A stretch of 59,357 bases of DNA. Source: Tagaea sp. (GTDB lineage Bacteria; Pseudomonadota; Alphaproteobacteria; CACIAM-22H2). The position numbers and the translations under genes are program-made. The notes under the pieces are model-generated. The model was not told where the DNA came from, ran no database searches, and was given only the letters and a program-made list of their open reading frames with translations. This document shows, one piece after another, positions 1-59,357 of the stretch (position 1 is the first letter of the stretch; the number at the start of each line of letters is the position of its first letter). Location of the stretch: contig JBIKWI010000004.1 in NCBI GenBank assembly GCA_044356395.1, positions 1 to 59,357 of the forward strand. Direction: 5' to 3'.

Positions 1-1163
1 TCGAGCTGGGGCGTACCGTCGCCCTGCGCCGCGTGGCCGACCACTGGGCGCGCGACCTGGCGCCGAATCGCGGCCGGTACAATTTCGATGTGCTGCGCTA
101 CGAGTGGTTCCGCGATCCGACGATCGCCCAGGAAGCCTTCCTGGCCGGCAACTACGACCTGCGCGCGGAAAACACCGCGCGCATCTGGGCGCAGGGTTAC
201 GACACGCCCGCCTTTCGCGACGGGCTGTTCCGCAAGATCGAGATCCCCGAGAAACGGGTCGCCGGCATGCAGGCGCTGGTGATGAACGCGCGGCGCAAGC
301 CCTTCGACGACCGGCGCGTGCGCCAGGCGCTGACCTATGCGTTCGACTTCGAGTGGTCGAACAGGAACCTGTTCTTCGACTCCTACACGCGCACGCGCAG
401 CTATTTCGACAATTCCGAGCTTGCCGCGCGCGGCCTGCCGCAGGGCGAGGAAAAGGAGATCCTCGAGCGCTTTAAGGACAGGCTGCCGCCGGAGGTCTTC
501 ACGACCGAGTACCAGCCGCCGAAGACGGACGGGACGGGCAACATCCGCGACGGCATCCGCGAAGCCACGCGCCTGCTGCGCGAGGCCGGCTGGCGGATCG
601 CCGACCAGAAGCTGGTGGATTCCGGCGGCCGGCAGATGGGCTTCGAGATCCTGATCTTCCAGAACCAGAGCGCCTTCGAGCGCGTGCTGGGCCCGTTCGT
701 GGCGAACCTCAAGCGCCTGGGCATCGACGCGCGCATCCGCAGCATCGACGTCGCGCAGTACCAGAGCCGGACCGACGATTTCGACTACGACATGATCGTC
801 GGCGGCTGGGGCCAGTCGGAGTCGCCCGGCAACGAGCAGCGCGACTTCTGGACGTCGAGCCGCGCCGACCAGAAGGGCTCGCGCAACTCGGTCGGCATCA
901 AGGATCCCGTCATCGACGAGCTCGTCGAGCTGCTGATCGCGGCACCCGACCGCGAGAGCCTCGTCCAGCGCACGCGCGCACTGGACCGCGCGCTGCAGTG
1001 GGGCCACTGGGTGATCCCGAACTGGTACATGGCCGTCGACCGCGTGGCCGCCTGGGACCGGTTCGGCTGGCCGGCGACGGCCAGCAAGAACGGCTACGAC
1101 TGGACGGCCTGGTGGGTCGATCCGGCCAAGGATGCGGCCCTTCGCGCGCGCCGCGGCCGGTAG
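1..1163 (+). CDS. yejA: Extracellular solute-binding protein, YejA-type (family 5), 5'-truncated by window edge
   Basis: Frame is open from position 3. Motifs NRGRYNFD, FDFEWSNRNLF, SPGNEQRDFW and LDRALQWGHWVIP are typical of YejA. Followed by yejBEF-like genes. Confidence 0.85.
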   Translation, partial: ELGRTVALRRVADHWARDLAPNRGRYNFDVLRYEWFRDPTIAQEAFLAGNYDLRAENTARIWAQGYDTPAFRDGLFRKIEIPEKRVAGMQALVMNARRKPFDDRRVRQALTYAFDFEWSNRNLFFDSYTRTRSYFDNSELAARGLPQGEEKEILERFKDRLPPEVFTTEYQPPKTDGTGNIRDGIREATRLLREAGWRIADQKLVDSGGRQMGFEILIFQNQSAFERVLGPFVANLKRLGIDARIRSIDVAQYQSRTDDFDYDMIVGGWGQSESPGNEQRDFWTSSRADQKGSRNSVGIKDPVIDELVELLIAAPDRESLVQRTRALDRALQWGHWVIPNWYMAVDRVAAWDRFGWPATASKNGYDWTAWWVDPAKDAALRARRGR

Positions 1164-1172
1164 CGGACACGC

Positions 1173-2261
1173 ATGATCGGCTATCTCTTCCGCCGCCTGC
1201 TGCTGATCGTGCCCACACTGCTGGGCATCATGGTCGTCAACTTCGCGATCATCCAGGCGGCGCCGGGCGGACCGATCGACGTGGTGCTGGCCGAACTGCG
1301 CGGGGTATCGACCGACCCGACCTTGCGCATCTCCGGCGGCGGCTCGGAAGTGCAGGTGCGCGAGACCCGCGCCGGCGAGCAGGGCTACAGGGGGGCACGC
1401 GGCATCGACCCGGCCCTGATCAAGGAGCTCGAGCGCGAGTTCGGCTTCGACAGGCCGCCGGTCGAGCGGTTCTTCACGATGCTCGGCAAGTACGCGACGT
1501 TCGATTTCGGCCGCTCGTTCTTCAAGGACAAGCCGATCGTCGACCTCGTGCTCGAGAAGATGCCGGTCTCGCTGTCGCTCGGCCTGTGGACGACGCTGAT
1601 CGTCTATCTCGTGTCGATCCCGCTGGGCATCCGCAAGGCCGTGCGCGACGGCACGCGGTTCGACGTGTGGACGTCGGGCGCCATCATCGTGGGCTACGCG
1701 ATCCCGAGCTTCCTGTTCGCGGTCCTGCTGATCGTGCTGTTCGCGGGCGGGCGGTTCTTCGATATCTTCCCGCTGCGCGGGCTCGTCTCGGAAGGGTTCG
1801 CGGACATGCCGTGGTGGCGCCAGGCGCTGGACTACGCATGGCACATGGTGCTGCCGGTGCTCGCGATGACCATCGGCGGTTTTGCCAGTCTCACCATGCT
1901 TACCAAGAACTCGTTCCTCGACGAGATCGGCAAGCAGTACGTGATCACCGCGCGCGCCAAGGGCCTGGCCGAGCGGCGCGTGCTCTACGGACACGTCTTC
2001 CGCAACGCGATGCTGATCGTCATTGCCGGCTTTCCGGCCGCCCTCGTGTCGATCTTCTTCACGGGCTCGCTGCTGATCGAGATCATCTTCTCGCTCGACG
2101 GGCTGGGCCTGCTCGGCTTCGAAGCCGCGATCAACCGCGACTACCCTCTGATGTTCGCCACGCTCTATTTCTTCACGCTGCTCGGCCTCGTCATGAAGAT
2201 CGTGTCGGACGTCGCCTACACGTTCGTCGATCCGCGCATCGATTTCGAGCGGCGCCAATGA
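1173..2261 (+). CDS. yejB: Microcin C/peptide ABC transporter permease YejB
   Basis: Hydrophobic protein with [28 protein letters not shown] (EAA loop) and C-terminal DPRIDF. Confidence 0.9.
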
Positions 2262-3294
2262 AGCTCGACGAACTCAACCGCCGGCGGCTCGCGAACTTCC
2301 GCGCCAACCGGCGCGGCTGGTGGTCGCTGTGGATCTTCCTGGCGCTGTTCGGCCTATCGCTGGCCGGCGAGCTGATCGCAAACGACCGCCCCGTCCTGGT
2401 GCGCTACGACGGCGCCTTCTATTTCCCGTTCGCGAAGGCCTATCCGGAGACGGCCTTCGGCGGCGAGTTCGAGACGGCGGCCGACTATCGCGACCCGGCG
2501 GTCGCCGAACTGATCGAAGCGAAAGGCTGGATCGTGTGGCCGCCGGTGCGGTTTTCCTATCGCACCGTCAATCTCGACCTTCCGGTCCCCGCGCCGGCAC
2601 CGCCCTCGGCCGACAACTGGCTGGGCACCGACGACCAGGGGCGCGACGTCGTCGCGCGCCTGATCTACGGCTTCCGCATCTCGGTGCTGTTCGGCCTGAC
2701 GCTGACGATCCTTTCCTCGATCGTCGGCGTCGTCGCCGGCGCCATCCAGGGCTATTACGGCGGCTGGGTCGATCTCGTCTTCCAGCGCTTCATCGAGATC
2801 TGGGACGGACTGCCACAGCTCTACATGCTGATCATCCTTGCCGCGTTCGTCGAACCGACTTTCTGGTGGCTGCTCGGCCTGTTGCTGCTTTTCGGCTGGA
2901 TGGGGCTGGTCGGCGTCGTGCGCGCCGAGTTCCTGCGCGCGCGCAACTTCGACTATGTGCGTGCGGCACGCGCCCTGGGCGCTTCGGACGCGCTGATCAT
3001 GTTCCGCCACGTGCTGCCCAACGCGATGGTCGCCACGCTGACTTTCATGCCCTTCATCCTGTCGGGTTCGGTGGTGGCGCTGACGTCGCTCGACTTCCTC
3101 GGCTTCGGCCTGCCGGTCGGGTCGGCCTCGCTCGGCGAACTGCTGGCGCAGGGCAAGTCCAACCTGAGCGCGCCGTGGCTGGGCCTCACCGCCTTCTTCA
3201 CGCTCGCCATCATGCTGTCGCTGCTGGTATTCGTCGGCGAGGCGGTGCGCGACGCCTTCGACCCCCGCAAGACCTTCCGGATCGACCTCGACAA

Positions 3295-3298
<4 letters not shown>
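2258..3298 (+). CDS. yejE: Peptide ABC transporter permease YejE
   Basis: ATG overlaps the yejB stop (ATGA). Motifs [39 protein letters not shown] and [10 protein letters not shown]. Confidence 0.9.
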
Positions 3299-4931
<1,633 letters not shown>

Positions 4932-4935
<4 letters not shown>

Positions 4936-5861
4936 AGCTGCTGTTCATCTCCTCGACCGACCGCGTCGAACCCTGGCGCGCCGCCTTCGCCGAACACGCA
5001 CCCGACATCGAGTTCGTCTCGTTTCCCGACGTGGGCGATCCCGCCTCGATCGAGTTCGCGGCCGTCTGGAAGTATCCGCCGGGGACGCTCCGGAAGTTCC
5101 CCAACCTCAAGCTCGTCTCGTCGCTCGGAGCCGGCATCGACCACCTGCTCGGCGATCCGGAGTTTCCGGCGCATCTCCCGTTCGTGCGGCTCGTCGATCC
5201 GACACTGACGTCCGGCATGGTCGAGTACGCGCTGTGGGCCACGCTGCGCTATCACCGCCAGATGGTCGAGTACGACGCCTTCCAGCGCGCGGGCGAGTGG
5301 CACCCGATGCCGGCGCCGTCGACCGCCGCCCGGCGCGTCGGCATCGCCGGGATCGGCGAGATTGGCGGAGCCATCGCCCGGGCGATCGCAGGTCTGGGCT
5401 TCGACGTCGCCGGCTGGTCACGCGGCGGGCATACAATTCCAGGGGTCGCGTCCTTCGCGGGCGCCGCGGGCTGGCAGCCTTTCCTGGCGCGCACCGACAT
5501 CCTGATATGCGTCCTTCCGCTGACCGACGCGACCCGCGGCATCCTCGACGCCCGCGCCTTTGCCGCGATGCCGAAGGGCGCCTATGTCGTCAACATCGCC
5601 CGGGGCGGCCATGTCGTGGACGGCGACCTGCTATCGGCCCTCGACAGCGGCCATCTGACGCATGCCACGCTCGACGTGACCTCGCCCGAGCCGCTGCCGG
5701 CCGGGCACCCCTATTGGGGCCACCCGCGCGTCACGCTGACCCCGCATATCGCCAGCTTGACCGACCCCCGCACGGCCGTCCCGCAGGTCGTCGACAATAT
5801 TCGCCGTTTCATTGCCGGCCGGCCGCTGGTCAACCGCGTCGACCGGGCCAACGGCTATTGA
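4932..5861 (+). CDS. ghrA: Glyoxylate/hydroxypyruvate reductase A (D-2-hydroxyacid dehydrogenase)
   Basis: GTG overlaps the yejF stop. Motifs SLGAGIDH, GIAGIGEIG, NIARGGHV, LDVTSPEPL and TPHIAS. Confidence 0.8.
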
Positions 5862-5882
5862 ACGGGTCCCGGCGGCGCGGCA

Positions 5883-5911
5883 TTGTACCCGGGCAAAAAG
5901 GGGGCTATATC
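5883..5911 (+). promoter_or_regulatory. Putative sigma70 promoter TTGTAC-N17-TATATC for the 329-aa hypothetical gene
   Basis: -35/-10-like hexamers with 17-nt spacing about 30 nt upstream of the ATG. GGAGA Shine-Dalgarno-like sequence follows. Confidence 0.5.
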
Positions 5912-5942
5912 CTCGTCGTAGCGGAGAAAATCGACAGTCCTG

Positions 5943-6932
5943 ATGTCTGAGGCCAAAGCAAAAGCGGAAGTTCCGAGCGAGCTTCCTCCACCCAAGAAAG
6001 CCGACAAGTCGAAGACGTTTTCCTTCGACCACGCGGTCTTCCAGGTGAAGGGGGCCTATTTCGGATTCGGCAAGGACGGCGATTCGGTCTGCCTGCATGT
6101 GCCGCTGGGCGACATCATGGCCGCCCTGCCGATCGAAGCGGTCAAGGTCCAGTTCCAGATCCCCAAGGACAGCGAAGACGCCAAGCTTCTCGACATCGCC
6201 GAGAAGTCGATGAAGTTCGTCAAGCGCATCCTGCCCGGCGACTGCATCCCGGCCGAGATCCTGGACGGAACGGCCTCGTGGCGCGTCGAACCGCACCATA
6301 TCGCGCGCGCCAACGCGCGCATCTCGATGCAGATCATCAGCTGGATGTCGGGAAAACCGGTCGAGGTTTCGGATACTTCCGAACTCGAAGGCCTTGCCAA
6401 CAATCCCGAGACCAAAAAGAAGATCCAGGAAGCCTTCGAGCTTCTGGCCGAGAAGCTCGGTCTGGGACGCGCCAACAAGAACCAGATCGTCGAGATGATC
6501 GAGCAGCTCGCGCGCGAGACATCCTATATCGAGGCGCTGCGCGAGCGTTTCCAGAAGATCCAGAAGATCTACGGCGGCTTCAACGTGCTGTTCGCGGCCT
6601 ACAAGCGCGAGCGCGGCGTGCAGGACGAGGTCGGCCGCATCCGCATTCTGATGAAGAAGCCGGTCGAGGACATTTCCGGCATCTTCCTGCAGATCGACGC
6701 CAACACGGGCGAAGTCTTCAACGCGCTGAAGCGCCTGCGCGAGACGATCAGCTACATCCGCTCGAAACGCGACGAGCTGCACCAGCGCTTCATGCTGTGG
6801 GACGAGATCCTCGTCGCGTGGGAGGGCGTGCCTCTCGAGCGCGACGGGCGCATGGACAAGCTCGTGCGTATCACCTACCGCTTCATTGCCCGCCACTTCC
6901 CGCAGGATTCGGAGTGGAGCCTGACGCGCTGA
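5943..6932 (+). CDS. Hypothetical protein (329 aa), soluble, helical C-terminal half
   Basis: Long ORF with normal globular composition, strong GC3 bias and its own promoter-like sequence. No recognised motif. Confidence 0.8.
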   Translation: MSEAKAKAEVPSELPPPKKADKSKTFSFDHAVFQVKGAYFGFGKDGDSVCLHVPLGDIMAALPIEAVKVQFQIPKDSEDAKLLDIAEKSMKFVKRILPGDCIPAEILDGTASWRVEPHHIARANARISMQIISWMSGKPVEVSDTSELEGLANNPETKKKIQEAFELLAEKLGLGRANKNQIVEMIEQLARETSYIEALRERFQKIQKIYGGFNVLFAAYKRERGVQDEVGRIRILMKKPVEDISGIFLQIDANTGEVFNALKRLRETISYIRSKRDELHQRFMLWDEILVAWEGVPLERDGRMDKLVRITYRFIARHFPQDSEWSLTR

Positions 6933-6937
6933 GGCGC
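6892..6937 (+). repeat. 46-bp direct repeat, copy 1 (3' end of the 329-aa gene including its stop)
   Basis: gccacttcccgcaggattcggagtggagcctgacgcgctgaggcgc matches 7539-7584 at 43 of 46 positions. Confidence 0.9.
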
Positions 6938-7012
6938 CGACCGGCACGCGACGTCCCGCCTGATCGCAGGCGAACACCAATTCCTTGCATCGATGACGCG
7001 AATGTTCCGGCC

Positions 7013-7037
7013 GGAACAAGGTCGCGCCAGATACGTT
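7013..7037 (+). promoter_or_regulatory. sigma-EcfG (SigT/RpoE2) general-stress promoter GGAAC-N16-CGTT
   Basis: GGAAC at 7013-7017 and CGTT at 7034-7037, exactly the alphaproteobacterial general stress response consensus, about 40 nt upstream of the 7079 ATG. Confidence 0.65.
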
Positions 7038-7078
7038 TTATTCCGGCCGGTTGATGCCCCAAGGGGCGAGGAGACACG

Positions 7079-7513
7079 ATGTCGAAACCATTCGCAGCGA
7101 TGCTCGCGCTTGCACTGCTGGTCGCCGGGGCCGCCTTCGCCGACCAGCCCGGTCGCGGCAAGGGAAATTCCGGCCGGCCGGGAGCCTCCGGCACGTCGGT
7201 CGCCATCACGATCGGCGCGGCGGACCAGGCGCTGATCCGCGAATATTTCGGTACGGCGCTGAAGAGCGGCAAATGCCCGCCCGGTCTCGCGAAAAAGAAC
7301 AACGGCTGCCAGCCGCCCGGGCAGGCGAAGAAATGGGCCAAGGGCCAGCGCCTGCCGGGCGACGTCGTCTTTTTCGACCTGCCGCGCGACCTGCGGACCC
7401 GGCTCGACGTGCCGCTCGGCGCGAAGCTGGTCCGCGTCGGACTGGACGTCCTGCTTATCGCCGCCGGGACCGGCATGGTGCTCGACGCGGTCGAGGATCT
7501 CGCCCGGCTCTAG
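7079..7513 (+). CDS. Small exported protein, RcnB-like, with CPPGLAKKNNGCQPPGQAKK motif
   Basis: Sec signal peptide (…AGAAFA-D), GGAG SD, the characteristic CPPGLAKK motif and an RcnB-like C-terminal segment (VRVGLDVLLIAAGTGMVLD). Confidence 0.75.
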   Translation: MSKPFAAMLALALLVAGAAFADQPGRGKGNSGRPGASGTSVAITIGAADQALIREYFGTALKSGKCPPGLAKKNNGCQPPGQAKKWAKGQRLPGDVVFFDLPRDLRTRLDVPLGAKLVRVGLDVLLIAAGTGMVLDAVEDLARL

Positions 7514-7538
7514 CGCCGGATACGCGTCGTCAGGCCGT

Positions 7539-7584
7539 GCCACTTCCCGCAGGATTCGGAGCGGCGCCTGACGCGCTGAAGCGC
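7539..7584 (+). repeat. 46-bp direct repeat, copy 2 (intergenic)
   Basis: gccacttcccgcaggattcggagcggcgcctgacgcgctgaagcgc, 3 mismatches against 6892-6937. Confidence 0.9.
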
Positions 7585-7586
7585 GG

Positions 7587-7907
7587 TCAGGACCCTTTCA
7601 ACGACTGGATATATGCAACGACCGCCGCTCGCTCATCGGGCCACAGCCGGTAGGTCGGCATCGGCAGATGCAGATCGGCCATGAAATTCGTCAGGTACAT
7701 GTGATCGCGCCCGGGGCGCGCGGCGATTTCCGCGAAACCGGGAGCCCGGCCGGGCGCACCGTGGCAAGAGGCACACCATTCGCCGGCGACAGTGCGCCCG
7801 CGCGCAACATCGGGATCGGCGGACTGCGTTTCGGGTGCGCAAGCTCCCATCACAAGCATCGCCACCAAGACAATAGCACGTGCATGACAATTCGGCCGCA
7901 TTCGCAT
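7587..7907 (-). CDS. Small monoheme cytochrome c, probable lipoprotein
   Basis: CASCH heme motif, distal HLPMP Met ligand, lipobox-like MGAC and GGAGG SD. The start may be the second ATG at 7901. Confidence 0.8.
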   Translation of the reverse strand: MRMRPNCHARAIVLVAMLVMGACAPETQSADPDVARGRTVAGEWCASCHGAPGRAPGFAEIAARPGRDHMYLTNFMADLHLPMPTYRLWPDERAAVVAYIQSLKGS

Positions 7908-7967
7908 TCCTCCGTCTCCGAAGCTAGACTACGGTATCGGACCGTCGTCTGATCAGGGGGCAAAACG

Positions 7968-8290
7968 ATGCGCAAGATTGGATTTTTCGCCCTTTTTGCC
8001 TGTCTTTCGGCACTCACGATCCTGCCTGCATCGGCCCAGACGGCCGGCGATCCCGGCCGCGGCCGCGATCTGGCTCGCCAGTGGTGTGCCACCTGTCACA
8101 TCGTGGCCCAGGGCGACGGTCGCAGCGCCACCGACGCCGTGCCGACATTCATGTCTGTCGCCGCACGGCCCTCGACGACGGCGCCAGGCCTGCGTGCATT
8201 CCTGCAGACTCCGCATCTGCGCATGCCGGACTTTGCACTGACCGCAGATCAGACCGACGACGCGATCGCCTACATCCTGTCGCTGCGTCG

Positions 8291-8294
<4 letters not shown>
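7968..8294 (+). CDS. Small periplasmic monoheme cytochrome c
   Basis: Signal peptide (PASA-Q), CATCH heme motif, PHLRMPDF Met ligand and C-terminal AYILSLR. Confidence 0.85.
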
Positions 8295-9703
<1,409 letters not shown>

Positions 9704-9807
9704 GTCGGCACGGATCCTTTGCGCGGGAGAATGCGGATCGAGCTTGCCCCAATCGGGCAAGACTGGAAAGCTGCGCCTTCTCGCGAGGATCTGCGGAGGT
9801 ACGGCAC

Positions 9808-10476
9808 ATGCCCGATATCGTCATCTATATCGGCAACAAGAACTACTCGTCGTGGTCCTTGCGCGGCTGGCTCGCCTGCAAGCTCACAGGCCTGCCTTTC
9901 CGCGAGGAAGTCCACCCGATGGACACGCCCGACTGGAAGGCGTGGATCGCCGCGCGCAGCCCGTCGGCGAAGGTTCCCTACGTGACGGTCGACGGCGCGC
10001 CGCTGTGGGAGTCGCTGGCCATCGGCGAGCATCTGGCCGAACTGGCACCGGCCGCCTTCTGGCCGGCCGATGCCGCGGCACGCGCGCATGCGCGATCGAT
10101 CGCCGCCGAAATGCACGGGGGCTTCGGCGAGCTGCGCAAGGCGATGTGGATGAACATCCGCCGCCGTTTCCCCGGCAAGGGCCGGACGCCGGGTGCCCTT
10201 GCCGACATCGCGCGCCTCGAAGCGCTGTGGGGCGATGCGCGTCGGCGCCATGGTGCCGGCGGACCGTACCTTTTCGGCGCAAGCTTCGGCTTTGCCGATG
10301 CCATGTATGCGCCGGTCGTGGCGCGCCTGCGGACATGGGAACCGGAGATCGGCCCGGCGTCCAAGGCCTATGTCGAAGCGGTCTGGAACCATCCGTTCAT
10401 GATCGAATGGGTAAAGGCCGCCGAGGCCGAGCCCTGGACGATCGCCAAGTACGAAAACCCGGACCCCGCGGCGTGA
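9808..10476 (+). CDS. Glutathione S-transferase family protein
   Basis: N-terminal IGNKNYSSWSLRGW, SPSAKVP, WESLAIGEHLAE and ADAMYAPVV. GGAGG SD. Confidence 0.9.
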   Translation: MPDIVIYIGNKNYSSWSLRGWLACKLTGLPFREEVHPMDTPDWKAWIAARSPSAKVPYVTVDGAPLWESLAIGEHLAELAPAAFWPADAAARAHARSIAAEMHGGFGELRKAMWMNIRRRFPGKGRTPGALADIARLEALWGDARRRHGAGGPYLFGASFGFADAMYAPVVARLRTWEPEIGPASKAYVEAVWNHPFMIEWVKAAEAEPWTIAKYENPDPAA

Positions 10477-11198
10477 TCTCGCCCCCGCACGCGCCGACGG
10501 CCGGCCGGGAGCGGGCCGCCCTCGAACTCGACCTGCCGGAGGACGGGGTGCGCATTCGCGTCCGCGCGCTGCGCCGCACGACCCGGCTGGCGGTCGGCCT
10601 TGCTTCGCTCGCCGGATTGCTGGCGGCCGGGCTCTGGGTCGCGGTCGGCGCGAATCCGACGCCGATGCTGCTGGCCTCGCTCGTGGTGGGTGCTGCGGGC
10701 GGGCTGGTCTGGTGCGCGACGCGCGGGATGACCGCCTATGTCGCTTTCGACCGTCGCGGCATCCACGACGCGGCAGCCGATCTGCCGGCACTTGCCTGGT
10801 CGGATATCGACCGGCTGGAGATCGTCGCGTCGGCGCGCGACAGCGGGCAGGCACTTCTGGCCCGTCTTGCCGGCCGCCCGGACATGCCGCTGCCGGGAAC
10901 CGCCGAAACGGGCCTGCCCGTGCCGTTCGAGTATCTGGTCGTGCAGCTCTACCGGCGGGGGGCGCCCATCCGGAAGCCCGATCCGGCGTTCGATCCGTTC
11001 GACTGCGATGCGCGCTGGCTGCCGGAAAAGCGGGCGGCGGGCCTGATTTCCGACCGGCTCGGCGCGAAGGCGCGGCCCTATGCCGGACAGCAGCTCGACA
11101 TCGCCGAGACGCGCGGCGACCGGCCGGGCGTCGCCCATTGGCGCATGGTGCTTGGCTCGCTGCGCGAGCGCGCCGGGCGCGTCGCGGCCGAGGACTGA
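10473..11198 (+). CDS. Hypothetical membrane protein (two TM segments then a bacterial PH-like region)
   Basis: GTG overlaps the GST stop. Two hydrophobic stretches followed by a FDRRGI…LAWSDIDRL pattern. Confidence 0.55.
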   Translation: MISPPHAPTAGRERAALELDLPEDGVRIRVRALRRTTRLAVGLASLAGLLAAGLWVAVGANPTPMLLASLVVGAAGGLVWCATRGMTAYVAFDRRGIHDAAADLPALAWSDIDRLEIVASARDSGQALLARLAGRPDMPLPGTAETGLPVPFEYLVVQLYRRGAPIRKPDPAFDPFDCDARWLPEKRAAGLISDRLGAKARPYAGQQLDIAETRGDRPGVAHWRMVLGSLRERAGRVAAED

Positions 11199-11211
11199 AC
11201 CGGCCCCGGCG

Positions 11212-12225
11212 TCAGCGCAGCAGGCCGCTTTCCGTATAGTGGAGTGCCGCACCGGGATGGAGCTGGAAGCCCAACCCGTCGATGGCCGCTTCCGGGCGCA
11301 GGAACCGCCCGATCCCGGCATTGGCGTCGAGCGTGCGCCGGTTGTTCGGATGCCAGAGGGCGCGCGTCAGGCCGTGCACGATCTGCTCGTCGGCCGACTC
11401 GCCCACGATCCAGACGATGCCGATCGACAGCGACAGCACCTCGGGCACGCCGCGATAGCTGCCGGCCGGGATGACCGATTCGGTCAGGAAGGGCTGCGTG
11501 GCGCGCAGGCGCGCGGCATGGGCGTTCAGCGGCAGGATCGCGATCTCGAACTGTTCGGCGAGGTCGGCGATGAACTGCGAGGGCACGCCGGCGGTCAGGA
11601 AGAAGGCGTCGAGCTTGTTCTCCGCCATCGCTTCGACCGCCTGGGCCGCGGTCACGTATTGCGCGCGGACGTCCCGCTCGCCCAGTCCAGCCGCCTGCAG
11701 CACCGCGCGCGCGGCGATCGCCGTGCCCGATTCCCGCTCGCCCAGCGCCACGGCCTTGCCGCGCAGGGTCCGGACGTCGGCGATTCCGGCCGCGCGCCGG
11801 ACCACCAGATGCAGCGTCTCGGGATAGAGATTCGCGATCGCCCGCAGGTTCTTAACCGCGTCGCGCCGCGTCCACGGCCCCGAGCCGTGGAAGGCCCAAT
11901 AGGCGAGGTCCGCCTGGCAGAGGGCCGAATCGATGCGTCCGTTGGCGACCAGATCGATGTTGGCGAGCGAGCCGGCCGTCGTCTGGTTGACCACGATCAG
12001 TCCGGGCACGCCGCAAGGCCCCCCGCGGGCGCAGTCGCGCGAACCGGGCGGCGAACTGACCGCCTGGCCGATCAGCGTGGCGACCTGGAACATGCTCGAT
12101 TCGGTGGGGCCGGAGGCGATCCGGAAGAAATTGGCATCCTGGGCGGATGCCGGACGCACGACCCCCGCCAGTGCCGCAGCACTTCCCATTCCGGCCAGGA
12201 GCTGTCGTCGACCCAGTCGCGCCAT
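11212..12225 (-). CDS. TAXI family TRAP solute-binding protein with Tat signal
   Basis: GRRQLL twin-Arg leader, FFRIASG, TAGSLANI, LRAIANLYPETLHLVVR and LHPGAALHY. Confidence 0.85.
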   Translation of the reverse strand: MARLGRRQLLAGMGSAAALAGVVRPASAQDANFFRIASGPTESSMFQVATLIGQAVSSPPGSRDCARGGPCGVPGLIVVNQTTAGSLANIDLVANGRIDSALCQADLAYWAFHGSGPWTRRDAVKNLRAIANLYPETLHLVVRRAAGIADVRTLRGKAVALGERESGTAIAARAVLQAAGLGERDVRAQYVTAAQAVEAMAENKLDAFFLTAGVPSQFIADLAEQFEIAILPLNAHAARLRATQPFLTESVIPAGSYRGVPEVLSLSIGIVWIVGESADEQIVHGLTRALWHPNNRRTLDANAGIGRFLRPEAAIDGLGFQLHPGAALHYTESGLLR

Positions 12226-12319
12226 TGCGCACGCCTAAAACGGAGGACCCTGCGGTTCTAACGCGGGAACGCGCGAACGTCATCCGCCGAATCGGCATGG
12301 CGGCTGCCCGGCAGGCGCG

Positions 12320-13618
12320 TCACATCATTTTCTTGGGCAGCCAGAGCGCCAGGTCGGGCACGAAGAACAGCAGGGCGACCATCAGGCACATCAGCAGGAA
12401 AAACGGGAAGGCGACCCAGCCGATATAGGTGATCTGGTGGCCGGTCATGCCCTGCAGGACGAACAGGTTGAAGCCGACCGGGGGCGTGATCTGGGCCATC
12501 TCGACGACGATGACGATGAAGATGCCGAACCAGACCAGATCGAAGCCCGCCCGCTCGATCGTCGGCATGACAACCGCCATGGTCAGCACGACCATCGAGA
12601 TCCCGTCGAGGAAGCAGCCGAGGATCGCGTAGAACACCGTCAGGATGACAATGAGCATCCCCGGCCCCAGATCGAGCGCGTCGATCCATTCGGCCAGCGC
12701 CCGCGGCAGGCCGGTGAATCCCATCGCCAGTGTCAGGAACGAGGCACCGGCGAGGATGAAGGCGATCATGCAGGAAAGCCGGGTCGCTCCCATCAGGCTT
12801 TCCGTGAAGACCTTCAGGTTCATGTCGCCCTGGAGCGTCGAGACCAGCAGCGCGCCGGCAACCCCGACCGCCGCCGCTTCGGTGGCCGTCGCGAGGCCGG
12901 CATAGATCGAGCCGAGCACGATCACGATCAGGCTGACCGACGGCAGCAGGTAGCGGGCCGCGTAGATCTTCTGGAGGAAGGTCATGCGCAGGTCGGCCGG
13001 TGGGATCTTTTCGGCATTGAACAGCGACCAGACGACGACCCAGCCCATGAACAGGCCCGCGAGCGCCAGACCCGGCACGACGCCGGCGATGAAAAGCTGG
13101 GCGATCGACACGTTGGTCTGCACGCCGTAGACGATCATGATCAGCGACGGCGGGATCAGCAGGCCGAGCGTGCCGGAGCCCGCGAGCGACCCCACGATCA
13201 TGCTTTCGGGGTAGCCGCGCTTGCGCAGCTCCGGGATCGACATCTTGCCGATCGTGGCGCAGGTGGCGGCCGACGACCCGGAGATTGCCGCGAAGATCGT
13301 GCAGCCGATGACGTTGGTGTGCAGCAGGCGGCCCGGCAGGGCCTGCATCCACGGGGCGAGGCCTCGGAACATGTCCTGCGACAGACGCGTGCGGAACAGG
13401 ATCTCGCCCATCCAGATGAACATCGGCAGGGCCGTCAGCGTCCACGAGGACGCCGTCCCCCAGATCGTGGTCACCATCGCCGTACCGACCGGGCGGGCGG
13501 TGAAAAGCTCCATCGCCAGCCAGCCCGTACCGAGCAGGGCGAGTCCGATCCACACGCCGGAGCCGAGGATCACGAACATGAGGATGATGAGAAGGCCGGC
13601 GATCTCGAGACTGGGCAT
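12320..13618 (-). CDS. dctM: TRAP transporter large permease DctM
   Basis: Motifs LTALPMFIWMGEIL, AAISGSSAAT, GTLGLLIPPS, ATATEAAAVG and AQITPPVGFNLFV. Confidence 0.9.
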   Translation of the reverse strand: MPSLEIAGLLIILMFVILGSGVWIGLALLGTGWLAMELFTARPVGTAMVTTIWGTASSWTLTALPMFIWMGEILFRTRLSQDMFRGLAPWMQALPGRLLHTNVIGCTIFAAISGSSAATCATIGKMSIPELRKRGYPESMIVGSLAGSGTLGLLIPPSLIMIVYGVQTNVSIAQLFIAGVVPGLALAGLFMGWVVVWSLFNAEKIPPADLRMTFLQKIYAARYLLPSVSLIVIVLGSIYAGLATATEAAAVGVAGALLVSTLQGDMNLKVFTESLMGATRLSCMIAFILAGASFLTLAMGFTGLPRALAEWIDALDLGPGMLIVILTVFYAILGCFLDGISMVVLTMAVVMPTIERAGFDLVWFGIFIVIVVEMAQITPPVGFNLFVLQGMTGHQITYIGWVAFPFFLLMCLMVALLFFVPDLALWLPKKMM

Positions 13619-13633
13619 CGTTCGCTTCCGCCG

Positions 13634-14149
13634 CTATTCGGTGTGCTGGAGTTCGGCCGACAGGTCGCTCTGCGCCGGATCGCGGCCCTGGACGACCTGC
13701 ACGAACTCGTCGACGAACGCGACGAACAGGATGCTCATGCCGAGCGCCATCGCCGATTGCGGGATCCAAAGCGGCGACGCATCCATCGCATCGGAGCGCG
13801 ACTCGAATTCCCACGACCAGTAGACCATGTCCCACGCGTACCAGGCGAAGAAGCCCGAGAGCAGGATGGCGATGCCGAGGCACCAGAACTCGATCCAGCG
13901 CCGGGCCGCACCCTTGAATCGCTGGATGATGAGCGTCACGCGGATGTGCTCGCCGCGCTTCAGCGTGCTGGCGAGCGCGAAGAACGACGAGGCCGCCATC
14001 GCGTAGCCCGCGTAGGCATCGGTGCCACGGACATAGATGTCGGACACGCCGCCGAGAACCTGGAGGAGGGTCACGGCGAGGATCGCGATCATGCCGACGC
14101 CCGCCGCCCAGCCGCTCGCCTCGTAGAGTGTGTCGAGAAAACGTCGCAT
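13634..14149 (-). CDS. dctQ: TRAP transporter small permease DctQ
   Basis: Four TM segments and a GEHIRV motif, located between dctP and dctM. Start at MRRFLDTLY. Confidence 0.85.
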   Translation of the reverse strand: MRRFLDTLYEASGWAAGVGMIAILAVTLLQVLGGVSDIYVRGTDAYAGYAMAASSFFALASTLKRGEHIRVTLIIQRFKGAARRWIEFWCLGIAILLSGFFAWYAWDMVYWSWEFESRSDAMDASPLWIPQSAMALGMSILFVAFVDEFVQVVQGRDPAQSDLSAELQHTE

Positions 14150-14171
14150 CGAACCGCCGGTCGGAAGGGTA

Positions 14172-14207
14172 AGGGGTGGCCGGACCGGACCCGGCCCGAC
14201 CACCCCT
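14172..14207 (-). terminator. Intergenic stem-loop between dctP and dctQ (attenuator or mRNA stabiliser)
   Basis: Imperfect inverted repeat aggggtggccggaccgg / ccggcccgaccacccct. Confidence 0.45.
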
Positions 14208-14236
14208 CATACGTCAAGCAAACATCACGCCGGAGA

Positions 14237-15238
14237 TCAGGCGCTGGCCTTGTAGGCCGCGACGAGTGCCTGGCCGTCGGCGCCCGCGCGCACCAGCCAG
14301 TCCTTCGTCAGCTCTTCGCCCCAGCGCTGGAAGCCGGCCTTCAGGGCCGGCGACGGCGGCTCGACCGTCATGCCGTTCTTCCGGAGTTCGCCGAGGAAAT
14401 GGTTCGACAGGCGCTCGGACTCGGCCCATCCGCGCGCTTCGGCGACCCCGGCCGCCTTGGTCACGGCAGCCTTCGTCGCGTCGTCGAGGGCGCCCCAGGC
14501 GCGCTGGTTGACCATGATCAGGTTCTTCGGCAGCCAGGCCTGCACGTCGTAGAAATACTTGATGTGCTCCCAGACCTTCGAGTCGTAGCCCGTCGCACCC
14601 GACGTGATCATCGAATTGACGCGACCGGCGGCGAGAGCCTGGACGAGCTCCGCGGCCTGAATCGTCGTGACGCGCATCCCGGCAAGTTCGGCGAAGCGGC
14701 CGGCCGACGCCCCGTAGGAGCGGAACGACAGTCCCCGGAGATCCTCGGGCACCGCGAGCGGCTTGGGGCTGTAGAAGCCCTGCGGCGGCCACGGCACCGC
14801 AAAGAGCTGGCGCAGGCCGCGGCTCGTCAGGCGCTTCTCGACCAGCGGCTTCTGGACGTTCGCAAGCTTGCGGGCGTCGGCATAGGACGTCGCGAGGAAC
14901 GGCACGTTGTCGGCGCCGAAGATCGGATCCTCGTTCTCCAGCACGACCATCAGCAGCTCGCCGACCTGCGCCTGGTTGGTCTGAACGGCGCGCATGATCT
15001 CGGGCACCTTGAACAGCGAGGCGCCGGGATGGACCGTGATCTCGAGCTTGCCGCCCGAGGCGTCCTTAACGTCCTTGGCGAACTGGATCAGGTTGACCGA
15101 ATGGAAGTTCGACGCCGCATAGCCGGACGGCAGGTCCCATTTCCACTTCGCCTGGGCGGCGGCCGGACGGACGATCGCGGCCGCGGCAAGGCCGGCGGCC
15201 ACGCCGCCCGTGAACTGGCGGCGGGAGAGTTTCTTCAT
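14237..15238 (-). CDS. dctP: TRAP transporter substrate-binding protein DctP with Tat signal
   Basis: MKKLSRRQF leader, SGGKLEITVHPGASL, AVPWPPQG and AWLPKN. Confidence 0.88.
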   Translation of the reverse strand: MKKLSRRQFTGGVAAGLAAAAIVRPAAAQAKWKWDLPSGYAASNFHSVNLIQFAKDVKDASGGKLEITVHPGASLFKVPEIMRAVQTNQAQVGELLMVVLENEDPIFGADNVPFLATSYADARKLANVQKPLVEKRLTSRGLRQLFAVPWPPQGFYSPKPLAVPEDLRGLSFRSYGASAGRFAELAGMRVTTIQAAELVQALAAGRVNSMITSGATGYDSKVWEHIKYFYDVQAWLPKNLIMVNQRAWGALDDATKAAVTKAAGVAEARGWAESERLSNHFLGELRKNGMTVEPPSPALKAGFQRWGEELTKDWLVRAGADGQALVAAYKASA

Positions 15239-15353
15239 GATGCGGGTCCCCTGTCGGAAGGATGGAATTCGTTGGAGCCCGGTTTGTTCCGGGTCGGGGA
15301 CAAAGGTTAGGCCGACGCTCGCCGGAGCGTCAAGAAATGTGCCTCTCGCGGGC

Positions 15354-16559
15354 CTATTCGGCCGCCTTGACGGGGCGGTTCTCGACCAGCGTGCCGGCGG
15401 CGAACAGCCGGTCGATGTCGGCCAGGCCGTAGCCGAGCTCGACGAGCAGTTCCCGGCTGTGGGCGCCGACGGCCGGCGCATCGCGACGGACCGGCAGGCG
15501 TTCGCCGTCGAAGCTCATCGGCAGGCCGGGGATCCGCACGCGCCGGCCATCGGGGCTGGCGACGTCCACCAGGCCGTGGCTGGCGTTGAGGTGCGGATCG
15601 TCGAGCAATTCGACCGGGCGCACGATGGGCGCGAACGGGATGCCCAGCTTCTCGCATTTGGCCACCAATTCGGCTTTCGTGAAAAGGCCCAAGGCGGCGG
15701 CAACCGCCGGGACCAGCGTGTCGCGTGCCGCACAGCGCTGCGGGTTGGTCGCCAGCTTCGGATCGGACTTGAGGGCCGCGAACCCGAAGGCATCGCAGAA
15801 CGGCCCCCATTGCGTGTCGCTGACCACGGCGACGAAGAGCTGCTCGTTGTCGGCCGTATCGAACACGTCGTAGATGCCCCACGCCCCGCGGCGCACCGGC
15901 ATCGGCGGCGGCGCTTCGCCGGTCATTCCGTACTGCGCGATGTGCTGGGCCGACAGGAAGGCGCAGTTCTCGTAAAGCGAGGATTTGACGTAGCGTCCCT
16001 TGCCGGTGCGGTGGCGTTCTTCGAGGGCGGCCAGGATCGCGATCACCGCGAACATGCCGCCCATGATGTCGTTGACCGACGTGCCCGCGCGCAGCGGCCG
16101 CCCGGCGGGACCGGTCATGTAGGCAAGCCCGCCCATCATCTGCACGACCTCGTCGAGCGCGGTACGGTGCTCGTAGGGACCTTCGAGGAACCCCTTGAGC
16201 GAGCAGTAGACGATCCGCGGATCGAGTTTGTGCACAGCTTCGAAGCCGAGGCCGAGCCTGTCCATGGCACCGGGGCGGAAATTCTCGGTGACGATGTCGG
16301 CCGTCGCGACCAGCCGGCGCGCGATCTCCAGCCCTTCCGCGCTCTTCATGTCGAGTGCGAACGAGCGCTTGTTGCGGTTGAACGCGACGAAGAAGCCGGA
16401 GCCGGACGAGGTAAGGCGGCGCGTATTGTCGCCGGCGGGCACGGGCTCGACCTTGATCACGTCGGCGCCCAGGTCGCCGAGGATCAGGCCGCAGCTCGGC
16501 CCCATCACCATGTGGACGAACTCGACGACGCGCAGGCCCGCGAGCGGCAGATCGCCCAT
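15354..16559 (-). CDS. CaiB/BaiF family (class III) CoA transferase
   Basis: Motifs PLAGLRVVEF, LGDLGADVIKVEP, NRNKRS and ENFRPGAMDRLGLG. Confidence 0.9.
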   Translation of the reverse strand: MGDLPLAGLRVVEFVHMVMGPSCGLILGDLGADVIKVEPVPAGDNTRRLTSSGSGFFVAFNRNKRSFALDMKSAEGLEIARRLVATADIVTENFRPGAMDRLGLGFEAVHKLDPRIVYCSLKGFLEGPYEHRTALDEVVQMMGGLAYMTGPAGRPLRAGTSVNDIMGGMFAVIAILAALEERHRTGKGRYVKSSLYENCAFLSAQHIAQYGMTGEAPPPMPVRRGAWGIYDVFDTADNEQLFVAVVSDTQWGPFCDAFGFAALKSDPKLATNPQRCAARDTLVPAVAAALGLFTKAELVAKCEKLGIPFAPIVRPVELLDDPHLNASHGLVDVASPDGRRVRIPGLPMSFDGERLPVRRDAPAVGAHSRELLVELGYGLADIDRLFAAGTLVENRPVKAAE

Positions 16560-17494
16560 CAGGCGGCCTCCGCGCGCGCGAAGCCCTTGGGCACGCCCGC
16601 TTTGGCGAGATGGCCGTAGAAATCGGCTCCCGGCAACGCGGCTTCTAGGATCTCGCGCGCCTCGAGCAGCTTTCCGATATCGACGCCCGTGCGCAGGCCC
16701 ATCGCTTCGAGCATGAAGACGAGGTCCTCGGTGATGACGTTGCCCGAGGCCCCGGGCGCGTACGGGCAGCCGCCCAGACCCGCCATCGAGCTGTCGAGCG
16801 ACCGCACGCCCGCCTCGATCGCCGCCACGCAATTGGCAAGGCCGAGCCCGCGCGTATTGTGGAAGTGCGCGGCTTCGAGCTTGCCGCCGATCTCGGCCCG
16901 CACGGCCGACAGCAGGCGACGCACCTGCAGGGGATTGGCGTAGCCGACCGTGTCGGCGACCGAGACCGAGTCCGCGTCGATCTCGACTGCGCGCGCCGCG
17001 ATCTTCAGCACGTCCGCCTCCGGCACCTCACCCTGCAGCGTGCAGCCGAAAGCGGTCGAGATACCTGCCGTGATCTGGAAGCGCCTGGCAGCCGGCAGCG
17101 AATTCCGCAGCGCCACGATGCGCGCAAGCTCCTCCATCTGCTCGTCGACCGACTTGCGCACGTTGGAGCGCGAATGCGCCTCGCTTGCCGAGATCGGCAG
17201 CGAGATCCGCCGCAGACCGACCTCGACCGCGCGCTCGGCTCCCTTGAGATTGGGGACAAGCGCCACGATCGAGACGTCCGGCAAAGTCAGCGAATAGGCG
17301 GCGACTTCCGCCGCATCGGAAAACTGCGCGATCATCTTCGGATTGACGAACGAGCAGACCTCGATTTCGGGCAGCCCCGCGGCGGCAAGTGCGGCGATCC
17401 ACGCCTTCTTCGCCCCAGTCGGCATGAAGATCTTGGTGTTCTGCAGCCCGTCGCGGGGGCCGACTTCGGAAATCTGGATATCGATCGCGGACAT
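16559..17494 (-). CDS. Hydroxymethylglutaryl-CoA lyase family protein
   Basis: Motifs EVGPRDGLQN, DTVGYANP, HFHNTRGLGLAN and GLGGCPYAPGASGNVITED. Confidence 0.9.
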   Translation of the reverse strand: MSAIDIQISEVGPRDGLQNTKIFMPTGAKKAWIAALAAAGLPEIEVCSFVNPKMIAQFSDAAEVAAYSLTLPDVSIVALVPNLKGAERAVEVGLRRISLPISASEAHSRSNVRKSVDEQMEELARIVALRNSLPAARRFQITAGISTAFGCTLQGEVPEADVLKIAARAVEIDADSVSVADTVGYANPLQVRRLLSAVRAEIGGKLEAAHFHNTRGLGLANCVAAIEAGVRSLDSSMAGLGGCPYAPGASGNVITEDLVFMLEAMGLRTGVDIGKLLEAREILEAALPGADFYGHLAKAGVPKGFARAEAA

Positions 17495-17561
17495 GGCGGC
17501 TCCCCGGGAACTGACGCTCGGCAGGCAGGATAGGCCCGCACCGGCCGGCGGGGAAGAAGGC

Positions 17562-18152
17562 TCAGAGCCGCTTGGTCCAGAACACCATCGGCTTGGCGCT
17601 CGACGCCTCGTCGCCCACGTCGCGCCAGCCGAACGAAGCCGTCAGGCCGGGTGCCTTCGCATAGCCGCGCTTGCTCCAGAACGCGTCGAGGGGAACGTAG
17701 TCGCCGGGGCGGGCGGGGTGGTTGTCGGGCCGGACCACCGCGCAGAACGTGCCGGTCCGGTAGCCGAGTTCGCGCGCGCGCGCCTCGCGCGCGGCGAAGA
17801 AGGCGACTCCGATCCCCCGGCGGCGCCACGCCGGCAGCAATACCGATTCGCCGTAGTAGTAGTATTCCCTCGGATCGAGACCGGCGGCGACGAAGGGCGC
17901 CTGCAGCTCGGGCTCGGCGCTTTCCAGGGGAAGCGCGGTCGAAGCGCCCACGACAGCACCGTCGGCACGCGCCACGACGATCGTCGACCTGTCGAGCTCC
18001 AGATACTTGGCGAGATACCGGCGCTCGTAGTCGAGGCTGCCTTCGTAGAGATAGGGCCAGTCGCGGAAAACCGTGACGCGCAGCCGGGCGAGATCCTCGA
18101 TGACCGGGGCGGCCGCCGTTCCGGCGAGCGTCTCGACCACGGCATCCGTCAT
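17562..18152 (-). CDS. GNAT family N-acetyltransferase
   Basis: LARLRVTVFRDWPYLY, acetyl-CoA motif ESVLLPAWRRRGIG and FWSKRGY. Confidence 0.8.
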   Translation of the reverse strand: MTDAVVETLAGTAAAPVIEDLARLRVTVFRDWPYLYEGSLDYERRYLAKYLELDRSTIVVARADGAVVGASTALPLESAEPELQAPFVAAGLDPREYYYYGESVLLPAWRRRGIGVAFFAAREARARELGYRTGTFCAVVRPDNHPARPGDYVPLDAFWSKRGYAKAPGLTASFGWRDVGDEASSAKPMVFWTKRL

Positions 18153-18544
18153 CGCACCTGCGCCAGCCAGTCCGCGACGTTGTAGTGGTTGGCGATGCGC
18201 GCGATCTTGCCGTCGCTGAGGTCGAAGAAGGCGCCCACGCGCAGGGTATAGGTCTGCCCGCGGGCCGGCGGATGGGGCGCGTCGGTGGCGAGATACGTCC
18301 CGTCGAGGTCGAATTCGGCCGCGGCGCGCGCGCCCGACGGCTCGACCATCACGACGAGGTTGCGCGTGCGCTCGCGATAGCAGCGGTCCATGTGGTCGAG
18401 GAACGTGCGGAACGCCGCCCGGCCCGTCTGGCGCTTGCCCTGGCAAACGTCGTGGGCGACGTCGGCGGCCAGCAGCGCGCACATGCCGTCCCAGTCGCGC
18501 GCGTCGAATGCCGCATAGTACTTCCGGATCGTCGTCTCGCTCAT
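18149..18544 (-). CDS. Ketosteroid isomerase-related (SnoaL/NTF2-like) protein
   Basis: YYAAFDARDWDGM, DVAHDV, RAAAEF and GAFFDL…IARIANHYN. Four-base overlaps with both neighbours. Confidence 0.8.
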   Translation of the reverse strand: MSETTIRKYYAAFDARDWDGMCALLAADVAHDVCQGKRQTGRAAFRTFLDHMDRCYRERTRNLVVMVEPSGARAAAEFDLDGTYLATDAPHPPARGQTYTLRVGAFFDLSDGKIARIANHYNVADWLAQVR

Positions 18545-19335
18545 TGCCAGACCTTCCAGGGCGCCTTGCCGGCGGCCCACATCTCGTTGAGCAGCGTCAT
18601 GTCGCGATAGGTGTCCATGCACTGCCAGAACCCGCCGTGGCGATGGACGGCGAGATTGCCTGCGTGCGCCAGCTTCGGCAGCACGTCGATCTCCAGGCTG
18701 TTCTTCGTGTCGTCGAGCGCCACGCCCTCGACAGCACGCTTGTCGAGCACCAGGAAGCCGCCGTTGATCCAGCCCTCGTCGATCTGCGGCTTTTCGCGGA
18801 ACGTGCGCACGTCGGTGCCGGCGATGTCGATCTCGCCGAAGCGCGAGGGCGGATGCACGGCAGTGACCGTTCCGAGCTTGCCCGATTTCAGGTGCGTGTC
18901 GAGCAGGCCGGCGACGTCGACATTCGCGACACCGTCGCCGTACGTGGCGAAGAAGGTCTGGCCGCGCACATGCTTCAAGGCACGCCGGATGCGGCTGCCG
19001 GTCTGCGACTCCGCCCCGGTCTCGACCAGCGTGACCGTCCAGTCGAGCGGCGCCACGTCGCCCAGCACGCGCACGGCATTGGTCGAAAGATCGACCTCGA
19101 GATCGGCGTTGTGGAGCCGGTAGTTGATGAAATAGTCGCGGATGACATCGCCCTTGTAGCCCAGGCACACGATGAACCGGCGCACGCCGAAGTGGCGGTA
19201 GATGCGCATGATGTGAACGAGGATCGGCACGCCGCCGATCTCGACCATCGGCTTGGGCCGAAGTTCGGTCTCCTCGCGCAGGCGCGTCCCCATGCCGCCT
19301 GCGAGAATGACGGCTTCCATATCGTTCGCGCGCAT
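18541..19335 (-). CDS. rfbF: Glucose-1-phosphate cytidylyltransferase
   Basis: AVILAGGMGTRLREET, RPKPMVEIGG, TYGDGV, WINGGF and FWQCMDTYRD…APWKVW. The start may be 19320. Confidence 0.9.
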   Translation of the reverse strand: MRANDMEAVILAGGMGTRLREETELRPKPMVEIGGVPILVHIMRIYRHFGVRRFIVCLGYKGDVIRDYFINYRLHNADLEVDLSTNAVRVLGDVAPLDWTVTLVETGAESQTGSRIRRALKHVRGQTFFATYGDGVANVDVAGLLDTHLKSGKLGTVTAVHPPSRFGEIDIAGTDVRTFREKPQIDEGWINGGFLVLDKRAVEGVALDDTKNSLEIDVLPKLAHAGNLAVHRHGGFWQCMDTYRDMTLLNEMWAAGKAPWKVWQ

Positions 19336-19414
19336 CCTTGACCCCCGGATTCCCTGTCGTCGATTCGCCTGACCGGACCGATATTATCGCGCGCCGGCGG
19401 GCGCCGCATCCTTC

Positions 19415-19723
19415 TCAGGCCGGCGACAGGACGTGAATCGCGCGGTTCGCCACCATGTGTCCGACCTTGGCACCGTATGCCTTCATGTGCGGGGCAGCGG
19501 CGTGGGCAGCGAGGGCGGCGGCATCTTCCCACTTCTCGACGACGATGAACGTGTCCGGACCGCATTTCGTCTGGAACGGGCCGATCCCTTCGGCGTCGAT
19601 GACGGGTGTGTACTCGATGCAGCCCTTTTCGGCATGGACGGCCGGCATGTTGGCGCGGAACGCCTCGAGGATGCTGGCACGCAGGCCGGGCTTGGCCGTG
19701 ATGATGGCGACGACGTGAATCAT
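19415..19723 (-). CDS. Putative quinol monooxygenase (ABM family, YgiN-like)
   Basis: MIHVVAIITAKPG, AEKGCIEY and VVEKWED…AHAAAPHM. AGGGAGG SD. Confidence 0.85.
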   Translation of the reverse strand: MIHVVAIITAKPGLRASILEAFRANMPAVHAEKGCIEYTPVIDAEGIGPFQTKCGPDTFIVVEKWEDAAALAAHAAAPHMKAYGAKVGHMVANRAIHVLSPA

Positions 19724-19782
19724 GGTGTTTTTCCTCCCTGCCCTGCCTGTAGCATAAAGAACCGCGTCAGGGAGAGGTTCGC

Positions 19783-20547
19783 ATGCTTTGGGGACGTATC
19801 GAGTATCGGGGCCGCACGCTGGCCGGACATGTCGATGACGGGATGCTGGCCGTGCACGCAGGCGACATGTTCGCGGGTGCCGTGGCCAGCGGCGAGAGCG
19901 TGCCGGTTGCCGACGCAAGATGGCTGGCCCCCTGCGTGCCCGGCAAGATCGTGGCGCTGTGGAACAATTTCCACGCGGCGGCGGCGAAGAACGGCTGGGC
20001 CGTTCCCGCCGAGCCGCTCTATTTCATCAAATCGACCGGCGCCTTGAACGCGCATCTCGCCCCGATCCGCAAACCCGCAAGCTACGACGGGCGCGTCGTG
20101 TACGAGGGCGAGCTCGGCATCGTGATCGGCCGCACCTGCCGCAACGTGCCGGAAGCCGACGCGGCGGCGCATGTTTTCGGCTACACCTGCATCAATGACG
20201 TGACGGCACTCGACCTGCTGGCGGCCGATCCGAGCTTTCCCCAGTGGACGCGTGCCAAGGGGTTCGACGGGTTTGCGCCCGTCGGCCCCGTGATTGCGAC
20301 CGGCATCGACCCGGCCGGCCTCGTCGTGCGCACGCTCGTCAACGGGCGCGAGCGCCAGAATTATCCGGTCGCGGACATGATCTTCCCGCCGGCGAAGCTT
20401 GTGAGCCTGATCAGCCGCGACCTGACGCTCGAGCCGGGCGACGTGATCGCCTGCGGCACGTCGCTGGGCGTGCTGCCGATGCGCCCGGGCACGACGGTCG
20501 AGGTGGCGATCGACGGGATCGGCACGCTGAAGAACGTCTTCGAGTGA
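19783..20547 (+). CDS. Fumarylacetoacetate hydrolase family protein
   Basis: Motifs EPLYFIK, YEGELGIVIG, GYTCINDVTA, AKGFDGFAPVGP and LEPGDVIACGT. Confidence 0.9.
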   Translation: MLWGRIEYRGRTLAGHVDDGMLAVHAGDMFAGAVASGESVPVADARWLAPCVPGKIVALWNNFHAAAAKNGWAVPAEPLYFIKSTGALNAHLAPIRKPASYDGRVVYEGELGIVIGRTCRNVPEADAAAHVFGYTCINDVTALDLLAADPSFPQWTRAKGFDGFAPVGPVIATGIDPAGLVVRTLVNGRERQNYPVADMIFPPAKLVSLISRDLTLEPGDVIACGTSLGVLPMRPGTTVEVAIDGIGTLKNVFE

Positions 20548-20627
20548 TGCGCGTCTAAGATGTTGACAGGCCGTGGGCCGGACCCGACAAAGACCCGTCC
20601 TTCCGCCACAATCCGGGATCCAATCCG

Positions 20628-21755
20628 ATGCATTTCTACCGCCACGGCCTGACCGGCGCCGACGCCAAGGCGATCGCCGACGTGCTCGACACGCCCTTCC
20701 TGACGTCGGGCGGCGTCGGCAAGAAGGTCGAGGGCATGCTGTGCGCGTTCTTCGACACGCCGCACGCCCTTCTCGTCAACTCCTGGACCAACGGCGCGCT
20801 CGCGGCACTGCTGGCGCTCGACATCGGCCCCGGCGACGAGGTCATCGTGCCCGCGCAGACCTTCATCGCGACGGCCAACATGGTCGAGCTGGTGGGGGCC
20901 AAACCCGTCTTCGTCGATGTCGATCCCGACACGCTGCTGCTCACGCCCGGGGGTGCGGCGGCAGCCGTCACCGGGCGGACCAAAGCCTGCATCCCGGTCC
21001 ACATGTACGGTCTGATGTGCGACATGAAGGGCCTGCGCGCGGCCCTGCCCGCGCACGTGACCCTGATCGAGGATTGCGCGCACTGCTTCGAGGGCACGCG
21101 CGGCGGCGAGTTGCCGGGCCGTCACTCGGAAATGGCGATCTTTTCGTTCTACGCCACCAAGAACGTCACCTGCGGCGAGGGCGGGGCGATCGTGCTGAAG
21201 GACGCCGACCTGTTCGCCAAGCTCCAGCAGACGCGCCTGCATGGCATGAGCGCCATCGCCGCCGACCGCTTCAAGGCAGGCCAGTACCGGCACTGGGACA
21301 TGGGCCGGCTCGGCGTGAAGGCAAACCTGCCGGACCTGCTCGCGGCCTTGCTGCCCGCGCAGATCGAGACGATCCGCCAGCGCCTGCCCGCGCGCACCGC
21401 GCTCGCCGACCGCTATCGCGACGCGTTCGCCAACCTGCCGATCCGCCTGCAGCGGCTGGACCCGGACTGCGTATCGGCCGAACACCTGTTCCCGATCCAC
21501 GTGAAGCCGGAAGTCCGCGATGCGGCCATCTCGGCGCTCAACGCGGCGGGCGTGCCGGTGACGGTCAACTACCGCTCGGTTCCCACGCTCACCTACTATC
21601 GCGAGAAATACGGGTTCACCGCGAAGGATTTCCCGAATTCCTGGGAATGGGGCGAAGGCGAGATATCCCTGCCGCTGTGGCCCGGCATGCCCGAGGAAGA
21701 CCAGACGAAGGTCATCGAGACGGTCAAGTCGGCCGTGGTACCGCTCTGCCGCTGA
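20628..21755 (+). CDS. DegT/DnrJ/EryC1/StrS PLP-dependent sugar aminotransferase (ArnB-like, Lys-type)
   Basis: GDEVIVPAQTFIATAN, PVHMYG, IEDCAH and FSFYATKNVTCGEGG with the catalytic Lys. Confidence 0.9.
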   Translation: MHFYRHGLTGADAKAIADVLDTPFLTSGGVGKKVEGMLCAFFDTPHALLVNSWTNGALAALLALDIGPGDEVIVPAQTFIATANMVELVGAKPVFVDVDPDTLLLTPGGAAAAVTGRTKACIPVHMYGLMCDMKGLRAALPAHVTLIEDCAHCFEGTRGGELPGRHSEMAIFSFYATKNVTCGEGGAIVLKDADLFAKLQQTRLHGMSAIAADRFKAGQYRHWDMGRLGVKANLPDLLAALLPAQIETIRQRLPARTALADRYRDAFANLPIRLQRLDPDCVSAEHLFPIHVKPEVRDAAISALNAAGVPVTVNYRSVPTLTYYREKYGFTAKDFPNSWEWGEGEISLPLWPGMPEEDQTKVIETVKSAVVPLCR

Positions 21756-22635
21756 AGGGCATCCGCGCGACCCTGATCTCGCCCGCTTCGCTTTCGGTCA
21801 TGTAGAGATCGCGGCCATCCGGACCGCCGAACGCGACGTTCGTGACGGTCATGCCGAGCGGACCGACGAAATGCGTGGCGAAGCCGAAGCGGTCGAAGCG
21901 CCACACCCCGGTGCCGAGATGTGCGACGACGAGACCGCCTTGTGCATCCAGTGCGATCCCGTCCGGACCGCCGCCACCGGACAGCTGGATGAAGGTGCCG
22001 ACCTTCGACGATCTTCCACGCTCGAACAGCGGCAGGCGCCAGATGGCGTTCGCGCGCGTCGCGGCGACATAGAGCGCCTTTTCGGCCAGGTCGAGCGCGA
22101 GGCCGTTGGGGCTGGGTACCGTATCGACCAGCAGGTCGATCGTGCCGTCGACGCCCCGCCGGAAGACTCGCCCGGTCGGGTCCTGCAGGCCGGTCTGGCC
22201 CTGATCGGTGAAATAGAGATCGCCGTTTGCGGCAAAGCCCAGGTCGTTGACGCCCTTGAAGCTCTCCGAACGCCAGTCGCGCAGCAGCGGCGTCATCGTA
22301 CCGGTCGCCGGATCGATCTCGACCAGGCCATTGCGATAGTCGGCGACGACGAGCCTGCCGTCGGCGCGCACCTTCATTCCGTTGGGCCAGCCGTCATATT
22401 CGGCGACGAGGCTCCACGTACCGGCCGGATCGACGCGGAAGATGCGCCCGAACGGGACGTCGACGACGAAGAGATTGCCGGCGGCATCGAAGCACGGACC
22501 TTCGAGGAACGAATCGAGAGAGGCACCGGCGCGATTGGCGTCGGCCCAGCCAGTGCGCCGCTTGACGCGGAACACGTCCGGCAGACGCGCATGGACGCGG
22601 CTCTCGATCCGCTCGATCGGGCCGAACGGGTTCAC
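21724..22635 (-). CDS. SMP-30/gluconolactonase/LRE family protein
   Basis: FLEGPCFD, PNGM, GVNDL, YFTDQG, PNGLA and GPDGIALD. GTG start overlaps the reductase stop. Confidence 0.85.
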   Translation of the reverse strand: MNPFGPIERIESRVHARLPDVFRVKRRTGWADANRAGASLDSFLEGPCFDAAGNLFVVDVPFGRIFRVDPAGTWSLVAEYDGWPNGMKVRADGRLVVADYRNGLVEIDPATGTMTPLLRDWRSESFKGVNDLGFAANGDLYFTDQGQTGLQDPTGRVFRRGVDGTIDLLVDTVPSPNGLALDLAEKALYVAATRANAIWRLPLFERGRSSKVGTFIQLSGGGGPDGIALDAQGGLVVAHLGTGVWRFDRFGFATHFVGPLGMTVTNVAFGGPDGRDLYMTESEAGEIRVARMPFSGRAVPRPT

Positions 22636-23636
22636 GGCCGCACCGGCGTTTTCGGCGTGACGACCGGAACGCTCGCGAACACGCTGCCGGCATAGAGCGC
22701 GCGGATCTTCGCGACATCCGCTTCCGGCATCGGCGCGAATGTCGATACGGCGGCATTCTCGTCGACTTCGGCCGGCGTCAGCATGCCGGGGATCGTCGTC
22801 GACACGCCGGGATGGGAAAGGCAGAAGCGCAGCGCCACCTGCGCAAGGCTCTGGCCGTCGCGAGCGGCGATGTCGCCGGCAAGCGTGCGGCTGGCGCTGG
22901 CCCACTGTGCGATACGCTCCTTCGACCAGTTGCGCCGGTGATCGCCCTCCGGAAACTCGGCCTCCGCCGAAAGCCTGCCGGAGAGAAAGCCGAAGGCGAG
23001 CGGCGTGCGGGCGATCAGGCCGGTATCGGTCGACAGCGCCAGATCGAGCAGGTCGTCCTCGAGGGCGCGCTGGTCTGCAAGATTGAAGTTGGCCTGCACG
23101 CAGGCGGCCGCGAACTCGCGGATCGCGGCGCCGGCTTCAGCCGGCGTCTTGGTCGACAGGCCCCAGGCACCGATCTTTCCCGCCCGATGCATCTCGTCGA
23201 GGGCACCGAGGATCTCGGGACGCGCGCGGAGCAGCTTGAGCGGCGGGTTGTGGAGCTGCAGCAGCTCGATACGCTCGCGGCGCAGCCGGCGCAGCGAACC
23301 CTCGACCGAGCGGGCAAGGTGGGCGGGCGTGAAGTCCTGCGGACCGCCGAAGCGCGGATGGCCAGCCTTGGTGGCGACGACGACGGCATCGACGGCGATG
23401 CCCGACCCCGCGCCGAAGCATTCGCCCAGCAGCGTTTCGGCGCGCCCGTCGCCGTAGGCATCGGCCGTATCGTAGAACGTGATGCCGCGCTCGAGCGCCC
23501 GGCGCAGGGCCGAACGCGACACCGAGTCGTCGGTCTCGCCATAAGATGCGCCCGCCACGAATCCGCCAATGCCCCAGGTGCCGTAGCCGATCTCGGACAC
23601 CACGAGGCCGGTCCGGCCCAGCTTGCGGTTGCGCAT
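22632..23636 (-). CDS. Aldo/keto reductase
   Basis: RKLGRTGLVVSEIGYGTW, FYDTADAYGDG, VATKAG, SLRRLRRERIELLQLH and IPGMLT. Confidence 0.9.
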   Translation of the reverse strand: MRNRKLGRTGLVVSEIGYGTWGIGGFVAGASYGETDDSVSRSALRRALERGITFYDTADAYGDGRAETLLGECFGAGSGIAVDAVVVATKAGHPRFGGPQDFTPAHLARSVEGSLRRLRRERIELLQLHNPPLKLLRARPEILGALDEMHRAGKIGAWGLSTKTPAEAGAAIREFAAACVQANFNLADQRALEDDLLDLALSTDTGLIARTPLAFGFLSGRLSAEAEFPEGDHRRNWSKERIAQWASASRTLAGDIAARDGQSLAQVALRFCLSHPGVSTTIPGMLTPAEVDENAAVSTFAPMPEADVAKIRALYAGSVFASVPVVTPKTPVRP

Positions 23637-23793
23637 CTTCCACTCCGCCCGAACGTCGTAAACGGCGCCACAGTACGGCCTCGACGCCGCGGTTGCCAAT
23701 AAATCACCGGCGGCGATTCGCCCTTTCTTTCCGCCGCTTGCGCCGGCCTTCCAAGGCCGCTACGAAGGGCATAGTCGCACCCGGGAACATGAT

Positions 23794-25074
23794 ATGAATC
23801 CTATATCACGAATCGTTGTCGTCGGCCTCGGCTATGTCGGGTTGCCTCTCGCCGTCGGACTTGCCAAGCGCTTCCAGGTAACCGGGTTCGATCTCGACCA
23901 AGGCCGTATCGACGAGCTTTCCGCCGGCAGGGACCGAACCGGGGAGATCGACGGGCCCGCACTGAAGGCTGCGAAGCTATCCGTCACCGCGGATGCCGGC
24001 GCAATCGGCAGCGCAGACGTCTACATCATCACGGTTCCCACGCCTGTCGATGCGGCCAACCGGCCCGATCTGGGCGCCGTCGTCGCGGCAAGCCGCACGG
24101 TCGGAAAGGCCATCAGGCGCGGCGCCATCGTTGTGCTCGAGAGCACCGTCTATCCAGGCGTGACCGAAGACGTCGTCGGGCCGGAAGTGGCCAAGGCATC
24201 TGGCCTCGTGTGCGGGCGCGACTTCCACCTGGGCTACAGCCCCGAGCGCATCAATCCCGGCGACAAGACCCACACGGTCGCGCATATCACCAAGGTCGTC
24301 GCGGGGCAGACGCCCGACGTGACCAAGGCGCTGGGCGACATGTACGGGGCTATCAACAACGGCAATGTGTTTCTCGCGCGCGACATCCGCACGGCCGAGG
24401 CCGCCAAGGTGATCGAGAACGCGCAGCGCGACATCAACATCGCCTTCATCAACGAAGTGACGATGATCTTCAACAAGATGGGCCTGTCGGTACACGACGT
24501 GCTCGCCGCCGCGCGCACCAAGTGGAACTTCCTGCCCTTCACGCCGGGGCTGGTCGGCGGCCACTGCATCAGCGTCGACCCCTACTATCTCGCCGAAGCC
24601 GCCACGCGCCTGCGCCACCATCCCGAAGTCATCCTCGCCGGCCGGCGCATCAACGACGGAATGGCAGGCTATGTCGCGGGCCAGATCGGCCGCGCGCTGA
24701 CCGCGCGCAGACCCGGCCCGGCCGACATCCTTGTCCTCGGGCTCGCCTTCAAGGAGGACGTGCCGGACCTGCGCAATACCAAGGTCATCGACGTGGTGCG
24801 CGACCTCGAGGCTCTCGGCCACCGGGTCGACGTGCACGATCCGGTCGTGGATCCGCAGGCGGCCCGGCACGAGTACGGCCAGGCGGTCCAAACGACCCTT
24901 CCCGCCGGCAGGCGATACGACGCCATCGTCCTGGCGGTCGCGCATGCGACATTCGCGAGCCTGCCGGCGGGCGATCTTGCCGGCCTCGCGGCACCGGACG
25001 CGGTCGTCTTCGACATCAAGGGTATGTGGCGTGGGGCAGCGCTGCCTCCGGGCGCCACCTACCTTACGCTCTGA
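23794..25074 (+). CDS. UDP-N-acetylhexosamine/UDP-glucose 6-dehydrogenase (TviB/WbpA/WecC family)
   Basis: VVGLGYVGLPLA, ESTVYPGVTE, YSPERINPGD, AAKVIENAQRD and PGLVGGHCI. Confidence 0.9.
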   Translation: MNPISRIVVVGLGYVGLPLAVGLAKRFQVTGFDLDQGRIDELSAGRDRTGEIDGPALKAAKLSVTADAGAIGSADVYIITVPTPVDAANRPDLGAVVAASRTVGKAIRRGAIVVLESTVYPGVTEDVVGPEVAKASGLVCGRDFHLGYSPERINPGDKTHTVAHITKVVAGQTPDVTKALGDMYGAINNGNVFLARDIRTAEAAKVIENAQRDINIAFINEVTMIFNKMGLSVHDVLAAARTKWNFLPFTPGLVGGHCISVDPYYLAEAATRLRHHPEVILAGRRINDGMAGYVAGQIGRALTARRPGPADILVLGLAFKEDVPDLRNTKVIDVVRDLEALGHRVDVHDPVVDPQAARHEYGQAVQTTLPAGRRYDAIVLAVAHATFASLPAGDLAGLAAPDAVVFDIKGMWRGAALPPGATYLTL

Positions 25075-25094
25075 CGGGAGGACGCCGGCACGCG

Positions 25095-27002
25095 ATGGCC
25101 ACGAAGGGACCGAGCAGCTTCATCCAGCGCTTCGACCGCGTCACGCTCTCGATGGTCCACGACGTCGCGATGGCCGTGCTGTCGTTCCATGTGGCGCTCT
25201 ATCTGCGCGTCGGCGACGACCTGACGCAGTACTCCGACGGGCTTCTGATCGGCGGCACCATCACGTTCGCACTTGCCTCGGCAGTCGCCTTCCACTGGAC
25301 GGGACTTCCGCGCGGCGTATGGCGCTATGTGGCGATCGACGACATGGTGCTGGTCGCGCGTTCGGTCACGCTCGCCATTCTGCTTTTCCTGCCTGCAATG
25401 TTCCTGTGGTCGCGGCTCGCCGACATGCCGCGCGCGGCATTGCTGATCAACTGGTTCGTCCTATTCGCGCTGCTGATCGGTCCGCGCCTACTCTATCGCA
25501 GCCTGCGGGAAGGCCGGATTGACCTCACGCTCGGCGGCCCGCGCGACGATCAGGTCCAGGTGCTGATCGTCGGCGCCAACGACGGGGCGGAACTGTTCCT
25601 GCAGGCGAACCGGAGGCGGCGGCGGGCGCCCTACTTTGTCGTCGGCATCCTCGACGATGCCGCTCGGCGCCAGGGAAGGCGGATGGGCGGGGCGGAAGTT
25701 CTCGGAGCGCCCGAGGCCCTGGAGACGATCGTCGACGATCTCAAGCGCCGCGGCCTGCGTCCGCAGCGGCTCGTCATCGCCACGCCGCAACTCGGCGGCG
25801 AAGCGCTGAGCGCGCTCGTCGATCTGGCCGACCGCTGCGGCATGACCGCGGTGCGGCTGCCGCGCATCAATGCGCTGTCGGGCGGAAATCCGGCAGATGC
25901 CGCACTCGACGTCAACCCGATCGCGATCGAGGACCTGCTTGGCAGGCCACAGACAGTGCTCGATCGCGAGTCGATGGACCGGCTCGTTCGCGGCCGCCGT
26001 GTGCTGGTGACCGGTGCGGGCGGGAGCATCGGCGCCGAGCTCGTGCGCCAGATTGCCGCGCGCGATCCTGCCATCCTCGTGCTGCTCGACAACTCCGAAT
26101 ACCAGCTCTACACGATCGACCGGGAGGTCGAGGAAGGCTGGCCGAACCTGCGGCGCGAAGCCGCCATCGCCGACATCCGCGATGCCGGGCGGCTGGCGGG
26201 CCTTATGTCCGCACACCGGCCGGAGATCGTTTTCCACGCCGCGGCGCTCAAGCATGTCCCGCTTCTCGAGGCGAACCCGTCGGAGGGGGCACTCACCAAC
26301 GCCATCGGGACCCGCAACGTCGCGGATGCCGCGATCGCCGCCGACGTGCAGGCGGTCGTCCTGATCTCCACCGACAAGGCGGTCAATCCGACCAATGTGC
26401 TGGGGGCAAGCAAACGGATCGCCGAGATGCTGTGCCAGACCCTCGATGCCGCCGGCGGCGCCACGCGCTTCGTGACGGTGCGGTTCGGCAACGTGCTCGG
26501 CTCGTCGGGATCGGTCGTGCCGCTTTTCCAGCGCCAGCTCGCGAGCGGCGGTCCGCTGACGGTCACGCATCCCGACGTCGTGCGATATTTCATGACGATC
26601 CGCGAGGCGGTCGAACTCGTCCTGCAGGCGAGCGTGCTGGCGACTTCAGGCAGCGCCGGCCCGCGCGGCGGCATCCTCGTCCTCGAGATGGGCGAGCCCG
26701 TCCGCATCCAGGATCTGGCGCGGCGCATGATCCGCCTTGCCGGCAAGCGTCCGGACATCGACATTTCCGTCGCGTTCACCGGCCTCCGGCCCGGCGAGAA
26801 ACTGTTCGAGGAACTGTTCCATGCCGAGGAACAGGCGACGGCGACCGCGATCTCGGGCATCAAGGTCGCCCGTTCGCGCGCCGCCGAGCTCGAGACCCTG
26901 CGCGCGGAACTCGCGCGGATCGAGGCGCTGGCACGCAGCGGCGATGCCGCCGCAACGCTTGCCGCCATGCGGGCTCTCGTGCCGGAATACCGGCCGGCCT
27001 GA
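25095..27002 (+). CDS. Membrane-anchored UDP-GlcNAc 4,6-dehydratase (CapD/PglF/WbpM family)
   Basis: Four N-terminal TM segments, IEDLLGR, VTGAGGSIGAEL, HAAALKHVP, STDKAVNP, RFGNVLGSSGSV and GLRPGEKL. Confidence 0.9.
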   Translation: MATKGPSSFIQRFDRVTLSMVHDVAMAVLSFHVALYLRVGDDLTQYSDGLLIGGTITFALASAVAFHWTGLPRGVWRYVAIDDMVLVARSVTLAILLFLPAMFLWSRLADMPRAALLINWFVLFALLIGPRLLYRSLREGRIDLTLGGPRDDQVQVLIVGANDGAELFLQANRRRRRAPYFVVGILDDAARRQGRRMGGAEVLGAPEALETIVDDLKRRGLRPQRLVIATPQLGGEALSALVDLADRCGMTAVRLPRINALSGGNPADAALDVNPIAIEDLLGRPQTVLDRESMDRLVRGRRVLVTGAGGSIGAELVRQIAARDPAILVLLDNSEYQLYTIDREVEEGWPNLRREAAIADIRDAGRLAGLMSAHRPEIVFHAAALKHVPLLEANPSEGALTNAIGTRNVADAAIAADVQAVVLISTDKAVNPTNVLGASKRIAEMLCQTLDAAGGATRFVTVRFGNVLGSSGSVVPLFQRQLASGGPLTVTHPDVVRYFMTIREAVELVLQASVLATSGSAGPRGGILVLEMGEPVRIQDLARRMIRLAGKRPDIDISVAFTGLRPGEKLFEELFHAEEQATATAISGIKVARSRAAELETLRAELARIEALARSGDAAATLAAMRALVPEYRPA

Positions 27003-27006
27003 ACCT

Positions 27007-27903
27007 TCAGCCGGCTTTCGCCTCCGACAGGATCTCGCGCACTGCCCGTGCGAGCGCCGGCCGCCAGTCGGGCGGCGTGATGTCGTAGTCGCGCGCGATG
27101 CGCGCACAGTCGAGCACGCTGTTGGCCGGACGCGCGGCCGCCGTCGGCCAATCCGATGTCGCGATGCGCACGACCGGCGGGCGCGGATGGCCGAGCAGCG
27201 CCGCCTCGTCGAGGATCGCGTCGGCGAATGCCGCCCAGGTGACCGGCGGGCGCCCCTGATAGTGGAACAGTCCGGCACGCCCAGCGCCTTCTTCGCCCGC
27301 CAGACGGGGCAGGATCTTCAGGATGGTCGCGGCAATATCGGTCGCCGGTGTCGGCCCGCCGCGCTGGTCGTCGACGACGCGCAGCTCGGGCTTGAGGGCC
27401 GCATGGTGCAGGATCGTCCGCACGAAATTGACACCCCAGGGCGCGAAGACCCACGAGGTGCGCAGGATGACGGTGCGTCCGCCGGCCTTGTAGGCCGCGA
27501 TCTCGCCCGCACGTTTCGTACGCCCGTAAACACAAGGAGGCCCGACCGGATCGGCCTCCTTGTAGGGAACGCGCGACGTGCCGTCGAACACGTAGTCGGT
27601 CGACAGATGGACAAACGGCACGCCCGCGGCGGCGGCGGCCGTCGCGATCAGGCCGGGCGCCTCGCCATTGACGCGTTGCGCCTGTTCGGCATCCGCTTCG
27701 GCCTTGTCGACGGCCGTGTAGGCGGCGGCATTGACGACGGCATCGGGCGTCGTCGCGGCGACGGCAGCCTTTACCGAAGCGGCGTCGCCAATGTCGACGG
27801 CATCGCGCGCAAGGCCGCGTACGGTCCAGCCATGCGCCGGGCCGGCCTCGACGAGCGCTCGGCCGACCTGGCCGCCGGCGCCGAATACGAGGACAACCGG
27901 CAT
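27007..27903 (-). CDS. rfbD: dTDP-4-dehydrorhamnose reductase
   Basis: GAGGQVG, NAAAYTAVDKAE, STDYVFDG, YGRTK and VVDDQRGGPT. Confidence 0.92.
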   Translation of the reverse strand: MPVVLVFGAGGQVGRALVEAGPAHGWTVRGLARDAVDIGDAASVKAAVAATTPDAVVNAAAYTAVDKAEADAEQAQRVNGEAPGLIATAAAAAGVPFVHLSTDYVFDGTSRVPYKEADPVGPPCVYGRTKRAGEIAAYKAGGRTVILRTSWVFAPWGVNFVRTILHHAALKPELRVVDDQRGGPTPATDIAATILKILPRLAGEEGAGRAGLFHYQGRPPVTWAAFADAILDEAALLGHPRPPVVRIATSDWPTAAARPANSVLDCARIARDYDITPPDWRPALARAVREILSEAKAG

Positions 27904-28958
27904 CAACCCGCTCCGAGACGCTCGAGCGAATAGCGCCGGCTGCGGATCGAATCGACCCATGCGCGATTGGCAAGATACCAGTCGACGGTCGCGGCGAGCC
28001 CGGCGGAAAAGGCGTGCGCAGGGCGCCAGCCGAGGGCGGCATGCGCTTTGGCCGCGTCGATCGCATAGCGGAAATCATGGCCGGGCCGGTCGGCGACATG
28101 CGTGACGAGCCGGCGCCGCGGGCCGTCCGGCAGGGCGCCGAGCCGTGCATCGAGCGTATCGCAGATCGCATGGACGACATCGATATTCGCAACCTCGGCC
28201 CCGCCGCCGAAGGCATAGGTTTCGCCGGGCTTGCCGCGCGTCAGGGCAAGCCACAGTCCGGCGGCGTGATCCTCGACATGCAGCCAGTCGCGCACGTTTG
28301 TGCCCGCACCGTAGACCGGCAGTCCCTCGCCCGCGCGCGCCTTGGCGATCATCAGCGGCACGAGCTTCTCGGGAAACTGCCAGGGCCCGTAATTGTTCGA
28401 GCAGTTGGTGACGAGAACGGGCAGGCCGTAGGTCCGGTTCCACGCGCGCACGAGATGGTCGGACGCGGCCTTCGTCGCGGCATAGGGCGAATTCGGCGCG
28501 TAGGCGGACGCTTCGGTGAAGGGCGGATCGTCGGCGGCAAGCGCACCGAAGACTTCATCGGTCGACACGTGCAGGAAGCGGAACGCGTCGCGTGCGCTCG
28601 CGTCGAGGTCCCGCCAGTAGGCATGCGCCTCGACGAGGAGGCGGGCGGTTGCCGCGACGTTGGTCTCCACGAAGGCGAGCGGCCCGTCGATCGAGCGGTC
28701 GACATGCGTTTCGGCGGCGAAGTTCACGACGGCATCCGGGCGGTGCCTTGCGAATGTCGCGCGCATCGCGTCCCTGTCGCCGATGTCGGCCTGCACGAAA
28801 GCATAGGACCCGCCTGCGAGTGCGGCGACGGCGTCGGGATTGGCGGCGTAGGTCAGCTTGTCGACATTGACCGCCCGGGCGAGCCCCTGCCCCACGACAT
28901 GCCGCAGGAAGGCCGAGCCGATGAAGCCGCAGCCGCCGGTGACGAGGATTGTCCGCAT
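27903..28958 (-). CDS. rfbB: dTDP-glucose 4,6-dehydratase
   Basis: VTGGCGFIGS, DKLTYAAN, AAETHVDRSI, HVSTDEVFG, PNSPYAATK and DRPGHDFRY. Confidence 0.93.
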   Translation of the reverse strand: MRTILVTGGCGFIGSAFLRHVVGQGLARAVNVDKLTYAANPDAVAALAGGSYAFVQADIGDRDAMRATFARHRPDAVVNFAAETHVDRSIDGPLAFVETNVAATARLLVEAHAYWRDLDASARDAFRFLHVSTDEVFGALAADDPPFTEASAYAPNSPYAATKAASDHLVRAWNRTYGLPVLVTNCSNNYGPWQFPEKLVPLMIAKARAGEGLPVYGAGTNVRDWLHVEDHAAGLWLALTRGKPGETYAFGGGAEVANIDVVHAICDTLDARLGALPDGPRRRLVTHVADRPGHDFRYAIDAAKAHAALGWRPAHAFSAGLAATVDWYLANRAWVDSIRSRRYSLERLGAG

Positions 28959-28961
28959 GGC

Positions 28962-29843
28962 TCAGTGCCTGCCGATCAGCCGCAGCAGATACTCGCCATA
29001 ACCGCTCTTGCGCAGCGGCTCGGCAAGGCGTGCAAGCGTCGCGTCGTCGATCCAGCCCTGCCGCCAGGCGATCTCCTCCGGACAGCCGATCTTCAGGCCC
29101 TGCCGCCGTTCGACGGCGGCGATGAAGTTCGACGCGTCGAGCAACGAGTCCTGCGTTCCGGTATCGAGCCACGCATTGCCGCGGCGCAGCGTCTCGACGT
29201 TCAGCAGCCCTTCGTCGAGATAGGCACGGTTGAGATCGGTGATCTCGAGTTCGCCGCGGGTACTCGGTCGCAGGCGATGCGCCCGGCGCGAGGCATCGCC
29301 GTCATAGAAATAGAGACCGGTGACCGCGAGGTTCGAGCGCGGACTGGCGGGCTTCTCGACCAGGCCGGTCGGCTTGCCGGAGCCGTCGAGTTCGATCACG
29401 CCATAGCGTTCGGGATCGGACACGGTATAGGCGAACACGGTCGCCCCCGGGTCGTTGCGGCCGGCGGCGGCCTGCAACCGGCGGGACAGGCCTTCGCCGT
29501 AGAAGATGTTGTCGCCGAGGATCAGCGCCGACGGACGGCCGGCGAGGTATGTCTCCGCGATCAGATACGCCTGCGCGATGCCCTCGGGCTTCGGCTGTTC
29601 GGCGTAGGTGATATCGATGCCCCAGGCGTTCCCGTCGCCGAGCAGGCGCCTGAAACCTGCGATGTCGACAGGTGTGGAAATCAGCAGGATCTTCCGGATG
29701 CCCGCGAGCATCAGTGTCGACAGCGGATAGTAGACCATCGGCTTGTCGTAGACGGGCAGAAGCTGCTTCGACGTGGCGATGGTCGAAGGATGCAGGCGCG
29801 TGCCCGCACCGCCCGCCAGCAGGATGCCAAGCCGCTCGCTCAT
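28962..29843 (-). CDS. rfbA: Glucose-1-phosphate thymidylyltransferase
   Basis: GILLAGGAGTRLHP, SKQLLPVYDKPM, LILGDNIFYG, RGELEITD and AWLDTGT. Confidence 0.93.
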   Translation of the reverse strand: MSERLGILLAGGAGTRLHPSTIATSKQLLPVYDKPMVYYPLSTLMLAGIRKILLISTPVDIAGFRRLLGDGNAWGIDITYAEQPKPEGIAQAYLIAETYLAGRPSALILGDNIFYGEGLSRRLQAAAGRNDPGATVFAYTVSDPERYGVIELDGSGKPTGLVEKPASPRSNLAVTGLYFYDGDASRRAHRLRPSTRGELEITDLNRAYLDEGLLNVETLRRGNAWLDTGTQDSLLDASNFIAAVERRQGLKIGCPEEIAWRQGWIDDATLARLAEPLRKSGYGEYLLRLIGRH

Positions 29844-30373
29844 ATGCCTGCCAGTCCCGGTGCGTTCGCGTCGCGCTCGGACAGGATCGCCGCCGCCGGA
29901 TCGATCTTCCAGTCGATGCCGAGATCCGGATCGTTCCAGCGCAGCACGTGCTCGTCCTTCGGGCTGTAGGGGCCGGTGACCTTGTAGGCGAAATCGGCGA
30001 AATCGCCGAGGACGGCAAAGCCGTGCGCAAGCCCGGCCGGCACCCAGAGCTGCCGGCGGTTGTCGGCCGACAGCTCGACGCCGTACCATTTTCCGTAGGT
30101 CGGGCTGTCGCGGCGGATGTCGACGACGACATCCCAGACCGCGCCGGCGACGACCGACACGAGTTTGCCCTGCGCATTGGGGTCCTGCCAGTGCAGGCCG
30201 CGTACCGTATTCCGGCGCGAGCGCGACAGGTTGTCCTGCACGAACGGTCCCGGAATTCCGGCGGCCGCGTACCGCTGGGCGTTCCACGTCTCGAGAAACT
30301 GGCCGCGCGCGTCGCCAAAGACCTTGGGTTCGACCAGCTTCAGGCCCGGCAGATCGAGATCGACGACGTTCAT
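29840..30373 (-). CDS. rfbC: dTDP-4-dehydrorhamnose 3,5-epimerase
   Basis: FGDARGQFLE, FVQDNLS, RGLHWQ, QGKLV, DIRRDSPTYGKW and AHGF. Confidence 0.93.
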   Translation of the reverse strand: MNVVDLDLPGLKLVEPKVFGDARGQFLETWNAQRYAAAGIPGPFVQDNLSRSRRNTVRGLHWQDPNAQGKLVSVVAGAVWDVVVDIRRDSPTYGKWYGVELSADNRRQLWVPAGLAHGFAVLGDFADFAYKVTGPYSPKDEHVLRWNDPDLGIDWKIDPAAAILSERDANAPGLAGI

Positions 30374-31314
30374 ACGTTCCCGTAGACCGAGTTGCGGATC
30401 ATCCGGAAGCCCTTCATCAGCTCGACGATGCCGTCGTCGAGCGAGAATTTCGGCTTGAAGCCGGTCGCCTCGATGCGCGCATTCGAGACGATGTAGTCGC
30501 GCTTGTCCGGGTCTTCGCCGATCGGCGCCTCGATGAACACGAAGCCGGGGACGTGGTTACGGATCCGCTCGCACAGTTCCCACTTCGAGATGTTCGCGTC
30601 CGACAGGCCGACATTGTAGGGGCGGTCCTTCATCGTCTCGAACTTCGCAAGGCCGTGCATGAAGGCATTCGCCACGTCGCGAACATGGATGTAGTTGCGC
30701 TTGAAGTGCGGCTCGAAAAGGACGACGGCACGGTCGGTGACGGCGCGATGCACGAAATCGTTGACCAGCAGGTCGATGCGCATGCGCGGGCTCATCCCGA
30801 ACACGGTGGCGAGCCGGAACGAGATCGCGTTGCCGCGCGCCAGGACCGCCTCCTCCGCCTCGACTTTGGTGCGTCCGTAGAGCGAGATCGGCCGCAGAGG
30901 GCTTTCCTCGGTGCACTCCTTGCCCTTCTCGCCCACGCCGTAGCCGGAGTTCGTCACCGGCATCAGCACGCGCTGGGACGCCGACAGCAGCTTCAGCAGC
31001 GTGACGACCGCATCGCGGTTGATCGACTCGGCGCCCGGCTTGTCGGCATTGCACAGCGGTGCGCCGACCAGTGCCGCAAGCGGGATGACGGCGTCGGCCT
31101 TCGCGACGAGCGGCTTGAGGACCGCCTCGTCGCGGGCATCGCCGCGGACGACGTCGAAGTCCGGGTGCGCGCAGACATGGGCCAGCGGCATCTGCCTGAA
31201 CATGAAACTGTCGACCACGGTAACGGCGTAGCCGGCATCGAGCAGGGCCGGCGTCAGCGTGGACCCCAGATAGCCCGCACCGCCGGTAATCAGAACGCGC
31301 GTCTTGCCCGCCAT
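30370..31314 (-). CDS. NAD-dependent epimerase/dehydratase (extended SDR)
   Basis: ITGGAGYLGS, LAALVGAP, YGRTK (YxxxK) and RLATVFGMSPRMRIDLLVNDF. Confidence 0.88.
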   Translation of the reverse strand: MAGKTRVLITGGAGYLGSTLTPALLDAGYAVTVVDSFMFRQMPLAHVCAHPDFDVVRGDARDEAVLKPLVAKADAVIPLAALVGAPLCNADKPGAESINRDAVVTLLKLLSASQRVLMPVTNSGYGVGEKGKECTEESPLRPISLYGRTKVEAEEAVLARGNAISFRLATVFGMSPRMRIDLLVNDFVHRAVTDRAVVLFEPHFKRNYIHVRDVANAFMHGLAKFETMKDRPYNVGLSDANISKWELCERIRNHVPGFVFIEAPIGEDPDKRDYIVSNARIEATGFKPKFSLDDGIVELMKGFRMIRNSVYGNV

Positions 31315-31431
31315 CTGCCTTCACTCCCTCCGCCGGAACCGCAACCGAACTGGTAAGCGACTGATATAGGTGATATTTCTTATCCTTGCAATTGATCGTC
31401 TCGATTCGCCCCGCGATGGAGTCCGCCGACC

Positions 31432-32436
31432 GTGATCATCTCGCGCACCCCGTACCGCCTGTCGTTCTTCGGCGGCGGCACCGATTACCCGAAATGGTAC
31501 CTGCAGCACGGCGGCGCCGTGATCGGCACGGCGATCGACAAGTACTGCAACATCTCGCTGCGCCGCCTTCCGCCCTTCTTCGAGCACCGCTATCGCGTGG
31601 TCTGGTCGCGCATCGAGCTGGTCAACGACCTGCTCGAGATCGAGCACCCGGCCGTGCGGGCCGTGCTGCTCGACCAGAAGGAGCGGCGCGGCCTCGAGAT
31701 CCACCATGACGGCGACCTGCCGGCCCGCTCGGGCCTCGGCTCGTCGTCGGCATTCACGGTCGGCCTGCTCAACGCGCTCTACGCGCTGCGCGGCCAGATG
31801 ATCTCGAAGCAGAAGCTCGCCGAGGAGGCGATCCGGATCGAGCAGCACGTGATCCGGGAGCCGGTCGGCAGCCAGGACCAGGTCTGGGCCGCCTTCGGTG
31901 GGCTCAACCGGATCGATTTCCGCGTCGACGGCAGCTTCTCGGTCAAGCCGCTGATCCTGACGACGACCCGGCGCGCGGAACTCGAAGGCTCGCTGATGCT
32001 GTTCTTCACCGGCCTGTCGCGCTACGCGATGGCGATGGCGAGCAAGCAGATCGCCAACATGGGCGCCAAGGAGAAGAACCTGCATCGCATGCGCGAGATG
32101 GTCGACGAGGCCGAGGCGATCATATCCAGCCCCGGCCGGCCGATGCTCGATCTCGGCGCGCTGATGCACGACGGATGGCGTCTGAAGAAGGAGCTTGCCG
32201 AAGGGGTGTCGACCTCGACGATCGACCAGATCTACGAGGCGGGGATCGCGGCGGGGGCGGTCGGCGGCAAGCTTCTGGGGGCCGGCGGGGGCGGGTTCAT
32301 CGCCTTCGTGGCCCCGCCGGAGAAGCACGCGGCGATCCGCGAGCGGCTCAAGGACCTGATCGAGGTCGACGTCAAGACGGGTGCCGAGGGCAGCCGCATC
32401 GTCGTCTACGAGCCGGACCTTTCCGAAAGCCGCTGA
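31432..32436 (+). CDS. GHMP family sugar kinase (HddA-like heptose-7-phosphate kinase)
   Basis: RTPYRLSFFGGGTD, DLPARSGLGSSS, VGSQDQ and GGKLLGAGGGGF. Confidence 0.85.
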   Translation: MIISRTPYRLSFFGGGTDYPKWYLQHGGAVIGTAIDKYCNISLRRLPPFFEHRYRVVWSRIELVNDLLEIEHPAVRAVLLDQKERRGLEIHHDGDLPARSGLGSSSAFTVGLLNALYALRGQMISKQKLAEEAIRIEQHVIREPVGSQDQVWAAFGGLNRIDFRVDGSFSVKPLILTTTRRAELEGSLMLFFTGLSRYAMAMASKQIANMGAKEKNLHRMREMVDEAEAIISSPGRPMLDLGALMHDGWRLKKELAEGVSTSTIDQIYEAGIAAGAVGGKLLGAGGGGFIAFVAPPEKHAAIRERLKDLIEVDVKTGAEGSRIVVYEPDLSESR

Positions 32437-32437
32437 T

Positions 32438-33613
32438 TCAGCGCACCGCGCCGTCGAGGACCTTGCGCAGCGTCTCGATCTGGACGGTCAGGTCCTGCGG
32501 ATGGTTGCCCACGAAGAAGCCGCGGTCGTGCGCCAGCTCGGCATTCGGCACGCCGTTGCCGACGATGTCGTAGTCGTAATACTTGATCGTGTCGTGGCGC
32601 AGGAAGCAGCCGCCGGTGATGATCCGGAAGCCGATGTCGGCTTTCTTCAGGGTCGCGAATATCTTTTCGCGGTCGAGATCCTTTTTCGGATTCAGGATCA
32701 GCGTGAAACAGAAGGACGAGCTCTGCCCGTGCTCCTTCTGGATGATGAAATTCTCGTCGCCCGCGAAATGCTTCTGGAACAGCGCGAGATTCCTGCGCCG
32801 GGCCGCGGTCATCGCCGGCAGCTTCTTGAGCTGCTCGATGCCGACGGCGGCCTCCATCTCCAGCGGGCGCACGTTGTAGCCCGGGAACAGGAAGCGGTAG
32901 GCCTCGAAATGGTCGCTGGCGGTGCGCTTGAACAGCGGCGAGTCCGGCGGAATGTCGCGCGTCCAGCCGTGCGCGCGCATGCATTTGAGCAGATGGTAGA
33001 GCTCGAGGTCGTCGGTCAGCACCATCCCGCCTTCCATGGTCGAGATGTGGTGCGAAAAGAAGAAGCTGAACGTGTTGAGATCGCCGAGCGTACCGGCCTT
33101 GCGGCCCGAGGGCAGCACCGCATCCATGGATTCGCAGTTGTCTTCCATGAACCACAGGCCGTGCCTGTCGCAGAACGCGCGCATTTCATCGAGCTTGGCC
33201 GGATTGCCGAGGATCGAGACGGCAAGCAGTGCCTTGGTCTTCGGCGTGAGCGCCTGCTCGAGTTTCGAGACGTCCATGTTGAGCGTCTCGAGCTCGACGT
33301 CGACGAACCGGCACTTGAGGCCGTACTGCTGCAGCGGATGATAGGTCGTGCTCCACGAGATCGCCGGCACGATCACCTCGTCGCCGCGCGCCAGCGGACG
33401 CGACGAATGATAGGCGAGTGCCGCTATGCAGATCAGGTTCGCCGACGAACCCGAATTGACCATCACGCCGTACTTCTTGCCGTGATAGGCGGCGAAGGCC
33501 GCCTCCATCGCGGCGACCCGCTCGCCCATCGTGAAGCGGCCGGACGCGATGACGGACTGGAGCGCGTCGATCTCCTCCTGTCCCCAGGAAGGTGCGGCGA
33601 GTTCGTAGAACAT
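32438..33613 (-). CDS. DegT-family PLP enzyme, His-type (ColD-like NDP-4-keto-6-deoxyhexose 3-dehydratase)
   Basis: VNSGSSANL, EDNCESM and FSFFFSHHISTMEGGM, with His where the Schiff-base Lys normally sits. About 391 aa. Confidence 0.8.
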   Translation of the reverse strand: MFYELAAPSWGQEEIDALQSVIASGRFTMGERVAAMEAAFAAYHGKKYGVMVNSGSSANLICIAALAYHSSRPLARGDEVIVPAISWSTTYHPLQQYGLKCRFVDVELETLNMDVSKLEQALTPKTKALLAVSILGNPAKLDEMRAFCDRHGLWFMEDNCESMDAVLPSGRKAGTLGDLNTFSFFFSHHISTMEGGMVLTDDLELYHLLKCMRAHGWTRDIPPDSPLFKRTASDHFEAYRFLFPGYNVRPLEMEAAVGIEQLKKLPAMTAARRRNLALFQKHFAGDENFIIQKEHGQSSSFCFTLILNPKKDLDREKIFATLKKADIGFRIITGGCFLRHDTIKYYDYDIVGNGVPNAELAHDRGFFVGNHPQDLTVQIETLRKVLDGAVR

Positions 33614-34713
33614 CAGAAGGGACCCTTGAACTGGAGCTGGTAGGCGAGCTGCGCGCTCGACGGATCGGGCGCCCATGCGGCAGCGCCCGGACGCGCCAGC
33701 GCATGCGCTTCGGCCGCGATCGTCGCCGGGTTCGGATAGAACGCTGCTTCGAGGATCGGCGAGGGCGGGCAGGGCGTGGGCGAAAAGCCCATCCGGCGGA
33801 TCGTTACCGGCATGTCGCCGCAGGCCTCGGCGACGCGCGCGGCGATTTCCGCACCGGCGCCGCACATGTTCCAGCCGTTGTCGACGACCAGCAGCTTGCG
33901 CGTGCGGCGCACGCTTTCGACGATCGTGTCGCTGTCGAGCGGCGACAGCCAGATCGGGTCGATCACTTCGGCCGACACGCCGACTTCCTTGAGGAGCTCG
34001 GCGGCGCGCATCGCCTCGACGACCATGTTGGAAATGCCCACGACGGTCAAGTCGCGGCCCCACCGGCAGACGCGTGATCGGCCCGGCGGCACGACATAGG
34101 CGCCTTCGGCGACGAAGGCCTCGGTCGCATAGAGAAGGCGGTGCTCGACGAACATGACCGGGTTGTCGTCGCGGATCGCGGCGATCATGGCGCCCTTGGC
34201 GTCGTGCGCGTTCGACGGCGCGCAGACTTTGAGCCCCGGCACGTGCATGAACATCGAATGCAGGCCCTGGCTGTGCTGGGCGCCCTGCCCCCAGGATTTG
34301 CCGATGATGGAGCGCACGACCAGCGGCACCTTGACCTGGCCGCCGTACATGTAGCGGGCCTTGGCGGCGATGTTGACGAGCTGGTTCATGCACAGCATCA
34401 GGAAGTCCATGCGGATATGCACATGGATCGGCCGCATGCCGGCCATGGCCGCGCCGATGGCGACCCCCGTCATCGCGTCTTCCGACAGCGGCGTGGTGAA
34501 GACGCGGCCCGCGCCGAACTTCTCGAGCAGGCCGCGCGTGGAGCCCTGGATCGCCTTGTGATCGTCGACGTCGAGACCGAAAACGAACACGCTGGGATCG
34601 CGTGCCATCTCCAGCGCCACCGCCTCGGACAGCGCGTCGACATAGCGCAGCACGCGCCGCCCGTCTTCCACGCGCCCCGGCCAGACGAGCTTATGCGAAG
34701 ACATCGGTGACAA
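33613..34713 (-). CDS. TPP-dependent 2-oxoacid dehydrogenase E1 beta-like subunit
   Basis: TTPLSEDAMTGVAIGAAMAGMRP, GAQHSQ and DNPVMFVEHR. No lipoyl domain. The start may be 34704. Confidence 0.85.
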   Translation of the reverse strand: MSPMSSHKLVWPGRVEDGRRVLRYVDALSEAVALEMARDPSVFVFGLDVDDHKAIQGSTRGLLEKFGAGRVFTTPLSEDAMTGVAIGAAMAGMRPIHVHIRMDFLMLCMNQLVNIAAKARYMYGGQVKVPLVVRSIIGKSWGQGAQHSQGLHSMFMHVPGLKVCAPSNAHDAKGAMIAAIRDDNPVMFVEHRLLYATEAFVAEGAYVVPPGRSRVCRWGRDLTVVGISNMVVEAMRAAELLKEVGVSAEVIDPIWLSPLDSDTIVESVRRTRKLLVVDNGWNMCGAGAEIAARVAEACGDMPVTIRRMGFSPTPCPPSPILEAAFYPNPATIAAEAHALARPGAAAWAPDPSSAQLAYQLQFKGPF

Positions 34714-35665
34714 GCTCCTGGACGGCGGGGAACGGCGATTCTTCGGCGAACTTCACGGCGGCCGCGATCTCGGCTTCCACCGCCGCGTCGATCTTCGCGC
34801 GCACGGCGGCCGGCAGGGCCCGTGCCGCGATGGCGACCGGGTCCTTCTTCTGCCACTTCAGCAGCGTCGACCGGCTGCGGAATCCCGCGTCGTAGTCCTC
34901 GCCCGGCCCGACATGCTCGCGCCAGCGCCACGTCATGCATTCGAGGAAAATGGGGCCGCCGCCCTTGCGCATCTTCGGGAGCGCCTTGGCGACATGGGCG
35001 CGGATCGCCTTCGTGTCGGAATCGGCAAAGCGCTTCGTGGGAATGCCGTAGGTGGCCACGCGCGCGCAGATCCGGTCGGTCGCCTGGCGCTTGGAGATCG
35101 GTTCGTGGATCGCGAAGCCGTTGTTCTCGCACACGAAGATGACGGGCAGCTTGTGGAGCGCCGCGAAATTCAGGCTTTCCGGGAAGCAGCCTTCTTCGGT
35201 CGCGCCGTCGCCCATGAAGCAGGCGACGACCGCACCCGTCCCACGCATCTTCTGCGCCATCGCGTAGCCGACCGCGACAGGAACGGTGGTGCCGACGACG
35301 GCGGACGTTCCCAGCACGTTGGCCTTCATGTCGATCAGGTGCATCGAGCCGCCCTTGCCGCGCGCGCACCCGGTGTCCTTGCCGTAAAGTTCGGCCATCA
35401 TCGCGGGCAGCGAACCGCCCTTGGCAAGATACGTGGCATGGCCGCGATAGGTGCCGGAGACCGCATCGCGCGGCTCGAGCGGATCGCACACGCCGACCGC
35501 CACGCCCTCCTGGCCGATCGACAGATGGACCGGGCTCTTGATCTTGTCCGACGGGTAGATGCGCGCGACTTCCTCTTCGGCGCGCCGGATGCGCCGCAAG
35601 GCGGCGTAAAGACGCTCGGCATCCGTCCCTGTGCTTCGCGGTTTTTTGGCTTGTCTGGCCGCCAT
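34691..35665 (-). CDS. TPP-dependent dehydrogenase E1 alpha-like subunit
   Basis: HLSIGQEG, GKGGSMH, TPP motif GDGATEEG…FVCENN and WREHVGP. Confidence 0.88.
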   Translation of the reverse strand: MAARQAKKPRSTGTDAERLYAALRRIRRAEEEVARIYPSDKIKSPVHLSIGQEGVAVGVCDPLEPRDAVSGTYRGHATYLAKGGSLPAMMAELYGKDTGCARGKGGSMHLIDMKANVLGTSAVVGTTVPVAVGYAMAQKMRGTGAVVACFMGDGATEEGCFPESLNFAALHKLPVIFVCENNGFAIHEPISKRQATDRICARVATYGIPTKRFADSDTKAIRAHVAKALPKMRKGGGPIFLECMTWRWREHVGPGEDYDAGFRSRSTLLKWQKKDPVAIAARALPAAVRAKIDAAVEAEIAAAVKFAEESPFPAVQELVTDVFA

Positions 35666-35761
35666 GGAATCCGGTCTTTCGCGCGGGGAATGCAAGGCCC
35701 GACTCGGGGCGTGTCGGACGATATTGGCGGGAGGGTGCCCCCCGGATCAAGTGCGGCCGGC

Positions 35762-36235
35762 CTACGCCCGATGATAGGGGTGTCCCGCGAGGATCGAGGC
35801 CGCCCGCCACAGCTGTTCGGCCAGCATGGCGCGGGCAAGCAGATGGGGCCAGGTCATCGAACCGAGCGACAGCCGGAAGCGCGCTTCGGCGACCAGCGCT
35901 TCGTCAAGCCCGTCGGCGCCGCCGATGACGAAAGCCAGCGTGCCGGTCGACTCGTCGCGCCACCGCGCGAGCTGGCGGGCGAAATCTTCGGTGGAAAGCG
36001 GCTTGCCGCGCGGATCGAGCACGACCGTCAGCGCCCCGTCGGGGATCTGGGCACGCAGCTTGCCGGCTTCCTCGGTCTTGCGGGAAGCAGGCGTCTTCGA
36101 TTTCGTCTCGACTTCCCGGCATTCGAGCGGGCCGATTCCGGCCGGGGCGGTTTTCAGGCGCTTCGCGTACTCGGCGAACAGCGCGTCTTCCGGCGTGCCG
36201 CGCGCGCGTCCCGCCGCGACCACGAATATCCGCAT
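35762..36235 (-). CDS. rlmH: 23S rRNA (pseudouridine1915-N3)-methyltransferase
   Basis: LDPRGK, FVIGGADG, SMTWPHLLAR, EQLWRA and GHPYHR. Confidence 0.93.
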   Translation of the reverse strand: MRIFVVAAGRARGTPEDALFAEYAKRLKTAPAGIGPLECREVETKSKTPASRKTEEAGKLRAQIPDGALTVVLDPRGKPLSTEDFARQLARWRDESTGTLAFVIGGADGLDEALVAEARFRLSLGSMTWPHLLARAMLAEQLWRAASILAGHPYHRA

Positions 36236-36278
36236 CTGCTTCGCCGGCTCCCGCCTTCCCGGCGGGCGCCGCCTTTCC

Positions 36279-36656
36279 TCAGGCCTGTGCGACCGCCAGT
36301 TCGTCCCAGCTGTCGGCCCACATCTTCTCGAGGCCGTAGAGGGCACGCACTTCGGGCCTGAAGAGGTGGACGACGATATCGCCGCCGTCGATGAGCACCC
36401 AGTCGCCCTGGTCGGCACCCTCGATCCGGATGCTCTTCAGGCCCTTGGATTCCAGCTTCTCGACGACGTGCTGGGCCATGGACTGGATGTGGCGGCTGGA
36501 AAGGCCGCTGGCGACGATCATGTAGTCGGCCATCGAGCTCTTGCCGGCGAGGTCGATGACGACGGGATCCGTTGCCTTGTCGTCGTCGAGCGTTTTTTCG
36601 ACGAGTTTGAGGACCGTTTTGGGCGCGGATACGGTCTTGCGCTTTGCTGTGGCGAT
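36279..36656 (-). CDS. rsfS: Ribosome silencing factor (Iojap); start uncertain (ATC at 36656 or GTG at 36704)
   Basis: LDDDKA…IDL, ADYMIVASG, WVLIDGGDIVVHLF and YGLEKMW. Conserved nadD-rsfS-rlmH order. Confidence 0.9.
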   Translation of the reverse strand: MATAKRKTVSAPKTVLKLVEKTLDDDKATDPVVIDLAGKSSMADYMIVASGLSSRHIQSMAQHVVEKLESKGLKSIRIEGADQGDWVLIDGGDIVVHLFRPEVRALYGLEKMWADSWDELAVAQA

Positions 36657-36700
36657 CGCGTGTCTCCCGGGGCTGAAGTATGTCGGTAAACGGAGCGAAC

Positions 36701-37348
36701 TCACTTGTCGGGCCTGGTGCCTGGCGTGCCGCCGAACCAGTCCTTGCGGACGGCGCGGATGCGCGTCGCGGAGGCCGGATGCAGCCGGACGGGAAAGAAC
36801 GTCCAGGCCGGCGGCGCGAGTGTTGCCAGGCGTCGGACCCGTCGGGGTCCGACCCGGGCTGTGGAAAACGCCCGCGCCGCCTTTCCGGCCAATGCTTTGG
36901 TAGAATACGCCGGTCGTGCGAACACGGCAATGACCATCGTGCGAAAGATCGATGACCATCGTCCCCAGCGGTGGATCTGGCCCAGATTGTCCGCCCCCAT
37001 GATCCAGACGAACTGCGTGCGGCGGAATCGCCGGCGGCAGGCGGCGAGCGTGTCGGCCGTATAGCGGGTCCCCAGCCAGCTTTCGAGCGCCACGGCCTTC
37101 AGGCGCGGATCGCGTCCGCAGACACCAACCGTGCTGGCGAGGCGCGCTTGAAGCGGCGCCATGCCGGCTTCTGCCTTAAGCGGGTTCTGCGGGCTGACGA
37201 GGAGCCATACCTCGTCGAGTGCAAGCCGCTTCAGCGCCTCGCGCGCGATATGCGCGTGCCCTTCATGGGCCGGATTGAACGAGCCGCCGAACAAGCCGAT
37301 GCGCCGCTTGGGTGAAACGCCCAGACGATGGAGCGGAGGTGCAATCAA
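36701..37348 (-). CDS. nadD: Nicotinate-nucleotide adenylyltransferase
   Basis: IGLFGGSFNPAHEGH, VSPQNPLK, WIMGADNL and SATRIR. TTG start overlaps the proA stop. Confidence 0.9.
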   Translation of the reverse strand: MIAPPLHRLGVSPKRRIGLFGGSFNPAHEGHAHIAREALKRLALDEVWLLVSPQNPLKAEAGMAPLQARLASTVGVCGRDPRLKAVALESWLGTRYTADTLAACRRRFRRTQFVWIMGADNLGQIHRWGRWSSIFRTMVIAVFARPAYSTKALAGKAARAFSTARVGPRRVRRLATLAPPAWTFFPVRLHPASATRIRAVRKDWFGGTPGTRPDK

Positions 37349-38640
37349 GGGCGCGTCTGGCCCGCGCCGCGCACGACGTACTTGTAGGTCGTGAGCTGTT
37401 CGGCACCGACCGGCCCGCGCGGCGGCAGACGACCGGTCGATATGCCGATCTCGGCGCCGAAACCGAACTCGGCGCCGTCGGCGTACTGGGTCGATGCATT
37501 GTGCAGCACGATCGCCGAATCGACGCGCGCGAGGAACTGCTCGGCCGCCGCCGGATCGCCCGCGACGATCGCGTCGGTGTGATGCGAGCCGTAGGTATTG
37601 ATGTGGCCGATCGCCGCGTCGATCCCGTCGACGATCTTCACGGCAAGGATCGCGTCGAGATACTCGGTCGTCCAGTCGGCTTCGACAGCGGGGACCACGC
37701 GCCGGTCGATCTTCTGCACGTCGCCGTCGCCGCGGATCTCGCAGCCGGCGGCGAACAGGTCTTCGAGGATCGCGGGCAGATGCGTCGGCGCAGCCGCCCG
37801 GTCGATCAGCAGCGTTTCGGTCGCCCCGCACACCGACACGCGCCGCATCTTCGCGTTCATCGTCACCTTGCGCGCCATCTCGATGTCGGCCGATTCGTGG
37901 ACATAGGTGTGGCAGAGGCCTTCCAGATGCGCAATCACGGGAATGCGCGATTCCCGCATCACGCGCTCGATCAGCGACCGGCCGCCGCGCGGCACGATCG
38001 TGTCGACATGCTGGTGCATGGCGAGCAGGTGCCCGACAGCTGCGCGGTCGCGCGTCGGGATCAGCTGGATCGCGTCGTCCGGCAGGTCGTGCGCGGCCAG
38101 CGCACCCCGGATCGCCGCGACGATGACCTGCGAGGAAAGGAAGCTCTCCTGCCCGCCGCGCAGGATCGCCGCGTTGCCCGACTTGATGCACAGGGCCCCC
38201 GCGTCGGCGGTCACGTTGGGGCGGGCTTCGTAGATGATGCCGATAACGCCGATGGGAACCGCGACGCGGCTGATGAGCAGGCCGTTGGGCCGCGTCCAGC
38301 CCTGCAGGATCGAGCCGACCGGATCGGGAAGGGCCGCGACGTCCTCGAGGCCGCGCGCGATCGCGTCGATGCGCTTGGGATCGAGCCGCGTGCGGTCGAC
38401 CATCGCGGCCGAGTTGCCGGCATCGACCGCGAAGGCGACGTCGGCGGCGTTTGCATCGAGCAGGTCCTGCGTGGCGGCGCGCAACCGGTCGGCAGCACTC
38501 CGAAGGGCGGCACTCTTGCGTTTGGCGGGTGCCACGGCGAGCAGGCGGGCGGCCGCGCGCGCGCGGGCACCCATCGCTTCGATCGCGGCCTTCAGTTCCG
38601 TTTCGGCGGTCGTATCCTGCATCGCGGCGGGGGCCTTCAT
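37345..38640 (-). CDS. proA: Glutamate-5-semialdehyde dehydrogenase
   Basis: PIGVIGIIYEARPNVT, KSGNAAILRGG, VCGATETLL and GFGAEIGISTG. Confidence 0.95.
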   Translation of the reverse strand: MKAPAAMQDTTAETELKAAIEAMGARARAAARLLAVAPAKRKSAALRSAADRLRAATQDLLDANAADVAFAVDAGNSAAMVDRTRLDPKRIDAIARGLEDVAALPDPVGSILQGWTRPNGLLISRVAVPIGVIGIIYEARPNVTADAGALCIKSGNAAILRGGQESFLSSQVIVAAIRGALAAHDLPDDAIQLIPTRDRAAVGHLLAMHQHVDTIVPRGGRSLIERVMRESRIPVIAHLEGLCHTYVHESADIEMARKVTMNAKMRRVSVCGATETLLIDRAAAPTHLPAILEDLFAAGCEIRGDGDVQKIDRRVVPAVEADWTTEYLDAILAVKIVDGIDAAIGHINTYGSHHTDAIVAGDPAAAEQFLARVDSAIVLHNASTQYADGAEFGFGAEIGISTGRLPPRGPVGAEQLTTYKYVVRGAGQTRP

Positions 38641-38681
38641 CGCGTTCGTTCCATCCTATCCTGTCCGGCGCAATCCGGCGA

Positions 38682-41210
<2,529 letters not shown>

Positions 41211-41222
41211 GCTGCGATCTCC

Positions 41223-41537
41223 TCAGGCGACCTTGATGTCGACGATCCGCAGCGTCGTCTCGGGCTGGCGGTGCCCGTTCTTGCGGCGGTAGTTCTGGCG
41301 GCGGCGCTTCTTGAAGACGATGATCTTCTCGCCCTTGCCCTGCGCCAGCACGGTCGCGGTGACCGTGGCGCCCTTGATCGTCGGGCTGCCCAGCGTGGCC
41401 TTGGCGCCATCGGTGACCATCAGCACGTCGCCCAGTTCGACCGTCTTGCCGGCCTCGGCTTCGAGCTTCTCGACGACAATGACGTCGTTCTTGGCGACCT
41501 TGTACTGCTTGCCGCCCGTGCGAATGACTGCGTACAT
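41223..41537 (-). CDS. rplU: 50S ribosomal protein L21
   Basis: [14 protein letters not shown] and [17 protein letters not shown]. Confidence 0.98.
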
Positions 41538-41645
41538 CTTTTGGTACCCCCGGGTCCTTTCGGCCTCAACCCTTTGAAAAGCCGAGGAAACCCGCAAATG
41601 AGAATCGCCGCGGAAGCCGAACGGGCCCCCGGACGAAGAGCGCGC

Positions 41646-41673
41646 AATATACTTACCGCGCTCGCCCTGTCAA
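41646..41673 (-). promoter_or_regulatory. sigma70 promoter TTGACA-N16-TATATT for rplU-rpmA
   Basis: Consensus -35 and near-consensus -10 on the minus strand, about 110 nt upstream of rplU. Confidence 0.7.
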
Positions 41674-41769
41674 GCGGCGCCCGGGCCGGGCCGAAAGACG
41701 GGAATTTCCCGCGAATTCCAGAGGCTTTGGCGTGACGGGCCGGGAGGCCCCTGCTAAACCGCCCGGACC

Positions 41770-42813
41770 ATGAGCCGCTCCGCCGATTCGTCCGACCGGA
41801 AATGGTCCCGACTTGCCTTGCGCTGGGCCTGGGTCCCGGTCACGGCGATTGCCGTCGCCATCCTCGTGCGCGTCGTCGATCTTGAGCGCGTCGGCGACGA
41901 GCTGGTCACGGCCGATCCGTGGCGCATCGGCGCGATGCTTGCGACCTGGCTCTGCTGGCTGGCCTTGCGCCCGGTGCGCATGCGCATGCTGCTCGCAGCG
42001 ACCGCGCCGCACACGCCGGTCAGCTACAACGAGGCGTTCGGCGCGCATGCGCTCGGCAACGCGCTCAACGGCCTGCTGCCGATGCGGGCGGGCGAGTTCG
42101 CGATGCTGTGGGTGCTGAACCGGCGCGCGCACGTGCCCGCCGCCAATGCCCTGTCGGCCGTGGTTCTCGATCGCCTGTGCGATCTTGCCGGCGCCATCTG
42201 CCTGCTCGGCGTGGCGATCCTTGCCCTTCCGTCGCGCCCGCAGTCGGTCGTGGACGGACTGGCTGTGGTCACGGCGACCGTACTGCTGGGCGTGGGAATG
42301 CTGGTGCTGGCGGTAAGGATGCGAAGCTTCGCGGTGCTGCTGGTCGGCCGGCTCCTGCCCCGGCGCTGGCACGGCAAAATCCTGCCGCGGCTCGATGCGC
42401 TCCTGACGGGACTGTCGGTGCTCGCGCGGCCGGCCGTGCTGCTGCGTGCCGTCGTCCTGACGGCGGCCATCTGGACCGTCACGGCGACGTCGTTCACATT
42501 CGGAATCGGCGCCGTCTGGCCCGAGGTCGGGCTTGCGACGGGCGCCTTTACCGTCGGCATCACGGCGCTGGCGTTCCTGGTGCCTGCGGCTCCCGGCGGC
42601 GTGGGCATCTTCCACGCGGCGATCGTCTTCGCCCTGTCGTTCTTTGCGGTCCCGGCGGAGGCAGCACTGGCGTTCGCGTTGCTGACCCACGCGCTGACGC
42701 TGGTGACCGGTCTGGCAGTCGCGGGCCTGTGGACGCTGTACAACGGCCTCGATCCCCGCCAGATCGCCCGCGACCGGGCGACGGATGACGGACAGACGGG
42801 TCATCCCCCCTGA
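41770..42813 (+). CDS. Lysylphosphatidylglycerol synthase TM-domain (UPF0104, flippase-like) membrane protein
   Basis: Polytopic protein with NGLLPMRAGE, VVLDRLCD and VPAAPGGVGIFH motifs. Confidence 0.8.
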   Translation: MSRSADSSDRKWSRLALRWAWVPVTAIAVAILVRVVDLERVGDELVTADPWRIGAMLATWLCWLALRPVRMRMLLAATAPHTPVSYNEAFGAHALGNALNGLLPMRAGEFAMLWVLNRRAHVPAANALSAVVLDRLCDLAGAICLLGVAILALPSRPQSVVDGLAVVTATVLLGVGMLVLAVRMRSFAVLLVGRLLPRRWHGKILPRLDALLTGLSVLARPAVLLRAVVLTAAIWTVTATSFTFGIGAVWPEVGLATGAFTVGITALAFLVPAAPGGVGIFHAAIVFALSFFAVPAEAALAFALLTHALTLVTGLAVAGLWTLYNGLDPRQIARDRATDDGQTGHPP

Positions 42814-42884
42814 GCGACCGGCCCGGACTTGCGCGGCGGCCCGTTTGGCGATAGCTTCCGCGCCCTTCGACAGCCGGATCGTGC

Positions 42885-42974
42885 GGACAGGTGGCCGAGT
42901 GGCTGAAGGCGTCAGTCTCGAAAACTGAAATACCGGCAACGGTATCGTGAGTTCGAATCTCACCCTGTCCGCCA
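42885..42974 (+). tRNA. tRNA-Ser(CGA)
   Basis: GGACAGG/CCTGTCC acceptor stem with encoded GCCA end, anticodon arm TCAGT-CT-CGA-AA-ACTGA, long variable arm and GTTCGAATC T-loop. Confidence 0.97.
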
Positions 42975-43042
42975 TTCGTCGCATCCGGTACCCCGGCGCT
43001 TGCAAATGCGCCGGGCTGCAGCCACCGCTCCGGAGAGTTCAC

Positions 43043-43276
43043 ATGCGCCGTACCGCCCTCGTCCTGGTCGCAAGCTCGGCCCTTCTGCTTGGCGGCTGCA
43101 GCGGGTTGACGCGCCAGCAGAGCTTCATCGGCGGGGGTGCTGCCGTCGGCGCGACCATCGGGGCGCTGACGACGGGCGGGACCGGCACACTGCAGGGGGC
43201 CGCCATCGGTGCCGCGGTCGGCGGCGTGGGCGGCTATGTCGTCGACCGCTTCTGGCGGCCGGCGGGGCCACGCTAG
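43043..43276 (+). CDS. Small glycine-zipper lipoprotein (OsmB-like)
   Basis: GGAG SD, lipobox LGGC and two glycine-zipper segments (GGGAAVGATIG, GAAIGAAVGGVGG). Confidence 0.75.
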   Translation: MRRTALVLVASSALLLGGCSGLTRQQSFIGGGAAVGATIGALTTGGTGTLQGAAIGAAVGGVGGYVVDRFWRPAGPR

Positions 43277-43277
43277 C

Positions 43278-44282
43278 TCAGGCTTTCTTCAGCGCCTCGA
43301 TGCGCGCCACGCGAAGTTCGCCCGCGTCGATCGCGGCGATGCGCCGGGCCCACAGCTCGGCTTCCTTCATCAGGGCCTTGCCTTCGGCGGCATTGAGCAT
43401 GCCCTTGGCGACGATCGTGTCGATGCGCCGCCAGCCCTCGAGCACGACCGGGCGGAACTCCTTCGTGAAATCCTCGCTTCGCCGGACCGTGTAGCCGAGC
43501 GACTCGACCAGGAACGTGAACTGCGCCACCGTGCCCAGATAGGGCGGGCGCGGCTCGCCCTCGATATAACTTGCGAAGGCGGCGCCTTGCGTCTCGTCCT
43601 CGGAGAGCGCCCAGTCGAGCAGCAGGAAGCGGCCGCCCGGCTTCAGCGATTCGCCCACGCGCCGGACGAGCGCCGACTTGTCGGTGACCAGGGAAACGAC
43701 GTTGCGCAGCAGGGCCGCATCGTAGGTACGTGCCTTCCAGTCCGGCTTTTCGAGATCGAGGGGTGCGATAGGTGCGCGCAGGTCGAGCCCCTGCTTGGCC
43801 GACATGGCATCGCCGGCCTTGGCCTGCTCGGGCGAAAGGTCGAAGCCATGCGCGGTCGAGCCGTAGCGTTCGACGATCGCGCGGGTGCCGCCGCCGAGGC
43901 CGCAGCCGAGATCCATGACGGTCGAACGCTTGTCGACGATCAGCGAGGCGGCGAGTTCCGCCGCGAAATCGCCGCCGCCGGGAAACGAGAATCCGTCGCC
44001 CCAGATGAGCTGGGCCACGAGGATGCGCTCGGGGCTCCAATGGTCCTTGGGCGGCGGCGGCGCTTTGGCCTGCTCCGCCGGTGCCGGCCTGGATCTGGAC
44101 GCAGGCCCGGCGGCAGTCGCCGGCGCCGGCGCAGGTCTGGGCTTGCTCCCGGAAGGCAGGCGATAGCCTTCCCACCACGCATGGAGCTTGGTGCGAAGAT
44201 CCTGTTTGCCGCTTTTCCACCAAGGCGCCGCCGGCGTGCCGGCATCGGCGGAGGAGTGCGGAGATTCGTCTGACGGACACAT
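43278..44282 (-). CDS. Class I SAM-dependent methyltransferase with Pro/Ala-rich N-terminal extension
   Basis: Motif I VMDLGCGLGG, GFDLS and LKPGGRFLLLD. IWGDGFSFPGG resembles N-methyltransferase families. Confidence 0.8.
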   Translation of the reverse strand: MCPSDESPHSSADAGTPAAPWWKSGKQDLRTKLHAWWEGYRLPSGSKPRPAPAPATAAGPASRSRPAPAEQAKAPPPPKDHWSPERILVAQLIWGDGFSFPGGGDFAAELAASLIVDKRSTVMDLGCGLGGGTRAIVERYGSTAHGFDLSPEQAKAGDAMSAKQGLDLRAPIAPLDLEKPDWKARTYDAALLRNVVSLVTDKSALVRRVGESLKPGGRFLLLDWALSEDETQGAAFASYIEGEPRPPYLGTVAQFTFLVESLGYTVRRSEDFTKEFRPVVLEGWRRIDTIVAKGMLNAAEGKALMKEAELWARRIAAIDAGELRVARIEALKKA

Positions 44283-44417
44283 GACGAATTCTTTTTAGGC
44301 GGTGCGGTCCGCGAATCCAAGCCCGGCGACGGGCGAATCGTCGCGGACCGCCGGTCCGCTGGCTGCAGGCCCCGGCTGCCGCTACACTCGCGCGCCTTTC
44401 ACGCCAGCGGAGACGAT

Positions 44418-45326
44418 ATGGCGACGACCCCGACATTCGCGCTCGGCCCGAACTTCCTCGGCCTCGCGCGCGCCGACGCCGGTGCCCGCTTCTGCATCGC
44501 CGGCCTGCCGCTGGACATCGGCACCACGAACCGGGCGGGTGCGCGCGAGGGGCCTGCGGCGATCCGGGCGGCCAGCCGCATGCTGCGCGACGGCGTGCAT
44601 CCGGGAAGCTGGCGCGATCCGGCGGCGCTCGATCTTTCCGACATCGGGAATTTCGAGATCGCGCTGGGCGACATCGCGGCAAGCTACGCGCGCATCGAGG
44701 CGCAGGCGGCGGGTATCGGGCATCTGGTGGCGCTGGGCGGCGACCATGGGGCCACGCTGCCGCTGCTGCGGGCGCTCGCCAAGCGGCGCGGCGGACCGGT
44801 CGCCCTCGTGCATTTCGACGCGCATGTCGACACGTGGCCCGACAGTTTCGGCCAGCCCTACGGGCACGGGTCGGTCTTCTACCACGCGATCGAGGAAGGG
44901 CTGGTCGCCCCGGAACGCACGATCCAGATCGGCATCCGCAGCCCCGTCGAACGCGCCGTCTGGGACTGGACGGTCGGCAAAGGCGTCACGATCCTGACCG
45001 CGCAGGACGTGCACGCACGCGGCCCCGGCGCCGTCGCGGCCGAGATCCGGCGCGTGCTCGGCGCAGCACCCGCCTATCTTTCTTTCGACATCGACGCGCT
45101 CGACCCGGCCTTCGCGCCTGGAACCGGCACGCCGGAGATCGGTGGCCTTGCGACGTGGCAGGCGCAGGCGATCTTGCGCGCGCTCGGCGGCGTCGCCTTC
45201 ATCGGCATGGACGTGATGGAGGTGGCGCCGGCCTACGATCACGCAGGGATCACCGCCCTCGCCGCCGCAACGCTCGCGTGGGAATACCTGTCGCTCGTCG
45301 GCGAACTGCGTCCATCGCAAGGCTGA
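44418..45326 (+). CDS. speB: Agmatinase (ureohydrolase family)
   Basis: GAREGP, LGGDH, HFDAHVD, HGSVF and SFDIDALDPAFAPGTGTP. Adjacent to ornithine decarboxylase. Confidence 0.85.
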   Translation: MATTPTFALGPNFLGLARADAGARFCIAGLPLDIGTTNRAGAREGPAAIRAASRMLRDGVHPGSWRDPAALDLSDIGNFEIALGDIAASYARIEAQAAGIGHLVALGGDHGATLPLLRALAKRRGGPVALVHFDAHVDTWPDSFGQPYGHGSVFYHAIEEGLVAPERTIQIGIRSPVERAVWDWTVGKGVTILTAQDVHARGPGAVAAEIRRVLGAAPAYLSFDIDALDPAFAPGTGTPEIGGLATWQAQAILRALGGVAFIGMDVMEVAPAYDHAGITALAAATLAWEYLSLVGELRPSQG

Positions 45327-45402
45327 TCGGCGCCGCCGGCGCGATTGCCTCTTGAATCCCGGCACGATCGGCGTAAATACACGTGCAGACGCAAAGTCGC
45401 AC

Positions 45403-45654
45403 GTGCCCCAGGCCCACGAGGCAGCGCTAAGAGGCAGGGCGGAGAGCTCGCGAAGAGCACTCACGCCTCTCGACCACCAGGCGCTCGAGGTCAAGCAACG
45501 ACGTCACGCGTCCTTTCGGGTAAAGCCGGCCATCGATGGGCCGGCGCACCTGAAGGGAAACGGGATATCGCCTGCCGCAGACCTCGGGGCCATCCGTCCC
45601 GAAAACGCGCGCATCCGCATGGACCGGAATCCCTTCAGGCGCTTTATCGCTTGA
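45403..45654 (+). CDS. Candidate upstream ORF / leader peptide (GTG at 45403, or ATG at 45619 giving MDRNPFRRFIA)
   Basis: Stop-free frame across the leader. Its TGA overlaps the GAGGA SD of the decarboxylase. Confidence 0.35.
   Translation: MPQAHEAALRGRAESSRRALTPLDHQALEVKQRRHASFRVKPAIDGPAHLKGNGISPAADLGAIRPENARIRMDRNPFRRFIA
45430..45564 (+). ncRNA. Structured 5' leader resembling the alphaproteobacterial speF element
   Basis: Lies in a 340-nt gap upstream of a fold-III ornithine decarboxylase. Stems AGAGGC/GCCTCT enclosing GCTC/GAGC, and GCCGGCC/GGCCGGC preceded by AAA and followed by GCACC. Family assignment is from recall and genomic context. Confidence 0.6.
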
Positions 45655-45666
45655 GGATGACGTTCG

Positions 45667-46890
45667 ATGGCCAAGTCCCTGCTTCGCATTGCCGTATCGC
45701 CGCTCAAGCGCGGCCAGGAAGCGCCGGCGCCGCTGGCGCTGCCGCTGCCGCTGCTCGACGACGTCGTCGCGCGCGAAAAGCCGCAAGAGCCGCTGCACGC
45801 GCTTCGCCCCGCGACGCTGAAGCGCGCCGCCGCGCGCTTCGTCGCGGGCTTTCCCGGCGACACGCTCTATGCCGTCAAGTGCAACGCCGACCCGCGCGTG
45901 CTCCGCTCGCTGTGGGATGGCGGCGTGCGCCATTTCGACTGCGCGTCGCCGGCGGAGATCGCACTCGTGCGCTCGATGTTCGGGCGCGAGGCGTCGATCC
46001 ACTACATGCACCCGGTGCGCGCCCGCGCCGCGATCCGCGAGGCGTTCGCCCGCCATGCGGTGCGCGACTTCGTGCTCGATTCGGCCGCCGAGTTCGACAA
46101 GCTGCTCGAGGAAACGAAGGCGAAGCCCGGCGAGCTCAACCTGATCGTCCGCATGGCACTGCCCAAGGGCAAGGCGCGCTACGACCTGTCCGGCAAGTTC
46201 GGCGCGACCGCCGAGGACGCGGTCGCGCTGCTGCGCCGTGCGCGGCCGCTGGCCTTCAGGCTCGGCATCTCGTTCCATGTCGGCTCGCAGTGCGTCGACC
46301 CCGCCGCCTATGCCGACGCGATCGGCCGCGCGGAGGCCATCGCCGCCTCGGCCGGCGTGGCGATCGACGTGCTGGACGTCGGCGGCGGCTTTCCGGTCGC
46401 GTATCCCGACATCGAAGTCCCGCCGCCCGGCGCCTTCTTCGCCGCGATCGCGGCCGCGCATGCGCGCGCGCCGAATCTCGCCCGGGCGCGCCTGTGGGCC
46501 GAGCCCGGCCGGGCGCTCGTCGCCGGCGGCGGTTCGGTCGTCGTGCAGGTCCAGTCGCGCCGCGGCGACGTGCTGTTCGTCAACGACGGCGTCTACGGGT
46601 CGCTGTCGGATGCGGGCGTGCCGGCGTTCCGCTTCCCGGTGCGGGCCCTGCGCGCTTCGAGCGCGCCACTCCGGGACTTCGCGTTCTTCGGACCGACCTG
46701 CGATTCGGCAGACCGGATGGCCGGGCCGTTCCCGCTGCCCGACGACATCGCCGAAGGCGACTGGATCGAGATCGGCCAGCTCGGCGCCTATGGCGCATCG
46801 CTGCGCACCGCGTTCAACGGCTTCGACCGCGCCTATCTGGTCGAGATCGCCGACGGCCCGCTGCTGGCCACGCCCGGCCTCGACGACTGA
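45667..46890 (+). CDS. Type III PLP-dependent ornithine decarboxylase
   Basis: YAVKCN (PLP Lys), FDCAS, GKFG, SFHVGSQ, DVGGGF, AEPGR, FGPTCDSAD and GAYG. Confidence 0.9.
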   Translation: MAKSLLRIAVSPLKRGQEAPAPLALPLPLLDDVVAREKPQEPLHALRPATLKRAAARFVAGFPGDTLYAVKCNADPRVLRSLWDGGVRHFDCASPAEIALVRSMFGREASIHYMHPVRARAAIREAFARHAVRDFVLDSAAEFDKLLEETKAKPGELNLIVRMALPKGKARYDLSGKFGATAEDAVALLRRARPLAFRLGISFHVGSQCVDPAAYADAIGRAEAIAASAGVAIDVLDVGGGFPVAYPDIEVPPPGAFFAAIAAAHARAPNLARARLWAEPGRALVAGGGSVVVQVQSRRGDVLFVNDGVYGSLSDAGVPAFRFPVRALRASSAPLRDFAFFGPTCDSADRMAGPFPLPDDIAEGDWIEIGQLGAYGASLRTAFNGFDRAYLVEIADGPLLATPGLDD

Positions 46891-46973
46891 CGCCGGTACG
46901 GCGCTTGGCGGCCTCCGGATTCCGTGCGACGGTTCGTGGCGACGGCGTTCTCCCGGCTTACGTCGAGGTTCCG

Positions 46974-47693
46974 ATGCGCGGACTCCCGAAACGGCGCACA
47001 TTCCTGGCAGGCCTCGGTGCCGGCCTTGCCGCGGCCGCCCTGCCGGCGCGCGCCTCGGAAGCGGTCGACCTGCAGCTCGTCCTCGCCGCCGACGTCTCGC
47101 GCAGCATCGACAACAACCGCTTCCTGCTCCAGCGGCAGGGTTATGCCGCCGCGATCGCCGATCCGCGAGTCGTGCGCGCGATGACCGGCGGGCCCGCCAG
47201 GCGGCTTGCGCTCACCTACAACGAATGGTCGGGGCCGGGCGCCCAGCGCACGATGGTCGACTGGACGCTCATCGACGGCCAGGACAGCGCCGAGGATTTC
47301 GCCGCCCGCCTGCTCGCCCCGCCGCGCCCCTTCGCCGGTTCGACGGCCATCGGCGATGCGATCATGTTCTCGATGGAGGAATTCCGCCGCTGCCCGTTTC
47401 CCGCCCGGCGGCGCACCATCGACGTGTCGGGCGACGGCACCAACACCAGCGGCACGCTCGCGGGAACCGCACGCGACATCGCGGTCGAGGCCGGCATCAC
47501 GATCAACGGCCTTGCGATCCTGACCGAGACGCCCAGCCCGTGGAACCCGCTGCACACGCACCCGCCCGGCGGACTCGACGAGTGGTACCGCGCCAACGTG
47601 ATCGGCGGGACCGGCGCGTTCCTGCTGTCGGTTCTCGGTTTCGACACGTTCGCCTACGCCATGGTCAACAAGCTGTCGCGCGAAGTTTCCTGA
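46974..47693 (+). CDS. DUF1194 (vWA-like) protein with Tat signal
   Basis: KRRTFL leader, VDLQLVLAADVSRSID, TAIGDAI, IDVSGDG and GITINGLAI. Confidence 0.8.
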   Translation: MRGLPKRRTFLAGLGAGLAAAALPARASEAVDLQLVLAADVSRSIDNNRFLLQRQGYAAAIADPRVVRAMTGGPARRLALTYNEWSGPGAQRTMVDWTLIDGQDSAEDFAARLLAPPRPFAGSTAIGDAIMFSMEEFRRCPFPARRRTIDVSGDGTNTSGTLAGTARDIAVEAGITINGLAILTETPSPWNPLHTHPPGGLDEWYRANVIGGTGAFLLSVLGFDTFAYAMVNKLSREVS

Positions 47694-47705
47694 GGAGAGA
47701 GAAGG

Positions 47706-48782
47706 ATGAAGATGACGACGCGGCGCGCCTTCGTCGCCGGCGGAATGGCGGCACTCGCCGCCCCGGCCGTCGCCCAGCACGCCCATCACGGTCCGATGTT
47801 CGAACGGCTGAACCAGCCCGGCCGCATCGACGTTCCGCCGATCGCGCAGGAACAGCGCATGTACGATTCGATCGCACCCAAGGCCGCGAACCAGGGCAAG
47901 TGGTCGGCGCGCGCGCCGCTGCCGCTGCCCCGCACCGAGATGGCGTGGGCCGCCGAGCGCGCCGGGCGCATGCATCTGGTCGGCGGCTACGCCGAGCAGC
48001 GCGTCGACAAGCCGTATCACCACATCTACGACCCGGCCGCCGACACCTGGGTGCAGGCGGCCGACCTGCCGCTGGGCGCCAACCATGTGGGCGTGACCGT
48101 TCTCGACGGGCGGCTCTATGCGCTGGGCGGCTTCCTCGACCAGAACCGACGGCCGCACGCCGACTGCTTCGTCTGGGGAGCCGAAGGCGAACGCTGGAGC
48201 CGCATCGCGACGATGCCGCAGGCAGCCGGCGCCATGGGCTGCGTGGCGTATGAAGGCCGCATCCACGCGATCGGCGGCGCGTGGGGCGACACGGCCGAAG
48301 CGCGCGTGTCGATCGACCGCCACCTTGTCTACGACCCCAAGGACGACCGCTGGCGCACGGCGGCCCCGCTGCCCACCGCGCGCGACCATGTCGGCATCGT
48401 CGCGATGAACGGGCTGATCCACGTGATCGGCGGGCGCGTGACGAGTTTCTACACGAACTCGAACCTGCACCACACCTACGACGCCAAGGAAGACCGCTGG
48501 CGCATGCGCAACCCGCTGCCGACGGCGCGCTCCGGCCACGGGGCCACGCTCTATCGCGGGCAGATCTTCTGCATGGGCGGCGAAGGTTCCAACCGCGTGT
48601 TCGCGCAGAACGAAGCCTACGACCCGGTCGCCGACAAGTGGCAGGCCTATGCACCGATGCTGACGCCGCGCCACGGGATGGGCGCCGTGACGATCGGCGA
48701 TGCCATCTATGTGGCCGGCGGCGGCCCGGTCATGGGCGGCGGCGTCAAAAGTGCGGTGCACGAGTCCTTCTCGCTCGCCTGA
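47706..48782 (+). CDS. Kelch-repeat beta-propeller protein with Tat signal
   Basis: TRRAFV leader and about six Kelch repeats (VGG/LGG/IGG…YDP…W…P). Confidence 0.85.
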   Translation: MKMTTRRAFVAGGMAALAAPAVAQHAHHGPMFERLNQPGRIDVPPIAQEQRMYDSIAPKAANQGKWSARAPLPLPRTEMAWAAERAGRMHLVGGYAEQRVDKPYHHIYDPAADTWVQAADLPLGANHVGVTVLDGRLYALGGFLDQNRRPHADCFVWGAEGERWSRIATMPQAAGAMGCVAYEGRIHAIGGAWGDTAEARVSIDRHLVYDPKDDRWRTAAPLPTARDHVGIVAMNGLIHVIGGRVTSFYTNSNLHHTYDAKEDRWRMRNPLPTARSGHGATLYRGQIFCMGGEGSNRVFAQNEAYDPVADKWQAYAPMLTPRHGMGAVTIGDAIYVAGGGPVMGGGVKSAVHESFSLA

Positions 48783-48902
48783 CGCCCATTGGGCCAGTTG
48801 GTCGGGCCGACGTTGCTGGCCCCAGCGTTGCATAATGCGACCGGCCGGGCTTTACTCGATCGCCCGGCAAATCAAGTTCCCCGTGGAACCAACGAGGCCG
48901 CC

Positions 48903-49603
48903 ATGACCTGGTCCGTCGTCGCCCGCGATCCCGCAACCGGCGAAATCGGCATTGCCGTCGCCACGCGCTTTTTCGCGGTCGGCGCCCTGTGTCCGTATGT
49001 ACGGCCGGGGGCGGGGGCAGTCGCCACGCAGGCGCTGATCAATCCCTATCACGGCATCGACGGCATCGAACTGCTGGCGCGCGGCATGCCTGCGCCCGAA
49101 GCACTCGCGGCGCTGATCGCGCGCGATGCCGGGCGCGACGTGCGCCAGGTCCACCTCATGGATGCCGCCGGCCGGTTCGCCGCACACACCGGCAAAAGCT
49201 GCGTGGACTGGGCAGGCCATCTCGTGTTCGACGAATTCTCGGTCGCCGGCAACATGCTGGCGGGCAAGCAGGTGATCGAGGCGACCGCAAAGGCGTTCGA
49301 GGCCGCGCGCGGAAAGCCTCTGGCCGAGCGCTTCCTCGACGCGCTCGACGCGGGCGATGCCGCCGGCGGCGACAAGCGCGGCCGCCAGTCGGCCGCCATC
49401 CGCATCCATTCGGGTGACGAGTATCCCGATCTCGACATGCGCGTGGACGACCACGAACTGCCGCTCGTCGAACTGCGCCGGCTCTATGCCGTAAGCAAGG
49501 AGCGCTTCGCGATCTTCCGCCCGTTCCTTGCCACGCGTGCCGACATCGCAGGCACCTACGACCGCGCGACGATCGACGCCGCGATGGCCGCCGCCGGGGT
49601 CAA

Positions 49604-49607
<4 letters not shown>
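48903..49607 (+). CDS. DUF1028 family (Ntn-hydrolase-like) protein
   Basis: MTWSVVARD with N-terminal Thr nucleophile candidate, [24 protein letters not shown] and DMRVDDH. Confidence 0.85.
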
Positions 49608-50583
<976 letters not shown>

Positions 50584-50587
<4 letters not shown>

Positions 50588-51654
50588 CGAAGCCGCTGCT
50601 GCGCGCTTTCGATCTCGTGAAGCACTTCCCCGTGCGCAAGGGCCTGTTCGGGCGCGCGACGGGCATGGTCAAGGCGGTCGACGGCGTGTCGCTCGACGTC
50701 GCCGCCGGCGAAACGCTGGGGCTGGTGGGCGAAAGCGGCTGCGGCAAGTCGACGGTGGGGCGCATGCTGCTGCGCCTGATCGAACCTACCTCCGGCCGGA
50801 TCGAGTTCGACGGCACAGACCTGATGGCGCTCGACGAGGCCGCGATGCGCGCCCAGCGCCGGCACCTGCAGATCGTCTTCCAGGATCCCTACGCCTCGCT
50901 CAATCCGCGCATGACGGTGGGCCAGATCGTCGGCGAGCCGCTGATGCTGCACGGGCTTGCAAGCGGGGCCGCGCGGATCGACAAGGTGCGCGAGCTGCTG
51001 TCGGTCGTGGGCCTGCGCCCGGAGCACGACCGGCGCTATCCGCACGAGTTCTCGGGCGGGCAGCGCCAGCGCATCGGGATCGCGCGCGCCCTTGCCGCCG
51101 GACCCAAGCTGATCGTCGGCGACGAGCCGGTCTCGGCCCTCGACGTGTCGGTGCAGGCGCAGGTGCTGAACCTGCTTAAAGACCTTCAGGCGAAATTCGG
51201 CATGGCGCTCGTGCTGATCGCGCACGATCTTGCCGTGGTCAAGCATGCGGCCGACCGCGTGGCCGTGATGTATCTCGGGCGCATCGTCGAGATCGCGGAC
51301 AAGGGCGGCCTTTACGTGCGGCCGCGCCATCCCTATACGCAGGCGCTGCTCGCCGCGATCCCGGTGCCCGATCCGTCGGTCGCGCGCGCGCGCACGCTGC
51401 TGCAGGGCGACGTGCCCAGCCCCATCGATCCGCCGCCCGGCTGCCATTTCCACACGCGGTGCGCGTTCGCCAAGGACCGCTGCCGCACGCAAAGCCCGCG
51501 GCTCGAACCCGCCGGTGCGGGCCATTCGGTCGCCTGCCATTTCTGGCGCGACATCCCCGACTTCGCCGCACTTTCCATCCCGCCGGACAGCCCCGCACAG
51601 GCCCGCCTCGAGCGGCTGCAGGGCCGCTTCGTCGAACGCACCGTCCATTCCTGA
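50584..51654 (+). CDS. Dipeptide/oligopeptide ABC transporter ATP-binding protein (DppF-like)
   Basis: [28 protein letters not shown] and GCHFHTRC. Confidence 0.9.
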
Positions 51655-51682
51655 CCCACCCATTCCTGAACCGCGAGGAGAG

Positions 51683-53209
51683 ATGACCATGTCGATCACC
51701 CGAACGCTGATGGCCGGCCTTGCCGCCATCGCCCTGACCGCCGGGGCCGCGCACGCGCAGACCACGCTGCGAATCGGCCTTGCCGAGGACCCCGACGCGC
51801 TCGACCCCACGACCGCGCGCACCTTCGTGGGCCGGATCGTGTTCGCCAGCCTGTGCGACAAGCTTTTCGACATCGACGACAAGCTCAACATCGTCCCCCA
51901 GCTCGCGACCGGCTACAGCTGGGGCGGCGAGGGCAAGGAACTGACGATCAAACTTCGCGACGGCGTGACGTTCCACGACGGCGAGAAGATGGACGCCGAG
52001 GCTGTGCGCTTCAGCCTCGACCGGCACCTCAACATGCAGGGCTCGTTCCGCCGCTCGGAAATCTCGGCGCTGCAGAAGATCGATGTCGTCGACCCGCTGA
52101 CGGTGAAGCTGACGCTGTCGGCACCCTTTGCACCCTTCGTCGCCCAGCTCACCGACCGTGCGGGCATGATCGTCAGCCCGAAGGCGGCACAGGCCGCCGG
52201 CGCTCAGTTCGCTGCCAAGCCCGTGTGCGCGGGCCCGTTCCGCTTCGTCGAGCGCGTGGCGCAGGACCGCATCGTCGTCGAGAAGTTCCCGCAGTACTGG
52301 GATGCCGGCAAGATCGGCGTCGACCGCGTCGTCTACCTTCCGATCCCCGACCATTCGGTGCGCTTCGCCAACCTGCAGGGCAACGCGCTCGACCTGATCG
52401 AACGGCTGCAGCCGACCGACATCCCGGCCGTGCGGCGCAACCAGCGCCTGAAGCTGTCGGCGGTCGAGGAGCTCGGCTACATGGGCATGTGGCTCAACGT
52501 GGCCAACGGCGAGAAGGCGAATTCGCCGATCGGCAAGGACCGGCGCGTGCGCGAGGCGTTCGAACTGGCCATCGACCGCGCCACCATCGTCCAGGTCGTC
52601 TATAACGGCGAATATACGCCGACGGTCCAGGCGATCCCGCCGGCAAGCCCGTTCGCCAACAAGGCGGCGAAGATTCCCGCACGCAACGTCGAACGCGCCA
52701 AGGCGCTGCTGCGCGAGGCCGGCTTCACGGCGCCCGTCGTCGTCAACCTGATGGTCGCCAACAGCCCGGACTTCCGCCAGGTCGGCGAGGTGATCCAGTC
52801 GATGGCGCGCGAGGCAGGCTTCGACGTGCGTATCCAGGCGACCGAGTTCGCCACCTCGCTGAGCACCGCCGAGAAGGGCGACTATGAAGCCTATATCGTC
52901 GGCTGGTCGGGCCGTCCCGATCCGGACGGCAACCTGTTCAGCTTCGTCACGTCGCGCGGGCCGCTCAACTACGCCAAGTTCGCCTCGCCCGAGGTCGACA
53001 AGCTGATGGCCGACGCGCGGATCGTGCCGGACGTGGCGCAGCGCACCGCGCTCTACACGAAGGCGGCCGACCTGGTCCAGGCGGAGAAGCCGATTCTCTA
53101 TCTGTGGCACCGCAAGAACCTGGTCGCGCACACCGCCCGGGTCTCCGGCTTCGTCGCGGTTCCCGACGGGCTGATCCGCCTGCAGGGCATCCGCCTCGCG
53201 GCGAACTGA
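51683..53209 (+). CDS. ABC transporter substrate-binding protein (family 5)
   Basis: GAGGAG SD, signal peptide (AAHA-Q), DPDALDP, LRDGVTFHDG, GPFRF and WSGRPDPD. Confidence 0.9.
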   Translation: MTMSITRTLMAGLAAIALTAGAAHAQTTLRIGLAEDPDALDPTTARTFVGRIVFASLCDKLFDIDDKLNIVPQLATGYSWGGEGKELTIKLRDGVTFHDGEKMDAEAVRFSLDRHLNMQGSFRRSEISALQKIDVVDPLTVKLTLSAPFAPFVAQLTDRAGMIVSPKAAQAAGAQFAAKPVCAGPFRFVERVAQDRIVVEKFPQYWDAGKIGVDRVVYLPIPDHSVRFANLQGNALDLIERLQPTDIPAVRRNQRLKLSAVEELGYMGMWLNVANGEKANSPIGKDRRVREAFELAIDRATIVQVVYNGEYTPTVQAIPPASPFANKAAKIPARNVERAKALLREAGFTAPVVVNLMVANSPDFRQVGEVIQSMAREAGFDVRIQATEFATSLSTAEKGDYEAYIVGWSGRPDPDGNLFSFVTSRGPLNYAKFASPEVDKLMADARIVPDVAQRTALYTKAADLVQAEKPILYLWHRKNLVAHTARVSGFVAVPDGLIRLQGIRLAAN

Positions 53210-53231
53210 CGTACGGGAAGGAAGCGCCGCC

Positions 53232-54176
53232 TTGTTCACGTTTCTCGCCCGCCGACTCTCGAGCATCCTGCCGACGCTGTTCGTCGTCTCGATGCTCGTG
53301 TTCGGGCTGCAATTGCTGCTGCCGGGCGATCCCGCCTCGGTCATGGCGGGCGAGGAACGCGACGAGGAGGTGCTGGCCCAGATCCGCGCGCGCTACGGTC
53401 TCGACCGGCCGATTCCGGTCCAGTACGCCAACTGGCTGTGGAACGTGCTACATGGCGACCTTGGCGAATCGATGCGGCTGTCGAGCCCGGTCTCCGATCT
53501 GGTCCTCGCCAAGCTGCCGGTCACGCTGCAACTCGGCGGCATGGCCTTTATCATCGCGTGCCTGATCGGCATCCCGATGGGCGTGCTGTCGGCCGTGCGC
53601 AAGGACGGGTTCTGGGACTATGCGGCGAACGCGGTGGCCCTGTGGGGGTTGTCGACGCCGAATTTCTGGCTCGGGATCCTGCTGATCCTTTTCGTGTCGG
53701 TCGAGATGGGCTGGCTGCCGCCGTCGGGCTATGTGAGCCCGTTTGAGGACTGGCGGCAGAGTCTGGCGACGACGATCATGCCCGCCTTCGTGCTGGGCAA
53801 CTCGATCGCGGCCGTGCTGATGCGCCACACGCGCGCGGCGATGCTGCAGGCGCTCAACCAAGACTATGTGCGAACCGCGCGCGCCAAGGGGCTTTCCGAG
53901 GGCAAGGTCGTCAACAAGCATGCGTTGCGCAACGCGCTGATCCCGGTCGTCACGCTGGGCGCGCTCGAACTGGGCGCGCTGTTTTCGGGTGCCGTGCTCA
54001 CCGAGCAGGTCTTCACGATCCCGGGCTTCGGCAAGCTCGTCGTCGATGCGGTGTTCAACCGCGACTATATGGTCGTGCAGGGCGTGGTGCTGGTGACGGC
54101 CACGGCCTATGTGGCGCTCAACCTGATCGCCGACATCCTCTACTTCCTCATCAATCCGCGCCTGCGCCAGCAATGA
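53232..54176 (+). CDS. ABC transporter permease (DppB-like)
   Basis: LPGDPA, GLDRPIPVQY, GDLGES and QDYVRTARAKG. Confidence 0.9.
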   Translation: MFTFLARRLSSILPTLFVVSMLVFGLQLLLPGDPASVMAGEERDEEVLAQIRARYGLDRPIPVQYANWLWNVLHGDLGESMRLSSPVSDLVLAKLPVTLQLGGMAFIIACLIGIPMGVLSAVRKDGFWDYAANAVALWGLSTPNFWLGILLILFVSVEMGWLPPSGYVSPFEDWRQSLATTIMPAFVLGNSIAAVLMRHTRAAMLQALNQDYVRTARAKGLSEGKVVNKHALRNALIPVVTLGALELGALFSGAVLTEQVFTIPGFGKLVVDAVFNRDYMVVQGVVLVTATAYVALNLIADILYFLINPRLRQQ

Positions 54177-55024
54177 GCGACCTGACCGACAGCCCCGGAC
54201 GGCGGGCGGTCCGCCGCCTGATGCGCCGGCCGGCTGCGGTGTTCGGCCTTGCGGTCGTGCTCGCGTTCGTCGCGATCGCGGTGCTGGCACCCTTTCTTGC
54301 ACCCTTCGATCCGATCGCGACGGACTGGGGGGCGATCCGCAAGCCGCCCGGGGCACTCCACTGGTTCGGCACCGACGAGAACGGGCGCGACCTTGCCTCG
54401 CGCATCGCGTTCGGCGCGCGCGCCTCGCTGCTGGCCGGCGTGGTGTCGGTGTCGATCTCGATCGCGGTGGGACTGCCGCTCGGCCTGCTTGCGGGCTATG
54501 TCGGCGGCTGGGTCGACATGATCATCAGCCGCGTGACCGACGCGATGCTCGCCTGCCCGTTCCTGATCCTGGCGATCGCCCTCGCCGCGTTTCTGGGGCC
54601 CAGCCTTTCGAACGCGATGATCGCCATCGGCATCTCGGCCACGCCCGCCTTCATCCGGCTCACGCGCGGGGCCACGCTCAACGCCGCGGTCGAAGACTAT
54701 GTCGAGGCGGCGCGCGCGGTGGGAAATCCCAAATGGCGCATCGCGGTGCGCCACCTGCTGCCCAATATCCTGCCGCCGATCATGGTGCAGGCCACGCTCG
54801 CCATCGCGGCGGCGATCATCGCGGAGGCGAGCCTGTCGTTCCTGGGCCTGGGCCAGCAGCCGCCGGCCCCCAGCTGGGGATCGATGCTGAACACGGCCCA
54901 GCGGTTCATCGCCCAGGCGCCGTGGATGGCGGTGTTTCCGGGCATGGCGATCTTCCTCGTGGTGCTCGCCTTCAACCTGCTGGGCGACGGCCTGCGCGAC
55001 GCGCTCGACCCGCGCCACCGCTAG
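54173..55024 (+). CDS. ABC transporter permease (DppC-like)
   Basis: HWFGTDENGRD, YVEAARAVG, EASLSFLGLG and GDGLRDALDP. Confidence 0.9.
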   Translation: MSDLTDSPGRRAVRRLMRRPAAVFGLAVVLAFVAIAVLAPFLAPFDPIATDWGAIRKPPGALHWFGTDENGRDLASRIAFGARASLLAGVVSVSISIAVGLPLGLLAGYVGGWVDMIISRVTDAMLACPFLILAIALAAFLGPSLSNAMIAIGISATPAFIRLTRGATLNAAVEDYVEAARAVGNPKWRIAVRHLLPNILPPIMVQATLAIAAAIIAEASLSFLGLGQQPPAPSWGSMLNTAQRFIAQAPWMAVFPGMAIFLVVLAFNLLGDGLRDALDPRHR

Positions 55025-55113
55025 AAATTCTAACGACCGGCACCAGAATTCCTCGATTGCCGCGCGAGGTGGCGGCGACCATGTTCTTGCCGTCGGACGC
55101 GCGAAGCGTCTGG

Positions 55114-55167
55114 CCGCGGCGATTTGATCGAGCAGCTTGCGCCCGCGTCACAAAGCGCTAAAGCGCC
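55114..55167 (+). ncRNA. SAM-II (SAM-alpha) riboswitch
   Basis: ccgcggcGATTTgatcgagcagcTTGCgcccgcgtcacaaagcGCTAAAg: P1 cgcgg/ccgcg, the conserved GAUUU, UUGC and GCUAAA blocks, and pseudoknot pairing of UUU with AAA. Located about 40 nt before an SD and ATG. Confidence 0.8.
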
Positions 55168-55203
55168 ACGGCGGTTGTCGTGGGCTCAAGGATGGAGACC
55201 GAC

Positions 55204-55389
55204 ATGCCGACGAACGACGCCTACGTAATCGAGATCGACGGCGATGCCGCGGGCCTCGCCCTTGGCGAACGCGGCGGCTACCGCTTCGCCGCGACGACCA
55301 CCGCCTACTGGAAGCTGGACGGGCAGCGCTTCCGCGACGTGCGCCAGGCCGAGCGCGCGGCACGTACCCTCAAGGAGCAGACGCGATGA
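55204..55389 (+). CDS. Small hypothetical protein (61 aa)
   Basis: GGAGA SD. The pattern YVIEI…AAGL…GGYRF…LDGQRF…AERAA looks like a folded alphaproteobacterial mini-protein. Its stop overlaps the next ATG. Confidence 0.7.
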   Translation: MPTNDAYVIEIDGDAAGLALGERGGYRFAATTTAYWKLDGQRFRDVRQAERAARTLKEQTR

Positions 55390-56354
55390 GCCAGGTCCAC
55401 GTGATCCACGAGAACGATGCCTGGGTCGAGCCGCTGCGCGCGGCGTTCGACAGCCGCGGCACGCCGTTCGCCGAATGGTTCCTCGACGAGGGCGCCATCG
55501 ACCTGCGCGCCGAACCGCCCGAGGGCGTCTTCTACAACCGCATGAGCGCCTCCTCGCACACGCGCGACCATCGCTATGCGGCCGAGTACACGGGCCACGT
55601 GCTGGAATGGCTCAGCCGGCACGGGCGCACGGTCGTCAACGGCCGGCGTGCGCTGGCGCTGGAGATCAGCAAGGTGGCACAGTACCAGGCGCTCGCCGCG
55701 CACGACATCGCCGTCCCCGACACGATCGCGGCCATCGGCCGGCGGCAGATCGCCAATGCTGCCGAAACGCTGGGCTATCCGCTGATCGTCAAGCACAACC
55801 GGGCCGGCAAGGGGCTTGGCGTGAAGCTGATCCTGAGCGAAGCGGCCTTGAAGGAGTATCTCGCCGACGACGAAGCCATCGGGCCCGTCGACGGCACGTG
55901 GCTGGTGCAGCGCTATGTCGCGGCACCCGAGCCGTTCATCACGCGCGTCGAGTTCGTCGGCGGCAAGTTCCTCTATGCCGTGCGCGTCGACACGTCGGCG
56001 GGCTTCGAGCTGTGCCCGGCCGACCAGTGCCAGATCGATCCCGCCGAAGTGTGCCCGGCGGTGGCGCCGGGTGCCCGCTTCCGCATCGTCGAGAATTTCC
56101 GGCATCCGCTGGTGAAGCGCTATGAGCGCTTCCTCGCCGCCAACGACATCGGCATCGCGGGCATCGAGTTCATCGTCGACCGCGAAGGCAATGCGTTCAC
56201 GTACGACGTCAACACCAACACCAATTACAATCCGGAGGCCGAGGCGCTTGCCGGATTGTCGGGCATGGGGGCCATCGCGGACTACCTCGCCGGGCGGCTC
56301 GACCGGGTTGACCCGAGCCCGCTCTGGCTGTCGGCGATCGGGGCGCCGCACTAG
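55386..56354 (+). CDS. ATP-grasp ligase, RimK/alpha-L-glutamate ligase-like
   Basis: NRMSASSHTR, LEISKVAQY, KHNRAGKGLGV, LVQRYV, TRVEFVGG, GIEF and YDVNTNTNYN. Confidence 0.85.
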   Translation: MSQVHVIHENDAWVEPLRAAFDSRGTPFAEWFLDEGAIDLRAEPPEGVFYNRMSASSHTRDHRYAAEYTGHVLEWLSRHGRTVVNGRRALALEISKVAQYQALAAHDIAVPDTIAAIGRRQIANAAETLGYPLIVKHNRAGKGLGVKLILSEAALKEYLADDEAIGPVDGTWLVQRYVAAPEPFITRVEFVGGKFLYAVRVDTSAGFELCPADQCQIDPAEVCPAVAPGARFRIVENFRHPLVKRYERFLAANDIGIAGIEFIVDREGNAFTYDVNTNTNYNPEAEALAGLSGMGAIADYLAGRLDRVDPSPLWLSAIGAPH

Positions 56355-56359
56355 GGACA

Positions 56360-56413
56360 ACAATAGGTTACAATACGTTACGGTAGCCTATTTAACCTCT
56401 TGATGTACATCAC
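56360..56413. promoter_or_regulatory. Regulatory sites in an AT-rich intergenic region: 10-bp tandem repeat and FNR/FixK-like box
   Basis: ACAATAGGTT-ACAATACGTT-AC at 56360-56381, and TTGAT-GTAC-ATCAC at 56400-56413 (one mismatch to TTGAT-N4-ATCAA). Confidence 0.5.
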
Positions 56414-56563
56414 TTGTTACTGCAACGCGCGCGGTGTAACCAAAACCCAGAAACAAGACGACATCCCTATACTCGGAATATTAATCTAGCATCTGGCGAT
56501 ATAAAATCAAGCCCCGGAAGGTGCTACAATTCTGTCCGGGATTCTCCGGGGGAGCCAGTCCAG

Positions 56564-59357
56564 ATGTACGAATTCCGAAGCACCGCATGCGTGCTCGCGC
56601 TCTTTGCGCTGTGGGGCTGCCAGCCCGACGGCAAGCCGGCAGTCAGCCTGCAACAGGCCCGCCAGATCACGGCCGAGTTCCAGGGCCAGGGCTTCCGCCC
56701 GCCGCCGCGTACGATCTCCGACATCGCCGCGATCCTCGACCAGCAGCGGCCCGATCCCGCGAAGGTCGCCGCACTCGTCGCGAAAGCCGATGCGCCCGTC
56801 CCGCCCGACATCAAGGGTGCGGCACTTGCCGCTTTCCTGTTCGAGCGCGGCAATGCCGCCGATTCCCTGGGGCGCAGCGTCCAGCGCGTTGCCGACTACA
56901 AGGCCGCCTACGAGACCGCGAGCGCGCAGGGCAGCGGGACGCCGCCCGTCCAGCAGCTGCGCTTCCTCCAGCAGTGGGCGCTGTCCGAACAGGTTTCGGG
57001 CAACTCGCGCAAGGCCGTCGAGCTCAACAGACTGCGGGTCGAGCTGGCGCCGAGTACCGGCATGCGCAATGCCGCGCGGCAGAATCTGATCACGTCCTCC
57101 CTGAACATCGGCGACATCGCCACGGCACGGGCCGAGCTCCCCAAGATGGAATCGGCGGTGAACGAACTGCGGAACGCACCGCGGATACCGCAATGGGTCG
57201 TCTGGAACGCCGAGACCCTGGCGGCGCGTGCCGCCGGAAATCTCGCGATCGATCTCGGCCAGTACGCGCAGGCGGAGCGCCATCTGCGCGCCGCGCTGAC
57301 CGCCAACGAGCGGATCGTGCGCGAAGAAGCGAGCATCGTCGGCCAGACAGGCGAACCGCCGCGCATCTACACGAGCCTGCGCTACTTCATTCGGAACGAT
57401 CTGGCGCGGGCGCTGCTGCGCCAGGGCCGGCTGCTCGAAGCGGAAGTCGAGATGCGCGAAGTCCTGCTCGGCCGCCTGTCGCTGGTGGGGCGCTACGCGC
57501 CCGAAACCGTCATCGTCGTCGCGGGCCTCGCCGAAGTGCTTCTCGAACAGGGGCGCTATGCGGAGTCCGAGCGCCTCGCGCGCGTCGCGGTCGAGACGCT
57601 CGATACGATGAAGATGGACCCCGAATCGAGTCTCTACGCCCGCACGCTTCGGCTGGTCGCACGCTCGCAGAGCCAGGCCGGCGAGTGGCAGGCCGCTGCG
57701 GCGACCTACGAAGACCTTCGCAAGCGCCTTGCCCGCAATCCCGACGCACTGCGGATGACCTTCGACGCCAACCCGAACTGGGGCATGGTTTCGCTGCGAG
57801 CGGGCAACGCCGGGGAAGCGCGCCGCGTGATGGCCAACGTTGTCGCGCGGAACATGCAGAATTTCGGCGAGCGCCACTGGGATACGGCGATGAGTCGCGG
57901 CATGCTTGGAGCCGCGAAGCTGCGGCTGGACGACGTACCGGGCGCGCTCGCGGACTTCGATGGCGCCCTTCCGATCCTGCTGCAGCGTTCGCGCCAGACA
58001 GAAGACGAGGAAGGCGGCTCAGCCGCACGCGACGGCCAGCTGCGCGCCGTCATCGAGGCCGCGATGCGTGCGCTTGCGGCATCCGGTCGTCCGGGCGCCG
58101 CGGAGGAATCGTTCCGCCTCGCCGATGCGATCAGGGGGCAGGGCGTGCAGCGCGCGCTCGCCCAGAGCTCGGCGCGCGCGGCGGCGTCCGATCCGGCGCT
58201 GGCCGAACTCGTGCGCAACGAGCAGGACACGCAGAAGCAGGTCGGCGCGCTGCAGGGGCTGCTGACCAACGTGCTGGCTGCGGCCGAGCGCGACGAGAAC
58301 GCCGTCCGGACGCTGCGCACGCAGGTCGATTCGCTGCGCTCGGCACGCGCGGCGATCCGCCAGGAGATCGAGCGGCGCTTCCCGGATTACGTGAACCTGA
58401 TCGACCCGCGCCCGGCGACGGTGGAGCAGGCGCGCACGGCCCTGCGGCCCGGCGAGGCGCTGATCGCGACCTATGTCGGGACGGAGCAGAGCTTCGTGTG
58501 GGCGGTCCCGCACACCGGAACCCCCGCCTTCGCGGCCGTGCCGAAGGGCCGCAAGGCAATGGCCGAAACGGTCGCCACCTTGCGCAAGTCGCTAGACCCC
58601 AATGCGGCGACGCTGGGCGACATCCCGGCTTTCGACGTGGCGACGTCGAACGCGCTCTACAACGACCTGCTGAAGCCGGTCGAAGCGGGCTTCGCCAACG
58701 CCACCTCGCTGCTGGTGGTGCCGCACGACGTGCTGGGCCAGCTGCCCTTCGCGGTGCTGGTGACCGAGCCTGCGCAGCTTACCGCCGAGCGCGAGGGCGA
58801 AGCGCTGTTCTCGGCCTACAGGAAGGTGCCGTTCCTGATCCGCAAGGCAGGCATCACCCAGCTTCCGTCGGTCGCCTCGCTCGGCACGCTGCGCAGCCTG
58901 CCGCCGGCCCCGGCCAACCGCCGGACGTTCGTCGGCTTCGGCGATCCATGGTTCAGCGCCGAGCAGATGGCCGAGGCCAAGGCCGAAGCGGCCACCCAGG
59001 TCGCGGCACTGACCACGCGCGGGCTGCAGACGCGCGGCGTGAAGCTCGTGCGCCGCTCGGCCCCCGCCACTTCGACCGTCGACAGCGCCGAGCTTGCCAT
59101 GCTGCCGCGCCTGCCCGACACGTCGGACGAGGTGAAGGGGATCGCACTTGCACTGAACGCCGACGCCTCGGACGTGTTCCTGGGGGCGGCCGCCAACGAG
59201 CGCAACGTGAAGACGATGGACCTGTCCAACCGGCGCGTCGTGATGTTCGCTACGCACGGGCTGATACCGGGCGATCTCAACGGCCTCACGCAGCCCGCAC
59301 TCGCCCTCTCGGCACCCAACGTCGCGGACATCGACGGCGACGGGCTCCTGACGCTCG
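56564..59357 (+). CDS. Large TPR plus CHAT (caspase-like) domain lipoprotein, 3'-truncated by window edge (>930 aa)
   Basis: GGGGGAG SD then MYEFRSTACVLALFALWGC (lipobox). TPR-like segments (LGQYAQAERHLRAAL, QGRYAESERL). CHAT motifs LLVVPHDVLGQLPF, FVGFGDP, LPRLPDTSDEV and FATHGL are in the same frame as the ATG. Not in the ORF track because there is no stop. Confidence 0.85.
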   Translation, partial: MYEFRSTACVLALFALWGCQPDGKPAVSLQQARQITAEFQGQGFRPPPRTISDIAAILDQQRPDPAKVAALVAKADAPVPPDIKGAALAAFLFERGNAADSLGRSVQRVADYKAAYETASAQGSGTPPVQQLRFLQQWALSEQVSGNSRKAVELNRLRVELAPSTGMRNAARQNLITSSLNIGDIATARAELPKMESAVNELRNAPRIPQWVVWNAETLAARAAGNLAIDLGQYAQAERHLRAALTANERIVREEASIVGQTGEPPRIYTSLRYFIRNDLARALLRQGRLLEAEVEMREVLLGRLSLVGRYAPETVIVVAGLAEVLLEQGRYAESERLARVAVETLDTMKMDPESSLYARTLRLVARSQSQAGEWQAAAATYEDLRKRLARNPDALRMTFDANPNWGMVSLRAGNAGEARRVMANVVARNMQNFGERHWDTAMSRGMLGAAKLRLDDVPGALADFDGALPILLQRSRQTEDEEGGSAARDGQLRAVIEAAMRALAASGRPGAAEESFRLADAIRGQGVQRALAQSSARAAASDPALAELVRNEQDTQKQVGALQGLLTNVLAAAERDENAVRTLRTQVDSLRSARAAIRQEIERRFPDYVNLIDPRPATVEQARTALRPGEALIATYVGTEQSFVWAVPHTGTPAFAAVPKGRKAMAETVATLRKSLDPNAATLGDIPAFDVATSNALYNDLLKPVEAGFANATSLLVVPHDVLGQLPFAVLVTEPAQLTAEREGEALFSAYRKVPFLIRKAGITQLPSVASLGTLRSLPPAPANRRTFVGFGDPWFSAEQMAEAKAEAATQVAALTTRGLQTRGVKLVRRSAPATSTVDSAELAMLPRLPDTSDEVKGIALALNADASDVFLGAAANERNVKTMDLSNRRVVMFATHGLIPGDLNGLTQPALALSAPNVADIDGDGLLTL

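Follow-up and report, generated by a model that had tools for sequence, protein, structure and literature searches.

Judged by its sequence, the element at positions 55106 to 55181 of the window (the whole stretch of 59,357 nucleotides of Tagaea sp. DNA that was analyzed) is a genuine but divergent SAM-II family aptamer, and it leads a unit of two translationally coupled genes. We think it probable that this divergent second SAM-II copy is a functional riboswitch, and that its two downstream genes, which encode a 61-amino-acid protein and an ATP-grasp ligase, are two separate members of a SAM/sulfur regulon within one operon. The features of the locus, all on the forward strand, are:

49604..55024 (+), peptide-type ABC importer: two ATPases, a family-5 binding protein and two permeases (Pfam/NCBIfam matches)
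55057..55078 (+), terminator-like hairpin after the upstream peptide-type ABC permease gene (pattern scan)
55092..55114 (+), 5' hairpin abutting aptamer P1 (forms in the MFE fold)
55106..55181 (+), SAM-II aptamer (SAM_alpha, RF00521)
55115-55119 with 55143-55147 (+), aptamer P1 (SAM_alpha alignment)
55121-55127 (+), aptamer L1, GAUUUGA (SAM_alpha alignment)
55135-55140 (+), aptamer block GCUUGC (SAM_alpha alignment)
55136..55190 (+), candidate switching helix: 55136-55147 (P2/P1 3' strands) with 55179-55190, 11 bp with one mismatch
55156-55163 (+), aptamer block CGCUAAAG (SAM_alpha alignment)
55166..55183 (+), 3' hairpin directly 3' of the aptamer: 7 bp, CCACGGC / GUCGUGG, loop GGUU (sequence and folds)
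55194..55197 (+), Shine-Dalgarno GGAG, 6 nt before the ATG at 55204, invariant in 8 genomes
55204..55389 (+), small ORF of 61 aa (ORF with Shine-Dalgarno GGAG upstream)
55386..56354 (+), ATP-grasp ligase gene, 322 aa (weak Pfam matches, homologue searches, AF2 model)
56004..56057 (+), Cys3 insert FELCPADQCQIDPAEVCP, residues 207-224 of the ligase, with C210, C215 and C223 (alignments)

A SAM-II-like aptamer had been proposed here by a sequence-only reading, with a covariance-model scan as its check. In a cmscan of the whole window, SAM_alpha matches over the full length of its model (positions 1-79) with 37.1 bits (E 8.8e-05), which bears out the proposal at a borderline score, only 1.1 bits over the gathering score of 36. 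None of the 4227 Rfam families is a better match. The element has the P1 helix, the U-rich L1 loop with the P2 5' strand and the conserved A-rich 3' strand of a SAM-II aptamer, and the blocks GAUUUGA, GCUUGC and CGCUAAAG are all kept and align to the SAM_alpha consensus with posterior '*'. Of the six P1 pairs, five form in each of the 8 genus sequences, and the sixth never does. By eye, GC(A)GCUU is pairable with AAGCGC, as needed for the pseudoknot; the Rfam model leaves the pseudoknot unscored, and these positions never vary. Because P1 and the 3' hairpin are invariant, neither provides covariation evidence.

A search of the whole genome found only two SAM_alpha matches, namely the present one and a canonical copy of 68.7 bits on another contig, which precedes a MetZ-type gene (metZ). 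Such a canonical copy is present in every genome of the genus, at 52-71 bits, and scores 66.7-71.2 bits in the genomes that also have the divergent aptamer. Of the 10 genus genomes with the ATP-grasp ligase, 8 retain the divergent aptamer, always at the same position; its orthologues score 40.1, 36.8 and 36.5 bits where they exceed the cut-off of 36, and 32.4, 27.9, 27.1 and 22.9 bits in the four relatives where they fall below it. Across the 8 genomes, 62 of 76 aptamer columns (82%) are invariant, as compared with 109 of 174 (63%) in the small ORF and 5 of 27 in the 5' flank, and the stretch from the aptamer to the AUG is also better conserved than the coding sequence.

The two genes themselves were characterized separately. 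In the small ORF, pN/pS is 0.00-0.39 and variable columns are distributed 9/8/28 over the three codon positions, a pattern by which the small protein is judged to be under purifying selection. It has no match in Pfam or NCBIfam. Its predicted structure (pLDDT 89.7) consists of three strands and two helices, for which Foldseek found no match in the PDB at E <= 0.001; the best Z in a wide VIA-align search was 4.8, under the tool's meaningful level, and no fold was assigned. Faint matches to DUF1416 in 5 of 29 family members (best E 0.029) and the placement of the protein in unnamed ESM Atlas clusters at 0.89-0.90 are leads only. A word-indexed search with the small protein returned 5 matches, all close and none from outside the genus, and there are 571 distant relatives at E <= 0.001. 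Sulfur-type genes neighbor such distant relatives at 6 of 25 loci, a raw count with no formal control: these encode MetN-like proteins (L145, L150), MetY (L146), a sulfate-binding protein (L155), a taurine-type ABC ATPase (L154) and an NMT1-type binding protein (L157). An Rfam scan of 20 of the small-protein loci gave nothing relevant, one sub-threshold sRNA row being disregarded. The best reading is that the small protein is a member of an unnamed family that, elsewhere in Alphaproteobacteria, lies beside metN-like, metY and sulfate/sulfonate transporter genes.

The ligase has the fold of the ATP-grasp superfamily as well as its conserved Lys and acidic/Asn residues. The folds nearest to its AF2 model (pLDDT 80.6) are ArgX/LysX, RimK and Ddl, with TM scores of 0.6-0.72 at 14-20% identity and a Foldseek E of 4e-16 against ArgX, RimK and Ddl. 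In Pfam, Dala_Dala_lig_C (25.9 bits, cut-off 24) and RimK (21.1 bits, cut-off 21) are matched. Residues K136, K142, E261, D274 and N276, which we take to be the signature Lys and Mg-ATP ligands of ATP-grasp enzymes, are invariant both in 20 relatives and in 9 cross-phylum sequences. More specific assignments were rejected: the protein reaches 56 bits against a cut-off of 143.4 for RimK-family alpha-L-glutamate ligases (TIGR00768) and 50.4 bits against 275.6 for LysX (TIGR02144), and the GSH-S_ATP and GSH-S_N domains of glutathione synthetase GshB, a name found on some relatives' records, are absent from its Pfam matches at E <= 0.01. The Cys-rich insert that had been pointed out earlier, FELCPADQCQIDPAEVCP, is indeed a family feature: all 20 relatives compared, and all 9 sequences drawn from Alpha- and Betaproteobacteria, Acidobacteria and Bacilli, share its three Cys. 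In the model, residues 214-227 of this region have pLDDT below 50.

The ligase family is large, with at least 585 loci in species-representative genomes and at least 8000 candidates in a word-indexed search. It occurs in 100 of 401 sampled Bacilli genomes and is unusually conserved, at 57-73% identity across phyla. As for transcripts, the RNA-library contigs X21 and X22 cover parts of the ligase gene only, at ~92-96% identity; their source is a relative, and they are maybe DNA carry-over. Some parts of the window have no RNA coverage, from which we conclude nothing. One 196-nt RNA-library contig covers the boundary between the small ORF and the ligase, which is at most a weak hint of co-transcription.

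The sequence-only reading regarded the riboswitch, the small protein and the ligase as a candidate module, to be checked by surveying homologues for linkage. This survey upheld the linkage within one genus, where all three parts occur together in 8 genomes, and did not extend it further. A regular expression for the SAM-II core, run over 91 ligase loci, matched leaders in the genus only, and at 0 of the 80 loci outside it was the pattern in front of the ligase. A match in L092 is 5 kb off and on the opposite strand, and five loose-pattern rows in L069, L086 and L103, which are away from the ligase leader or on the opposite strand, were ignored. In the other lineages examined, the ligase occurs alone with variable neighbors. 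The three-part "module" is therefore genus-specific.

The restricted distribution also bears on the proposal that the small protein and the ATP-grasp enzyme form a functional pair, in which the small protein would be a substrate, a LysW-like amino-group carrier or an accessory subunit. The genes are translationally coupled by the ATGA that had been noted at 55386-55389, where the ATG of the ligase overlaps the TGA of the small ORF; the same overlap is found in G013, and in six other relatives there is a 14-nt gap with its own Shine-Dalgarno sequence. In addition, the two genes have stayed together in 8 genomes, and the solved folds nearest to the ligase include those of ArgX and LysX, enzymes that act on LysW, a small carrier. 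However, two sister genomes have lost the small ORF together with the riboswitch while retaining the ligase, the ligase is found at 0 of the 25 loci that carry distant relatives of the small protein, and no relative from outside the genus was among the 5 close matches of the word-indexed search, although the ligase family is very large. LysW is marked by Zn-ribbon Cys residues and by an acidic C-terminal tail that is conserved and ends in Glu. The small protein contains no Cys, no Zn-ribbon and no acidic tail; its C-terminal 8-12 residues vary in length and sequence and are its least conserved part among 10 relatives. Given these features and its three-strand, two-helix model, a LysW-type substrate or carrier role is not supported, and we consider a functional pair of any kind unlikely. 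Most likely, the small protein and the ligase are separate members of the SAM regulon and not a carrier and its ligase.

Few computational clues to what an unknown gene does are as reliable as membership in a riboswitch regulon. The ligase family was surveyed for other regulatory contexts. At 4 of 32 Bacilli loci (L111, L115, L130, L133), an S-box (SAM-I) riboswitch is followed by an SfnG-like monooxygenase gene and then by the ligase. The S-box elements (RF00162) score 64-87.5 bits and lie upstream of the LLM monooxygenase, whose best NCBIfam match is the dimethylsulfone monooxygenase SfnG (275 bits). By a rough estimate, 4 of 32 is far above random, because there are 4-12 S-box elements per genome in those examined, as against an unmeasured figure of roughly a few thousand genes. 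The remaining 28 of the 32 loci showed no SAM riboswitch, with upstream DNA covered over only 1.5 kb for 28 of the 32. Homologous monooxygenases adjoin the ligase in two alphaproteobacterial loci; a metY-type gene (TIGR01326, 627 bits, cut-off 495) ends 8 nt upstream of the ligase in L011; and an M20 peptidase gene is directly upstream of it in L071, L105, L112 and L113.

It is important to emphasize that SAM-riboswitch control is a minority state for this family. Among 33 proteobacterial and acidobacterial ligase loci outside the genus (15 + 6 + 12), no Rfam family reached its cut-off, and most neighbors of the ligase have no relation to sulfur, e.g., thiolase, PQQ dehydrogenases, TctC and an Na/H exchanger. 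The link to methionine or sulfur that had been suggested earlier is not reflected in most gene neighborhoods, but it gains independent support from the S-box and SfnG-like loci in Bacilli, the metY adjacency and the neighbors of the small-protein family. The apparent control of the same family by a different SAM riboswitch in Bacilli ties the ligase to methionine/sulfur metabolism.

Against this link, it might be argued that the riboswitch matters only to the small protein or the leader, that the ATP-grasp enzyme is a passenger unrelated to methionine or sulfur, with a role in, e.g., general peptide or cell-envelope chemistry, and that the S-box in Bacilli reflects the needs of the monooxygenase. 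The very heterogeneous neighbors of the ligase are consistent with this argument, as are its contexts without any riboswitch in most lineages and its position directly after the peptide ABC operon in G012 and G019. Yet the SAM-II and S-box riboswitches, the metY adjacency and the SfnG-like and M20 partners all point to sulfur amino acids, and do so in lineages far apart, and the frequency of the S-box exceeds random expectation as estimated above; we therefore regard a passenger as improbable, somewhat more so than a functional pair.

If the two products are instead separate members of a SAM/sulfur regulon, as we favor, some expectations for the ligase can be formulated. It would use the acyl-phosphate chemistry that is standard for its superfamily and may link an amino-acid carboxylate with a sulfur-containing amino acid or peptide at its amine, by comparison with LdmS, which joins Asp to Met. 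Together with the monooxygenase, M20 peptidase and peptide-importer partners, it may scavenge sulfur amino acids. The binding protein of the importer upstream of the present locus has a GsiB-like best match of 207 bits, well under the cut-off of 594. A more specific proposal, which we put forward tentatively and which could well be wrong, is that the Cys3 ATP-grasp family supplies the ligase still lacking in a SAM-regulated pathway, so far undescribed, by which Bacilli and Proteobacteria alike would scavenge organosulfur compounds or sulfur amino acids. Ligation of an aminoacyl group would give the sulfur compound a handle or protecting group, the SfnG-like flavin monooxygenase would then act in its C-S/S-O chemistry, the M20 peptidase would remove the handle, and the small-protein family would be a further component of the sulfur-starvation response.

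How the riboswitch might control the unit depends on its leader. The two hairpins said to flank the aptamer are both present. Among the 8 genus sequences, 97% of the cells of the 5' hairpin are paired and 3 of its 9 pairs show compensatory changes, and the 3' hairpin is 100% paired and invariant save for one G-U where relatives have A-U; no U-run lies behind the latter. The usual expression platform of SAM-II riboswitches places the Shine-Dalgarno sequence inside the 3' strand of the pseudoknot. At this locus, GGAG (55194-55197) lies outside that strand, ~27 nt past the aptamer's conserved 3' strand (55156-55166), with the 7-bp hairpin between them, and it is clearly masked in neither modeled fold state. 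The candidate switching helix is seen in the MFE and centroid folds and is mutually exclusive with both the aptamer and the 3' hairpin. However, the MFE fold of 55085-55225 is not more stable than shuffled sequences (z -0.26); we therefore only infer the switching helix, and claim no model of the expression platform as shown. The terminator-like hairpin at 55057-55078 suggests that the riboswitch unit is a separate transcript, which is weak evidence because one such site was found where 1.0 is expected by chance. A promoter scan found no sigma-70 promoter.

The least probable account of the element sees it as a SAM-II paralogue in decay or put to another use, which no longer binds SAM and is kept for, e.g., mRNA stability or another ligand, as its borderline or sub-threshold scores (22.9-40.1 bits versus 52-71 bits for the canonical copy), its unformed sixth P1 pair and its atypical expression platform might suggest; but all strongly conserved consensus blocks are intact, no better family exists in Rfam, and the element is more conserved than the neighboring coding DNA and therefore fits decay poorly. 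For a functional aptamer, we envisage that abundant SAM would most likely lower initiation at 55204 by way of the folded pseudoknot together with the 7-bp hairpin next to it, and that expression of the ligase would fall too, via translational coupling (ATGA) and polarity. When SAM is scarce, both genes would be made.

In the window, the leader has also been rearranged. The riboswitch-proximal AUG of relatives opens a uORF of 11-14 codons that ends in a stop and is followed by a hairpin, and the second start comes 109-119 nt further on. These 109-119 nt of the seven relatives' leader, which comprise most of the uORF, a C-rich spacer and the hairpin, are absent from the window, and this loss fused the start of the ancestral uORF to the small protein. 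Codons 1-3 (MPT) of the small ORF derive from the uORF and the remainder from the small-protein gene, with the junction between 55212 and 55213; DNA contigs of two further runs span this junction with 0 differences. The deletion would put the small protein straight on the riboswitch-controlled start. The locus thus shows a leader uORF architecture collapsing through deletion in a natural population.

Compared with the SAM-II riboswitches in metA, metX, metY and metZ leaders of Alphaproteobacteria, the window's element is alike in its full-length model match, L1, P2 and 3'-strand blocks. It differs in scoring ~30 bits lower than the canonical copy of the same genome, in the extra 5' hairpin, in the distance of ~27 nt between the aptamer and the Shine-Dalgarno sequence, and in that the downstream genes are not methionine-biosynthesis genes. 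A published reconstruction of the SAM_alpha regulon lists only metY, hom, metA, metX, metC and metW, and reports no SAM_alpha in its 9 Rhodospirillales genomes (PMC4239095). The present locus extends the SAM-II regulon past methionine biosynthesis. In Sinorhizobium meliloti metA, the Shine-Dalgarno sequence is sequestered in the 3' strand of the SAM-II pseudoknot, and AUG1 is followed by a terminator and then by AUG2, an arrangement termed 'translation at a distance' (PMC9373788). The seven relatives of the window likewise have a riboswitch-proximal AUG, a short frame, a hairpin and a second start 109-119 nt on; by contrast, AUG1 in the genus opens a separate uORF with a stop, the hairpin has no U-run, and the stretch is deleted in the window.

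With respect to the enzyme, a literature search linking SAM-II or other SAM riboswitches to ATP-grasp, RimK or luciferase-like monooxygenase proteins found nothing, and neither did a search on S-box, sulfone and monooxygenase, although work on Gram-positive methionine regulons may already list the S-box monooxygenase/ligase operon. RimK, LysX and ArgX provide the best fold matches (TM 0.64-0.72) and the best, yet sub-threshold, family matches (TIGR00768, LysX), but identity is 14-20%, a LysW-like partner is lacking and an S6-type target is not evident.

By analogy, the closest precedent for the ligase is staphylococcal LdmS, an L-aspartate-L-methionine ligase of the ATP-grasp type that is under sulfur-amino-acid control and is encoded in the hmrA/ldmS operon of Staphylococcaceae with an M20D peptidase. 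Its published description reports that the M20-family peptidase gene lies directly upstream and that some species have an S-box in front; it gives Arg47, Tyr252, Asn255, Arg305, Asn307 and Ser309 as key residues, and homologues only in Firmicutes (PMC9486568). No close sequence relation between LdmS and the window's ligase family was detectable, as a profile of the family found no chain named LdmS among the 60 best PDB sequences at E <= 10. On the reported features, the window's family likewise has an M20 peptidase directly upstream (four loci) and an S-box (four loci), but it spans Proteobacteria, Acidobacteria and Bacilli, has the invariant Cys3 insert, and its commonest enzyme partner in Bacilli is the SfnG-like monooxygenase. 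Two unrelated classes of SAM riboswitch, in two phyla, converge on one uncharacterized enzyme family. This offers a starting point for enzymology, with sulfur amino acids and their oxidized or alkylated derivatives as candidate substrates alongside the SfnG-like partner, and it bears on the puzzle raised for LdmS of why methionine-starved cells induce a ligase.

The SAM-II-headed operon at this locus is real, and the interpretation placed on it beforehand is supported in part. The elements listed by the sequence-only reading, which had proposed a SAM-II-controlled module of a small protein and a ligase tied to methionine or sulfur, were all found in place, as follows (window coordinates, forward strand):

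ending at 55024: peptide-type ABC importer (two ATPases, family-5 binding protein, two permeases), 5' of the riboswitch region
55057-55078: terminator-like hairpin
55092-55114: 9-bp hairpin
55106-55181: Rfam SAM_alpha (RF00521) match, full length, E 8.8e-05
55166-55183: 7-bp hairpin
55194-55197: GGAG, Shine-Dalgarno sequence
55204-55389: small ORF, 61 codons
55386-56354: ATP-grasp ligase gene, 322 codons, overlapping the small ORF as ATGA

The intergenic stretch 3' of the ligase gene (56355-56560) is strikingly A+T-rich against the high-G+C genome, and is followed by a large TPR and CHAT-domain protein from 56564 to the window end; of the 11 genus loci whose sequence continues beyond the ligase, 10 have such a protein (cluster 4) 3' of it. 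Run X22, a plankton RNA library, has a 196-nt contig from a relative (15 differences to the window) that covers 55279-55474, from the last part of the small ORF into the beginning of the ligase gene. Elsewhere, a tRNA gene with a long variable arm (42885-42971, 61.3 bits) is ordinary.

The proposed SAM-II-like aptamer is matched by SAM_alpha at 37.1 bits against a gathering score of 36. Because this score is borderline, we inspected the copies in relatives. Two SAM_alpha matches occur in the window's genome: the ligase-locus copy and a canonical one, at 68.7 bits on the minus strand of contig C20 (L031:1501-1580). The latter stands ahead of a MetZ-type PLP enzyme gene; a hairpin and U-run separate its aptamer from the start codon, and a divergent tRNA gene is found about 90 nt away. 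All 21 genus genomes searched carry one match of 52-71 bits, whose downstream gene was looked at in the window's genome only. Eight of them carry an additional match of lower score (22.9-40.1 bits), each time at the ATP-grasp locus. In an alignment of these eight leaders, 62 of 76 aptamer columns are invariant, as are 60 of 69 from P1 to the 3' hairpin; the 5' flank has 5 invariant columns of 27, and the small ORF has 109 of 174. The window's aptamer preserves the consensus blocks GAUUUGA, GCUUGC and CGCUAAAG. Among the genus sequences, compensatory changes occur at three of nine pairs of the 5' hairpin; P1 and the 3' hairpin show no covariation, both being without any variation, which is neutral for structure. 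We conclude that the ligase-locus element is a divergent SAM-II paralogue maintained by selection, with SAM as its predicted ligand.

The three-part arrangement is confined to the genus. Nine of the genus's 20 other genomes carry a ligase orthologue, and riboswitch and small ORF accompany the ligase in 8 of 10 ligase-bearing genomes (the window's included). The two exceptions, G012 and G019, have lost both and keep only some 25 nt immediately ahead of the ligase start. Two genomes from other genera of the same family likewise have the ligase with neither riboswitch nor small ORF, and in one of these two a metY-type gene (TIGR01326, 627.6 bits against a cut-off of 495.1) stops 8 nt before the ligase. 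A SAM-II core pattern on a Casimicrobiaceae contig (L092:11164-11205, minus strand) lies 5 kb from the ligase on the opposite strand, and is presumably the leader of a different gene.

The small ORF is a genuine gene, with pN/pS values of 0.00-0.39 across 28 pairs and variable columns distributed 9/8/28 by codon position. Only five relatives, all close, appear in a word-indexed search. When 1.84 billion representatives were searched with a profile, 571 were found at E <= 0.001 (37 at <= 1e-10); one has 4597 aa, and all the others are small proteins. No Pfam family fits, and the structural model (pLDDT 89.7; three strands and two helices) has no convincing structural neighbours. The protein belongs to an unnamed family, possibly linked to sulfur through its neighbours. 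Members occur in 24 of 301 genomes in a class sample; this count and that of the 25 loci discussed next take in one unpublished genome (G467, L163), and no individual statement depends on it. Immediate neighbours include MetN-like ATPases with a NIL domain (L145, L150), a MetY-type enzyme (L146), a sulfate-binding protein above cut-off (L155), a taurine-type ABC ATPase (L154) and an NMT1-type binding protein (L157); these 6 of 25 loci, counted without a formal control, are suggestive of a sulfur link. The ligase is present at none of the 25 loci of distant relatives, and a riboswitch at none of the 20 scanned. A LysW-like carrier role is argued against by the variable, Cys-free C-terminus. It is more likely that small protein and ligase are independent members of one regulon than that they are partners.

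The expression platform is atypical. The Shine-Dalgarno sequence lies ~27 nt past the 3' strand of the aptamer. The minimum-free-energy fold pairs 55136-55147 with 55179-55190 in an alternative 11-bp helix, incompatible with both aptamer and 3' hairpin; fold energy is no better than that of shuffles (z -0.26), and GGAG is not clearly masked in either modelled state. In seven relatives (L002, L005-L010; alignment A4, columns 155-291), the riboswitch-proximal AUG starts a uORF of 11-14 codons, followed by a C-rich spacer, a covarying GC hairpin without a U-run, and the small protein's Shine-Dalgarno sequence and ATG. The uORF's end, GCTGTCGAnGCGCCT, is partly conserved and codes for Cys, His or Met. 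Together, uORF, spacer and hairpin could be a Rho- or translation-coupled attenuator. This layout resembles the AUG1-terminator-AUG2 arrangement reported for the metA SAM-II riboswitch of S. meliloti (PMC9373788). The window lacks 109-119 nt of this stretch, such that codons 1-3 of its small ORF (MPT) derive from the uORF and the remainder from the small protein. Contigs of two further lake-water runs (records 7 and 13), neither flagged as a possible source, bridge the junction with 0 differences, which identifies the fusion as a natural allele rather than an assembly error.

The ligase family is very large, with at least 8000 candidates in a word-indexed search (the best 120 all at >= 69% identity) and at least 585 relatives in species-representative genomes. 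The best 80 of the latter, at 57-88% identity, come from Alpha- and Betaproteobacteria, Vicinamibacterales and Firmicutes; the two above 73% among them are genus loci. The family is present in 100 of 401 sampled genomes of Parageobacillus's class (E <= 1e-40). The ligase reaches no curated NCBIfam cut-off and has no close solved structure; its AlphaFold model (pLDDT 80.6) is similar to ArgX/LysX, RimK and Ddl, with 14-20% identity. Between phyla there is no variation in a three-Cys insert (Cys3; GFELCPADxC...CP) or in the blocks NRMSASSHTR and YDVNTNTNYN. Using genes called with a rough purpose-made caller, we found no conserved neighbourhood and many unrelated genes. Ten of the 80 loci outside the genus have peptide-type ABC components within four genes of the ligase. 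MR/MLE enolase-superfamily genes are nearby in four loci, and an M20 peptidase is directly upstream in L071, L105, L112 and L113. In two Casimicrobiaceae loci (L090:7077-7577, L096:7018-7584), the ligase is flanked by a peptide-type ABC permease on one side and, on the other, by a gene of the GFA family (glutathione-dependent formaldehyde-activating-like).

A second riboswitch class, in another phylum, adds weight to the proposed methionine/sulfur link of the ligase. Four Bacilli loci (L111:4772-6936, L115, L130, L133) have an S-box (SAM-I, RF00162; 64, 82.1, 87.5 and 86.8 bits, Rfam gathering score), followed by a two-gene operon of an SfnG-like, luciferase-like monooxygenase and the Cys3 ATP-grasp gene, spaced by 1-20 nt. 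The monooxygenase directly precedes the ligase in 6 of 30 Bacilli loci; in L123 and L141 the pair stands without an S-box in the stretch scanned. In NCBIfam the monooxygenase scores best against dimethylsulfone monooxygenase SfnG (275 bits, under the 383 cut-off), then alkanesulfonate monooxygenase; two alphaproteobacterial loci (L066, L079) also have homologues of it beside the ligase. The S-box count, 4 of 32 distinct Firmicute loci, is a lower bound, as 28 of the 32 were scanned over 1.5 kb upstream only. No Rfam family reached its cut-off at 33 proteobacterial and acidobacterial ligase loci outside the genus. Riboswitch control of the family is thus recurrent and a minority state.

In the literature that we searched, nothing ties the Cys3 ATP-grasp family to a riboswitch. 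The SAM_alpha regulon as published comprises metY, hom, metA, metX, metC and metW (PMC4239095); the window's riboswitch is of the same family, and relative to that list its cargo genes are new. The closest functional precedent for the ligase is LdmS, an Asp-Met ligase of Staphylococcaceae that is encoded 3' of an M20D peptidase gene and is preceded by an S-box in some species (PMC9486568). In contrast to LdmS, to which it is not detectably close in sequence, the present ligase family carries the Cys3 insert and is far more widely distributed.
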